Source: Octopus vulgaris (lineage: Eukaryota). Taken from it: a stretch of 64,000 bases of DNA. This document shows, piece by piece, positions 1-64,000 of this stretch. The stretch spans positions 34,658,001 through 34,722,000 of the forward strand of contig OX597837.1 of assembly GCA_951406725.2 (NCBI GenBank). Direction: 5' to 3'. A program made the position numbers and the translations under genes. Below the pieces are notes generated by a model. That model made no database searches. It was not told the DNA's origin and saw nothing but the letters and a program-made list of their open reading frames with translations. Position 1 is the stretch's first letter, and every line of letters begins with the position of its first letter.

Positions 1-300
1 TATATATATATATATATATATATATGTAAATATATATATATATATATATATGTAAATATATATATATGCATCTATATATATGTATGTATATATATATATA
101 TATATGTATTTATATATATACGTGTGTATTTATATATATATACATGCATTTATATATATACATGTATTTATATATATACATGTATTTATATATATATGTA
201 TTTATATATATTTGTATTTATTTATATATATATATATATACATGTATTTATGTGTATATATATATATATATAAATATATATATATGTATTTATATATATA
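1..300. repeat. Degenerate (TA)n microsatellite
   Basis: Near-continuous TA dinucleotides with recurring CATGTATT interruptions. Confidence 0.95.
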
Positions 301-869
301 ATTTAAATAATTTGGGAGAAACAAATTTCCAAATCAATCAGGTACAACCCTTTAGCATTACATACACCTGCATATCACACAGTGGGGCCTTGATTATCAT
401 ATATTTATATATTTATCTTGAAATATACAAAATGTTTAATAGATGTGCGGGTATTCTTTTTCAGATAATAGAAAAAAAAATAACTGAATGAGTATATCTG
501 AAGGTAAACTCCATATGAAGGTAAGCATACATATATATGTATACACACACGTGTACTTATAAATGCTGTGTTGTTGAGAAGGTAATATCAGGAGTCTCTG
601 CTTCTAGGTTTGATCCCCATGCACACTCTATATCACACTCTATATCACAACTTCCATGGGTTGACCAATGTCCCATGAATGATGGAGATGGAAACTCATT
701 GACGTGTGTGGGTGTTTACTCATTGTGTAGGCAGTGTGTGTGTCTGTGTGTGTGTATACACATGTATGTTGTTAACCTATTGAATGTGTGTGCATGTACA
801 CACTTGCATGGTTTACTTATGTATGTGTACTGTGTGTATGTCAACACACATATATATATATATATATAT

Positions 870-1206
870 TTATTCCTCCTGGTTTCCTTGCCGATGAGAC
901 GAACCAATGGTAGATCGACTTAATTTAATTTAATTTAATTAGGCTGGTTTGCCATAAATTACGTTGAAACAATGCATTGTCCAAGGATGATTAAGGTAAA
1001 TGTTTTTGATTTTCCTGTAATTTCTGAATTACTACTATTTAGCGGTTTGAGTATGGCTGCTCTTTCTAGTGAGACGAATGGCCTACCAGGGTCATTCCTT
1101 TATATTGTTGAATTTATATATATATAGTCTGCGACTATTTTCTCTTTCTCACTGGACCGCTGGTGGCAAAAAAATTTCTATTGAATTTTTTGCTACCCTA
1201 TATTGA

Positions 1207-1207
<1 letters not shown>
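870..1207 (+). mobile_element. Probable Penelope-like (PLE) terminal-repeat fragment
   Basis: Complex sequence carrying the hammerhead motif, bounded by (TA)n on both sides. Confidence 0.35.
885..987 (+). ncRNA. Type I hammerhead-ribozyme-like motif with extended stem II
   Basis: TCCTTG-CCGATGA-GACG..(60 nt hairpin)..CGTT-GAAA-CAATGCATTG-TC-CAAGGA: stems I, II and III all pair; GUC cleavage triplet; core has C at U4. Confidence 0.7.
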
Positions 1208-1252
<45 letters not shown>

Positions 1253-2089
1253 TTTTTATCGTATATTAAACTTTTTAATACTTTTTGATAGTTATATTTA
1301 ATAAAAATAAAAAAAAAATTTTTTAATTTATAAACATAAATTAATAATTTTAATTTTAAATTTAAATAATTTAAATTTTAAATTTTATATTTTATATATT
1401 TTGTAATTTATATTAATTATTTTTATTTTTATGTTTTAGTTTATGTTTTTCATTGTTTGATTTGCCTAATAGTAGTTTTATCTCTAATTTATATATATAT
1501 ATATATGTATGTATGTATATACACACATGCACATGCACCACACACACACACATATATATATACATATATTTACATGAATTTGAATATAAGGATGGTCATA
1601 GAGTGACCAATGATTTTGTATCCATAAAGTGCTCAGCTTTATAGACAACTTGTCAGTCTCCAAAGGCCGTGGTCATATAAATAACCTCTCTTCAAACTGG
1701 AGGTAGAAAACCATTGTGGTCAGTTAATTTTAAACAATAGAATACACACACACACACATATCCATATATATATATATATACATTCAGTGTATACATATAT
1801 ATATTATATACATACATATATATACATGAATACATACATATAAATAAATATATAATTATTATGCACATACATATTATATCCATACATATATATACATATA
1901 TATACATATATATATGTTATATACATACGTATATATATATATGAGCATGTGTGTGTGTGTGTGTGTGTATACGTGCACATTTATTTGAATAAATATGTGT
2001 TTTATGTATGTTGCTGATAATTTTTATTTTCCTTTTTAGTCAATTAGCAATTCCCGTAAACTAACCTAATTTTATACTTCCTGAATATT

Positions 2090-2090
<1 letters not shown>

Positions 2091-2130
<40 letters not shown>

Positions 2131-2498
2131 TATATACATATATCTATAAGATATATCACACACACACACACATATATATATGTATACACATGAAATATCA
2201 TGCATTACGCACACACATGCACACTCGTGTATATTAAAATTAGAAGTATAGGGTAGGAGCAATGTAGAGGAACTTTCTAAAAGTTTTCCCAGACTTGTAG
2301 GATTACAACTTATGCATAACCTGAGAGTATCGAAGCATTCAAAGACTAAAATTAAACGAATGTCTAATCTATCTTTCTCTCTCACTATATATATATATAT
2401 ATATACACATACATACATATATACATACATACACACATATATATATATATTACACACATACATACATATATATATACATATATATTACACACATACAC

Positions 2499-2545
<47 letters not shown>

Positions 2546-2720
2546 CATACATACACACATACATATATATATATATATATTACATACATACACACACACA
2601 TACATACATACATATATATATATATATACATACATACGTGTGTTTTTATGCACATAAAAAGAAATTAATCCATTGTGTAGAATATATAATTACAAGTCAT
2701 CACCAACATTACACACACAA

Positions 2721-2784
<64 letters not shown>

Positions 2785-2792
2785 ATGTATGT
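2091..2792. repeat. Compound TA/CA/TACA microsatellites with short unique spacers
   Basis: Directly visible. Confidence 0.85.
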
Positions 2793-3144
2793 ATAAAATA
2801 AATAGAAAAATTTATATAGTAAACAACTAAGAAACACTAAAAGTCCTCTACATTGTTGCTAGGTCTACAAGAAATAGCAACCAAATCTTCCTCAAATCCT
2901 GTACTAATCCACTTAAAAAAGTAAGGAAAGGCATGTTGCAGAACGTAATCCAAGATGCACTATGCATATAGACAAAAGATATGGTGTAAACAGGTGTCTT
3001 TGCACATTGGTCAGCTAAATGAAGACTGACCTGAGAGTAAACATAAACAACAGGCGGTGCTCCAGCATGGCCGCAGTCAAATTACTGAAACAAGTACAAA
3101 TAAAAAAAACTAAAAAAAAACAGCAGAGGACAAATAGATGGGTG

Positions 3145-3555
3145 GACAGAATTAACTCTAAGGAGCAATTAAAAGAAGAATGAAGACGACCAAGAAGAAG
3201 AGAGCATAATATTCTCCCATGGTTGGATAGTTGTGTGTTTTCAGAGCAGAAATACGGGGTTGTTGTGATCTTATAGAATAGGTCCGCTCTCTAGTCCTCA
3301 CTAAATGAAGGGGTTAAAAATAGGTGTATGTGTGTGTGTTTGTGTTAATCTGAATAAATATGCATTTTATGTATGTTTCCGACATTTTTCTTTTTTTTCA
3401 AATTCAGTCAATTAGCAATTCCGGTTAATGAACCTAATTTTATACTGCAGTAATTCTAGTATACATGTATACACTGATACATGCACATGTGTGTGTATGT
3501 ATGCATGGATAGATAGACAGATAGAGATGGTAACAGTTGTGTGTGCACATGTGTG

Positions 3556-3608
<53 letters not shown>

Positions 3609-4648
3609 TTCAAGTAGTAACTCTATAGAAAATAATGGTAGTTACCACCTCAACATAGTTGCTCCCATTGTTCTGTACAGGACTTTACGAGGGAACTATG
3701 AATTATATATATATATATATGTAGAGAGAGAGACACACACACACAGATATATATATATATGGAGAGAGAGAAAGAGAGAGATGTGTGTATGTTGATTTTC
3801 TTATCAGTTTCTGCTGCTTGTTTTTTGTTTGTTTTGTCAATTGACACCTACATGCTTAGGAATACGAGTGGAAAGAAGATTTTAGTCTGTTGACAGAGCT
3901 TAACGGTGAGTTGTCCACCTAGTTTTGTGGCCAAAGACCAGTCTGTCAGGTGCAATTGATATCCCCTGTCAGTGCTCTATGTATTGGACATGTATCTGGG
4001 GCACATGGGTAACAGTTATCTTGGGCGGCTGAGCTGGGGGTTAAACATAAACAACAAAACAGACAGAATTAACTCTAAGGAGCAATTAAAAGAAGAAAGA
4101 AGAATATGAAGAAGAAAAGAGCAAAATATTCTCCCATGGTTGGATAGTTGTTGTTTACAACATAGAAATGGAGTTATTTATTCCTCATTAAAATCTTTAG
4201 GTAAAACAACCGATGACAGGTGTGTGTGTGTGTTAGTCTCAATAATTATATACAGGTAGTTTTCCGACAATATTTTTTTGTTTGCAATTTGTTACCTAGT
4301 TTTAATTAATTGACCTAATTTTATATTGCAACATCAATGTACATGTATGTATGTACATATTGATTTTTTTTTTCCCAATCAATTTCTGTTACCTGTTTAA
4401 AAATTATACTTTATAATCAGGTGAGAGGGTTTCATGCACAAGTTCGATTTGAAAATCCAGTCGGTTTTCTATTTAATAAATTTACCTTATGGATATTGGG
4501 GTAATATTTTTGGGGGCTTACCTGGGGTTAAACAACAACAGAGGATAAATAGATGATGGGTGGACAGAATTAACTCTAAGGAGCAATTAAAAGAAGAAAG
4601 AAGAAGATAAAGAAGAAGAGAGCAAAATATTCTCCCATGGTTGGATAG
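3145..4648 (+). repeat. Three dispersed direct copies of an ~85-bp core (local triplication)
   Basis: GACAGAATTAACTCTAAGGAGCAATTAAAAGAAGAA...ATTCTCCCATGGTTGGATAG at 3145-3230, 4062-4147 and 4563-4648. Confidence 0.9.
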
Positions 4649-4767
4649 CTGTTGTTTTCAGCTTAGAGACGGGGTTGTTATGGGTTTCACAGAGCAAGTC
4701 TGCTCTCTACACTCTTCGGTAAAAACTGAATGGCAACAAATGATGAAGGGGTTTAAAACAAATGTGC

Positions 4768-4808
<41 letters not shown>

Positions 4809-5254
4809 GCGGTGTTTATCTCTTAAAACTCCACTTTCATATACCACAGTAATTCACAAATTAATTGATTAGAAAAGAAAGAGGGATGATGTATATGAGA
4901 GTAATTAATTAGTAAGATGATGACGACAATAATAATAATAACAATAATGAACATAATAATGATGAAGATGATGATGATGATGATGATGCTCAGGCAAGAG
5001 GTGTCATATGATGAATGCGGGAGAAACGTGTATATCTCTCAGAAATCAGAATCTGTTTCTGCGTGACGTGTTAAAAAACATAAATAACAAGAAAACTGGC
5101 ATCAACAATACAACAAAAATAAAAATACAAACACAAACATCACCACATACAAATTCATGTTGTAGAAATAATTTAATCCTAATTTCTTCAATTACCTTTT
5201 CTCTACCTTCTTTTATATTTAATTTAATTTATTTCTAAGGTTTTACAAAAACAG

Positions 5255-5812
5255 AAGGTAAGGCATGGCCAGTCTTACATTAAGCTGGTTATAACATCCA
5301 AATAGGTAAGATGTGACAAGTCTTAGATTTGTCTTAGGTAGAATATGTCTAGTCTTATATGAGCTGATAGAAAGAGCTGGATATGAAAAATGTGACTAGT
5401 CTTAGTGAGATCTGAATAGTTAAGATCTGCCCAGTTTTAGATAAACAGAGTAAAATCTGAATAAGATATGACTAGTCTTAAATAAGCTGATAGTGAGACC
5501 TTGAGATCTAAATATGTACGATATGACTAGTCTTAGTAAAAGCTGAATAGGTAAGATCTTACTCGTCTTAGATTAATTGACAGTAAGATTTGAATGGGTA
5601 TGATATAATTAACCTTAAGTTGATAGCAAGACCCTAAGACTTGAGAAGTTACTATAATGACCAGTCTTAGTAAGATCTGAATAGGTAAAATCTGACTAGT
5701 CTTTAAAAATTAGCTGACAGTAAAATCTGAACAGATAAGATATGATTAATCTCAAATTAGCTAAATAGATATGATATGACGGGTCTTAAATTAATCAAAG
5801 TAAGACTTGAAT
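5255..5812. repeat. Degenerate minisatellite (~35-50 bp period)
   Basis: Recurring TAAGATCTGAATAGGTAAGATATGACTAGTCTTAG-like units. Confidence 0.8.
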
Positions 5813-5918
5813 GTAAATTAAAAAAACTTAAGATTTTCAGTTTAAAACAACAATAATGACAATAAGAAGAAGAAAAAGGAAGAAGTTGAAGAAGAATATT
5901 AAGAGAATTTCTTCTTAC

Positions 5919-6253
5919 ATGGACATTTTAACACTTAGAGTCAGTCAGCAGCTGAACGATAATTAGATCGGATGATATTGCAGAAGTTTTTCCTTTGAAT
6001 GACACCGTTCAACGAAGGAGATCAGTTCTAAACCAAGAGGTTGAAACAAGAATCTACTCTACACCACACACGGTACTAATAACTGTTCGGTACTGTACTG
6101 AACCGGTGCAAAGCTCCGGTAATAATGAACACAGAATGTAGCTTTGATAAGGTAAACTCTAGAGCCAGGAGGGGAGGTTTGACAATACCAGTAGTCACAG
6201 CAGTGGAAAGAGCAGCAGTGGCAGTGGTGGTAGAGCAGAAGTGCACAAACTGA
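5919..6253 (-). other. Candidate first exon (5'UTR plus ATG TCC AT, phase 2)
   Basis: Unique island; minus strand TCAGTT Inr-like motif at 6253-6248, no ATG for ~325 nt, then AAAATGTCCAT|GTAAGA donor. Confidence 0.4.
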
Positions 6254-6814
6254 TAATGAAAGTTTTGAAATAGTTCAAATTGGGAAACAAGTCTGAGTGA
6301 GGGAGTGACTGGAGAACATGGGGGGTGAGTGTGAATGTATGCATAAAATAATAGTATATATTATTTTTGTGAGCGCATTTTAAATATATATAAAATTTAT
6401 ATAGTGTGTGTGTGTGTGTGTGTGAGGAGAGAGAGAAAGAGAGAGGTGAGTTTGTGGTGTGTATATGGTTTTTGATTTTTGGCCTATTATTTTTCCTGAA
6501 ATAAATTTTTAGTCAATGCTGACCAACAACAACAACAACAACAATAATAATGCTAATAATGAAATTTAAGATATTTGTGCAAGTAAAACAAAAACAAAAA
6601 ATACTGCAAAAACAAGGATTGGTCAGGTGAAGGTTTTTTAAAAAAACACCAGAGTTTCAATACAGAGAACAACTGTAACTAAAAAAAATGTTTGTTCAAA
6701 TACTGAAAATGAAACACACTTTATCCGTTACATATATATATATATATACATACATATGTGTGTGTGTGTGTTTATGTATGCATGTATTTAGCTATCTACT
6801 TGTCTGTCTCTCCT

Positions 6815-6850
<36 letters not shown>

Positions 6851-7489
6851 GGGACATGGGTGTATATGAGTGTGAGTGTGTGTGTGCAACCGTATAAACA
6901 TGCACAAGTTTTACTCAGTGTGTATAATGAGAATAATAAAGAAGAAATACAGAATACAACAACACAAAAAAAAACGAGCAAAATTGCTGCCTAAAAACTT
7001 TGCAACTTCAGTGCTTGTGTGTGTGCGCGTGTGTGTGTGTGTGTGTGTTATGTTAGCATATACATAAAACTGGAAATAGAATCTTTCACAACGACAAAGC
7101 AAACATCATTGGGTAAAAAAGATGAATCAGCAAAGAACTCAATACATATGAGGAAGTGCAAAAAATATATTCAACAATTATGGTTGAAGGAATAACAGAA
7201 AGAAGCAGGAGGGAAACTGGGTGTGAATTACACGATATGAGTCAGTGGTTGTGATGGTGGTAGTTGGGTAATTCAACACACAAACTGTGTGCACTGATGT
7301 GTGTGGAAAAGGGCGCCAGATATGATATTTTCATTGGTCAATCAGGCTTTTTGTATGCTTGTTCCGGTTTGGTTTGGCCTAGCTACCACATGGATAGTGA
7401 CAACCCTAAAGAGTAATCCAAACTGTTGTTATGGTTTACAGATTCTTTTGTTTTATTTTTTTAGCACTGATCTTTATACATACATGTAT

Positions 7490-7520
<31 letters not shown>

Positions 7521-7524
<4 letters not shown>

Positions 7525-7606
7525 TCGATTCTATTACACCCTGAAAAAAATTATATATATGTATGTATATATATATATATATATTCTATTAGACCCTGAA
7601 AAAAAT

Positions 7607-7642
<36 letters not shown>

Positions 7643-7671
7643 CTTTGATTCTATTAGACCCTGAAAAAAAT

Positions 7672-7673
<2 letters not shown>
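7521..7673 (+). repeat. Three copies of TTCTATTA(G/C)ACCCTGAAAAAAATTA separated by (TA)n
   Basis: Directly visible. Confidence 0.85.
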
Positions 7674-7722
<49 letters not shown>

Positions 7723-7828
7723 TAGAAGGTGAGGATTGTTGAGGGGAAAATGAGAGAAAAAGCTGAATCTCGAAGATCAAAATAAATAGATGTGTGTATG
7801 TATATGTGTATATCTCTATCTATCTATC

Positions 7829-7877
<49 letters not shown>

Positions 7878-8349
7878 AGAGAGAGATGGGGGAAGGGAGG
7901 AAAGGAAAAAATACACAAGCTAATAAAAAGATAGGTAGTTATATAGGTAAATGGTCATGAAGACAGACATGTAGATAGACAGCAGATCAGGAAAATAAGT
8001 GTGTATGCATATGTTTGTGAGTGCATATACATATATATATATATATGTGTGTATGTGTGTGTATTGGAAACGCTGGGACTGAGTTGTTATGAGAGGAAGA
8101 ATACTGAGATTTCTTCCCCACAAAAATTCTTCAAAGGAAAGAAAGAAAAAAAAAGGAACAGAAAAACAAAAAAGTAAAAAAATCAAGGTAACTGAACAGA
8201 GGTGAACTGTAAAGGAAAGCGCAAGCAACCCTCTTGTAGATCAGGTCTTGAAGTTGAAGGGCATGGGAAGGAAAGTAACATGGCTTATATATATGTGTGT
8301 ATATATGTGTATACATAGCTATCTGTGTACTTAAGGGTATTGATCATCA

Positions 8350-9080
8350 TAGTGGTGGTGGTAGTGGTGGTAGTGGTGGTGACTGTAGTTGTAGTAATGA
8401 AGGGTGGTGGTAGTGGTGGAAGTAACAGTAGCAGTAGTGGTGGTGGTAGTGGTGGTGGTGGTAGTGGTGGTGGTGGTGGTAGTGGTGGTGGTGGTGTAGT
8501 GGTGGTGGTGGTGGTAGTGGTGGTGGTGAGTGGTGGTGGTGGTGGTGGTGGTGGTAGTGGTGGTGGTGAGAGTGGTGGTGGTGGTGGTAGTGATGGTGGT
8601 GGTAGTAGTGGTGGTGGTGAGAGTGGTGGTGGTGGTGGTAGTGATGGTGGTGGTGGTAGTGGTGGTGGTGAGAGTGGTGGTGGTGGTGGGTAGTGGTGGT
8701 GGTGGTGGTGGTGGTGGTGGAGTGGTGGTGGTAGTGATGGTGGTGGTGGTAGTGGTGGTGGTGGTGGTGGTGGTGGTGGTGGTGGTGGTGGTGGTGGTGG
8801 TGGTGGTGGTGGTGGTGGTAGTGATGGTGGTGGTGGTAGTGGTGGTGGTGAGAGTGGTGGTGGTAGTGGTGGTGGTGAGAGTGGTGGTGGTGGTGGTAGT
8901 GATGGTGGTGGTGATAGTGATGGTGGTGGTGGTAGTGGTGGTGGTGGTAGTGATGGTGGTGGTGGTAGTGGTGGTGGTGAGAGTGGTGGTGGTAGTGATG
9001 GTGGTGGTGGTAGTGGTGGTGGTGAGAGTGATGGTGGTGGTGGTGATAGTGATGGTGGTGGTGGTGGTGAGAGTGGTAGT
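8350..9080. repeat. Long (GGT)n-based compound microsatellite
   Basis: GGT/AGT/GAT triplets with recurring GAGAGT; source of the poly-P/T/V/G ORFs. Confidence 0.95.
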
Positions 9081-9315
9081 ATTGGTGATGGGAATAATGA
9101 ATGGCAGTGCAGATGGTGCAACCACCGTGGCCGTGGCAGCAGAGATAGAAACATTAGCAGTTGAAATGATGACGATGATGACGATGATGACGATGATGAT
9201 GATGATATTCATTCATTCTTGTCATTGTCGCAAAGACAATGAAAATACGAAACATTTAAACATTAAAGTAAAGACATACGAAACACAATATACTTCTAAT
9301 GAAAGCATGCAGTTA

Positions 9316-9650
9316 GTGTGTGTGTGTGTGCATGCAAGAGTGTGTGTGTGTGTGTGTGTGTGCAAGTGAGTGTGTGTGTGCGTGCAAGAGAGTGTGTGTG
9401 TGTGCGTGCAAGAGAGTGTGTGTGTGTGCGTGCAAGAGAGTGTGTGTGTGCGTGCAAGAGAGTGTGTGTGTGCGTGCAAGAGAGTGTGTGTGTGTGTGCG
9501 TGCAAGAGAGTGTGTGTGTGTGCGTGCAAGAGAGTGTGTGTGTGTGCGTGCAAGAGAGTGTGTGTGTGTGCGTGCAAGAGAGTGTGTGTGTGTGCGTGCA
9601 AGAGAGTGTGTGTGTGTGTGCGTGCAAGAGAGTGTGTGTGTGTGTGTGTG
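9316..9650. repeat. ~20-24 bp minisatellite (GT)nGCGTGCAAGAGA
   Basis: More than 10 tandem units. Confidence 0.95.
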
Positions 9651-9749
9651 TAATATAAGTGGCAGCCATTAATCATAGTCGTTGCTGGTGTCATGTACGT
9701 GGCACTCACCCATGAATTGTAGTTGTGGTCATCGTTAGTATCATGTAAA

Positions 9750-9912
9750 TGGCACAGGTGCTGGTGGCACATAAAAACTCCCGTTATACCCTGGGAGTGG
9801 TTGGTGTTAGGCGGGGCATCCAGCTGTAGAAGCCATGCCAGTCAAACCGCCTAACCCATGCCAACATGGCGAGCAGCCATTAAATGATGATGGTGATGAT
9901 GATGATGATGAT
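9750..9912 (+). mobile_element. Family D short element (RTE-type tail), decayed
   Basis: GGAGTGGTTGGTGTTAGG..GGCATCCAGCTGTAGAA..AACCCATGCCAACATGG..(GAT)n. Confidence 0.65.
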
Positions 9913-10334
9913 AATAGTCAATATAAATGGTAGTTGGTCGGTTGATTGGTAGATTTTTCCAGTCACACTTTAAATCATATAGTAAAAGGAGGAAAGAGAG
10001 AGAGAGAGAGAGACTAAAAGAAAGATACAGAACAAGTTGAGGTAAGAGGTGCAGGATGAGGGCACATACTAGGCTTGGTGCAGGCAATGAGTGAAAAAAC
10101 ACTATACACACAGTGTATATGATAAAGAATCACAGAGGAGGAGGAGGAAATGAGAGAGCAGTTATGGAAAGGTGTTAAACAAATGAAAAACTTGTTTTAA
10201 TTTTATTTTAAGGTAAGAAATATTTTTCGCTTAGTATTCATTTCATTATGTTGTATAAGCACCAAGAAATCTGATAAAAATTGATCATATACACTATTCT
10301 ATATATCTATACATCCATATAGATTAAGCATACC

Positions 10335-10477
10335 TATTTCTTTATTACCCACAAGGGGCTAAACATAGAGGGGACAAACAAGGACAGACATAGGTATTAA
10401 GTCGATAACATCGACCCCAGTGCGTAACTGGTACTTAATTTATCTACCCCGAAAGGATGAAAGGCAAAATCAACCTT
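10335..10477 (-). mobile_element. SINE family B, 5'-truncated, with 17-bp TSD
   Basis: Matches 3' half of the 34541-34774 copy; TATAGATTAAGCATACC at 10318-10334 and 10478-10494. Confidence 0.9.
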
Positions 10478-10523
10478 TATAGATTAAGCATACCATAAAC
10501 TACACTGGCACAACATGGGCATG

Positions 10524-10555
<32 letters not shown>

Positions 10556-10861
10556 CAGTGGTATACACACCATCTCATCTGAAATCTAGAAACATATCTC
10601 TAACCTATTACCCCTTAGTACAATTCATCACACCCTAACACACCACACAAATACACTGCACATAGGGAGCCCTCTTCAACAAGACGCACAACCTACACAT
10701 CAAACCACACAGAAACCAAAACCAATATCATGAGCTTCTCACTTCACACCCCCACCTTCTCTCCCTTGCTATTCTTCTCCACCTTCTTTTTCACTTTCCC
10801 TCTTAATTTTTCTAACCAATTCTCATTCTCTCATTACTCTTTTCTTGATTTCATCTCATTG

Positions 10862-11468
10862 TAGTTAGTTAGTTAGTTAGTTAATTAGTTAAGTTTTTGG
10901 CTCAAAAAGCAAAAAAGCAAGGCCATGTAGGAGGACATAGAGTTATGTACAGGGTGGTTTTCATGTAAAGAGTTCAGGCCACATGAGGTCAAGGGAGACT
11001 TTGAACCGAGCGGTCATCGGCATCCTCACCATCTCGTCCGGCAGCTTATTCCACGGATCCACAACCCGGACGGAGAAAGCCCCTCTCCTTCGATTGAGAT
11101 GAAATCGTTGCAGATAGAGCTTTTCGGAATGACCACGCAGCCAACACTCTGGAGCAGGAGTGAAGAACAGCTCTTTCGAGAGGTTACACTTTCCGCTTAT
11201 GATGTTGTGAGTGAGAATGAGATCACCATGGCGTCGTAGTTTTTCTAGAGAATAAAGGTCGAGCGTCTTCAGCCTTTCTTCATAAGACAAATTCTTGAGA
11301 CCAAGAACCATGTGGGTAGCCAGCTTCTGGACTCTTTCAAGATGCTGTATGTCTTTGAGGAGATAAGGAGAAGAGGCTTGAATCCCGTACTCCAATATGG
11401 GTCTCACCAGCATGACATAGAGCGGTAGGAATATGACTGCTGTGAGCATTCCGAATGACCGTTGAATC
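10862..11468 (-). mobile_element. CR1-clade LINE 3' fragment (ORF2 C-terminus, short-repeat tail)
   Basis: ORF 10961-11488: LYVMLVRPILEY..LERVQKLAT..LSYEERLKTLDLYSLEK..GDLI..RGHS.KL..FSVRVVDPWNKLP; (AACT)n 3' tail. Confidence 0.9.
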
Positions 11469-11817
11469 AACCCAGATTGTGCCTCCACTTCCAGCCATCC
11501 TTACCTATACTAGTTTTCATTCTACCTGAGATTTGCTATGTGAACAGAGGTCTTCTCTCTTTCTCCTGACTCTCAACTCACTTTTCCATTCTTTTTCCTT
11601 CTCTATGACAAAGGGTACCACCCAATACACTAGATTGTCTTCTGTTTCTTCCTTTGGTGTATTCAGCTTCATTGCACACATCTTTGGTTGTTGTTATTTT
11701 GCTTTATATTTCTACACTTTTTAAACACAAGCTTTTACTTGTCTCTGTAGTATTTTTTGTTCAGTAGCGCCCTCTTTGGCTTTTTTTACTCACTTATCTG
11801 TGAGTATGCACACACAG

Positions 11818-11866
<49 letters not shown>

Positions 11867-11900
11867 TATATATATACATATATGTGTATATGTTTATGTG

Positions 11901-11949
<49 letters not shown>

Positions 11950-12179
11950 GTATATATGCATGAACACACATGTAAATGCCAATACACACTAACACCATTT
12001 GTATGTTTTTATTTATAGCTTAAAAGCTATACCTATATATTACAGTATGTACACCCACACCCCTATACAATTACATAATGAATGTGTCGTACCAAACAAA
12101 TACTGTCCTTTAGAATACAACAATGATAAAGTGGCCTTTTTGTCTTGCATGTCCGTGGACAATCAACATAAGTTAATAT

Positions 12180-12214
<35 letters not shown>

Positions 12215-12407
12215 GTTGTGGAGAGACAGAGAGAAGGGATAGTCTACATTTGGAGCAAATGAAGAATAGAACCGCAATAAATGGTCTGTTTTGTTCTGTC
12301 ATGTACCAAAGAATGTCCTTAATAACCACCCCATCACTGCCACTGCCACAAGTGCATTACTACGTCTTGCAATTCCTCGACATTAACATTCCAATTCCAT
12401 ATTGCAA

Positions 12408-12445
<38 letters not shown>

Positions 12446-13138
12446 GCACACAAATTACAAAGTGAAACAAAGACAGCACCTCTATGTGGTTTCACAGAGT
12501 TTTAGAAATAACAGCCGAATCTCCGGAAATCTCCACAAAGATTATCATTTGCTGAAGAGCTTCCTCAAATTTCTAACCCTAATCCCTAACCCTAACAGAC
12601 ACAATAGTAATGGCTGGAAACCTATAGATCATAGGTGTGTCTCAAGTAGGATTAAACTGGGACTAAGCAACAACAACAACAACAACAACACACATACACT
12701 CCTTTACTGTTATAACACATCTGGTATCAAAACAGGTCTCAAATATCATTATTAACTCTTTCTACTTCTTTCTACTTCTTGCGTTGACCTAATAATGTTG
12801 AGTGTGAATGTATCCTGCCTTGATTTCTTTTCTCTTCTCTCACTCACAAACTAATCTTTTCATACACTCTCTCTTTCTCTCTATACATACATATGTACAT
12901 ATACAGGGTGGGCTAAAAATCACACACAAAATAAATTCGATACGCTTTAGACTTGTCAGACATGCTTCAATTTTTCTCAAATGGAATGAAATAAATGAAA
13001 TACCAATAAACACACAGGTACTTGAATGTGACGAACAAACTGAATAATAAGAATACAGTACAAATAAACTGTCCAACTGATACCAGCATCGAAAGCAGAC
13101 ATTAAACAACAACGCCGATGATGATGATGATTATATAT

Positions 13139-13532
13139 TGTTTTGATTGAAGCACTCCGTCGGTTACGACGATGAGGGTTCCGGTTGATCCGAATCAACG
13201 GAACAGCCTGCTCATGAAATTAACGTGTAAGTGGCTGAGCACTCCACAGACACGTGCACCCTTAACGTAGTTCTCGGGGATATTCAGCGTGACACAGAGA
13301 GTGACAAGGCCGGCCCCTTGAAATACAGGTACAACAGAAACAGGAAGTAAGAAGGAGAGAAAGTTGTGGTGAAAGAGTACAGCAGGGATCACCACCATCC
13401 CCTGCCGGAGCCTCGTGGAGCTTTAGGTGTTTTCGCTCAATAAACACTCACAACACCCGGTCTGGGAATCGAAACCGCGATCCTATGACAGCGAGTCCGC
13501 TGCCCTAACCACTGGGCCATTGCGCCTCCACC
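13139..13532 (-). mobile_element. tRNA-derived SINE family C, full length
   Basis: Head GGAGGCGCAATGGCCCAGTGGTTAGG..GGTTTCGATTCCC (A/B boxes); near-identical copy at 25274-25655; TGATTATATAT TSD at 13128-13138 and 13533-13543. Confidence 0.9.
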
Positions 13533-13547
13533 TGATTATATATATAG

Positions 13548-13972
13548 GGCGCAGGAGTGGCTGTGTGGTAAGTAGCTTGTCTACCAACCACATGGTACCG
13601 AGTTCAGTCCCACTGTGTGGCACCTTGGGCAAGTGTCTTCTACTATAGCCTCGGGCCGACCAAAGCCTTGTGAGTGGATTTGGTAGACGGAAACTGAAAG
13701 AAGCCCGTCGTATATATGTATATATGTATATATATATATGCGTGTGTGTGTTTGTGTGTCTGTGTTTGTCCCCCTAGCATTGCTTGACAACTGATGCTAG
13801 TGTGTTTATGTCCCCGTTAGTTAGCGGTTCGGCAAAAGAGACCGATAGAATAAGTACTGGGCTTACAAAAGAATAAGTCCCGGGGTCAAGTTGCTCGATT
13901 AAAGGCGGTGCTCCAGCATAGCCGCAGTCAAATGACTGAAACAAGTAAAAGAGTAAAAAGAGTAAAAGAGTA
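13548..13972 (+). mobile_element. tRNA-derived SINE family A, full length
   Basis: GGCGCAGGAGTGGCTGTGTGGTAAG head, internal TA/TG microsatellite, (AAAAGAGT)n tail; more than 10 copies in the window. Confidence 0.92.
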
Positions 13973-13984
13973 TAGTGGGGAGGA

Positions 13985-14320
13985 GACCCCTTTGGAGACC
14001 CATGAATGACCATGGGATTGCATCTAGAAAGTTATCCTACGAGGCACAAGTCCGGGCAAGGTTGTTTGTGGAAGGCCAACAGTCGCTCATGCATACCAGC
14101 ATCCTCGCTCCACACCACTGATGTTATCCAAGGGAAAGGCAAAGGCCATGATACAGCTTGGCACCAGTGATGTCGCAACTCATTTCTACAGCTGAGTGAA
14201 CTGAAGCAACATGAAATAAAGTGTCTTGCTCAAGAACACAACACGCAACCTGGTCCAGGAATCAAACTCACAACCTCATGATTGTAAGCTCGACACTCTA
14301 ACCACTGAGCCATGCGCCTT
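13985..14320 (-). mobile_element. tRNA-derived SINE family E
   Basis: Minus head AAGGCGCATGGCTCAGTGGTTAGAGTGTCG..GAGTTTGATTCC then GTGTTCTTGAGCAAGACACTT; second copy at 51565-52010. Confidence 0.85.
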
Positions 14321-14330
14321 GCCAACCCCC

Positions 14331-14648
14331 TTTGCTTGCGAAGACATGTTGGGGCAAGCGAAATCGAAATCGAATTGAACCAGCCAGGATCCCTGGTGTG
14401 GTGGTACGTAAAAAGCACTATCCGACTCGTGGCCGATGCCAGCGCCGCCTCGACTGGCACCTGTGCAGGTGGCATGTAAAAAGCACCCACTATACTCACG
14501 GAGTGGTTGGCGTTAGGAAGGGCATCCAGCTGTAGAAACATTGACAGATAAGACTGGAGCCTGGTGCAGCCTTCTGGCTTCCCAGATCCCCGGTCGAACC
14601 GTCCAACCCATGCTAGCATGGAGAACAGACGATAAACGATGATGATGA
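14331..14648 (+). mobile_element. Family D short element (RTE-type tail)
   Basis: AGGAAGGGCATCCAGCTGTAGAAA..CCAACCCATGCTAGCATGG..AAACGATGATGATG; multiple copies. Confidence 0.85.
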
Positions 14649-15124
14649 TATATATATATATGCATGCATAAATGTATAGGAAACATCCTGATAAAATAAA
14701 TTTGTAAAGATTCATGTTACACAATTTTAGATTTTTCCCAGATAGATACTATTACATAATAAATACTACTTCATATACTTATCTATTTACCAATCTTTAG
14801 TGAAGTACGCACCATATCTTTCTGCCTGCACAAAACACTCCCTTAGAGACACATCCTCCCCCGCGATAGATATACACGCAAATTAACAAAAAAAAAAACA
14901 TCAAGCTTATCATCTGTCCCGTCAGGAGACCAGGAGTAAGTGAGCAATGATTAGGTCGAACTAAAACGATGATGAGGGCTCTTGTAGCAGCAATAGCAAC
15001 TGTCACACTGTTAGTGTGTGTAGAGTTTGTTGAAATAAACACGACTGTGACTACAGTTCCCTTCTTATATGTTATCAGCTAGTTGTGCGTATGTTCGTAT
15101 GTATGTATGTATGTATGTATGTAT

Positions 15125-15285
15125 GTAGAGTCAATTCAATTAAACAAACAATAAAATTTACAATAACAGACAAGAGGACATGCACAAGGAATGTATTAGT
15201 TTGATGTTCGATAGAGAGTCTTTGATATTTTGAGCATAGCTCTTCATCAGAAAAGAGAAAGGGCAAAGTCCACAGAAGGAATATA
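15125..15285 (-). mobile_element. Short microsatellite-embedded element with decayed minimal hammerhead
   Basis: Minus 15256-15218: TCTTTT-CTGATGA-A-GAGC-TAT-GCTC-AAAA-TATC-AAAGA; related to 17900, 28256 and 42730 copies. Confidence 0.6.
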
Positions 15286-15297
15286 TTTATATATATA

Positions 15298-16141
15298 TAG
15301 GGTACGGTGAATAAACTGTTGTCTAAATTACGCAAACATGAAAATACACTGACATCTCATTTTAACAGATATATTTACCAAAATTGCACAAAAATATCTT
15401 GAAATACTAAGGAGTAAATTTATTTAATAAAATCACCATTGGCTTCAACCATGGCCTCCACACAACTTTGGGATCTTCTGGACAGTCTCCTTGCTTAAGC
15501 TGGTGAATGCAGCCATAATCCTTGTCTTCAGTTCATCTTCAGTGTTACAAAGAATTTTGTTAGTCTTTTGCTCAACTGCGCCCCACCCATAATAATCAAG
15601 GGGGTTGCAGTCTGGGGAGTTAGGTGGCCAGAGGTTAGGGGTGATGTGGTCGCAGAAATCATAACTGGGTCCTCCTACTTGTGTGACATGATGCAGAATC
15701 CTGTTGCCAGACAGAGGGTCTTCCAGCAGACACCCTGTTGATCCAGGGCAGCACTGCCTTCTCCAGGCACTTGATGTAGGCTTCCATATTAAGTCTGAGG
15801 TCATGTGGGTAAATGAATGGACACAAAATGTTGCCATCACTAGGGATCACTCCAAACACTATGATGTTGACTGGATGTTTGATTTTTATCAATCTCAGTA
15901 CATGTTCTCAGATTGCACTGTCCTCATCCAAACACTCTGAAATGTTTGTGTTGGAGCTTCCGGCATGAGTGCCAAGCATATTGTTTCCAAATTTCAGGCA
16001 GAGTGAATTGCATCATTGTGCTGTTCTTCTCACGGATGGTGCCCAACAGACCCTACTATACTATGAGCTGACAAAATCAAAAACAACGCACATGCACGAA
16101 ATTAAAACTATAAAGTTGTGATAATTTACCCATCACACCCT
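15298..16141 (-). mobile_element. Decayed, internally deleted Tc1/mariner DNA transposon (mariner/maT-like)
   Basis: Frameshifted transposase pieces IVFGVI.SDG..WQQDSASCHTS and WPPNSPDCNPLDYYGWGAVE; AGGGT(A/G)..-type degenerate terminal inverted repeats. Confidence 0.85.
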
Positions 16142-16159
16142 CTGTGTGTGTGTGTATAT

Positions 16160-16415
16160 TGGTTGGCATCCTTTCTGTCTCGGGAGACAATGGAGTTGTG
16201 CATGAAGTAGTCTAGTCCGGCTTTTATATTTCATGTCCTGATACATTTCCTGCTGTGGCTGTGTAGTCCTATCCTGGACAAACACTCCCTCTGGCAGGTA
16301 CCGCAAATGTAGCGAAGACTGTTCCTGGCTGGTTGTAGTGCCATAGTCTCTTGTTTACGTCTCTTCCTTTCTTTCCATTTCTCCTCTCTCTCTCTGTCAC
16401 TCCTTTGTATTCCCT
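16160..16415 (-). mobile_element. RTE LINE 3' end
   Basis: C-terminal zinc motif YICGTCQRECLSRIGLHSHSRKC followed by a short 3'UTR. Confidence 0.75.
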
Positions 16416-16464
16416 CTGTGTGTATATATATACATAAATAAACATAACACAAGATGGAATGAAC

Positions 16465-16648
16465 CTGAAGTCACTCTTTAGCATTCAGATTTTATTTGTG
16501 GGAGATGTGAGAAAGGAGCAGGAGAGTTGGTGGAACCAGTGGAAATGCTATGTGATGAGGTGGAAATGGCGAGAGGGTTTTGTTATTTGGGAGATGTGGT
16601 GGATGTGAAGCAGCTGTGACAGCAAGAGCGAGACTTGGCATGGTAAAT
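16465..16648 (+). mobile_element. RTE LINE reverse-transcriptase fragment
   Basis: Translates to DFICGRCEKG..VEPVEMLCDEVEMARGFCYLGD / GGCEAAVTARARLG. Confidence 0.65.
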
Positions 16649-16853
16649 GATGCTTGGCCAAGACGTCATGCTGTGAAATTGAACCTTGGATCTCGTGATT
16701 GAGAAGCAAACTTCTAAGGCATTCAGCCATGCTGCAGTCTATTTTTAAACATACACGTGCTCTCACATCTATGAGCATGTGCGTGCACGCGCGTGTGTGT
16801 GTGTGTACCAATAGAAACACTGCTGCCACTACTACTACTACTACTATTACTAT

Positions 16854-17024
16854 GGCGCAGGAGTGGCTGTGTGGTAAGTAGCTTGCTAACCAACCACATG
16901 GTTCCGGGTTCAGTCCCACTGCGTGGCATCTTGGGCAAGTGTCTTCTACTATAGCCCTGGGCCGACCAATGCCTTGTGAATGGATTTGGTAGACGGAAAC
17001 TGAAAGAAGCCTGTCGTATATATG

Positions 17025-17057
<33 letters not shown>

Positions 17058-17269
17058 TTGTGTGTCTGTGTTTGTCCCCCTAGCATTGCTTGACAACCGA
17101 TGCTGGTGTGTTTACATCCCCGTCACTTAGCGGTTCGGCAAAAGAGACCGATAGAATAAGTACTGGGCTTATAAAGAATAAGTCCCGGGGTCGATTTGCT
17201 CGATTAAAGGTGGTGCTCCAGCATGGCCACAGTCAAATGACTGAAAACAAGTAAAAGAGTAAAAGAGTA
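16854..17269 (+). mobile_element. SINE family A, full length, inserted in (CTA)n
   Basis: Matches 13548-13972. Confidence 0.92.
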
Positions 17270-17377
17270 TACTACTACTACTACTACTAGCATACTACTA
17301 CTAGTATACTACTACTACTAGCATACTACTACTACTACTACTACTACTAGTAGTAGTAGTAGTAGTAGTAGTAGTAG
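17270..17377. repeat. (CTA)n abutting (TAG)n
   Basis: Directly visible; the two tracts are reverse complements. Confidence 0.9.
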
Positions 17378-17467
17378 ACTAAATGTTTGAGTTTCTAGAT
17401 GCTTCCCTGAAATAGTTTTTCTCAATAGATGTTCAGAAACAACCTCAATATTGAGAACTACCTTTTA

Positions 17468-17502
<35 letters not shown>

Positions 17503-17631
17503 AATAGAGTCTTTTATTGTTGTTCATTCTTTCAATGTTTATTCAGTCGTTGCATATTTTTAGAACAATCTAACAATACAAAATTACAAATACATAATAA
17601 TTCAAATCTCTCTCTCTCTCTCTCTTTTTTT

Positions 17632-17681
<50 letters not shown>

Positions 17682-17899
17682 TATGTATATATACTTGTGT
17701 GTGTGTGTGTGCGTGTAGATATGGCTCTGTGTGGCTCAGAAGTTTGCTTCATAAATGCATACTTTTAGGTTTGATACCACTGTGTGGCACATTGAACAAC
17801 TGTTTTCTACCAAAGACCCTAGCTGACCAAACCTTTGAGAGTATATGTGGTAAATGGAAAGTGAAGAAGCCCATATATACATATATAAATATCTATAGT

Positions 17900-18062
17900 T
17901 GAAATATACAGAAAAACAAAAGACAAAGACAGGTGTATGAACAACAAGCAAGTTTATTAGTTTGATGCTCAGGGAAATGAAGAAGTCTTTTACATTTCGA
18001 GCCTATGCTCTTTAACAGGAAGGAATAAGAGAAAATAAACAAAAAATTAAAAAAAGGGATTT
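17900..18062 (-). mobile_element. Short element with decayed minimal hammerhead
   Basis: Minus: CTGTTAA-A-GAGC-ATAG-GCTC-GAAA-TGTA-AAAGAC; similar to 42730-42922. Confidence 0.6.
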
Positions 18063-18084
18063 CAGTGGTCCAGCATGGCCACCT

Positions 18085-18312
18085 TGTTTTGACGTCGTGT
18101 AGCAGTTGTAAATGAGTGTCACTGTCATATAAGCAGTGTCACTCATTTCCAATATTTTGTGGAAACATTTCTGGCCATATGAAAATATTACCTTGCTTGG
18201 AAACAAATGAGGGTTGGTGACAGGAAGAGCATCCAGCTGCAGAAATCTGTCTCAGTAAATTCCGTCTGATCCACACAAGCATGGAAAAGTGGACAGTAAA
18301 ACAATGATGATT
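18085..18312 (+). mobile_element. Family D variant
   Basis: GGGTTGGTGACAGGAAGAGCATCCAGCTGCAGAAA..AGCATGGAAAAGTGGAC..(GAT)n; similar to 45700-46155. Confidence 0.7.
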
Positions 18313-19296
18313 ATATATATATAGAAATAGACAGGTGAATAGATATCCGCCTACCTCCATGTAATATCTGTCTATTTAACAATACACACAATAAATATTT
18401 TTACTATTGTTATCATAATTGCGTCCATCCTCACATATGTTTGATGACACGTCATAGTCCAATCCAGTCCCTATTTGTTTTGGTGTTATTGCTCTTCTAG
18501 AGGTGTTTCACTTGTATGTTCCATTTACATCACTGTTTCAATGACTCAACATTCCATAACACCGACTACTTCACAGAATGTACAAGGTACACGTTACTGT
18601 GGCACCAACACTTGAGGTGTTGCCTTGTCCTTGGCAACTATAATGTCACTGTTCATTCAAGAAATTGTGACCAAGGGTATGGATAGAATAGAGATAAAAG
18701 AGACAGACACAAACAGACAGACAAAGATGGTGAGCTATAGTTGAAAAAGATTATGATGAAGGGGACACAGAATAAGAGATGCAATAAAATAGTAACTGAT
18801 AAGAGACAGTGATGGGTAGCTATATATTGGTTGTTGGGAAGGAACTTAAAGTATTAGTCATATACCAGTTTTATTTTGTTAGTAAAGTTTCCAAAGTTCA
18901 TTTTTTCCCTTTTGTAGGATTTGACATAGAATTGTACTGTTATTATAATGAGTTGAAGTAACTGCTTGTAAACACGAAATAACAAACTAACAAGCCATAG
19001 AGCTTAAATGAGACAAGAAATGTAACAGACAAATTTCAATGTAAACATAAAAGTTGTAAACTTCACGACACAAACTGTTATATTGGGCACATGCATACCT
19101 GATATTTTGTTGCTGGTTGATGTGTGCATTTACATCAAGGAGCCATTGCCACACAAAATAAAACTGAATGGAAAAAAACAACAGCTGACAGTACAGCAAT
19201 TTAATAAAGAATTTCACAAAAAATGAGAATAACTACGGACATTTTACCTTAATTCCAGACACAGAATCACAAACCAAAAATATACTCAACATAAAA

Positions 19297-19660
19297 GGCA
19301 CAGGGATGACTGCATGACTAAGAAGGCCACTTTGCAAGGACATGGTTCTGAGTTCAGTCCCACTGCACAGCACATTGCAAAAGTGTCTTCTACTATAACC
19401 CTGGGCCAACCAATGCATTGCAAGTGAATTTGGTAGATGAAAACTGTGTGGAAGCCTATTGTGCATGTGTGCACGTGTATTTGTCTCCCCACCCAGTGCT
19501 TGACAACCAAACTTGTCAGTTTGGTATAAGAGACAACTGAATATGTAGCAGACCTTAAAGTAAATGCTGGGGTTAGCTTGTTTGACTAAAAAGCATTCAA
19601 GGCAGTGCCCCAGCATGGCCACAGTCCAACAAGTGAAGCAAAAGATAAATAATAAAAGAA
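19297..19660 (+). mobile_element. SINE family A, old copy
   Basis: Diverged match over head, body and tail. Confidence 0.75.
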
Positions 19661-20235
19661 GATCCTTATAACAGGAAATCCACCTGGATTTACCATTATA
19701 GATTTTAAATGCAGCATTAAGGATTTTATTAATTATGAAATTATTCTCAAAACCCTTTGAGAGTTACCACAGAATATGCAAAGTACACGTTAAGAGAATG
19801 GTTTAATTTGGAAATGAGGTTGAGAGGGTCTCAAAATGTCAGACTAATCGATGTAGAAATGTCAGTGTTCTAAACCAGATATAAAGAACTGATAAGGAAA
19901 TGTGAAAAATCCTTAATAAAAATGGATCATAGTTGTGATTTTAATATAACATTTGAAAAGAGAAAAAAAAAATGTGAATGTCACATTAAAAATAAAAGTT
20001 TTAAAAATGTGGCAAATAGACCGAACTGTTAACATGCCGGGCAAAATATATAGCAGGAAATCAGGGAAGAGCCAGAGGCTCATAGTGATTGCCTATAGTC
20101 AACTGCTATTTATGCAGATCCGACATCCCTTGCACCTAACATCAGAGTTTAGACACCTGGTTTGGTTGACTACTTATAGTATGTGCCTATCACATGTCCT
20201 TTGACATCTTTATCTATCTATCTATCTATCTATCT

Positions 20236-20458
20236 GCTGGCAGAAACGTTAGCACGCCGGACGAAATGCTTAGCGGTATTTCGTCTGCGGTTACGTTCTG
20301 AGTTCAAATTCCGCCGAGGTTGACTTTGCCTTTCATCCTTTCGGGGTCGATAAATAAAGTACCAGTTTCGCACTGGGGTCGATGTAATCGATTTAATCCC
20401 TTTGTCTGTCCTTGTTTGTCCCCTCTGTGTTTACCCTCTTGTGGGTAGTAAAGAAATA
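20236..20458 (+). mobile_element. SINE family B
   Basis: GCTGGCAGAAACGTTAGC..GAGTTCAAATTCC..GCCTTTCATCCTTTCGGGGTCGATAAA..TTGTGGGTAGTAAAGAAATA. Confidence 0.9.
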
Positions 20459-20469
20459 AAAAATATATA

Positions 20470-20623
20470 TATCTATCTATCTATCATTCTGTTTGTCTGT
20501 CTGTCCATCTATCTATCTATCTATCTATCTATCATTCTATCTATCTATCTATCTATCTATCATTCTATCTATCTACATATCATTCTATCTATCTATCTAC
20601 ATATCTATCTATCTACATATCAT

Positions 20624-20658
<35 letters not shown>

Positions 20659-20706
20659 GTCTGTCTATCAGTTTGTCGGTTTGCCTGTCTGTCTGTCTGT
20701 CTGTCC

Positions 20707-20782
<76 letters not shown>

Positions 20783-20800
20783 GTCGATCTGTCTACCTGT
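20470..20800. repeat. (TATC)n/(TGTC)n microsatellite
   Basis: Directly visible. Confidence 0.95.
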
Positions 20801-21280
20801 GTCTATGTATGTATGTATAAAGAAATGCACTTGGAAATAGTATTTGGTCAAATTAATGACATGTATGGTATTAATAATGTACACACAAACATAGAACAGT
20901 GCTGGTTGTATGCTTATATCTCATAAATTTCACTTCAGAGACCCCAGCGTGCTGCAAAGCACAGCATGTTCCAGATGACGTCACACAGTGCACAGTGTGT
21001 TTGTGACACACAAACCTTCTAAAGAGAAATTTCTCTGAGATATAATGCTGCACCTAGCACTGTTCTATGATGACGATGATGATAATTATCATTAATATTA
21101 ATGATCGACACGTCATTACACACCCACACATATATAAGTGTGTGTGTGTGTGTGTGAGTGAGGGGGAGAGAGAGAGAGAAAAGTGTATGCATAAATATGC
21201 AAATGAGCAAAAATCAAGGAAGTCATGGACAAAATAGGGTTTGATAACAGGATGTTCTATCTTAGAAAAATGTTAATAAA

Positions 21281-21729
21281 GGCGCAGGAGTGGCTGTGTG
21301 GTAAGTAGCTTGCTTCACAGCCACATGGTTCTGGATTCAGTCCCACTGTGTGGCACCTTGGGCAAGTGTCCTCTGCTATAGCCTCAGGCCAACCAAAGCC
21401 TTGTGAGTGGATTTGGTAGACAGAAACTGAAAGCTCTCTCTCTCTCTATATATACACACACACATATATATATATGCACACACATACACACACATGTATG
21501 TATGTATGTATTTGTGTGTCTGTTTGTCCCCCCTAGCATTGCTTGACAACCGATGCTGGTGTGTTTATGTCCCCGTTACTTAGCGTTTCGGCAAAAGAGA
21601 CCGATAGAAAATGTACTGGGCTTACAAAAGAATAAGTCCCGGGGTCGAGTTGCTCGATTAAAGGCAGTGCTCCAGCATTGCCACAGTCAACTGACTGAAA
21701 CAAGTAAAAGAGTAAAGGAGCAAAGAGTA
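21281..21729 (+). mobile_element. SINE family A, full length
   Basis: Matches 13548-13972. Confidence 0.92.
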
Positions 21730-22149
21730 ACAAAAGGGTTGAATCATTGGTTTCTTTCTTGCGATTCTCATCATATTCGACCCCTTTCAGTCCTGTTCTT
21801 ACACAACATAGAGACACAGCCACAACATTTTCAACCCCTCTAACAATTTACAAGTCAATGCTTAATCGCTTCCCTCCCAGCTGCCATCCTTACTCTCTCA
21901 GATACTTTGTAGTGATTTCCCAGGCAGACTTTCCACATTGCTGCCAGCTGATGTCTTTCCCACATGTAAATACACTGATATCTATTTCTTTTTCAAATGG
22001 TTTTCATTGTTGTTTTTATCAAATCAAAGTTACAATTAATCCCCAAGCAATTAAATTCATATACGTAACTACACATTTCCACTACATATATAGTGGAATA
22101 TATAATGTATACGCGTGCACACACACATACACACATTTTCTGTTATTCT

Positions 22150-22529
22150 GTTACTTGTTGTAGTCATTTGACAGCGGTCATACTGGAGTACCACCTCAAT
22201 GGGTATTTAGTCACAGCAATCGACCCCAGGACTTATTCTTTGTAAACCTAGTACTTATTCTATCAGTCTCTTTTTCCAAACCGCTAAGTTATGGAGATGT
22301 AAACGCACCAACATTGGTTGTCAAATTATGGTTGGGGGACAAACACATACATGAAGGCACACACACACGTATATACGACAGGCTTCTTTCAGTTTCCATC
22401 CACCAAATTCATTCGCAAGGCTTTGGTCAGCCCGAGGCTATAGTAGAAGACATTTGCCAAGGTACCATGCAGTGGGACTGAACCTGGAACCCTGTGGTTG
22501 GGAAGCAAGCTTCTTACCACACAGCCACA
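22150..22529 (-). mobile_element. SINE family A
   Basis: Reverse-complement match. Confidence 0.85.
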
Positions 22530-22715
22530 CATATATATATATATACATATATTCACAAATAGCCAAGGGCAAAACTCCATGTAGACTTTCAACATTTGGC
22601 TTGATAAATATATCTGTCAACTCTACCCAATGTATTGAGTTCAACATCAAATAAAGTTTGCATTAAGTAAAATATATTTCACTATTACTTACAACCCTTA
22701 CAGTACAATATACAT

Positions 22716-22955
22716 CTTTTACTTGTTTCAGTCACTTGACTGTGGCCATGCTGGGGCACCGCCTTCAATGATTTTAGTTGAACAAATCAACCACAGGGTG
22801 TATTTTTTGAAGCCTGGTACTTATTCTATCAATTACTTTTGCCAAACTGCTAGGTTACAGGGACATAAACACACCAACACCAATCATTAAGGACACACAC
22901 AAAGACACAGACACACACATATATATATGTATATATACGACAGGCTTCTTTCAGT
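22716..22955 (-). mobile_element. SINE family A, 3' half
   Basis: Reverse-complement match to tail half. Confidence 0.8.
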
Positions 22956-23530
22956 AACTGACCTATCAAAAACTAAGTATGCTGAACTGTTGAGGATTAA
23001 GATTTTTCGGGTACCATCACAAACATAGCCTGACAGCGAAAAGGGTGAGAAAGGGAGGGGAGGTCGTTGGGTGGTGGGCATTGCAGCTATGTAGCATATC
23101 TAGGGCGTTACAGACTCACAGAAGGAAATTCTGAGAGTTAGGGTGACCTGATAGAATTAGTAGCCAAATCAATCTCAAAATCAAGACCCTACTATCTTCA
23201 ACAAAAGAAAAAAGATTGAATATATTCGATAATGTAAGAGTATTTCTACAAAAAAAAAACAAAAAAACAAATGGGTTGGTCACATCTGGAATAATTTTGA
23301 CTATAGATCTGTCGGATCAGAATGACATAAGCAAAGTCAGTATCTGAATCTCAATAGGTTTTATTTGATCAGCATGAAATATTAATCTTTTATTTGGCAT
23401 GCCATTCAGAAACTTCTGTGAGCTGCAGTTTGCATATGATTGCTTTATATGGACACTCAATGCGCTAAAAATAGCAGCCAAATTTCTCTCAAACACACTT
23501 TGCCATGTTAAAAATCAAAACAATGACACG

Positions 23531-23899
23531 TAGGCATGGATATGTTGTAAGAACTGTGCTTCCCAACCACATGGTTCTGGGTTCAGTCCCATTGTGTGGC
23601 ACTTTGAGTAAATGTCTTCTACTATAGCCTTGGTCTGGCCAAAGTCTTACAAGTGGATTTGGCAGATGGAGGCTGAAAGAAGCCTGGTGCACATGCATGT
23701 GTGCATGTGTGTGTGTCCCACCACTGCGTGACAATTAGTGTTAGTGTGTTTACGTCCCCATAACTTAACAGTTCAACAAAAGATACCAATAAAAAGAAAT
23801 ATGGAGGTGGATTTGTTCAATTAAAGTTCTTCAAGACAATTCCGCAGAATGGCTGCAGTCCAATGACTGAAAGATAAAAGTAAAAGATAAAAGATAAGA
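23531..23899 (+). mobile_element. SINE family A, old copy
   Basis: Diverged full-length match. Confidence 0.8.
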
Positions 23900-24289
23900 T
23901 GATGTAGTTCAAGTTACCCTATGTGTGACTGATGAAAGGAGGGGATGATCATGGCTGGAACACCTGCTCATTATAAACCCAAAAGAAACAACAAAGACTA
24001 AAGGTATTCAAACTGCTGACATCCTGGATGGTTGTCTCACATCCATTCATCCATCCATGCTCCCTCTCTGTCCCCTTGTTATTACTGGTACTGAACTTAG
24101 TAAATGCGGTCTGACCCACTATGAATGACAAATGATTAAGATCACTTATATAATGATTTGGTCCCGTCATAAATTTTAAAGCCTTCAACACATGGCATAT
24201 AACTATCTCTGCCACCCACCCTCACAACAAGGGGATGGATTTTCCCCCCTTTTCCCTCTCATGTTCTTTCTTGTCTTACAAGTTGCCTA

Positions 24290-24518
24290 GCAACTTCACC
24301 AGTGCTGGTGGCAACCCCCACCAAAAAAAAAACCCCAGTACACACTGAAAAGTAGCTGGAGTCAGGAAGAGTGTCCGGTCATAGAAACCATGCCAAAGCT
24401 GACATTGGAGCTCAACACAATCCTGTGGCTTGCTGGTTCCTGTCAAACCATCCAACCCATGCCAGCATGGAAAACTGATATTTAATGATGAAGATGATGA
24501 CGACGACGATGATGATGA
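24290..24518 (+). mobile_element. Family D, decayed
   Basis: CCATCCAACCCATGCCAGCATGGAAAA..(GAT)n tail. Confidence 0.65.
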
Positions 24519-24699
24519 TCTGTGGAAATACCTCTTGACTAAATCACAGAATTCAGTGGGGTTGGTAGATCCAGTAGAGTTGTATTAAGCAATGGCCCTT
24601 TATCGTGCATTAAGGGGGAAAAATTTTGCCTAATGTCTCATTTACTGGATAACCATTTATCTCAAGGATTGATAAAACAAGGGACCAGTCAAAGAGAGG

Positions 24700-25048
24700 G
24701 GTTTAAGCTTGCTTTACAACCACACAATTTCTTCAGTTTTGGTCCCACTACAAACCACCTCAGGTTGTGTCTTCACCAATAGCCCTGGGCTGACCAATGC
24801 CTTGAGAGTGAATCTGCTAGATGGAAACTGTGTAAAAGTTCATCCCATGTGTATGTGTGTTTCAGATGGTCCTCCACCATTTCTTGACAAATGGTGTTGG
24901 CTTGTTTACATACCCCATAGCCTAGCAGTCCAGCAAGAAAACAATAGAATAGGTAACAAATATTAAAATAAGTACCGGGGTTGATTGGCTCAACTAAACC
25001 CTTCAAGACAGTGCTCCAGCATGGCAGTAGTCCAGTGACCGAACCATG
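24700..25048 (+). mobile_element. SINE family A, old copy
   Basis: Diverged match. Confidence 0.7.
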
Positions 25049-25273
25049 TGAAAGACATGTAAGATAAAACACTCAGGATGTGAATGGAATTGTATAACTT
25101 AAAACATGTAGTCAGCCTTTCTCTCCATGTGTTGAGTGGGAGACCCCCACCTCCTTTTTAAACTTGGATATAATGACCCAATGAAAAAGGCTCCCTCCCT
25201 CAACTCCTTAATACCAAAGAACTCAGATATAAGCCCAAGTTCCTACAGGTCTTTGGGGGACTGGAAGTAAAGT

Positions 25274-25655
25274 GGAAGCACTCTGTCGGTTACGACGATG
25301 AGGGTTCCGGTTGGTCCGAATCAACGGAACAGCCTGCTCGTGAAATTAACGTGTAAGTGGCTGAGCACTCCACAGACACGTGTACCCTTAACGTAGTTCT
25401 CGGGGATATTCAGCGTGACACAGAGAGTGACAAGACCGGCCCTTTGAAATACAGGTACAACAGAAACAGGAAGTAAGAGTGAGAGAAAGTTGTGGTGAAA
25501 AAGTACAGCAGGGATCACCACCATCCCCTGCCGGAGCCTCGTGGAACTTTTAGGTGTTTTCGCTCAATAAACACTCACAACGCCCGGTCTGGGAATCGAA
25601 ACCGCGATCCTATGACAGTGAGTCCGCTGCCCTAACCACTGGGCCATTGCGCCTC
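25274..25655 (-). mobile_element. SINE family C flanked by a 113-114 bp direct duplication
   Basis: Near-identical to 13149-13529; flanks 25160-25273 and 25659-25771 are direct repeats. Confidence 0.92.
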
Positions 25656-26220
25656 AACAAACTTGGATATAATGACCCAATGAAAAAGGCTCACTTCCTC
25701 AACTCCTTAATACCAAAGAGCTCAGATATAAGCCCAAGTTCCTACAGGTCTTTGGGGGCTGGAAGTAAAGTATAATCGTTTGCTCGAGGAAGCTTTGTTT
25801 CTGCTGTGTGAAGGGAGGTAACTCAGCAAGCTAGGACATTTACGGGTTTGGAATTTTTCATTTCCTTTCCTTTCTCTCTTTCATTCTTTCTACTGACTTT
25901 GAAATGGGGTGAGATTAAAAATGAAAGCGGAAAAGAAGTAAGGGACCGAAAGGGAAGGAAGTGAAGGAAAAGAAAAAAACCCATAACTTATAAAAAACTA
26001 AGAATTGTATGGAATATGAGTGTGTGTGTGTGTTCAGACAATGACAAAAAAGTACTCCATGCATAGAATAGAATAACATCAGAATAACGCCTCACACACA
26101 CACATACACGTGCGTGTTTATATACATGCATATATACATACATACATATATGTGTGTGTGTGTATATATATGAATAGATGTGTGTGTGTGTGTATACACA
26201 CGTGGATGTGTGTGTGTGTG

Positions 26221-26252
<32 letters not shown>

Positions 26253-26429
26253 TCCACGTGTGTATACACATACACACACACAACCACGTGTGTATACACA
26301 CACACACACACACACAACCACGTGTGTATACACACACACACACACACATCTATCCATATATATTACACGCACACACACACAAATAAATATATCGACCCTT
26401 TGATCTACTCCACCCACTATTCCTGAGAG

Positions 26430-26775
26430 GTAAAAATCCTCAGGTACTTCTCCCATAAGGCCCTTTCAGAAGTAGCCATCACTTTTTGGCTGGATTCCCA
26501 AAAATAATCAACTGAGCCAGTGGATATTAATCCAGCCGTCTCATCCTTAGTCTATCCCTAGGTCTCCAGCCTGTTGGATTAGCTTGAAGAATTCATCTTG
26601 TAATTCTTTCCTGCAATATTATAATCACATGTCCTTAGTACTGAAGCTGTGACCCCTGAGCCGAAGAGGCTCTCTGATTTCCAAGCTATGCACCCTGTTG
26701 GATAATGTTAACCCAGAGGATCTTTGGAAGGACCCTATTCTGGGTGCTTGTATTCACAGTTATAGTCTTTTGGTT
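26430..26775 (-). mobile_element. Decayed RTE (Rex3/Expander-like) ORF C-terminal fragment
   Basis: Minus translation with stops: ECWVITKRL..IQAP..GLTLSNRVHSLEIRE..GHVI..LQANPTGWRPRDRLRMR. Confidence 0.6.
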
Positions 26776-26827
26776 ATCACCCAACATTCATGATCACACG
26801 TGTGTGTGTCTGAATGAATGAATGTGT

Positions 26828-26862
<35 letters not shown>

Positions 26863-26915
26863 GATGCAAGTTATGTGTGTGTGTGTGTAAATACGTTTAC
26901 ATGTGTATGTATGCA

Positions 26916-27601
26916 TGAAAAAATTATATGGTTAATGGACAATATGTCCAATTTATTCAGCATATTTGGCATTAGAATTTTTTCCTTGGCCCTCATTTAT
27001 GAATTGTTTATAAATTTAACCGTTAAAGGTATTTTTTAATATGCTGGCCATTGATAAAGTTTTTTTCGAGAAAATATTTTTTTTTCAAAAAGAATTTTAT
27101 CCTCACATTTGATATAAATTTAAGCGTTCACTTCCGAACTAACTAACTCACTCTGTGAGAGCCTCAGTTCAAATCACACGTGCCTCGAATGGGCTGGAGT
27201 ATTTCTATTTTGGATGTATTTGGGGTACTTAGTTGTGCCCGTGACTTAGTATTTGCTTCTTCCATGGGTATGAGTAAGTATTTCATTATTTCTTTTGCCA
27301 CATGTATCACTGACGAAGAGAGGGCTCTTAGTAGCTAACTCTGAAATCGGTCAGATATGGTAATAATGGAATTTTTTAGAAATTTCTGTCGACCTTTTTT
27401 CGAGTAGCGTGCATATTGTGAAAAAATTATATGGTTAATGGACAATATGTCCAATTTATTCGGCATATTTGGCATTAGAAATTTTTTCCTTTGCCCTCAT
27501 TTATGAATTGTTTATAAATTTAATCGTTACAGGTATTTTTTAATATGCTGGCCATTGATAAAGTTTTTTTCGAAAAGAATTTTATCCTCACATTTGATAT
27601 A
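26916..27601 (+). mobile_element. Partial-tandem (pLTR/retrozyme-like) element in microsatellite
   Basis: Direct repeats 26916-27116 and 27419-27601 (period ~500 bp) around a hammerhead-bearing middle. Confidence 0.7.
27301..27358 (+). ncRNA. Minimal hammerhead-like motif
   Basis: GTATCA-CTGACGA-AGAG..CTCT-GAAA-TCGG-TC-AGATAT. Confidence 0.55.
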
Positions 27602-28143
27602 TATATATACATACATACACACACACACACTCACATCTATGAACATATTTTTATATACGTGTATGCATGTGAGTGCAGCAATTGAAATCAAATGCTCAGT
27701 AACAAACCAATTGCAAAAAAAAAACCCAAACTAAACTCCATTTTCTTTGATCAGGCAATTTCAGGCATATTGTACAGAGCTATATCACCATCAACGGTTT
27801 TACTCCACTTTTCTACACCTGTGTGGGTCAGACAGAGTTTGATGAGGCAAATTTTCTAGATATGGATCGGCATCAAGTCGCCATTTCTCACCTGTTAGAG
27901 GAGTAAGGTAAATACTTCCTCAGAACCAGGCATGCTTTGATGAAAAACTGGAAGGGAAGGACACAGTTTGCATGGCAGTGACATTACATGATGTCAAGGC
28001 AGGGAGAAAAGAGACAATCACACACATACATATATACACGTACACACACATATATATATATATACATATATATACAACAGGCTTCTTTTCAGTTTCTGTC
28101 TATCAAAACTCACAAGGTTTTGCTTTATGTATATATATCATAT

Positions 28144-28179
<36 letters not shown>

Positions 28180-28208
28180 CAGATGCACAGATAGATAGAT
28201 AGAGGGAT

Positions 28209-28248
<40 letters not shown>

Positions 28249-28255
28249 GTGTGTA

Positions 28256-28845
<590 letters not shown>

Positions 28846-29555
28846 ACCTGCACAAACACACACACATATGTATTTCTGTATGTGTATAGCTTCCCCTGAT
28901 GTATTTCAGCGAAGTACTTTTCAAAAACCGCTGTGTTTCAAACAGAGTACATTGAGATATATGTTCTTTACTGAGTAACAAATACTCCCTTGTCACTGCT
29001 GCCGCCATAAATGCAATGAATGGCCCATTGGAACATTTCAACCAATAACACTCCTGTTCACAAACCACAATATAAAAATTCATATATATAAATATAATAA
29101 ATCTAATTATATAGTTGTTGTTGGTGGTGGTGGTGGTGGTGGTGGTGGTGACTAGAATCTTGTAATGAGTTTCAAGATATTTCATAGAATATTACATTCC
29201 TGCCATGTGCTAAAATGTAATATTAAACCAGAACAATTATTTGGTGCCTGCTTGAATAACTTCTTGTGTAGACAGGCCAAAAGGTTAACTGAAACAATCA
29301 CTTCCACTGTCACCAAAACCCCCACCGTGGTCACCGTGGTCACCGCCATTACCATCACGTCCATCCGACAAGCCACCATGGCTATCACTGCAGACAAATA
29401 ATATTCTCAGTGTGGCACATGTAATTGCATATTCATAATTGAATTGATTTAATTAAAGGAACAAGACCACATTGTCTGTGGTTTAAACGAGGCTAAAAGA
29501 TTGCAATTATTATCTGTTCCAGGGCCATCTTTCTTTTTCTCACTCTCTCTGAATC

Positions 29556-29764
<209 letters not shown>

Positions 29765-29869
29765 ATCTACATAGACCCACCCACACAAACACACATGCAT
29801 GCACACACAAATATATACATGTGATGTGTGATGGCTATCTGCTCAATACAAAGCTTGACCACTTCAGTG

Positions 29870-30060
29870 CACAAGACACTCAGCTTTGGCATGAGACCTT
29901 ATGTGGCTTCCTAGACCACACATACTTTTAATAAGACATCCACATAAATTGCGCACTTGTTTTGGTGCAGTTTGAACTGGCTGTGGTGTCTGATGTCCAT
30001 GAACCTTGAAATGTTTCTTTAGATCTCTTTGAGATTTGCAGACCCTGTGATACATGTGGC
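29870..30060 (-). mobile_element. Probable RTE-type LINE 3' end (decayed zinc-finger pair)
   Basis: [36 protein letters not shown]. Confidence 0.45.
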
Positions 30061-30138
30061 ATTGAGAAGGGTGAATTGATAGGTATGTACTATAATCAGT
30101 AAGAAGTGCCCTATTGTGTGTTTGTATGTGTGGTTTAA

Positions 30139-30359
30139 CCCTTTAGTGTTCAAATTAATATGTCAAAAGTAATCCTTTATCATTTACATTTAAAAAAAAT
30201 TAATCTGGTATTATCTTGTAACTTCAAGATTTGAAAAATGTAATTGTTTATTTTTAGAATGACATTGCAGGGTAGGTGTAAGATGCTGGTTCTGGCCAGT
30301 TTGAGCTTAAAATGAGCAGAATATTCAGGCTGGATACAGCTGGTTTAAACACTAAAGGG
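30139..30359. mobile_element. piggyBac-type MITE 1
   Basis: TTAA|CCCTTTAGTGTTCAAA..TTTAAACACTAAAGGG|TTAA. Confidence 0.85.
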
Positions 30360-30363
30360 TTAA

Positions 30364-30584
30364 CCCTTTCATTACTGTATTTATTTTGAGATGCTCTGAG
30401 TTTCTTTTAATTACTTTGGATATAACAAAGAATTTAGTAAAATAACTTAGTTATCATTCAGCTAGTGTTAGGAACATAAATTGTGACTAAGGTTTGGTGG
30501 AAGATTTTAATTCAAAACTTAGGAAAACAAGACATTTGTACTACAAAGCCAGTGCCGGTTTCAGCCGGGTTGGTAACAAAAGGG
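30364..30584. mobile_element. piggyBac-type MITE 2
   Basis: TTAA|CCCTTTCATTAC..GTAACAAAAGGG|TTAA; inverted copy at 46355-46574. Confidence 0.88.
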
Positions 30585-30947
30585 TTAAGTCCAACCCCAA
30601 ACAGGAAAATTTCACCACAACATGTACAAGAAGTAAAATTTCCAACAAGTCTATATTCATATAGTTGTCTAAAAGTCTATGTTAGGAAAAAAAAAAACAG
30701 CCACTCATATATTTGCCAATAAAGTGAGCATATTAATAATGCTTGTAATATCTAATATTTATGTAAATGAGTGTGTTACTGTTTGCTTTTTATAAAGTTA
30801 TATATAAAAGCAATTTAGTCTTAGCATCACACGCTGAAGAAATTACTCTATGCTTTTTAGTAAAGTACAGATTTATTAAATTGAAGACAAGCAAGCCAAA
30901 CTTTGAAGTCACTGTCAGACGTTTCTTTGTGAAATTTAATACACATA

Positions 30948-31364
30948 GGCGCAGGAGTGGCTGTGTGGCAAGTAGCTTGCTAACCAGCCACATGGTTCCG
31001 GGTTCAGTCCCACTGCATGGCACCATAGGCAAATGTCTTCTGCTATAGCCCCGGGCCGACCAATGCCTTGTGAGTAGATTTGGTAGACGGAAACTGAAAG
31101 AAGCCTGTCGTATATTTGTATATATATATATGCATGTGTGTGTATGTGTTTGTGTGTATGTGTTTGTCTCCCTAGCATTGCTTGACAACCGATGCTGGTG
31201 TGTTTACGTCCCCTTCACTTAGCGGTTCGGCAAAAGAGACCGATAGAATAAGTACTGGGCTTACAAAGAATAAGTCCTGGGGTCGATTTGCTCGACTAAA
31301 GGCGGTGCTCCAGCATGGCCGCAGTCAAATGACTGAAACAAGTAAAAGAGAGAAAGAGAGAGTA
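30948..31364 (+). mobile_element. SINE family A, full length
   Basis: Matches 13548-13972. Confidence 0.92.
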
Positions 31365-31689
31365 TCTTTCAAAAATGCAATCACACACACACACACATTA
31401 CCTTCGACCCAAACTTCCCCAAAAATGCCACCTCCTAGACCCCGCAACATGCCACACCCTTTCACTGTTGCTTGGCAATCCCTGCACTGGTCTGGTGAGG
31501 GCATCCTTGCAGTGGTTAAACGTTCCGAGCGAAGAGGCTAGAGTTCAAATAGAGACAAGGTCAACCTGGCCTTTCTCTATCGTTTCAGAATCGATATAAT
31601 AAATAAGAGAGGAAGCAGGTTGGAGAAGTAGTAGTAGGAGGAGGAGGAGGGGCATTTGGTAAGTAGGTCAAATCCCCCCCCCTCATCCT

Positions 31690-32037
31690 TTGCATCTGTG
31701 TGTGTATATGTGTGGATGCATGTCTGTGAGTGGCTGTGGGTATCTGTGTTTGTGTGTGTGTGTGTGTGTGTGTATGTGCATCTGGATGAGTGTTTGTGTC
31801 TATATGTATGCTTGTGTGTGTGTGAGTTTGTGTAAGTGTATGTAGATGCCTATATGTGTGTGTTTGTGTGTGTGTGTGCGTGCATGCACATCTGTGTATT
31901 CCGTGTGTATGCATACATGTGTGTATGTGTGTGTGTTCTTTGTGCATGAGTATATATACGTATACGTGAGTGTATGTCTGTGAATATGCATGTGTGTAGC
32001 TGTTTGAGTGTGTTTGTGTGTCTATGTCTGCATGCGT

Positions 32038-32080
<43 letters not shown>

Positions 32081-33030
32081 CACATCTGTGTATTCCGTGT
32101 GTATGCATACATGTGTGTGTGTGTGTGTGTTCTTTGTGCATGAGTATATACGTATACGTGAGTGTATGTCTGTGTATATGCATGTGTGTAGCTGTGTGTG
32201 TGTGTGTGTATCTGCATCTGGATGAGTGTTTGTGTCTATATGTATGTTTGTGTGTGTGACTTTGTGTAAGTGTATGTAGATGCCTATATGTGTGTGTTTG
32301 TGTGTGTGTGTGTGTGCGTGCACATCTGTGTATTCCGTGTGTATGCATACATGTGTGTGTGTGTTCTTTGTGCATGAGTATATATGTATACGTGAGTGTA
32401 TGTCTGTGTATATGCATGTGTGCAGCTGTTTGAGCGTGTTTGTATGTCTATGTCTGTGTGCGTGCACGTGTGTGTTTGTGTGTGTGTGTCTGTGTGTGTG
32501 CACGTGTGTGTGTGTATGTGCATCTGGACGAGTGTTTGTGTCTATATGTATGTTTGTGTAAGTGTATGTAGATGCCTATATGTGTGTGTTTGTGTGTGTG
32601 TGTGTGTGTGTGCGTGCACATCTGTGTATTCCGTGTGTATGCATACATGTGTGTGTGTGTGTGTGTTCTTTGTGCATGAGTATATATATGTATGCGTGAG
32701 TGTATGTCTGTGTATATGCATGTGTGTAGCTGTTTGAGTGTGTTTGTGTGTCTATGTCTGCATGCGTGCACGTGTGTGTGTGTGTGTGTGTGTGTGTCTA
32801 TGTCTGTGTGCATGCACGTGTGTGTGTGTGTGTGTGTGTGTCTATGTCTGTGTGCGTGCACATGTGTGTGTGTACGTGTGTGTGCGTGTGTCTATGTCTG
32901 CGTGCGTGCACATGTGTGTGTGTACGTGTGTGTGCGTGTGTCTATGTCTGCGTGCGTGCACATGTGTGTGTGTACGTGTGTCTATGTCTGCGTGCGTGCA
33001 CATGTGTGTCTGTACGTGTGTGTGTGTGCG
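31690..33030. repeat. GT-rich cryptic satellite with higher-order blocks
   Basis: Landmarks TATTCCGTGTGTATGCATAC x4 and GCATCTGGA x3. Confidence 0.9.
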
Positions 33031-33451
33031 TCTGTGCCGCTGTTAAACATTTTCGATTGGCCACTCTCGTTAGTCGTCTGTTAGCTCTGCTTGATCGACG
33101 TTGGATGATTGAATATTGTCAGCAGCAATATTAACAACAATTATCGTCATCGGCATCACCATCATCAGTAATCCTCATAAATCTCCCCACCCACCTCTTC
33201 CCTCCCCCCCGTTTCTCATAAATTATCATAATCTCCGGTGTATAATCAGCACCTCGTCATTATCTCCACCACCAGCACCACAAAGAGAGTTATTCCTCAA
33301 CAGTCACCACTCTCACCTATCCCTTGCTTCTCATAAATTATCCTCATTGCCACTTTACAATCCAGCAATATCATTGTCGATTACATAACAACACTAATAA
33401 TAATGATTATTAATAATAATAATAATAATAATAATGATAATAATCTTTTCT

Positions 33452-33815
33452 ACATGGTTCCGGGTTGAGTCCCACTGCGTGGCACCTTGGGCAAGTGTCT
33501 TCTACTATAGCCTCGGGCCGACCAAAGCCTTGTGAGTGGATTTGGTAGACGGAAACTAAAAGAAGCCCGTCGTATATATGTATATATTTATATATATAAG
33601 TGTGTGTGTGTTTGTCCCCCTAGCATTGCTTGACAACTAATGCTGGTGTGTTTATGTCCCCGTTACTTAGCGGTTCGGTAAAAGAGACCGATAGAATAAG
33701 TACTGGGCTTACAAAAGAATAAGTCCCGAGGTCGAGTTGCTCGGCTAAAGGCGGTGCTCCAGCATGGCCGCAGTCAAATGACTGAAACAAGTAAAAGAGT
33801 AAAAATGTAAGAGTA
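33452..33815 (+). mobile_element. SINE family A, 5'-truncated
   Basis: Starts at ACATGGTTCCGGG. Confidence 0.9.
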
Positions 33816-34025
33816 TACAAATTTTAAGAATGAAATATTTTCCAAATGAAAATTTCCTGCAGCTGCTCTTGGCAAATAACAATTCTTTCAAGGCACAAGG
33901 CTAGAAATTTTGGGAGGTGTAGGGAAGTTAGTCAATTACGTAGACCCCAATGCTCAACAGGTAGCTATTGTTTTGATCCCCGAAAGGATGCAAGGTAATG
34001 TAGACCTTGGTGGAATTTGAACCGT

Positions 34026-34230
34026 TATCGTTGTTTAACATCTGTTTTCCCTGCTGGCATGGGTTGGACAGTTTGACTGAGAACTAGCAAGTCGGGTGGC
34101 TGCACCAGGTTCCAGTCTGATTTGGCAAGGTTTCTACAGGTGGATGCCCTTCTAAATGCCAACCACTCTGAAAATGTAGTGGGGGCTTTTTATGTACCAC
34201 TGGGACAAGAGCCAGTCAGGTGGCACTGGC
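34026..34230 (-). mobile_element. Family D
   Basis: Reverse-complement match. Confidence 0.75.
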
Positions 34231-34261
34231 AATAATAATTTTAAAAATGTTGCTAATAATG

Positions 34262-34430
34262 ATGGTTTCAAATTCCGACACAAGGCCAGTAATTTCAGGG
34301 GAGGGGTGAAGTTGATTACATCGACCCCAGTATTTCACTGGTACTTATTTTATTGACCCCAAAATGATGAATGTTAAAGTTGACCTTGGCAGAATTTGAA
34401 CTCAGAACATGAAGATGGATGAAATGCCAC
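34262..34430 (-). mobile_element. SINE family B (alternative tail), decayed
   Basis: B core plus CCCCTCCCC..AAATT..GCCTTGTG tail. Confidence 0.7.
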
Positions 34431-34450
34431 AAATTGTCGCTAATGATAAC

Positions 34451-34911
34451 AGTTTCAAATTTTGCCATAAGGGCAGCAATTTTGGGGGAGGGGATGAGTC
34501 AATTACATCGACCCCAGTGTGTAACTGGTATTTAATTTATATGGGCGGCGAGCTGGCAGAAACGTTAGCACGCCGGGCGAAATGCGTAGCCATATTTCGT
34601 CTGTCGTTACGTTGTGAGTTCAAATTCCGCCGAGGTCGACTTTGCCTTTCATCCTTTCGGGGTCGATAAATTAAGTACCAGTTACGCACTGGAGTCGATG
34701 TAATCGACTTAATACCTATGTCTGTCCTAGTTTGTCCCCTCTGTGTTTAGCCCCTTGTGGGTAATAAAGAAATAGGTATTTAATTTATCAACCCTGAAAG
34801 GATGAAAGGCAAAGTCGACCTCAGCAGAATTTGAACTCAGAATGTAGCGACGGATGAAATAGCTCTCAGTATTTCGTTCAGCATGCTAACGATTCTACCA
34901 GCTCGTTGCCT
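34451..34911 (-). mobile_element. SINE family B host copy split by nested insertion
   Basis: 34451-34540 and 34789-34911 join into one minus-strand element. Confidence 0.85.
34541..34774 (+). mobile_element. SINE family B nested antisense in family B, 14-bp TSD
   Basis: GGTATTTAATTTAT at 34527-34540 and 34775-34788. Confidence 0.92.
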
Positions 34912-35430
34912 TATTACAGCTAATAACAACAACAACAACAACAACAGGAGGCATTGGTTGGGTGGTGGTGGTGGTGGGACTTAACAAGATGGTTTATTAT
35001 TTGCTTGGGGGTGGTTATGTAAAAAGATGAGGAGAAGACAAGGAGAGACGGAGGAGGCGAGATTAAAAAAGAGAGTATACAGCGCAGACAAAAATATGCG
35101 AACACACGGAGGATGGAGTCCTTGTACGAATAATTCTTTCTAATCCTGGCACAAGGCCAGCAATTTTAGAGGAGGGGTAAGTCAATAAGGTAAGTTGACC
35201 TCACTGATTTATGTGTGTGTGTATCTGTGTAAGTGGCGGGGTGTATGCTTGTTTGTGCTTGTAGGTGTCTGTATAAGTATGTCTGTGTGTTTGTGTGCAT
35301 CCGCATAAGCATATATGTATGTAGGTTCCTATGTGTGTGTGTGTGTGTGAGAGTATTTATGTGTTGAACCCGAAAAATTTTTATTTTAATGATGCCAAAA
35401 GGATGAAAAGAAAAGTTGGCCTTGACAGGA

Positions 35431-35630
35431 TCATCATCATCATCATCATCATCGTTTAACGTCTGTTTTCCATGCTGGCATGGGTTGGACGGTTCGACTG
35501 GGGTCTGGGAAGCCAGGAGGCTGTACCAGGCCCCAGTCTGATCTGGCAATGTTCCTACAGCTGGATGCCCTTCCTAACGCCAACCGCTCTGAGAGTGTAG
35601 TGGGTACTTTTTACATGCCACCGGCACAGG
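35431..35630 (-). mobile_element. Family D
   Basis: (CAT)n-CGTTTAACGTC..; reverse-complement match. Confidence 0.85.
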
Positions 35631-35818
35631 GGCCAGAGGAGCAAATATTATTGTTGCTTTTATTATCATCATCATCATCATCATCATTATTATTATCATT
35701 ATTATTATTATTATTGTTATTATTAGCAGCAGCAGCAGTATATTTTTATTGTTGTTGATTTCCTTTTTGATCAATGTAAGCCCAACTTTTTGTGTCAATA
35801 AAAGAAATTATAACTGTA

Positions 35819-35860
<42 letters not shown>

Positions 35861-35862
<2 letters not shown>

Positions 35863-36085
35863 GAATGGCCAGTGTGAAAGGACCAATTTTGATTGTGCAC
35901 TTGTAATTCCACAAGGACCTTACAGTGACCCCTATTGAGAGTTTTAATTTGTTCAATTTTAATTGTTATTTATACTGTTTACATGCTGTAAAACCCGTTG
36001 TATCATCCTGTTTTTGTCTTTTATGTTGTTACATCTCTTTTAATGTTATTTTATGCGAGCCCTTGTGGCTAATAAAAGAATAAAT
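35861..36085 (+). mobile_element. Probable LINE 3'UTR fragment (L1/Tx1-like) in (TTA)n
   Basis: T-rich UTR ending GCCCTTGTGGCTAATAAAAGAATA, flanked by (TTA)n; clade assignment is recall, not tested. Confidence 0.45.
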
Positions 36086-36502
36086 TATTGTTATGATGAT
36101 TTATTATTATTATAATCACCCTCCACCACCACAAACAACAATATCAATAACAACGGTGACATCATCTGTAAGGCTATTCGGTTACAAAACAGCGATCTTG
36201 GAATACCAAGGCATACAACAGCAGAAGTACATGAGCTCTACATGGTCAACCAAGATGCTAGAAATAAGAACCAAATTTCCCTCTGATCACACTCAGATGA
36301 TAAGCTTGAAAAAATATATATGATATGGGATGGTCCCACCTGGAATGCCTTTCATCATAGATCGTAAATTGGACTGACAAGGAGTTACACAATAACAGCA
36401 TCAAAACACAAGACATGAGAGCTATTGTGTGGTTGCTCGACTTGCTAGACATAGCAGTCAAATTTCATAAACAACAGCAACAGCTGCAACTAGCTTGCTG
36501 AC

Positions 36503-36525
36503 CTCGGAAACTTGTAGTCACTCAT
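36503..36525 (-). CDS. Weak candidate first coding exon MSDYKFP(R/S), phase 2
   Basis: Small unique island; ATGAGTGACTACAAGTTTCCGAG|GTCAGC; in-frame stop upstream. Confidence 0.2.
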
Positions 36526-36599
36526 CCGTGACTGGCTTTGATGTTTTGCGGAAAAGACATTCAGCTGTTCCTGTTGTCATCGCGTCATTCCTCATTCTT

Positions 36600-37290
36600 C
36601 TTCCACCACCACCACCACCACCACCATCACACTACCATTACTACTACTACAGCTACTGCTTCGTATGATGATGTTCTTGCTACTGTTGCAACAGGCATGC
36701 TATTCAACCGATCTTACACCATCATCATCATCATCATTAATATCATAAGCACAACTACCACCATCACTATCACCATCACCTAACCACTGACACTCTTCCA
36801 CTACTAAACCACTACAACCATTGGTACCACCACCACCATCACAACAACAACAATCAGTGCAATCACTACCATAACAATCAACATAACCACTACCACCACC
36901 ACCACCACCATCATGACCATCACCACTACCACTGTAAACAACATAATCACCACTACCACAATCGCAGACACCACAACAACAATCAACATAACAGCATTAC
37001 TAGAAACACTACCACAACCACCACCACTACCACCACTTTAACAACAACAATCAACATAACAGCATTACTAGAACCGCTACCATGACCACCACCATAACAA
37101 CAACAATCAACATCACCACGGCAACAATCAACATAACCACCACCACTACCAATCAACATACCAGCACTAGCAGCAGCACCACCACCACCACCACTACCAC
37201 CGCCGCCACCACCACCACCACCACCACAACCATCACCACCACCACCACCACCACCACTACCATCATCAACACCACCACCACCACCAATAT
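36600..37290. repeat. (CAC/CAA/CAT)n low-complexity tract
   Basis: Directly visible. Confidence 0.9.
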
Positions 37291-37733
37291 CTGCACCACT
37301 TATACTACCTCCCTACCCACCCCCTATCTACCCTACATACATAACTAATAATACACTGCAGCCCAAACCACCCGACTCGGCTCTCTTCTTGCCACTCCTC
37401 CTCCTCCTCCTCCTCCATCGTGCATGCATTACTACGCATCATTTATTGCGGTGATTGGGAGGAAAGAAAGCACAGAATATATGAAAACTGCTGCTGCTGC
37501 TGCTGCTGCTGCTGCACCGACACCAGCAACAACAGCAGCAACTAGTGGCCGACACACACACGCACGTACACCCTACCCCATCCTATACTATTTTCCTAAC
37601 AGTGTCAGTGTCAAGATGTATTGATTGTAACATTGCAAACAGAACACAATATCACTCGATAGTTAGAGAGAGACAGACAGACAGACATAGCAAGAGAGAG
37701 AGAGAGAGACAGAGAGAGAGAGGGTGAGAGAGA

Positions 37734-37787
<54 letters not shown>

Positions 37788-37809
37788 CAAAGTAGTGTAT
37801 ATGCAGAAG

Positions 37810-37843
<34 letters not shown>

Positions 37844-37859
37844 GCAAATACATCTTGCA

Positions 37860-38354
37860 TCTTTTATTTGTTTCAGTCATTGGACTGTGGCCATGCTGGG
37901 GCACCACTTTGAAGGGTTTTAGTTGAATGAATTACCCCTCCCCACCAGAATTAAAAAAAAAAAAGTTTGGTACGTATTCTATTGGTCTCTTTTGTTGAAC
38001 TGCTAAGTTATGGGCCATAAACAAACCAACACTTATTGCCAAGTGGTGGTGGTGGGGGATAAACAGAAAGACACACATAGATACACACACACACATGCAT
38101 AGATACACACACACACACACAGATACATACACACACACACACACATATATACATGCACACATAGATTCACACACACATGATCATATATTTACACAATAGG
38201 CTTCTTTTAGTTTCCATCTACTAAATCCACTCACAAGGTTTTGGTTGGCCCAGGGCTATAGAAGACACTCGCCCAAGGTGCCACACAGGGGGACAGAACC
38301 CAAAACCATGTGGTTGGGAAGCAAACTTCTTACCAAACAGCCACGCCTGCACCT
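37860..38354 (-). mobile_element. SINE family A
   Basis: Reverse-complement full-length match. Confidence 0.85.
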
Positions 38355-38631
38355 ATGTATTCTGCCTCAAAGAAGTCTTGTCTGTTCTATGCAGACACGA
38401 AAATATAGACTGGGAAAATGATTATAGTAAATGATGACACTGATGCACATGCACTCATGTGCACATGCACACACACACTAGAGTGTTGCACTACAGGTTC
38501 AAGTCCTTGCTGCACTTTGGTGGATTTTTTGCATCAATAACCCTGAGAACTACGCCAGCAGAGCCCGAGCTTTTGGTAAGACATACCCGGCTGGGCAGGT
38601 CAAAGGATGGAGGCCAGATTAATGTTGACCA

Positions 38632-38873
38632 CATCATCATCATCATCATCATCATCGTTTAACGTCCGCTTTCCATGCTAGTATGGGTTGGACGGTTCAA
38701 CTGGGGTCTGGGAAGCCAGAAGGCTGCACCAGGCCCAGTCTGATCTGGCAGTATTTCTACAGCTGGATGACCTTCCTAACGCCAACCACTCCGTGAGTGT
38801 AGTGAGTGCTTTTTATGTGCCACCAGCACGGAGACCAGACGACGCTGGCAATGGCCACGATCGGATGGTGCCA
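38632..38873 (-). mobile_element. Family D
   Basis: Reverse-complement match. Confidence 0.85.
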
Positions 38874-39478
38874 GAAAAAAAAAAAAAAAAAAAAAAAAAA
38901 AAGCAAAGTGAGAGAAGCTGCAATGACTATTCAAAGCTAACAAGACCAGGGAGAGGAAAAGACAGCTTGCAGTCGAGAACAGGGGAGAAAGGGCATCACT
39001 GGCCCAAGGTTCATAGGGAGTGAAGGGATCGAGTAATACCGGAGTGTTATCCATCATACGACAGGTATCTTTGGAAGTATGTGTTTAGAATTACGGATCA
39101 GAGACAAGGAAGGAAAAGAAGTGGCGAGTGGACAGAGAAGGAGAGAAGGATTGAGAAATCTAAGCTTATTTATAATCTGAAGAGGCTAAAAAGCTAAAGC
39201 CTTGGAGCAGTCAATGTTAATCTTTCTTAAAAATAAAAGGGAAAATGATTAGTTCCATCAAGCTATTCAAGGTAGTGCCCCAGTATGGTATAGGCATGGT
39301 TATATGCTAAGAAGTTGGCTTCCAAACAACATAGGTCTGGGTTTAGTCCCACTGCATGGTACCTTGGTCAAGTTCTTGTACTATAGCCTCGGGCCAACCA
39401 CCATAGCCTTGTGAGCAGCTCTGGTTGATGGAAACTGAAAGAAGCCCATCATGTAAGTCTGTATTTTATATTATATAT

Positions 39479-39512
<34 letters not shown>

Positions 39513-39516
<4 letters not shown>

Positions 39517-39791
39517 CATAAGGGACTAAAGCCATCTGAATATGGCTAGGGACAGGGCAGGGTGGTGGGGGTGTTACTGTTGCATTTAGCCCCAGGCGAA
39601 CATCGACGTCGCCAGATAGGCTTGACACCATCACGGTGTCCTTTAACCTGCAAAGGGAGATAATTCCCCGATGAAGCGGCAAGCCTATCTGGCGACGTCG
39701 ATGTTCGCCTGGGGCTAAATGCAACAGTAACACCCCCACCACCCTGCCCTGTCCCTAGCCATATTCAGATGGCTTTAGTCCCTTATGTTAT
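39513..39791. repeat. Perfect 112-bp inverted repeat with 55-bp spacer (PLE-like)
   Basis: Arms 39513-39624 and 39680-39791 are exact reverse complements; the insert (to ~39835) is flanked by (TA)n. Confidence 0.95.
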
Positions 39792-39914
39792 CGAGCAGTT
39801 ACTGTCTATATCTCTTTTAGAGAATTATTATTGCTATATATATATATATATTTTTTTTTTTTTGTACTTGTTTCAGTCATTTTGACTGCGGCCATGCTGG
39901 AGCACCGCCTTTAG

Positions 39915-40079
39915 AGTGGTGAAAGAGTACAGCAGGGATCACCACCTCCTGCCGGAGCCTCGTGGAGCTTTTAGGTGTTTTTTTCGCTCAATAAACACAC
40001 ACAACGCCCGGTCTGGGAATCGAAACCGCGATCCTCCGACCGCAAGTCCGCTGCCCTAACCACTAGGCCATTGCGCCTC
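39915..40079 (-). mobile_element. SINE family C, 5' half
   Basis: Matches head of 13149-13529. Confidence 0.88.
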
Positions 40080-40280
40080 ATATGGCTGTGTGGTTAGGGA
40101 GCTTGCTTCCTAGCTACATGGTTTCAGGTTCAGTCCCACTGCGTGGCACTTCGGGTAGGTGTCTTCCACTATAGCCCCGAGCCGACCAGAGCTTTGTGAT
40201 TGAATTCGGTAGGTGGAAGTTACTGCCGTGTGTGTATGTGTGCGTATAGCTGCTCAGTGCCTCTCCGAAAGAGAGAGAGG

Positions 40281-40327
<47 letters not shown>

Positions 40328-40476
40328 AGATTAATCAGCCGAAATTGCGAGGATGATCCGGTTCTTGACTGAAGATTAGAGGCTTCGAATGACCCGTCCG
40401 TTTTCATATCGTCTATTTGAATGTTTTGCGTTCTTGTCCCATTTTGTATTTTTTTTGATATATTTTTTATACATAC

Positions 40477-40514
<38 letters not shown>

Positions 40515-40519
40515 ATGTC

Positions 40520-40577
40520 TTTGTACATGTGTTTGTTCCCAATACTTAACTGATCTTGGTTTGTTTATGTTCCTGTC

Positions 40578-40621
<44 letters not shown>

Positions 40622-40779
40622 GCTTCTTTCAGTATCCATCTACCAAATCCACTCATAAAGGTTTGGTCGGCTCAAGACTTTAGTAGAAGACACTTGCCCA
40701 AGATGCCATGCAGTGGGACTGAACCCGGAACCGTGTGGTTGGGAAGCAAGCTTCTTACCACACAGCCACTCCTGCACCT
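40520..40779 (-). mobile_element. SINE family A, 5' half
   Basis: Reverse-complement match. Confidence 0.85.
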
Positions 40780-41965
40780 ATAAACGAACACTAATTTTCC
40801 AGAATAAGAATATCTATGACCTGCAAATAAAAATCAAATAAAACAGATTTCTTATTTGTATATTTGCAATGAATGTGCTATTATCTTTCTAACTTTTATC
40901 AACATAATTACAATCTGCTCCATTGAAAACTTATCTCTGCAGAATTATATTAGAAAATTAAATTAAAAAAAAAATTTTGAAAATGTATTTTTCAGGAAGT
41001 TAACATAACAGGTGAGACACACTCAGCCTGCACCTCTCATGTTAACTCCCTCTGCAGTGGGACTCAACCCGAAACCATGTGGTTGGTAAGCCACTCCTGC
41101 ACCTACGGCCACTCCTCTGCCTATATATATATATACATATATGTATATATATATATACATATATGTATATATATATATACATATATGTATATATATATAT
41201 ACATATATGTATATATATATATACATATATGTATATATATATTTCAAACTATTATAATGAATACGGAAACAGGTACATCCTCAATATTTTCTTACAGCAT
41301 AATTATTTGATAACAATGACTGGCATATGTTTCAGCTGCACAGTGTATTTGCAGTTGCGCATACAACCCATCATAATCTTATGTTGATTTCAGTTCAGGG
41401 TCTTTCAGAAGTGTCATTCGAGGCGAACTAAATCAATTTATTTACATGTGGTTAGTTTAAGATGTCAAGTGAAGACAATATTTATTTGGTTATGAATATT
41501 ATCTGGATTATATAATATCTTGATAATATTCATAATTTATGGAAGTGAATCTGGAGTTACCTGTTGGAATAATTACAGTGAGATTGCTAAGACTTAGTGA
41601 TCATTGAGAATTTGTACTGCTTGATGCAATTAGCTATAACCTGGAATATACCAGAGAGCTACTACGGTACCTGTCTGGATAATTTTATCCCTATACACTG
41701 ACATAATACACAAACACATACACACATACACGCACACCTGTTTGGAAACTGATGATGGGAATACAGGTAAACATTTGTTATGCTTGATTGTGAATTTCTT
41801 GTATTTTAGTTTCATTGTTCTGAGTTGTCCTTTGTTCTTCCAAAGACGAAGAACATTTATGGATTCATAGTCTGTGGAGATCACTAACATCAGTATTGAT
41901 TGGTTTTTCGTCATAGGTAATCTAATTACACTTAGATATTCATGCCTAGGTTTGGGAGGTTCTGT

Positions 41966-42005
<40 letters not shown>

Positions 42006-42194
42006 TAGATAGATATATAAACGATATATATTATTCAAAGAAATTCCAACTCTGTTTGTTATGTTTTATTTATATTCTTTATAATATTAATGTAGAATAT
42101 AGAATATATAGTATAAATAATATATACATAGTAAAATGAAATGAATTATTGATTGTCTTATTGAATAGATGAAATATTGAATGTCAAATATTAA

Positions 42195-42238
42195 GGGACT
42201 AGTATACTTTCTTGCATTAAAGCAGTCTTCAAGGTCCC
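42195..42238 (-). ncRNA. Hammerhead-like motif with palindromic stem III
   Basis: GGGAC-CTTGAAGA-CTGC-TTTAAT-GCAA-GAAA-GTATAC-TA-GTCCC. Confidence 0.6.
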
Positions 42239-42261
42239 AGATTGTGACAGGAATGTTGCAA

Positions 42262-42309
<48 letters not shown>

Positions 42310-42381
42310 GTGATATTATTAAAATACCATCAAGAGTGGTAAGCGAATTATCGGCCATGCAGGCAAATTAATAAAATATAT

Positions 42382-42648
42382 ACATACAATATTAGATAGG
42401 TACATAATATACACAAGGGTTGTACATGAGTACCTATATCACTAAAAAATAGAAAACTGACCAGCATTGACTTGTTCTGACCCAGTAGAGGTAAGACATT
42501 ATTATTGATCACTGATATTTTTTCCTATCATGTCTGTAATAGATTTGTGACTATTTGGTGGTATAGAAGTATGTTTTGAATTCTATTTTTTAGCGATATA
42601 GGTACTCATATAGTACCCTTGTGTATATATATGTACATATCTAATATT

Positions 42649-42654
<6 letters not shown>
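42382..42654. repeat. Imperfect ~73-bp inverted repeat with ~127-bp spacer
   Basis: 42382-42453 vs 42581-42654; whole insert bounded by (TA)n. Confidence 0.85.
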
Positions 42655-42684
<30 letters not shown>

Positions 42685-42686
42685 TG

Positions 42687-42729
<43 letters not shown>

Positions 42730-42731
<2 letters not shown>

Positions 42732-42922
42732 GATGGGAAGGTTTACAAAAATAAACAAAAGACGAAGGCAGGTGGAGTACAAACAAACAAATGTATTAGT
42801 ATGGCGGTCAGGAATAGAAACAGAACAAGTCTTTTACGTTTCGAGCCTACGCTCTTTGACAGAAAGATACACAGAAAAAAAACAAGGAGAGAAAAAAAAT
42901 GCGTGTAGGAGCTAATGATCTA
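42730..42922 (-). mobile_element. Short (TA)n-adjacent element with minimal hammerhead variant
   Basis: Minus 42867-42830: TCTTT-CTGTCAA-A-GAGC-GTAG-GCTC-GAAA-CG-TA-AAAGA. Confidence 0.6.
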
Positions 42923-43120
42923 TGCCAGTCACATGTAAAATGCACCCAGCTCATTCTGCTAAGTGGCTGGTGTTAAGAAGGGTATCCATTCATGGAAAGC
43001 ATGCCACAACATACAATTGGAGTCAGGACAGCTCCCAGTTGGCCAGCTCCATGTCAAACCATCTAACCCATGCCGGCATGGAAATCAGATGTTAAACACT
43101 GTTGTTGATGATGAGGAGGA

Positions 43121-43155
<35 letters not shown>

Positions 43156-44081
43156 AGAGAATGAGAGGGAAGTGAGAGACATAAAGATGTAGCTAGCAAG
43201 CTGTACATTAATAAAATCTATGACTAGTGAAGCAAGAACTCAGATGACATCATTAAGTAATGTATAATAAATGTATAATAACCTAATATATTCTGCTTGA
43301 CTATTGTGACATAGAAAAACTTACTGATATCATTATGTGTGCTGTGTCTAGTAAAGCAGTACCCAGACAGAGACATAGTGTCATTATTAGGGATATGTAA
43401 TTAAGAGAGTACACAGTAAGACTTCAATTATCCGAGACAGACTGAGAAAATTCCGTTCAGATAATTGATCGTTTGAGGGGTGTACCTCGTCATAAACAAT
43501 AGAAGTCATATTGAATATAATTATGTGAAAGAATACAGAAAAAGGTATAAAATAAAAGTAAAAACACATGCACATTTGTTGAGGTTTTTTTTTTTATGTC
43601 ATTCAGTTTATAAAACTGTTATAGACTTGTGCAATCTTTGAAGTCGACAGCCGAGACACTGTAAAATCTTGTTTGTTTGTTTTTGTTTTTTCTTCTCTTG
43701 ATTGTCAATACTGTTAGCTTTCTCATCACAGTCATGGTAACACAGCAACAAACTTGATTACTTCTAACAGATCTGTACACTGTACAAATGCATACAGGTG
43801 AATAAAGATGCCAGAGATTCTTTCTTTTTTTTTTCTTTTTTTTTTTCTTTTTGCAGCATTTTGAATCAGAGACTTCATGGTTACAAAGCAACTTTCTTAA
43901 TCATTGTGCAATAAAATACAGACACGTTATAGCTACACCATTGATTTCCCAGTATCCTTGAATGCAAAACCTTGGTCACATAATAATAATAATAATCACT
44001 CGCCCTAGGATACTGGGTGTGTCTCGGTGAGTGATCGTAACAAACATGAGATTAAAAGTAAATAATAATAATTATAATAAT

Positions 44082-44560
44082 TGTCTTGGTATAAAAGATG
44101 GACTACAGCAAACATTCTGCTCAGTACTACAAATTTGCTTGTCAGTTGCTTGACCGTAACCAGTTGAGCATGTCCCTTAGTGGCTGGCAATATGTGCATC
44201 TCTGATCATGAGCAGAAGTAGTGGGAGAGCATCATAGCCATGTGTTGAGAGGAATTCTGTGGGGTTTGGATAATTCACCTTTGGAAACATGGGTGTTTCA
44301 TTCAACATCTTCAAACAATGTTTCGTTAAACATCTTATTCGAGGATCTTTTGAGTGGGATGGGTTACTCAACCTGAAGAAAATTATAACTGGGTCCCACC
44401 TGCAAAGTCGTGTGCTGTTTATCTTGATATGGGATCACCAAGTCGCACACATATGGTTGTGATGCATGTGCTTGGTGTACTCTATTCAGATAGGTAGTCA
44501 TGATGGGTATACTGGGGTTCATATATTATACCCCAGTGTCACTTTGATGGCATGCACTGC
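44082..44560 (-). mobile_element. Unclassified ~480-bp interspersed repeat bounded by (TAA)n
   Basis: Complex block between TAA tracts; recalled as an octopus repeat, single copy here. Confidence 0.4.
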
Positions 44561-44888
44561 CACGAGTTAGAACTCAATAATAATAAGAAGGAGAATTCCT
44601 CAACACACCTCTAAGTGACTCATTATACACTTCCCATGTGTCTAACATACTACGAAGTGCCAGAAGCTTAAACAAATACAATGTTTTAAATATAAATTTA
44701 ATTAATGAACTACAAAACGTTGGGAATTACATTAGTACATTTATTAATTACTATATTTGCAAAGAATGCAGCAGCATTACTGCTTTCCAGGCATCTTGTA
44801 TTCCAGAAGTTGCAAGTGGGGCATCTGAGGTGTTCCAAGTTGAAGTTACAGAGCATAGATTCAACTTGGCTATCTTTTTAAATGCTTT

Positions 44889-45258
44889 ATCATCATCGTT
44901 TAACGTCCGTTTTCCGTGCTAGCACAGGTTGGACGGTTCGACCGGGGTCTGGGAAGCCAGGAGGCTGCACCAGGCTCCAGTCTGATCTGGCAGTGTTTCT
45001 ACAGCTGGATGCCCTTCCTAACGCCAACCACTCCGTGAGTGTAGTGGGTGCTTTTTGCGTGCCATCGACACAGGTGCCAGGGGAGTCTGGCAGTGGCTAC
45101 GATCGGTTGGTGCTTTCTACGTGCCACCGGCACAGAAGCCAGTCAAGGCGGCGCTGGCATCGGCCACGTTCGGATGGTGCTTTTTACGTGTCACCGGCAC
45201 AGGTATCACAACTACTATTTCCATTTGATATTTATTTCGATGTTCATGTAGTTGACTA
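44889..45258 (-). mobile_element. Family D long copy with three internal ~60-bp units
   Basis: TGCTTT(T/C)T(A/G)CGTG(C/T)CA..CACAG repeated three times. Confidence 0.85.
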
Positions 45259-45917
45259 AACAAAATTGTGTCACATGGCCTGGACCAGAACCCCATGGTC
45301 CATTTCTTTCAACAGTTCAACTTTATCTTGGGATGACACTGACTGGTGTTTACATTCCACACTATTATTGATGCTCTCACTTCTCTGAGCTGTCATAGCC
45401 AGAACTAAGGCTAACTTTGAGCTAAATACGCAGAGAATCTCTCAACATTTTTGTATTACCACTAACAAGTGCAGAGTAGATAATGGTTGTAAACAAATGG
45501 TACACACAATGTCACATGTGGTCATGCAGTGAACTAAACTGGTGGCCGCAGGAATATCAAGTTCCTCTTTGTAATTCGCTCAGATTAAAAGAGGTGCTGG
45601 ACCATTGGTTGCCAGAAAATTGGTAGTGTATATGTACTAAAGTTGTAGAATGACTGAAATCACCAACAACTTTTTTGTCATGCTAATAAGCTCTCAGTAA
45701 CTCTGTGTGTTTGTTTGCACATGCATACCTTTGTCTAGATATCAAATGATGATCGTAAATGAGTATTGTCTTCATATACGAGAGTATTCTTATCAAGTCT
45801 TCTGTGAAAAACATGTCTAGCAATAGGGAAATATTGCTTTGCTTGTAAACAGGAGAGGGTTAGCAACAGGAAGTGCATGTGGCTGTAGAAAATTTATCTC
45901 GAGATATTCCATCAGAC

Positions 45918-46101
45918 AAAGGCGGTGATCTGGCATTAGCACGACGGGTGAAATGCTTATCGTTACTTTCATCCTTTCATCCTCTCGGGGTCGATTAAAT
46001 AAGTACCAGTTAAGCACTGGGGTCGATATAATCGACTTAATCCGTTTGTCTGTCCTTGTTTGCCCTGTCTGTGTTTAACCCCTTGTGGGTAGTAAAGAAA
46101 T
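45918..46101 (+). mobile_element. SINE family B (internally deleted) nested in family D variant, 16-bp TSD
   Basis: AGATATTCCATCAGAC at 45902-45917 and 46102-46117. Confidence 0.88.
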
Positions 46102-46354
46102 AGATATTCCATCAGACTCATGCATGCATGGAAAAGTGGACATTAAATGATGATGCTATTTCAAAGTGACCAACAGAGATCAAACTACTGGACATCTGAC
46201 CATTGCAACAATGTCAGCAACACCTTTGTATTCTAACATTACAACAAATTCCTCAATCATTGCAAATTCATTTTCAATAATTGTAAACAAAAGGCAAAAT
46301 GGTAATGCTAGTATTATTCAGAGTGGTTAATCAAATATCCATAGGACCCTTCAA

Positions 46355-46574
46355 CCCTTTCGTTACCAACCCGGCTGAAACCGGCTCTGGCTCTGAGTAC
46401 AAATGTCTTGTTTTCATAAATTTCGAATTAAAATCTTCCACCAAACCTTAGTCACAATTTATGTTCCTAACACTAGCTTAATGATAACTAAGTTATTTTA
46501 CTAAAGTCTTTGTTATATTTAAAGTAATTGAAAGAAACACAGGGCATCTCTAAATAAATACAGTAACGAAAGGG
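46355..46574. mobile_element. piggyBac-type MITE 2 (second copy)
   Basis: TCAA|CCCTTTCGTTAC..GTAACGAAAGGG|TTAA; perfect 12-bp TIR. Confidence 0.88.
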
Positions 46575-46880
46575 TTAAATAATGTCATATTTGGATGAAT
46601 TGATGTTGGGATATCTGAGGTATGGATGTATTGTAAAAAAAAAAGAAACAGTGACATCACTTTGTGATGTCTCAGTGACACACGTGCACTGTCGGAGGAA
46701 TAATGACATCATTGGTAGTCATATATAATTAACCTAGTTAGGTAAACGGAGGAATAATGGCATTAGTAGGAGCTGTGTAATTAACTTGGTTTCCTGTAAT
46801 AATACTGATCTCGTCCCAGCAACGTCGTTAGGTGCTATAAACAAGATAGGCATTATGATGCAATGGCATGCATGTGATTA

Positions 46881-47110
46881 CAACTGCGCATTTTGTAATA
46901 GCTTATGACATCAACAGAAGAACTGTGAAAGGCTAGCAAGGACACCGTGATGGTGTCGGTCCTTCTGGTGACGTCAATGATCGCCTGGGGCTAAATGCAT
47001 CAGTAACACCCCCCACCACCCCGCCCTGTCCCTAGCCACATTCAGATGGCTGATTACCCCTTACATTATAGAGCAGTTACTGTTTATATCTCGCTCAGAG
47101 ATTTATTATT
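46881..47110 (-). mobile_element. Diverged single-arm relative of the 39.5-kb palindrome element
   Basis: CGCCTGGGGCTAAATGCA..CCCTGTCCCTAGCCA..TTCAGATGGC..GAGCAGTTACTG shared; decayed hammerhead at 46917-46881. Confidence 0.75.
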
Positions 47111-47380
47111 ATAAGAAACTGTTTTTCAGGAAAAGGACCTAAGAAAGGAGTTATAGGGAGTTAGTGACCCAATGGGAAGGGTATAATAGGCAAAAGGGAG
47201 AGAGAGAGAGAAAGATAAGGGGGAAAAGATGACGTAAGAGAAAGTGAGAGAAGGGGTGAGAAAAGAAGAAATAAAGAGATTATAGAGAGGTGGAGAAGGT
47301 ATAGTCTTTTACTAGTTTCAGCCACTGGACAATGCCCATGCTGCAGCAGCACCATCCTTAAAGGTTTTATGGAAATTATA

Positions 47381-47609
47381 TCTCTTTACTACCCACAAGG
47401 GGCTAAACACAGAGAGGACAAACAATGACAGACAAACAGATTAAGTCGATTATATCGACCCCAGTACATAACTGGTACTTATTTAATCGACCCCGAAAGG
47501 ATAAAAGGCAAAGTCGACCTCGGCGGAATTTGAACTCAGAACGTAACGGCAGACGAAATACCGATAAGCATTTCGCCCAGCGTGCTAACGATTCTGCCAG
47601 CTCGCCGCC
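47381..47609 (-). mobile_element. SINE family B, full length, ~16-bp TSD
   Basis: TTTTATGG(A/C)AATTATA at 47365-47380 and 47610-47625. Confidence 0.9.
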
Positions 47610-47881
47610 TTTTATGGCAATTATATCACTGTGCTCCCACCCTAGTACTTATTGCAACCAGGTACTCATTTTATTGATCCCTAATTATCAAATGGCAAAT
47701 TTACCTTTTGACATGAAGGGCTACTAGTTAATATTTTACACAATTAAACACACACATGCAACAGGCTTCCTACAGTCTCCATCTACTAAATTCACTTGCA
47801 AAGCATTGGCTGGCTCATACACAGACATATACTCTTTTACTTGTTTCAGTCATTTGACTGCGGCCATGCTGGAGCACCGCC

Positions 47882-47912
<31 letters not shown>

Positions 47913-48308
47913 TATAAATACATACATATATATGTAAATATGTGTGTGTGATGATGACTGAAACAAGTAAAAGGTAAATGTGGCCATACTGGAGCACTGC
48001 TTTGAAGGACTTAGTTGGACAAATCAACCCCAGTAATTTTTCTGCTGTTTTCTTTATGCCAAACTGTTAAGTTACAGGGGTAATATATATATATACCTAT
48101 ATCATCATCATCATTATTTTAACACTTTACCATCTAAACTGGCCACATCCAATGCAAATAGCCTGTTTTATGTTCAAACTAGCCATATCCAGCATCCTGC
48201 ATTTACCCTGCAATGTCATTCCAAAAACAAACAATCACATCTTTAAAATCCCTAAGCTACAAGATAATACATGATTAATATTTTAAGCATTACATTTGAC
48301 AGAATACT

Positions 48309-48781
48309 TATTTCTTTACTACCCACAAGGGGCTAAACACAGAGGGGACAAACGAGGACAGACAAAGGGATTAAGTCAATTATATCGACCCCAGGAGGGC
48401 GGCGAGCTGGCAGAAACGTTAGCATGCCGGGCGAAATGCGTAGCCGTATTTCGTCTGCCGTTACCTTCTCAGTTCAAATTCCGCCGAGGTCGACTTTGCC
48501 TTTCATCCTTTCAGGGTCGATAAATTAAGTACCAGTTATGCACTGGGGTCGATATAATCGACATAATCCGTTTGTCTGTCCTTGTTTGTCCCCTCTGTGT
48601 TTAGCCCCTTGTGGGTAGTAAAGAAATATATATTGACCCCAGTGTGTAACTGGTACTAATTTAATTGACCCCGAAAGGATGAAAGGCAAAGTCGACCTCG
48701 GCGGAATTTGAACTCAGAACGTAGCGGTAGACAAAATACCGCTAAGAATTTCGCCCGGTGTGCTAACGTTTCTGCCAGCTA
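48309..48781 (-). mobile_element. SINE family B host copy split by nested insertion
   Basis: 48309-48394 and 48643-48781 join into one minus-strand element. Confidence 0.88.
48395..48628 (+). mobile_element. SINE family B nested antisense in family B, 14-bp TSD
   Basis: TATAT(C/T)GACCCCAG at 48381-48394 and 48629-48642. Confidence 0.9.
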
Positions 48782-49364
48782 CCCTGAATGGTAATGGGTT
48801 TAATACCTTCTTTTCTATGCTTGCATGGGTCAGGCAAGATTACACTGAAGCAGTTTTCTGGGGCCAGAAGCCTCACCTGTTTTCAAGCAAGGTAGAAACC
48901 TTTCCAGTCTACTGAGCAACAAACAGCCCCCTGGACATAGATCACGAGGAGAAGAGGAAACGAATGACACTGTTTAAATACATTTTTTTTTTCTTTGCAA
49001 AGATAACACAACATGTTAAGACATGTCGAGAAGCCTGGACATAGCTGTCACAGCAGCCCTGCAAGCAAACAATACCGTCTGCATGGAGAGAGGTACCATT
49101 GATTGCAATTAATCAGTGGAAACATATGAAGATATGAGGAAATGGAAATATGAATCGTTGACACATGCACACACGGAACCCCCACCCCCACCCCCAATTC
49201 TTTGTAGAGATTGGATCTTGAAGCACATATTAAGCTATAAATAATAGCAAGTGATGATGATGAATATCGGGTAAATACTGACATGCTATTAATTATATGT
49301 CCAATTTCAAGAAAGAATTATCTCATGCTCCCTCAAAAGTTTTTAAATTCTTAGGGTCTCAATA

Positions 49365-49670
49365 ATATGTGCATGTGTGTGTGTGTTTGTGTGCATTTGT
49401 GTGTGTGTGTATGTATGTATGTGTGTTTGTATGAGTGTATTGGTGTGTGTGTGTGCGTGCATGTGTGCATTTGTGTGTGCGTGTGTGTTTGTATGAGTGT
49501 ATTGGTGTGTGTGTGTGTGCGTGCATGTGTGCATTTGTGTGTGTGTGTGTATGTATGTACGTGTGTTTGTATGTATGTATTGGTGCGTGTGTATGCATGT
49601 GTGTGTATGTGTGTGTATTTGTGCGTTTGTGTGAGTACATGCACATGTGTGCATGTGTGTGTGTGTGTGT
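49365..49670. repeat. GT-rich cryptic repeat
   Basis: Directly visible. Confidence 0.85.
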
Positions 49671-50287
49671 GGGGGGGGGGCTTCCACACAGTTTCAGGTT
49701 CTGTCATATAAATTCATTCACAAGGCGTCGACCATTCCAGGACTACAAGTGATCATGAAATGGGATTAAAGCCAAAGCCACATGGTTTCAAAGTGAGCTT
49801 CTTGACCACACAAAACCACCCACATGTACATGTACGTGACATGCACAGTGAGAGGAGGTAGATAGATAAGTAGCACAGTTTATTAGAAATACACACACAC
49901 ACATATGTATATAGGGTAACACATATACATATGTAACACACATGTATACACACATATAGTGACATAGCTCACATACGCACACTTTGAAAGGAGATATATA
50001 GAGACATATGGCTCAATGTTCCATAGGCACACACATAAACACACACACATACATACATAGAGAAATATCTAGGGTACTAGAAGCAAACACAACACACACA
50101 CACATACACACACACTTCTGTGGTGAGTTTAGCTAAAGTGCAGATTAATCTACCTCAACTCCCAGGGAACTCACATACATACTGAGAGACACACAGACAG
50201 ACATACACAAGAGCTCATTGTACCATCGTCAGCAGTTTTCTGACATCATACTAACCCTTCTGTTACCATGTTTTGTTGAAATACACA

Positions 50288-50450
50288 GTCGCAGGAGTGG
50301 CTGTGTGGTAAGTAGCTTGTTTACCAACCAACATGGTTCCGGGTTCAGTCCCACTGCGTGGCACCTTGGGCAAGTGTCTTCTACTATAGCCTCGGGCCGA
50401 CCAATGCCTTGTGAATGGAGTTGGTAGACGGAAACTGAAAGAAGCCCATC

Positions 50451-50505
<55 letters not shown>

Positions 50506-50725
50506 TGTGTGTGTTTGTGTGTCTGTGTTTGTCCCCCTAGCATTGCTTGACAACCGATGCTGGTGTGTTTACGTCCCCGTTACTTAGTGGTTCGGCAAAA
50601 AAGACCGATAGAATAAGTACTGGGCTTACAAAAGAATAAGTCCCGGGGTCGAGTTGCTCGATTAAATGCGGTGCTCCAGCATGGCCGCAGTCAAATGACT
50701 GAAACAAGTAAAAGAGTAAAAGAGT
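50288..50725 (+). mobile_element. SINE family A, full length
   Basis: Matches 13548-13972. Confidence 0.92.
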
Positions 50726-51564
50726 CTTTGTGTCAATTAACTTTGAAAATAATGAAGAAAGTCATGAAATTATGAAAAATTTAGTAAAAATATCTTTGGT
50801 ATTATTAAGCTGGTATTTGAAACCTTAATCAACATAAACTGTTCATGGAAGGATTTGGTTTAGATCACTTTAACCCTTTTGTTCACTTTAACCCTTTTTT
50901 AGATCACTTTAACCCTTTTTTTTCCAATTAATTCTGAAAATAATTAAGAATTTAGGTCGTTGTTATTATTAAGCTGGCTAATGAAGAAATTAGTAAAGTA
51001 ACTTTGTCGTTATTAAGCTGCTGTTTGGAACATTAATCATCATAAACTGTTCATGGAAGGTTTTAATGTAGATCACTTTTAAAATAGTAAATTTTGTATT
51101 GTAGAACCAGGAGCAGTTTCAGATGGGGCTGATGGTATGGAAATGGTTAAATAAGCCACATTTCTGCATTATGTCAATTTAACTGTCACATTGTCAATGT
51201 TCTGTTGGGATAACAGAGCCAACACCTTAGTACAATTAGTCAACATTATGCTAGTGTTGTTGGTTTTATTGATGATGATGATGATGTGAGCGAAGTTGTG
51301 GTGGGGAAACTGCATGTAGCTAAGTGTATATGTATATGTGTGTTTGTGAATGTTTGCATTCTGTGATTGCATGGAAAAATATTTGCTGAGCTACAGATGG
51401 TCTGTACAATTTCTGTGTACCAAATTCACTTACAAAGCATTGATTGGCCTAGGGCTGTTAGTAGAAGACACATACTTGAAGTGCCATGCAGTGTGGTTGA
51501 ACCCAAAACCTCATGGTTGAAAAGCAAACTTCTTAACCACACAGCCAAGACTACACCAATCTTA

Positions 51565-52010
51565 AAGGGTAAAGACCCCATATGGCCATAAATGATCATG
51601 GGATTGCACTTAGAAAGTTACCCCCCAAGGCATAAGTCCAGGCAAGGTTTTTATGGAAGACCAGTAGTCACCCATGCATACCAGCCTCCCCTCACCACAC
51701 CATTATATGTACATAGGATAAAGGGTAAAGAACCCCTTTGGTCATGAACGGCCATGGAGTTGCTCCTAGAAAGTTTCCCTCCGAGGCATAAGTCCAGACA
51801 AGGTTGTTTATGGAAGACCAGCAGTCGCTCATGACTACCAGTTTCCTCTCTCCACACCACTGATGTTATCCAAGGGAAAGGCAACTCATTTCTACAATGT
51901 GAAATAAAGTGTCTTGCTCAAGAACACACACACACAGCCTGGTCTCGGTAATGAACTTACTACTTTGTGATTGTGAGCCCCAAACTCTAACCACTGAACC
52001 ATATGCCTTC
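51565..52010 (-). mobile_element. SINE family E with duplicated 3' part
   Basis: AAAGGGTAAAGA..CATG..CTAGAAAG block occurs twice. Confidence 0.8.
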
Positions 52011-52864
52011 AAATTATGAAAATGTACCACTGGGGATGCATATGGTAGTTGTGTGAAGTTTATGATAAACCACTGGTGGTACGTGTGGCAGTTACCGTGT
52101 TAAAATCAAATCTAGACTTTCAGAAATAGATGCAGTCTCATTAAAGTGGTTTAGAGCAAGTTAATCTGAAAGCATGTCAATTTCAGAACCAATGATCTCT
52201 GAAAAATACCACACAATTGCATGAAGCTGTGGGTATCACAGAGACTTGTATGTTTATAGTTGGGTGATTTATGAAGGGCATTGTAGACAACTTTAACAAA
52301 TGATACAACATTCATAAATTTAATTTCTCTAGTGAAAAGAAGTTGACAGATACAGAAGCTGCTGGAAATTACAGCAACATATTTGATGAATTGAATTAAA
52401 AAAAGAAAAAAAAAACACAATTTAGATGTGTTTTAAGACTGTGTGCCAATACCCTGGCATATTTAATAACTTGTCACTACTCAGGTCCCAAAGAGAAGGG
52501 GTTGGGGTTTAGATACGTAAAACTGTATTATACAATTGGATGACCTAAGACAGATTAGTGAGATGACTAATCTTTGCAGGATTTAGATGACTAACATTTG
52601 GATGAGGTGGTTTAACCGTTCTTTTGTTTGTTTCCTGTTTGTTTTTAATCCACGGTAAGCACGAATATGATGGGAGAGTTGTCTGGGGTAGGATTATATG
52701 GCCAGACACGTTTTCTGTTGCCAAACGTTGCTTGTTTTTCAAGTAAGGATTTTGTAAATTCCACAGAGTCATAATGTCAACAAGGGATGTCAACATCAAC
52801 ACCGCTTCATTAAAAAGGTGACAACATGGAATACACACACACACACACATGGTGTGCTTCTGGG

Positions 52865-53041
52865 TAGGGGGCTAGTTGATTACATTGATCCCAGTGCATA
52901 ACTAGTACTTATTTCATCAACCCTGAAAGGACGAAGGGCAAAGTTGGCCTCAGCAGAATTTGAACTCAGAACTTAAAGACAGGCAAAATACTGCTAAGTG
53001 TTTTGCCCATCGTGTTAATGATTCTGCCAGTTCACCACCTT
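52865..53041 (-). mobile_element. SINE family B, old
   Basis: Diverged reverse-complement match. Confidence 0.75.
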
Positions 53042-53799
53042 AAAATAATCCTTTCTACTAAAATAAATAGGATGATGATGATGATGACGATGACGATGAC
53101 GATGATGATGATGATGATAATAATAATAATAATGGAGAGAGAAAGAGTTGATTACATTGACCCCAGTGTTTAACTGGTACTTATTTTGCCGACCCCGAAA
53201 GGATGAAAGGTGAAGTCTAATATTTTAATGACTAAGATGGTTAATGACTAATGTTATTCATATTGGGATATAATTATGATTTCTATATTTTACATTGAAA
53301 TAATGCAATACATATATGTGATAACAATAATAACCACAACAAAAAACAGTATTACTGAGAAATATTGCAAAATGTCAGCAACAACACCACCACCAAGAAG
53401 GAAGCCTCTACTTGGTTGCTTCATCTGCTAGAAATAATAGCTAAATTTCCTTCAAACCACATCTTACTGTCTTAAAATATTCTTTAAAAACCACTAAATA
53501 ATGGAAATAAATCTCCTATAAATGATATATCTTGAATGGCAATCCTGCTATAAATAAGAGCTTGTAACACCTGTAACATCCCTTGGAGAGAGAAAAGGCA
53601 GAAAGCCAACTGTGGGATTTGAATCATGCATCTACAGTAACCCAGACAGTTATGTTACCATTACACTAAAGTCACTTTCTGATTTTCATTACTTCAAATT
53701 AGATGTTTTTGTTTTACAAATTTGGTTATATTTTCAACATGAATACAAAAGCAATACGAGAAATACGTTAACTTAGTCTTCAATAAAAGAGCCATCTTA

Positions 53800-54030
53800 G
53801 GGCGGCAAGCTGGCAGAATTGTTAGCACACCAGACAAAATACTTAGTGGTATTTTGTCTACTGTTAAGTTCTGAGTTCAAATTCTACCGAGGTCGACTTT
53901 GCCTTTCATCTTTTTGGGGTCAATTAAATAAGTACCAGTTACACACTGGGGTTGATGTAATAGACTTAATCCTTTTGTCTGTCCTTGTTTGTCCCCTCTA
54001 TATTTAGCCCTCTGTGGGCGATACAGAAAT
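53800..54030 (+). mobile_element. SINE family B
   Basis: Full-length diverged match. Confidence 0.85.
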
Positions 54031-54544
54031 AAATAAAAGAACCAGCTTGAATGGCATTCACAAGACACTTTTTATCAAAGATTTATTGACATATTTCTTG
54101 ATATTTCTATATTTACATTTTTAAATGATATATTCCAAGGTGGACAAAGTACTCCATGGTGGAAGAATATGCCTGAAATTGAGAGATGACATGGTGACAG
54201 CTGGAAGTGACTTTGATCATAGGCCTACTTGAACTGTGCTGACCTGGGGTTAAACAAGCATAACAACACAACCAACAATCCTACAGACAAGTATCAGTAT
54301 CAAACAACAACATCAACAACAAAACTCCCAGATGCTGGCACCCCACCCTCCAGACGTTGGTACCCCACCCTCCAGATGTTGGTATCCCACCCTCCAGATG
54401 TTGGTACCCCTCCCTAACATTGCTGTCATCACTCAGAGCAGCATTTTTTGGTCAAGATGAATAAAAACTCCGATCTGGAATATCTTTATATTCCATCAGA
54501 TATTTATAAATATACAACTGCTTTTATTCTAAAAATAATAATAA

Positions 54545-54693
54545 TAATCCTTTCTACTATAGGCATAAGGCCTGAAATTTGGGGGAAGGGGGGTAGTTGA
54601 TTACATCAACCCCAGTGCTCCACTGGTACTTGTTTAATCGACCCTGAAATGATGAAAGGCAAAGTGGACCTCGGCAGAATTTGAACTCAGAAC
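54545..54693 (-). mobile_element. SINE family B (alternative (TAA)n tail)
   Basis: B core followed by AAATTTCAGGCCTTATGCCTATAGTAGAAAGGATTATTATT. Confidence 0.8.
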
Positions 54694-55079
54694 GTAAATA
54701 AAGATTTGTTAGCAGAACTGAAGAATCTGCACACATTATTGTCAAGTATGTTGGTTGCAAGGATGAATCCAAAGAACCAGTCTTCAACAACCTAACATCT
54801 ACAATAATCAGTCCTTAATTATTGCCACAAAGGTGTAGGGACAGGTTATAAAATAAGGGACAGAAGAGTTCACAGTGGAATAGAATGAAATGAAAAACCA
54901 ACAGTATGCACAGTGCGCATGAGGGAAAACTCTTTAAAAAACCCCAAAGACCACTACTTAAGGATTAATTAAGGAAAACCCACATACCCAAAATTGTTCT
55001 GGTTACTAAGGGTAAATGCTCTTTCCCACCTGTATTCCCCAGCCAACAGGTACAGGCTAAAAATAATCTTGATTCACTC

Positions 55080-55262
55080 AAGCTTCCTTGCCATCTCTTT
55101 CACCTTTTGATAAATTTTCCCGAGGACAGCACAACTCCCTCTACTTTCACTTTCCTCTCCAAGTGGAATCTGAGAAACTTGATGAAGGCTTGAGAGGAAA
55201 GTGTCCATCCACAATCTCTTCAGTATGTTCACCAACCATGCAACCGCTTTTTCCCCAGCCAG
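55080..55262 (-). mobile_element. Possible decayed L1/Tx1-like LINE ORF2 C-terminal fragment
   Basis: Frameshifted LKRLWMDTFLS / QAFIKFLRFHLERKVKVEGVVLSSGKFIKR; assignment from recall. Confidence 0.35.
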
Positions 55263-55666
55263 CCACCAACCTCCCCTTTATGACCAAAAGGTGGAAGTAG
55301 GGCGATGTTACGTTGATGGTGGAGCAATCCATCTAACCTGCAGCGACAGCTGTTTGACATAGCTCTACAATGCACCAACTGTTGCATCAAGGATCGCATA
55401 AGCAACAACAGCAGCTGCAGTATGCACATCCCCACCATCACCACCACTATTACTAACATTATCATCATCATCATCATAAACAATACCTCTAGCATCACAG
55501 ATACGTACGACCAGCACCACTGATTGCAGTATCACCACGACCACCACTATCAACAATAACAAACCAACAGAGGGGTGAGGGCTCTTGTGAGGTTGATCAT
55601 CCTGTTAAATATAGCAACCAAACCTCCCTCAAATCCTAATTCACAATCTTTAAAAAATATATACAA

Positions 55667-56073
55667 GGCGCAAGAGTGGCTGTGTGGTAAGTAGCTTGCT
55701 TGCCGACCACATGGTTCCGGGTTCAGTCCCACTGTGTGGCACCTTGGGCAAGTGTCTTCTACTATAGCCTCAGTCTGACCAAAGCCTTGTGAGTGGATTT
55801 GGTAGATGGAAACTGAAAGAAACCCGTCGTATATATGTATATATAATGTGTGCGTGTATGTTTGTCTGTCTGTGTTTGTCCCCCTAGCATTGCTTTACAA
55901 CCGATGCTGGTGTGTTTACGTCCCCGTCACTTAGCGGTTCGGCAAAAGAGACCGATAGAATAAGTACTGGGCTTACAAAGAATAAGTCCCAGGGTCGAGT
56001 TGCTCGACTAAAGGCGGTGCTCTAGCATGGCCACAGTCAAATAACTGAAACAAGTAAAAGAGTAAAAGGGAGT
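55667..56073 (+). mobile_element. SINE family A, full length
   Basis: Matches 13548-13972. Confidence 0.92.
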
Positions 56074-56404
56074 GCTGGAAAGTTTCTGGCTTTAAGGGGT
56101 ATCACAAAAGGCCCGGTTTCAGGTCCAACCTCCCACATTCTTTAACGGGGCTTAGAAAAACTGAAGGACAGCTGCAATAAGTGAGTGAAATATGTTGAAT
56201 AAAATCATAATTAACTGATCCTTCTGAATCTCCTTTTATCCCAAGCCAGGAACTTTCAGCACACCCTCGTTTAACCATAGATGCAGTGTGAATAAAAAAA
56301 AACACAAAAAACGATGGGATGGTCAGAATAGGAATGCTTATGATTATAAGGTTTCCTTGATCTAGAGTAACCAAGGTGCTAAACAACAACATCTGCAACA
56401 GTGA

Positions 56405-59400
56405 GGCAACTGAGAGAACCTTATGTGAATATTTGAATTGCAAGAAATAGCAGCTAAATCTCATTTGAATAAGCAAAGGAAGGAACGTCAGATGATATAG
56501 TTGTACATATCCCTAAAATGAAGAGGAGATTGGTCATGGTTGGAGCCCTTTTGATCAAATATATTCTAGATCAGGGATGACTATGGGGGCTATGCAATAA
56601 CAACAACATTAGCATTATTAAAATCAACAAGCAACAATGACATCATCATAAGCCACACTACCACCACCACCACCACTACCACCACCACCACCACCAAAGG
56701 ACAGAGCAGTAACAACAACAGTAACAGCAACAACAACAACAAGAGAGTCTCTACAAGGGCACTTGACATGCTAGAAATATCAACCAAATCTTCCTCCAAA
56801 CCACACCTTGCTATTTAAAAAAAAAAGAGAGAAAAAGATGGGAACATTGGATAAGGTAGTCCTAGAGAGATATGATGAAGTGGTCATGGCTGGAACGTCT
56901 TTCATCACAGATGTGTTTGATTATGGATGGGCTGGGGTTAAACCACGATAACAACATTAATCACACAAATATCACTATCAGGTTTGCTAAACAACAACAA
57001 CAACCACAACTATTACCACCACCACCACCACCACCACTACAACTAGCACCATTGACACCACAATAGACCCTCCACCACCACCACCTTTACCACAACCAAT
57101 ATTACCATCTATATCACAACCATCACCACCATAACCAAAACTACCATCACCAGGCCACCACCACCACAACTGTTAAGAAAACAAACAATAGCACTACCAC
57201 CAACACCACCACCATCATCATCACAACTGCTACCACCACAATCAAAACCACCACAATCAAAACCAGAACCATCACAACCACTACAACCATCTTTACTAGC
57301 ACCAACACTGCCATGACAACAACTACAACCATCAATAAAATCTCTTGGCAACAACAACAACCACACTATTAATGATGACTCAAAACACAGCAGCAACAAG
57401 TCAACAGGGAGTCTAAACTTGCTAGAAATAGTAGCCAAGTCTTCCTCAAATTATATTCTCCCGTCTTAAAGTAAATGTAAAACACACTGAATGATGCAGT
57501 CCTAAATACGTTCTATGCGTTGGTGCGTCTTTGGTTCCAGTTCTGTTTGGTCAGCCTTGATTTAGGGGCTAAACAACATAGACACACCACCGACATCAAT
57601 ATCACAACAAACCCATAATTAACAACAACAACACCACCACAAACATAACAAACAACAGAATGACCACCAACACTACATCCATCACAAACACCACCACCAA
57701 AACAATAACAGCAACACCATGAACGGCAATAACAACAATTGAAGCCAGCAAAGGAGTCTGTGTGTGGCCACTCAATCTGCTAGAAATAGAGCCAAATTAC
57801 CCTGCCTCACACCCTACTACTGTGCTTGATCCAGGGGAAGGCCACATCAGATAGCATTGTGTTATGGATCTCTAAAAGCAAGATGGGATGGTCCTGGCTG
57901 GAATATCTTTGATCATACATCAGTTTGTTTGATGGGGTTCAGTAGAAGACAAACAACAACAGTAGCAATGATAACCAACAACAACATCAACAACAGTAGC
58001 ATCAACACCATCACCACCACCATCACCATCATCATCATCAACAACAACTACCACTGCCACCGACATCATCAACATCAGCATCATTATCAACAACAACAGC
58101 AGCAGCAACATTAACCACCACCACCACCACCACCTACAACACTATCAACAACAACTACCACCGACATCATCAACATCATCATCATCATCATCATCATCAA
58201 CAACAACAACAACAACAGCAGTAGCAGCAACACAGCTACCAACAACAACATCAACAACAACATCAACCACGAGCAGCAAACATCATCAACGTCGACATCA
58301 ACAACAATGCGACCTACCGTAAGTCTTTAACGACACCCGAGGGATGAATAGATAATTATCGTTAAGCAGGTCCATGGTGACAACTGATGAAACGGGCTTG
58401 ACAGCTGCATCAGAGACATGCACACATATGCACGGATGTCAGTAGGACGAGATGCATCGAGTATGCAGTTGTGCAGCAACTGAGAACAGCTCTCAACAAA
58501 GATGTAAAACCTCACTATTTTCTTTGTATATGTGTATCAGTGCATGCGTATGCGCATGTACATGCGCACGTGTGTGTGTGTGTCTGATATGGAGAAGGAA
58601 GGTATGTAATTTATTTTGTCAGTTCAAATGCTAGTAGTTCCTTCTCCTCTGCCCACCCCTCGCATTTTGTTTCTTGTCCTTTTCCCTCTTCCTTACTCTC
58701 CCCCTTTCTCACTGGCTCCCTCTCCTTTTCTATGCCTCCCTTTTTTTTTTCTGCTGCCCTTCAGCCTCTCCCTGATCCTCACAATCAAACACTACACTCT
58801 CTCTTTCTGCTTCTCCACCCTCTATACACCAGTCCCCACCTCACTCCCTTCCTTATTGTCCCTTTCTCTCTCTCTCACTCTCTCTCCCCTCTCTTTCTCT
58901 GCCTCTTTCTTTCCCCACCATCTCTCTCCTCCTCGCTCTCCCTCGCTCCTTCCTCTCCAGCAATTGGCTTCCCTCACAGCCAATTACCTTCCAGTACAGT
59001 AGGTAGTACAACTATTGCAGCAGCAACAACAACAACAACAACAATAACAACAGAAGAAACAAGAGCAGCGACATCAACAATCCCAGCTGCAACAAACAAC
59101 AACAACAACAACAACAACATCCTCATCAATAGCAGCAGCAGCAGTAGTAGTAGTAGTAGTAGCAGTAGTAGTAATAAACCAAGCAGCAATATAAACAAAC
59201 CAACGAGGAAGCCTCGATGGGAATTCTTCGACCTGCAAGAAATAGCAGCCAAATCACATCTCTTTCAAATCACGTCCCTCCCCCCCTTACAACCTTTTGG
59301 TGGGGGGAGGGGGACAAGAAGGGACAAAAAAAAAAAGAAAAGAATGCATTGGATGATAGCAGTTCCAGAATGCACTACAACGTCTAAAAGAAATAAGACC

Positions 59401-59483
59401 GGATGGTCATGGCTGGAGAGCAATAGGTGTCTGCTTGATCAGAGCTGTGTAGGGCAGGGGGAGTGGGGGAAGGGACGGGTTAA
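56405..59483 (+). mobile_element. Cluster of ~5 old family G (~200 bp) elements between (CAA/CAC)n tracts
   Basis: CTGCTAGAAATAGCAGCCAAAT..GATGGTCATGGCTGGAA..GGGG(C/T)TAAAC at ~56405, 56741, 57404, 57750 and 59205. Confidence 0.75.
58318..58375 (-). CDS. Candidate first coding exon MDLLNDNYLFIPRVSLKTY (phase 1), product unknown
   Basis: Unique island; CACCATGG Kozak context; 19 codons + G then G|GTAGGT donor; TCAGTT Inr-like motif at 58483-58478. Confidence 0.5.
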
Positions 59484-59564
59484 AATCAGCAACAAAAAAA
59501 CAAAACAAAAAACAAAACAAACACCAACATAAAAAAACAGCCAGAATATTTTGGAGAGCAACAT

Positions 59565-59610
59565 TATCATCATCATCGTTATCACCATCATCGTCATCAT
59601 CATCACCATC

Positions 59611-59698
<88 letters not shown>

Positions 59699-59718
59699 CC
59701 ATCATCATCACCATCATC

Positions 59719-59750
<32 letters not shown>

Positions 59751-59878
59751 CATCACCATCGCCATCATCATCCTCACCATCATCATCATTATCACCATCA
59801 TCATCATCATCATCACCATCATCATCATTATCACCATCATCATCATCATCATCACCATCATCATCATCGTCATCATCA
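59565..59878. repeat. (CAT)n microsatellite
   Basis: Directly visible. Confidence 0.95.
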
Positions 59879-60221
59879 ATATAAATAACAAGACAGACAT
59901 GTACAATAACACATAATTATAAGACAACAGGTGGAGAGAGTGTGGGGGGGGGGCATCGTTATCAAAAACCTATCACAGAGAGAATTAAAGATGATTGATG
60001 ATGGTGGTGGTGGTGGTGATGATGATGGTGGTGGTGACTATCATGGCTGTGCTAGTGGTGACGGTGGATGGGATGAGGACAGAGATGTAAGGGATGATGG
60101 TGTTGGTGGTAGCAGTGGTTGTGGTGACAATGATGGTGGTAGTGGTGGTAGTGGTGGCAGCAGGGACTACCATGATTGTGCAGGCGGTGATGGTGTTGGT
60201 GGTGGTGGTGGTGATGGTGGT

Positions 60222-60650
60222 GGAGATGTGGGGCTAATTGCAGTGGTGGTGGTGGTGGTGGTTGTGATGATGGTGGAGATGTGGGGCTAATTGCAGTGGT
60301 GGTGGTGGTGGTGGTGGTTGTGATGATGGTGGAGGTGTGGGGCTAATTGCAGTGGTGGTGGTGGTGGTTGTGATGATGGTGGAGGTGTGGGGCTAATTGC
60401 AGTGGTGGTGGTGGTGGTTGTGATGATGGTGGAGGTGTGGGGCTAATTGCAGTGGTGGTGGTGGTGGTGGTGGTTGTGTTGATGGTGGAGATGTGGGGCT
60501 AATTGCGGTGGTGGTGGTGGTGGTGGTGGTGGTGATGATGGTGGAGATGTGGGGCTAATTGTGGTGGTGGTGGTGGTGTTGGTGGTGGTGGTGGTGGTTG
60601 TGATGATGGTGGAGATGTGGGGCTAATTGCGGTGGTGGTGGTGGTGGTGG
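60222..60650. repeat. ~50-65 bp minisatellite, 8 units
   Basis: GGAG(A/G)TGTGGGGCTAATTG core separated by variable (GGT)n. Confidence 0.92.
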
Positions 60651-60715
60651 AGGTGGTAGTGATGATTACATATTTATTCATGTGACGGTGGTGATGGTGA
60701 TGTTGGTGGAGGCGT

Positions 60716-61712
60716 TGTTTAGCCCCAGGTCAAGCCTTGCTCAGGCAGACTTTATGATCGTCTAGAACATTCCGATCACGACCATCCCATTTATTTATCC
60801 ATTTATTTTCCTCAAGGAACCCAGAACCACGTTATCCTAGGCTACTTGTTATCCTAAGCTTATCACGTGTGATCCGAGGGATGTTTGTCTGCTATTTCTA
60901 GCAGGTCAAGCAACAACACAGAGGCTCCTTCACAGGTTTGTGACGATGGTGGTATTGGTGGTGAGGATGTATTTATTTATGATGGTGGTGATGATTTATT
61001 GATGGTGGTGGTGGTGGTGGTGGTGGTGGTGATGACATAGTTATTGATTGGGTTGGTGGTGGCGACGGCAGTGTAGTTACTGACACTGTGGCGGTGGTGG
61101 TGGTGCTTGTTATTTATTGATGATGGTGGAGGTGGAGGGGTGATGTAGTTAATGATGATGGGGGTGGTGATAAATTATTGGCAGTGGTGGTGGTGGTGGT
61201 GGTCGTGGTCGGGGATGTGATGTTATTTATCGATATCAATGGCAGCAGAGGCAGTGGTGGTGGTAGCGCTGATATATTTATTGATGATGTCAGTGGTAGC
61301 AATAGTGATGATGATGATGATGATGATGATGGCAACGGTGATGCTGATGATGCTGATGATGTATTTATTGATTTGGTGGTGGTGGTGGTAGTGCTGGTGG
61401 GGGAGATGTAGTGTTGTAGTTTATCCCCTGTCCCCAGGTCAACCCTGATAGAAGAGCTATTCCAGGCATGACCACCTCTTCTTATATAGATAGAACAAGA
61501 CTATTAACTCTGATGGAAAAGGAGAGCTATTCCAGGCATGACCACCTCTTCTTATATAGACAGAACAAGACTATTATGCTATGTTATCAAATGAGTCCTT
61601 GTTTTTTTCGATATAGCATATGTGATTTTGCTGCTATTTTTAGCAGTTTAAGAGACTATGTTGATGTTCTCTCAGCTGCTGTTGTTGGTAGTGGTGGTGG
61701 CATTGCAGAGAT

Positions 61713-61764
<52 letters not shown>

Positions 61765-62045
61765 CAGAGGTGATGGTGGTGGTGGTGGTTGTGGTGGCAG
61801 TAATAGAGGTTGTTATTGATGATAATGAAGATGGTGATGATGGTGGTGGCTGCTGGTATTTAGTCCTGATCAAGCAGATCTACAATGAAAAGCATTCCAG
61901 CCGTGACCATTCCAACTCTTATTCATGCATAGTTTACCTTAGACAATACCGTCCAATGTCTTCTAAGAATACAAGAGGGCAATATGAAGGGGATGCAGCT
62001 ACTATTTCTAGCAAGTTGACTGGCCACGTAGAAGCTTCCTCTGTT
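60716..62045 (-). mobile_element. Cluster of 3 family G elements in opposite orientation
   Basis: TTTAGCCCCAGGTCA..GCTATTTCTAGCAG at ~60716, 61419 and 61858. Confidence 0.75.
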
Positions 62046-62567
62046 GATGGCGGTAGTGGTGATGGTTGTGATGGTGGTGAGGGTGATGGCGATGGTGGTG
62101 GTGAGGGTGATGGCAATGGTGGTGGTGATGAGATTGGAGGAAGACTAGGAAATGAAATAAATATGAAATGAAATCTAAAAGGAAGATGGGAAGAGAAGAA
62201 GAAAGAGAGAGAGAGAGAGTGAGAGAGAGGGGGGAAGGTAGATGAGGTGTATGAAACATTGTGCGGAGATGAGGGGACGAGGTGGTTGCAACAAGAGATG
62301 AGAGAGGAGCCGTTGGAACATTTAGAGGAGATGGTGGTGGTGAAAGGTGAGCTGCTCCAGAATAGATGGAAGATACAAAGGAAGATAACAATGACATTTG
62401 ATTGGAGAACAAGCAGGAAACGGTGGGTGGGTGGGTGTTGAGGGGGACTGTTTCTGTTGTTGTTGTTATTGTTGTTGTTATTATTTGTCACATTTGTAAA
62501 TATTCACTAAAAGATTAATCTTCTCACTATTATGATACATGTGTGCGTGTGTTTGTACGTACACATA

Positions 62568-62612
<45 letters not shown>

Positions 62613-62729
62613 ATATATATATATATATATATGGATACATATTGCCTATGTGTTATTGAGGTTAAATTCACACCTGTATGTGATGAAGAGGTGTATGTAT
62701 ATATATATATATATATATATATCTTTAAA

Positions 62730-63395
62730 TGTATCCATCTAGTCAACATCTACAGGGTGTGTGTGTGTATCTAATTCACATCTACAGGATGTTTACCTCA
62801 ACATCTGCAGGTTGTGCTTATACAGCTTATAAAACTCTAGGCTGTGCTCATCCAATCCACATATATACAGGATGTGTCTATCAAGTCAACATCTACAGGG
62901 CATGTATATGTGTATCCAATCAACCCCTGCAGAATGTATACATATTAATCAACATAGGCAAACTGTATTTGTTCCTTTCCAATTCATAAACTCTGTCTAC
63001 ACAATCAACATTTACACACCATACCTGTCGAACTAGTCCATATATAATCAATGCACCTGACAATCCAGCCCATATACACACACTGTATCTGTTTCACCAG
63101 ACTATAGCGATACACTGTACCTGTCTGTGCAGTCCATATATACTCGCTGCACCTGTCTACATCTACAGCATCTACACGTCATCTATCCAGTCAATATCTA
63201 CACACTACATCTTGCAAAACAACCAGCATCTATACAATCTGTCTGTTTAACCATTGAGCATATACACACCCTGTATATATCTGCCAGTCAACATGTATAC
63301 ACCGTCTGTCTATTCAGTCAACATTTATACACCATGTTCGTCTATCAACATCTACGTATAGCCTCTGTCCATCCAGTCAATATCTACACACCATT
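62730..63395. repeat. Degenerate ~30-33 bp minisatellite
   Basis: Recurring TCTATCCAGTCAACATCTACA-like units. Confidence 0.75.
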
Positions 63396-63583
63396 TCTCT
63401 GAGAACGTGGTTTTGACCCTTCTTTATCTATGGACCTTTTTGGTTCCTATTTTAGTCAAACGGCCCCTTATAGCCATTTGATGTTTAAAAATTTCCATTA
63501 CATTTTTATAATTAAATATTATTAGGAACTGTATAAAAAAAAGTCATTAAAAATAATTTTGTGTATTAGGGAATTATAACCTA

Positions 63584-63880
63584 CTAGCAGTATCGCCCGG
63601 CATTGCTCGGGTTTGTAAGGGAAATAACTATGTAAGCATTTTTAGAGAGTTACTTCCCTTATATAATAGCGAAAAAAATGCATTAAAATGGAAAAGAATA
63701 ATGGTAACTTATTTTTAAAATCGTAGACTCATCGTAGTCACGGGCTAATACCCAGAAGGGCTCGATATGAATCACGACTATAAGATACCCGCTTTTGGTT
63801 AAACTGCACCGCAAAATGTGGGCGTAGTTAGGAATCTAAATCGTAGGAGACAGACACAACTTCCCTTTTATATATAAAGA
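63584..63880 (-). mobile_element. Non-autonomous Helitron
   Basis: Minus strand A|TCTTTATATATAAAAG...CCCGAGCAATGCCGGG hairpin..CTAG|T. Confidence 0.85.
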
Positions 63881-64000
63881 TATTATTAGGAACTGTATAA
63901 AACTGTATAAAAAAAGTAATTAAAAATAATTTTGTGTATTAGGGAATTATAACCAATTTACTCCGCATAAATTTTAACAATGAAATCTTATGTGGACCCA

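Follow-up and report, generated by a model that had tools for sequence, protein, structure and literature searches.

A type I hammerhead ribozyme motif lies near the start of the 64-kb stretch of DNA analysed here (the window), at positions 885-987 of the plus strand, with three helices arranged round the core and the structure open at helix I. Helix I consists of six Watson-Crick pairs (TCCTTG/CAAGGA) between 885-890 and 982-987, found by motif scan and by folding, with position 985 also read in related contigs; fold predictions extend it distally by pairing 878-884 (+) with 989-996 across bulges. The core heptamer CCGATGA (core positions 3-9; 891-897) carries a C in place of U at position 4 (C892) and passes into helix II with no additional base between A9 and position 10.1. 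Helix II pairs GACG (898-901) with CGTT (962-965), its first pair (10.1-11.1) being a G·U (G898·U965) where G-C is expected. There follow the GAAA of the core (G12, A13, A14 and A15.1; 966-969), a perfect 12-nt palindrome that makes up helix III (969-980) and whose pairing is seen in the folding energies, and the GTC triplet ending at C981, which by its place in the motif is C17, so that cleavage is predicted 3' of this residue. The consensus features C3, G5, A6, G8, A9, G12, A13, A14, A15.1-U16.1 and H17 are all present, leaving the missing U4 of the CUGA turn and the G·U at 10.1-11.1 as departures. An earlier note on this DNA had described a near-complete hammerhead composed of these parts, and the motif scan and folds locate every one of them where it had been placed, including helix I, the core with its C at position 4, and the 60-nt extension of stem II with its inner G:U-rich hairpin of about 19 bp. 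Its helix II likewise stands as to position, although the note did not mention that the first pair is G·U, and its 12-nt palindromic helix III is indeed a palindrome that within one molecule can form just 4 pairs closed by a 4-nt loop.

To judge how often such a site would arise by chance, we used a descriptor that allowed any base at position 4, required Watson-Crick pairing in helices I and III, and permitted a helix II of up to 120 nt. The site at 885-987 was its sole match in the window. Among 3,208 windows shuffled locally in 1-kb blocks with preservation of dinucleotides, none contained a match with helices I, II and III of at least 6, 4 and 4 pairs, and looser matches occurred at a rate of 0.008 per shuffled window. 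These results confirm that 885-987 is a real type I hammerhead motif, well above chance. Among the Rfam matches listed (150 of 182) there was no hammerhead, whether at the gathering thresholds or at loose ones; the 60-nt insert and the core change would both lower the score here. In the unpaired segments inspected we saw no clear tertiary partner for a contact between the loops of helices I and II.

The 60-nt extension of helix II (902-961, +) is made up of an internal loop and a hairpin (907-955) capped by TAATT repeats. The 19 positions of the hairpin stem (907-925/937-955) comprise 13 Watson-Crick pairs, 5 G·U pairs and 1 A·C, and it folds with -15.8 kcal/mol on the plus strand and -4.0 kcal/mol on the minus strand, making the extension an unusual and strand-specific feature of the motif. 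A-to-I editing was considered as a source of the G·U pairs. Since related contigs extend into the 3' arm of the insert (949-953, with a hand-scaled summed depth of roughly 500-2,800), it is probably common to other copies. In the Penelope rows of Fig. S3 of Cervera and De la Pena (PMC4209133) the helix II domain reaches about 25 nt at most, compared with 68 nt here. The extension is in fact longer than that of all 56 published representatives and falls beyond the usual descriptors and Rfam models, so that families of this kind may be undercounted. Our literature search returned no long-stem-II hammerhead variant, though small Penelope-associated variants, reportedly described by Lunse et al., may already include similar forms.

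The motif belongs to a 342-bp unit of 34% GC (870-1211, +), the ends of which we placed by the TA runs on either side: a (TA)n run directly upstream (850-869), likely half of the insertion target, past which the hammerhead begins after 15 nt, and a (TA)20 run directly downstream (1212-1251). The surrounding window is AT-rich and dense in microsatellites. There is no second copy of the unit in the 64-kb window, and the locus is accordingly a single copy and not a tandem array with one hammerhead per unit. A Pfam search of 148 window ORFs, out of 167 that passed a complexity filter, gave no match, and hence no reverse transcriptase or GIY-YIG remnant in the window and no linked ORF of the two at 870-1211. 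In its size, GC content and lack of a Pfam-matching ORF the unit falls within the range of non-LTR retrozymes, as it does in its strong self-pairing on the hammerhead strand: the folding z-score of the whole unit is -4.6 for the plus strand and -1.5 for the minus strand, and none of 200 shuffles was as asymmetric. This strand specificity suggests that the strand bearing the hammerhead has been under selection for RNA structure. A further hairpin lies towards the 3' end of the unit (1162-1197, +; -15.4 kcal/mol for 1150-1205), and the loose ends of related contigs carry other versions of both its arms, possibly compensatory. At 993-1001 (+), 14 nt past the predicted cut, the sequence AAG/GTAAAT looks like a 5' splice site; introns are known from Penelope terminal repeats.

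Parts of the unit are present in public runs of four organisms from nine studies. We compared contigs from four of these runs at 80% likeness and obtained coverage from three of them for 949-1205, a span that starts inside the 3' arm of the insert, downstream of position 892. In the runs of three organisms 634, 281 and 456 contigs match this span, and over half of them (355, 194 and 309, respectively) are less than 95% alike to it; because hundreds of divergent contigs match, 949-1205 is a multi-copy repeat. At 12 of the 257 sites the copy at 870-1211 departs from the related majority in every one of the three runs, with the majority letter above 90% at 5 of the 12, and its divergence from its relatives amounts to 2-5% of sites. 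At position 985 it has G, where 60-92% of the related depth has A. For 949-984, which includes the GAAA, no other letters are listed among the related contigs, although identity is not thereby proven; this constancy fits a conserved GAAA and palindrome and proves little, since at this divergence 19 nt in a row would stay unchanged with a probability of 40-69%. Two junctions were observed, each in one contig, the one attaching a piece of 1047-1069, in inverted orientation, to 1156, the other returning from the 3' end of the unit to about 1000. Both resemble the inverted or partial-tandem arrangements of Penelope-like clades (10.1101/2021.04.23.441226). Compared with the hammerhead, parts of the unit downstream of 1014 have about 10-fold the summed depth; this depth is not a copy number and dips mid-unit as well. 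In run X1, guessed to be RNA and unstranded, the 870-1211 copy appears almost letter for letter, and one contig spans 981/982; 23 of 29 sampled words are present, with likelihoods of 0.18 for C and 0.10 for T at 892, values too close to tell the two apart. Pattern scans for the motif in metagenomes, genomes and viral contigs found nothing, and of the 15 viral and 4 prokaryotic matches to GAAA followed by the palindrome, none was preceded by a hammerhead-like part.

The window holds several other repeats and motif remnants. At 27305-27362 (+) there is a degenerate minimal Penelope-type hammerhead with a CTGACGA core and an extra A, a short helix II, GAAA, a near-minimal helix III and an imperfect helix I. 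Two more CTGANGA cores, each with an A and then a small GAGC hairpin behind it, occur at 28315-28340 (+) and 15250-15225 (-); their GAAA or GUC portion has decayed, and they are likely further Penelope-type remnants. A fragment on the minus strand at 15448-15846 resembles DDE_3 transposases of the Tc1/mariner type (6 matches in a protein search, 2 of them with PF13358). At least seven copies of a dispersed SINE-like repeat of about 430 bp (families D19 and D20) were found, at 13533-13958, 16839-17264, 21266-21717, 30933-31356, 33395-33804, 50274-50721 and 55652-56068. A pair of 233-bp inverted arms, 92% complementary and 788 bp apart, spans 47377-48630, and further copies of these arms lie at about 20240, 34550 and 53800. 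A perfect 112-bp inverted repeat with a 55-nt spacer (39513-39791) may be a foldback element of recent origin or an inverted retroelement junction, or may have arisen in assembly, and a 154-base poly(A) run past a long (TA)n run (28691-28844) is possibly an assembly artefact.

Folding of the motif depends strongly on the number of copies present. As a monomer, 885-987 with C892 adopts the hammerhead fold with a probability of 0.0005, i.e. in about 0.05% of molecules, and with more flanking sequence the value is about 0.00002-0.0006. In the predicted misfold, 892-896 of the core is instead base-paired to 975-979 of the palindrome, and C4 strengthens this pairing, as restoring U892 raises the probability of the active fold to 0.004. 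The palindrome by itself costs +0.8 kcal/mol as a 4-bp hairpin with a 4-nt loop and gains -15.1 kcal/mol as a 12-bp duplex of two copies, and these energies make it a helix III of the kind that permits dimers. When two copies are mimicked in tethered form, the hammerhead becomes the minimum-energy fold, with a probability of about 0.19 for C4 and 0.18 for U4; the models used for these estimates omit the tertiary contacts that stabilise real hammerheads. A monomer misfold that is relieved by a second copy would constitute a simple switch, and bears on how elements of this kind avoid re-cutting their unit-length RNA.

The C at position 4 requires separate consideration. The earlier note had pointed to a second CCGATGA at 39668 and taken it as a sign that C4 may be a real variant. 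The heptamer is indeed there, as one of six copies on both strands of the window where shuffles expect 2.5, but it sits in the 55-nt spacer of the perfect 112-bp inverted repeat and lacks a GAAA within the ~100 nt that follow. We therefore rejected 39668 as a second C4 hammerhead, and with no hammerhead around it the heptamer gives no support for C4. In published work, a U4C hammerhead variant from a viroid showed considerably lower activity in vitro while infectivity was retained (Perreault et al., PMC3088659), and the CUGA-turn mutants described by Roberts et al. (PMC9901934) were low in activity, the 3-8 swap excepted, and apart from that swap were not rescued by second changes. U4 is present in every one of the 56 representatives shown in Fig. 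S3 of PMC4209133, a count that is biased in so far as the search descriptor favours U4. At the divergence of the 870-1211 copy, one or more of 11 core bases would be changed with a probability of 19-41%, and a distance of 2-5% of sites from its relatives makes private decay plausible. The intact C887-G985 pair, opposed to A985 in most relatives, implies that some of the differences may be subfamily traits and not decay. CpG decay was dismissed as the origin of C4, given that a T to C change creates a CpG here; it could explain U11.1 only. On balance an origin of C4 by decay is favoured over a family-wide state, and the change would be private to the 870-1211 copy or to its subfamily.

Taken together, we think it reasonably probable that 885-987 is a type I motif at the 5' end of a lone 342-bp unit that derives from a Penelope-like terminal repeat, of the kind seen in non-LTR retrozymes, and that it is now a weakened remnant, predicted to adopt its active fold only as a dimer. 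A Penelope-like origin is indicated by the (TA)n runs on both sides together with the described bias for such targets, by the junctions and by the palindromic helix III. In a parent that was tandem or had terminal repeats at both ends, two palindromes (969-980) would pair as a 12-bp intermolecular helix III, which would free each core and allow the RNA to be cut after C981, with the 60-nt hairpin stacking outward from helix II and being tolerated there. Cleavage would release a unit-length RNA, kept from renewed cutting by the monomer misfold, and the proteins of the Penelope-like parent could then reverse-transcribe this RNA and insert it, here into (TA)n. What would remain is a lone copy in (TA)n with C4 and a G·U at 10.1-11.1, its core strand trapped on its own palindrome. 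Both the parent family and the cleavage as a dimer are what we infer from these features, and several observations sit uneasily with them: neither a reverse transcriptase nor a GIY-YIG remnant turned up in the 148 scanned ORFs, there is no tandem arrangement at the locus, minimal Penelope hammerheads typically carry one more base after A9 than is present here, the intact C887-G985 pair against the A985 of most relatives hints at a distinct subfamily, and each of the two junctions is supported by one contig. Because it has no partner in cis and departs twice from the consensus, the 870-1211 copy would probably be a weak or silent ribozyme rather than an active new one. It is the most complete motif in the window, and the earlier note had named it the best candidate for an active ribozyme; its activity is nevertheless doubtful in view of the predicted misfold, the lack of a second copy and C4.

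Other readings of the same data deserve weighing against this one. C4 could be the normal state of the repeat family or subfamily, with the dimer and the long helix II offsetting a weakened U-turn. In keeping with this, helix I and the other core positions are intact, the insert, whose fold forms on the plus strand alone, is probably not unique (related contigs entering its 3' arm), C4 carries no folding cost in the two-copy mimic (0.19 versus 0.18), and a U4C hammerhead was active enough in vivo for viroid infectivity (PMC3088659). We nonetheless hold it to be unlikely, as U4 is found in 56 of 56 published representatives (PMC4209133), the CUGA-turn mutants reported in PMC9901934 are weak and unrescued save for the 3-8 swap, background divergence can account for one core change, and the site at 39668 lends nothing. 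A still bolder form, to which we give slightly less credence again, has the family common to several related species with a working dimer-type CCGA-turn hammerhead, in which the 60-nt extension compensates for C4 or regulates the switch between monomer and dimer. Were it true, a eukaryotic genome would hold a natural C4 core throughout a whole family, and peripheral structure would be able to relax a nearly fixed core base.

About as improbable as a family-wide C4 is that the unit never was an independent short circular retrozyme and represents the 3' terminal fragment of a 5'-truncated autonomous Penelope-like element. Such truncated elements retain just the 3' hammerhead (PMC4209133 supplement), and the insertion within (TA)n, the inverted and partial-tandem junctions and the ~10-fold higher summed depth downstream of 1014 would all suit this origin; against it stand the canonical 6-bp helix I and 4-bp helix II with no extra base after A9, the strong self-pairing of the whole unit and the lack of an ORF remnant upstream (Pfam, 148 ORFs), and the depth itself, not being a copy number, dips mid-unit too. 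That the motif is instead a cis-acting monomeric ribozyme retained by the host and active in a host transcript appears very improbable. Its helix III exceeds that of most animal repeat hammerheads in length and its helix I may reach 13 pairs by fold prediction, but the monomer is predicted to misfold, the two consensus departures (C4 and the G·U at 10.1-11.1) weigh against it, and no host gene was identified in the 64-kb window (Pfam, 148 ORFs). Chance assembly of short motifs within repeat-rich DNA we regard as scarcely credible: although Rfam gave no match among those listed and the active fold is not the minimum-energy fold of the monomer, no shuffle of the 3,208 was as good, the perfect palindrome falls exactly at helix III and the folding is strand-specific.

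For the preferred reading, a remnant of a Penelope-like terminal repeat, known systems provide a close frame. Animal repeats contain many well-described hammerheads, with 235 type I matches in a squid genome for example (PMC6962438), so that one further copy matters little. Non-LTR retrozymes carry canonical type I motifs in self-paired units of 170-400 nt with low GC content (<45%; PMC7229834); according to a 2026 preprint they derive from Penelope terminal repeats, occur as dispersed solo copies, and cleaved in one of nine dimers tested (10.64898/2026.07.22.740005). Like those of metazoans, the octopus unit combines a type I motif, a 6-bp helix I, a 4-bp helix II and a palindromic helix III with a length of about 340 bp, GC under 45%, self-pairing and a multi-copy nature, and solo copies like it have been described. 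Unlike them it is non-tandem and has C4, a G·U at 10.1-11.1 and a 60-nt extension in place of loop 2, and while the retrozymes are expressed as circular RNA, 870-1211 is known here from DNA and contigs alone. The viroid U4C variant cited in PMC3088659 has the identical core change; there the change occurs in an RNA that replicates under selection, whereas C892 belongs to one genomic copy of a predicted motif. Penelope terminal repeats contain dimer-type hammerheads with a palindromic helix III (PMC4209133, PMC6765202), and a preference for (TA)n has been described for some Penelope-like clades, as have insertions in inverted or partial-tandem form (10.1101/2021.04.23.441226). The octopus copy shares with the former the dimer-type palindromic helix III and the dispersed single copies (PMC4209133), its 12-nt palindrome comparing with 10 nt in the Aedes and Saccoglossus rows of that work, several rows of which also have a G·U at 10.1-11.1. 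It differs from them in having C4, found in 0 of 56 rows, in having no reverse transcriptase or GIY-YIG ORF nearby, an ORF often missing from truncated copies, and in lacking the extra base after A9 of typical minimal Penelope hammerheads, which is likewise missing in 2 of the 56 rows (PMC4209133). The element thus would work like the motifs of Penelope elements and retrozymes, while its strict membership in either is doubtful, being non-tandem, without an ORF and without the extra base.
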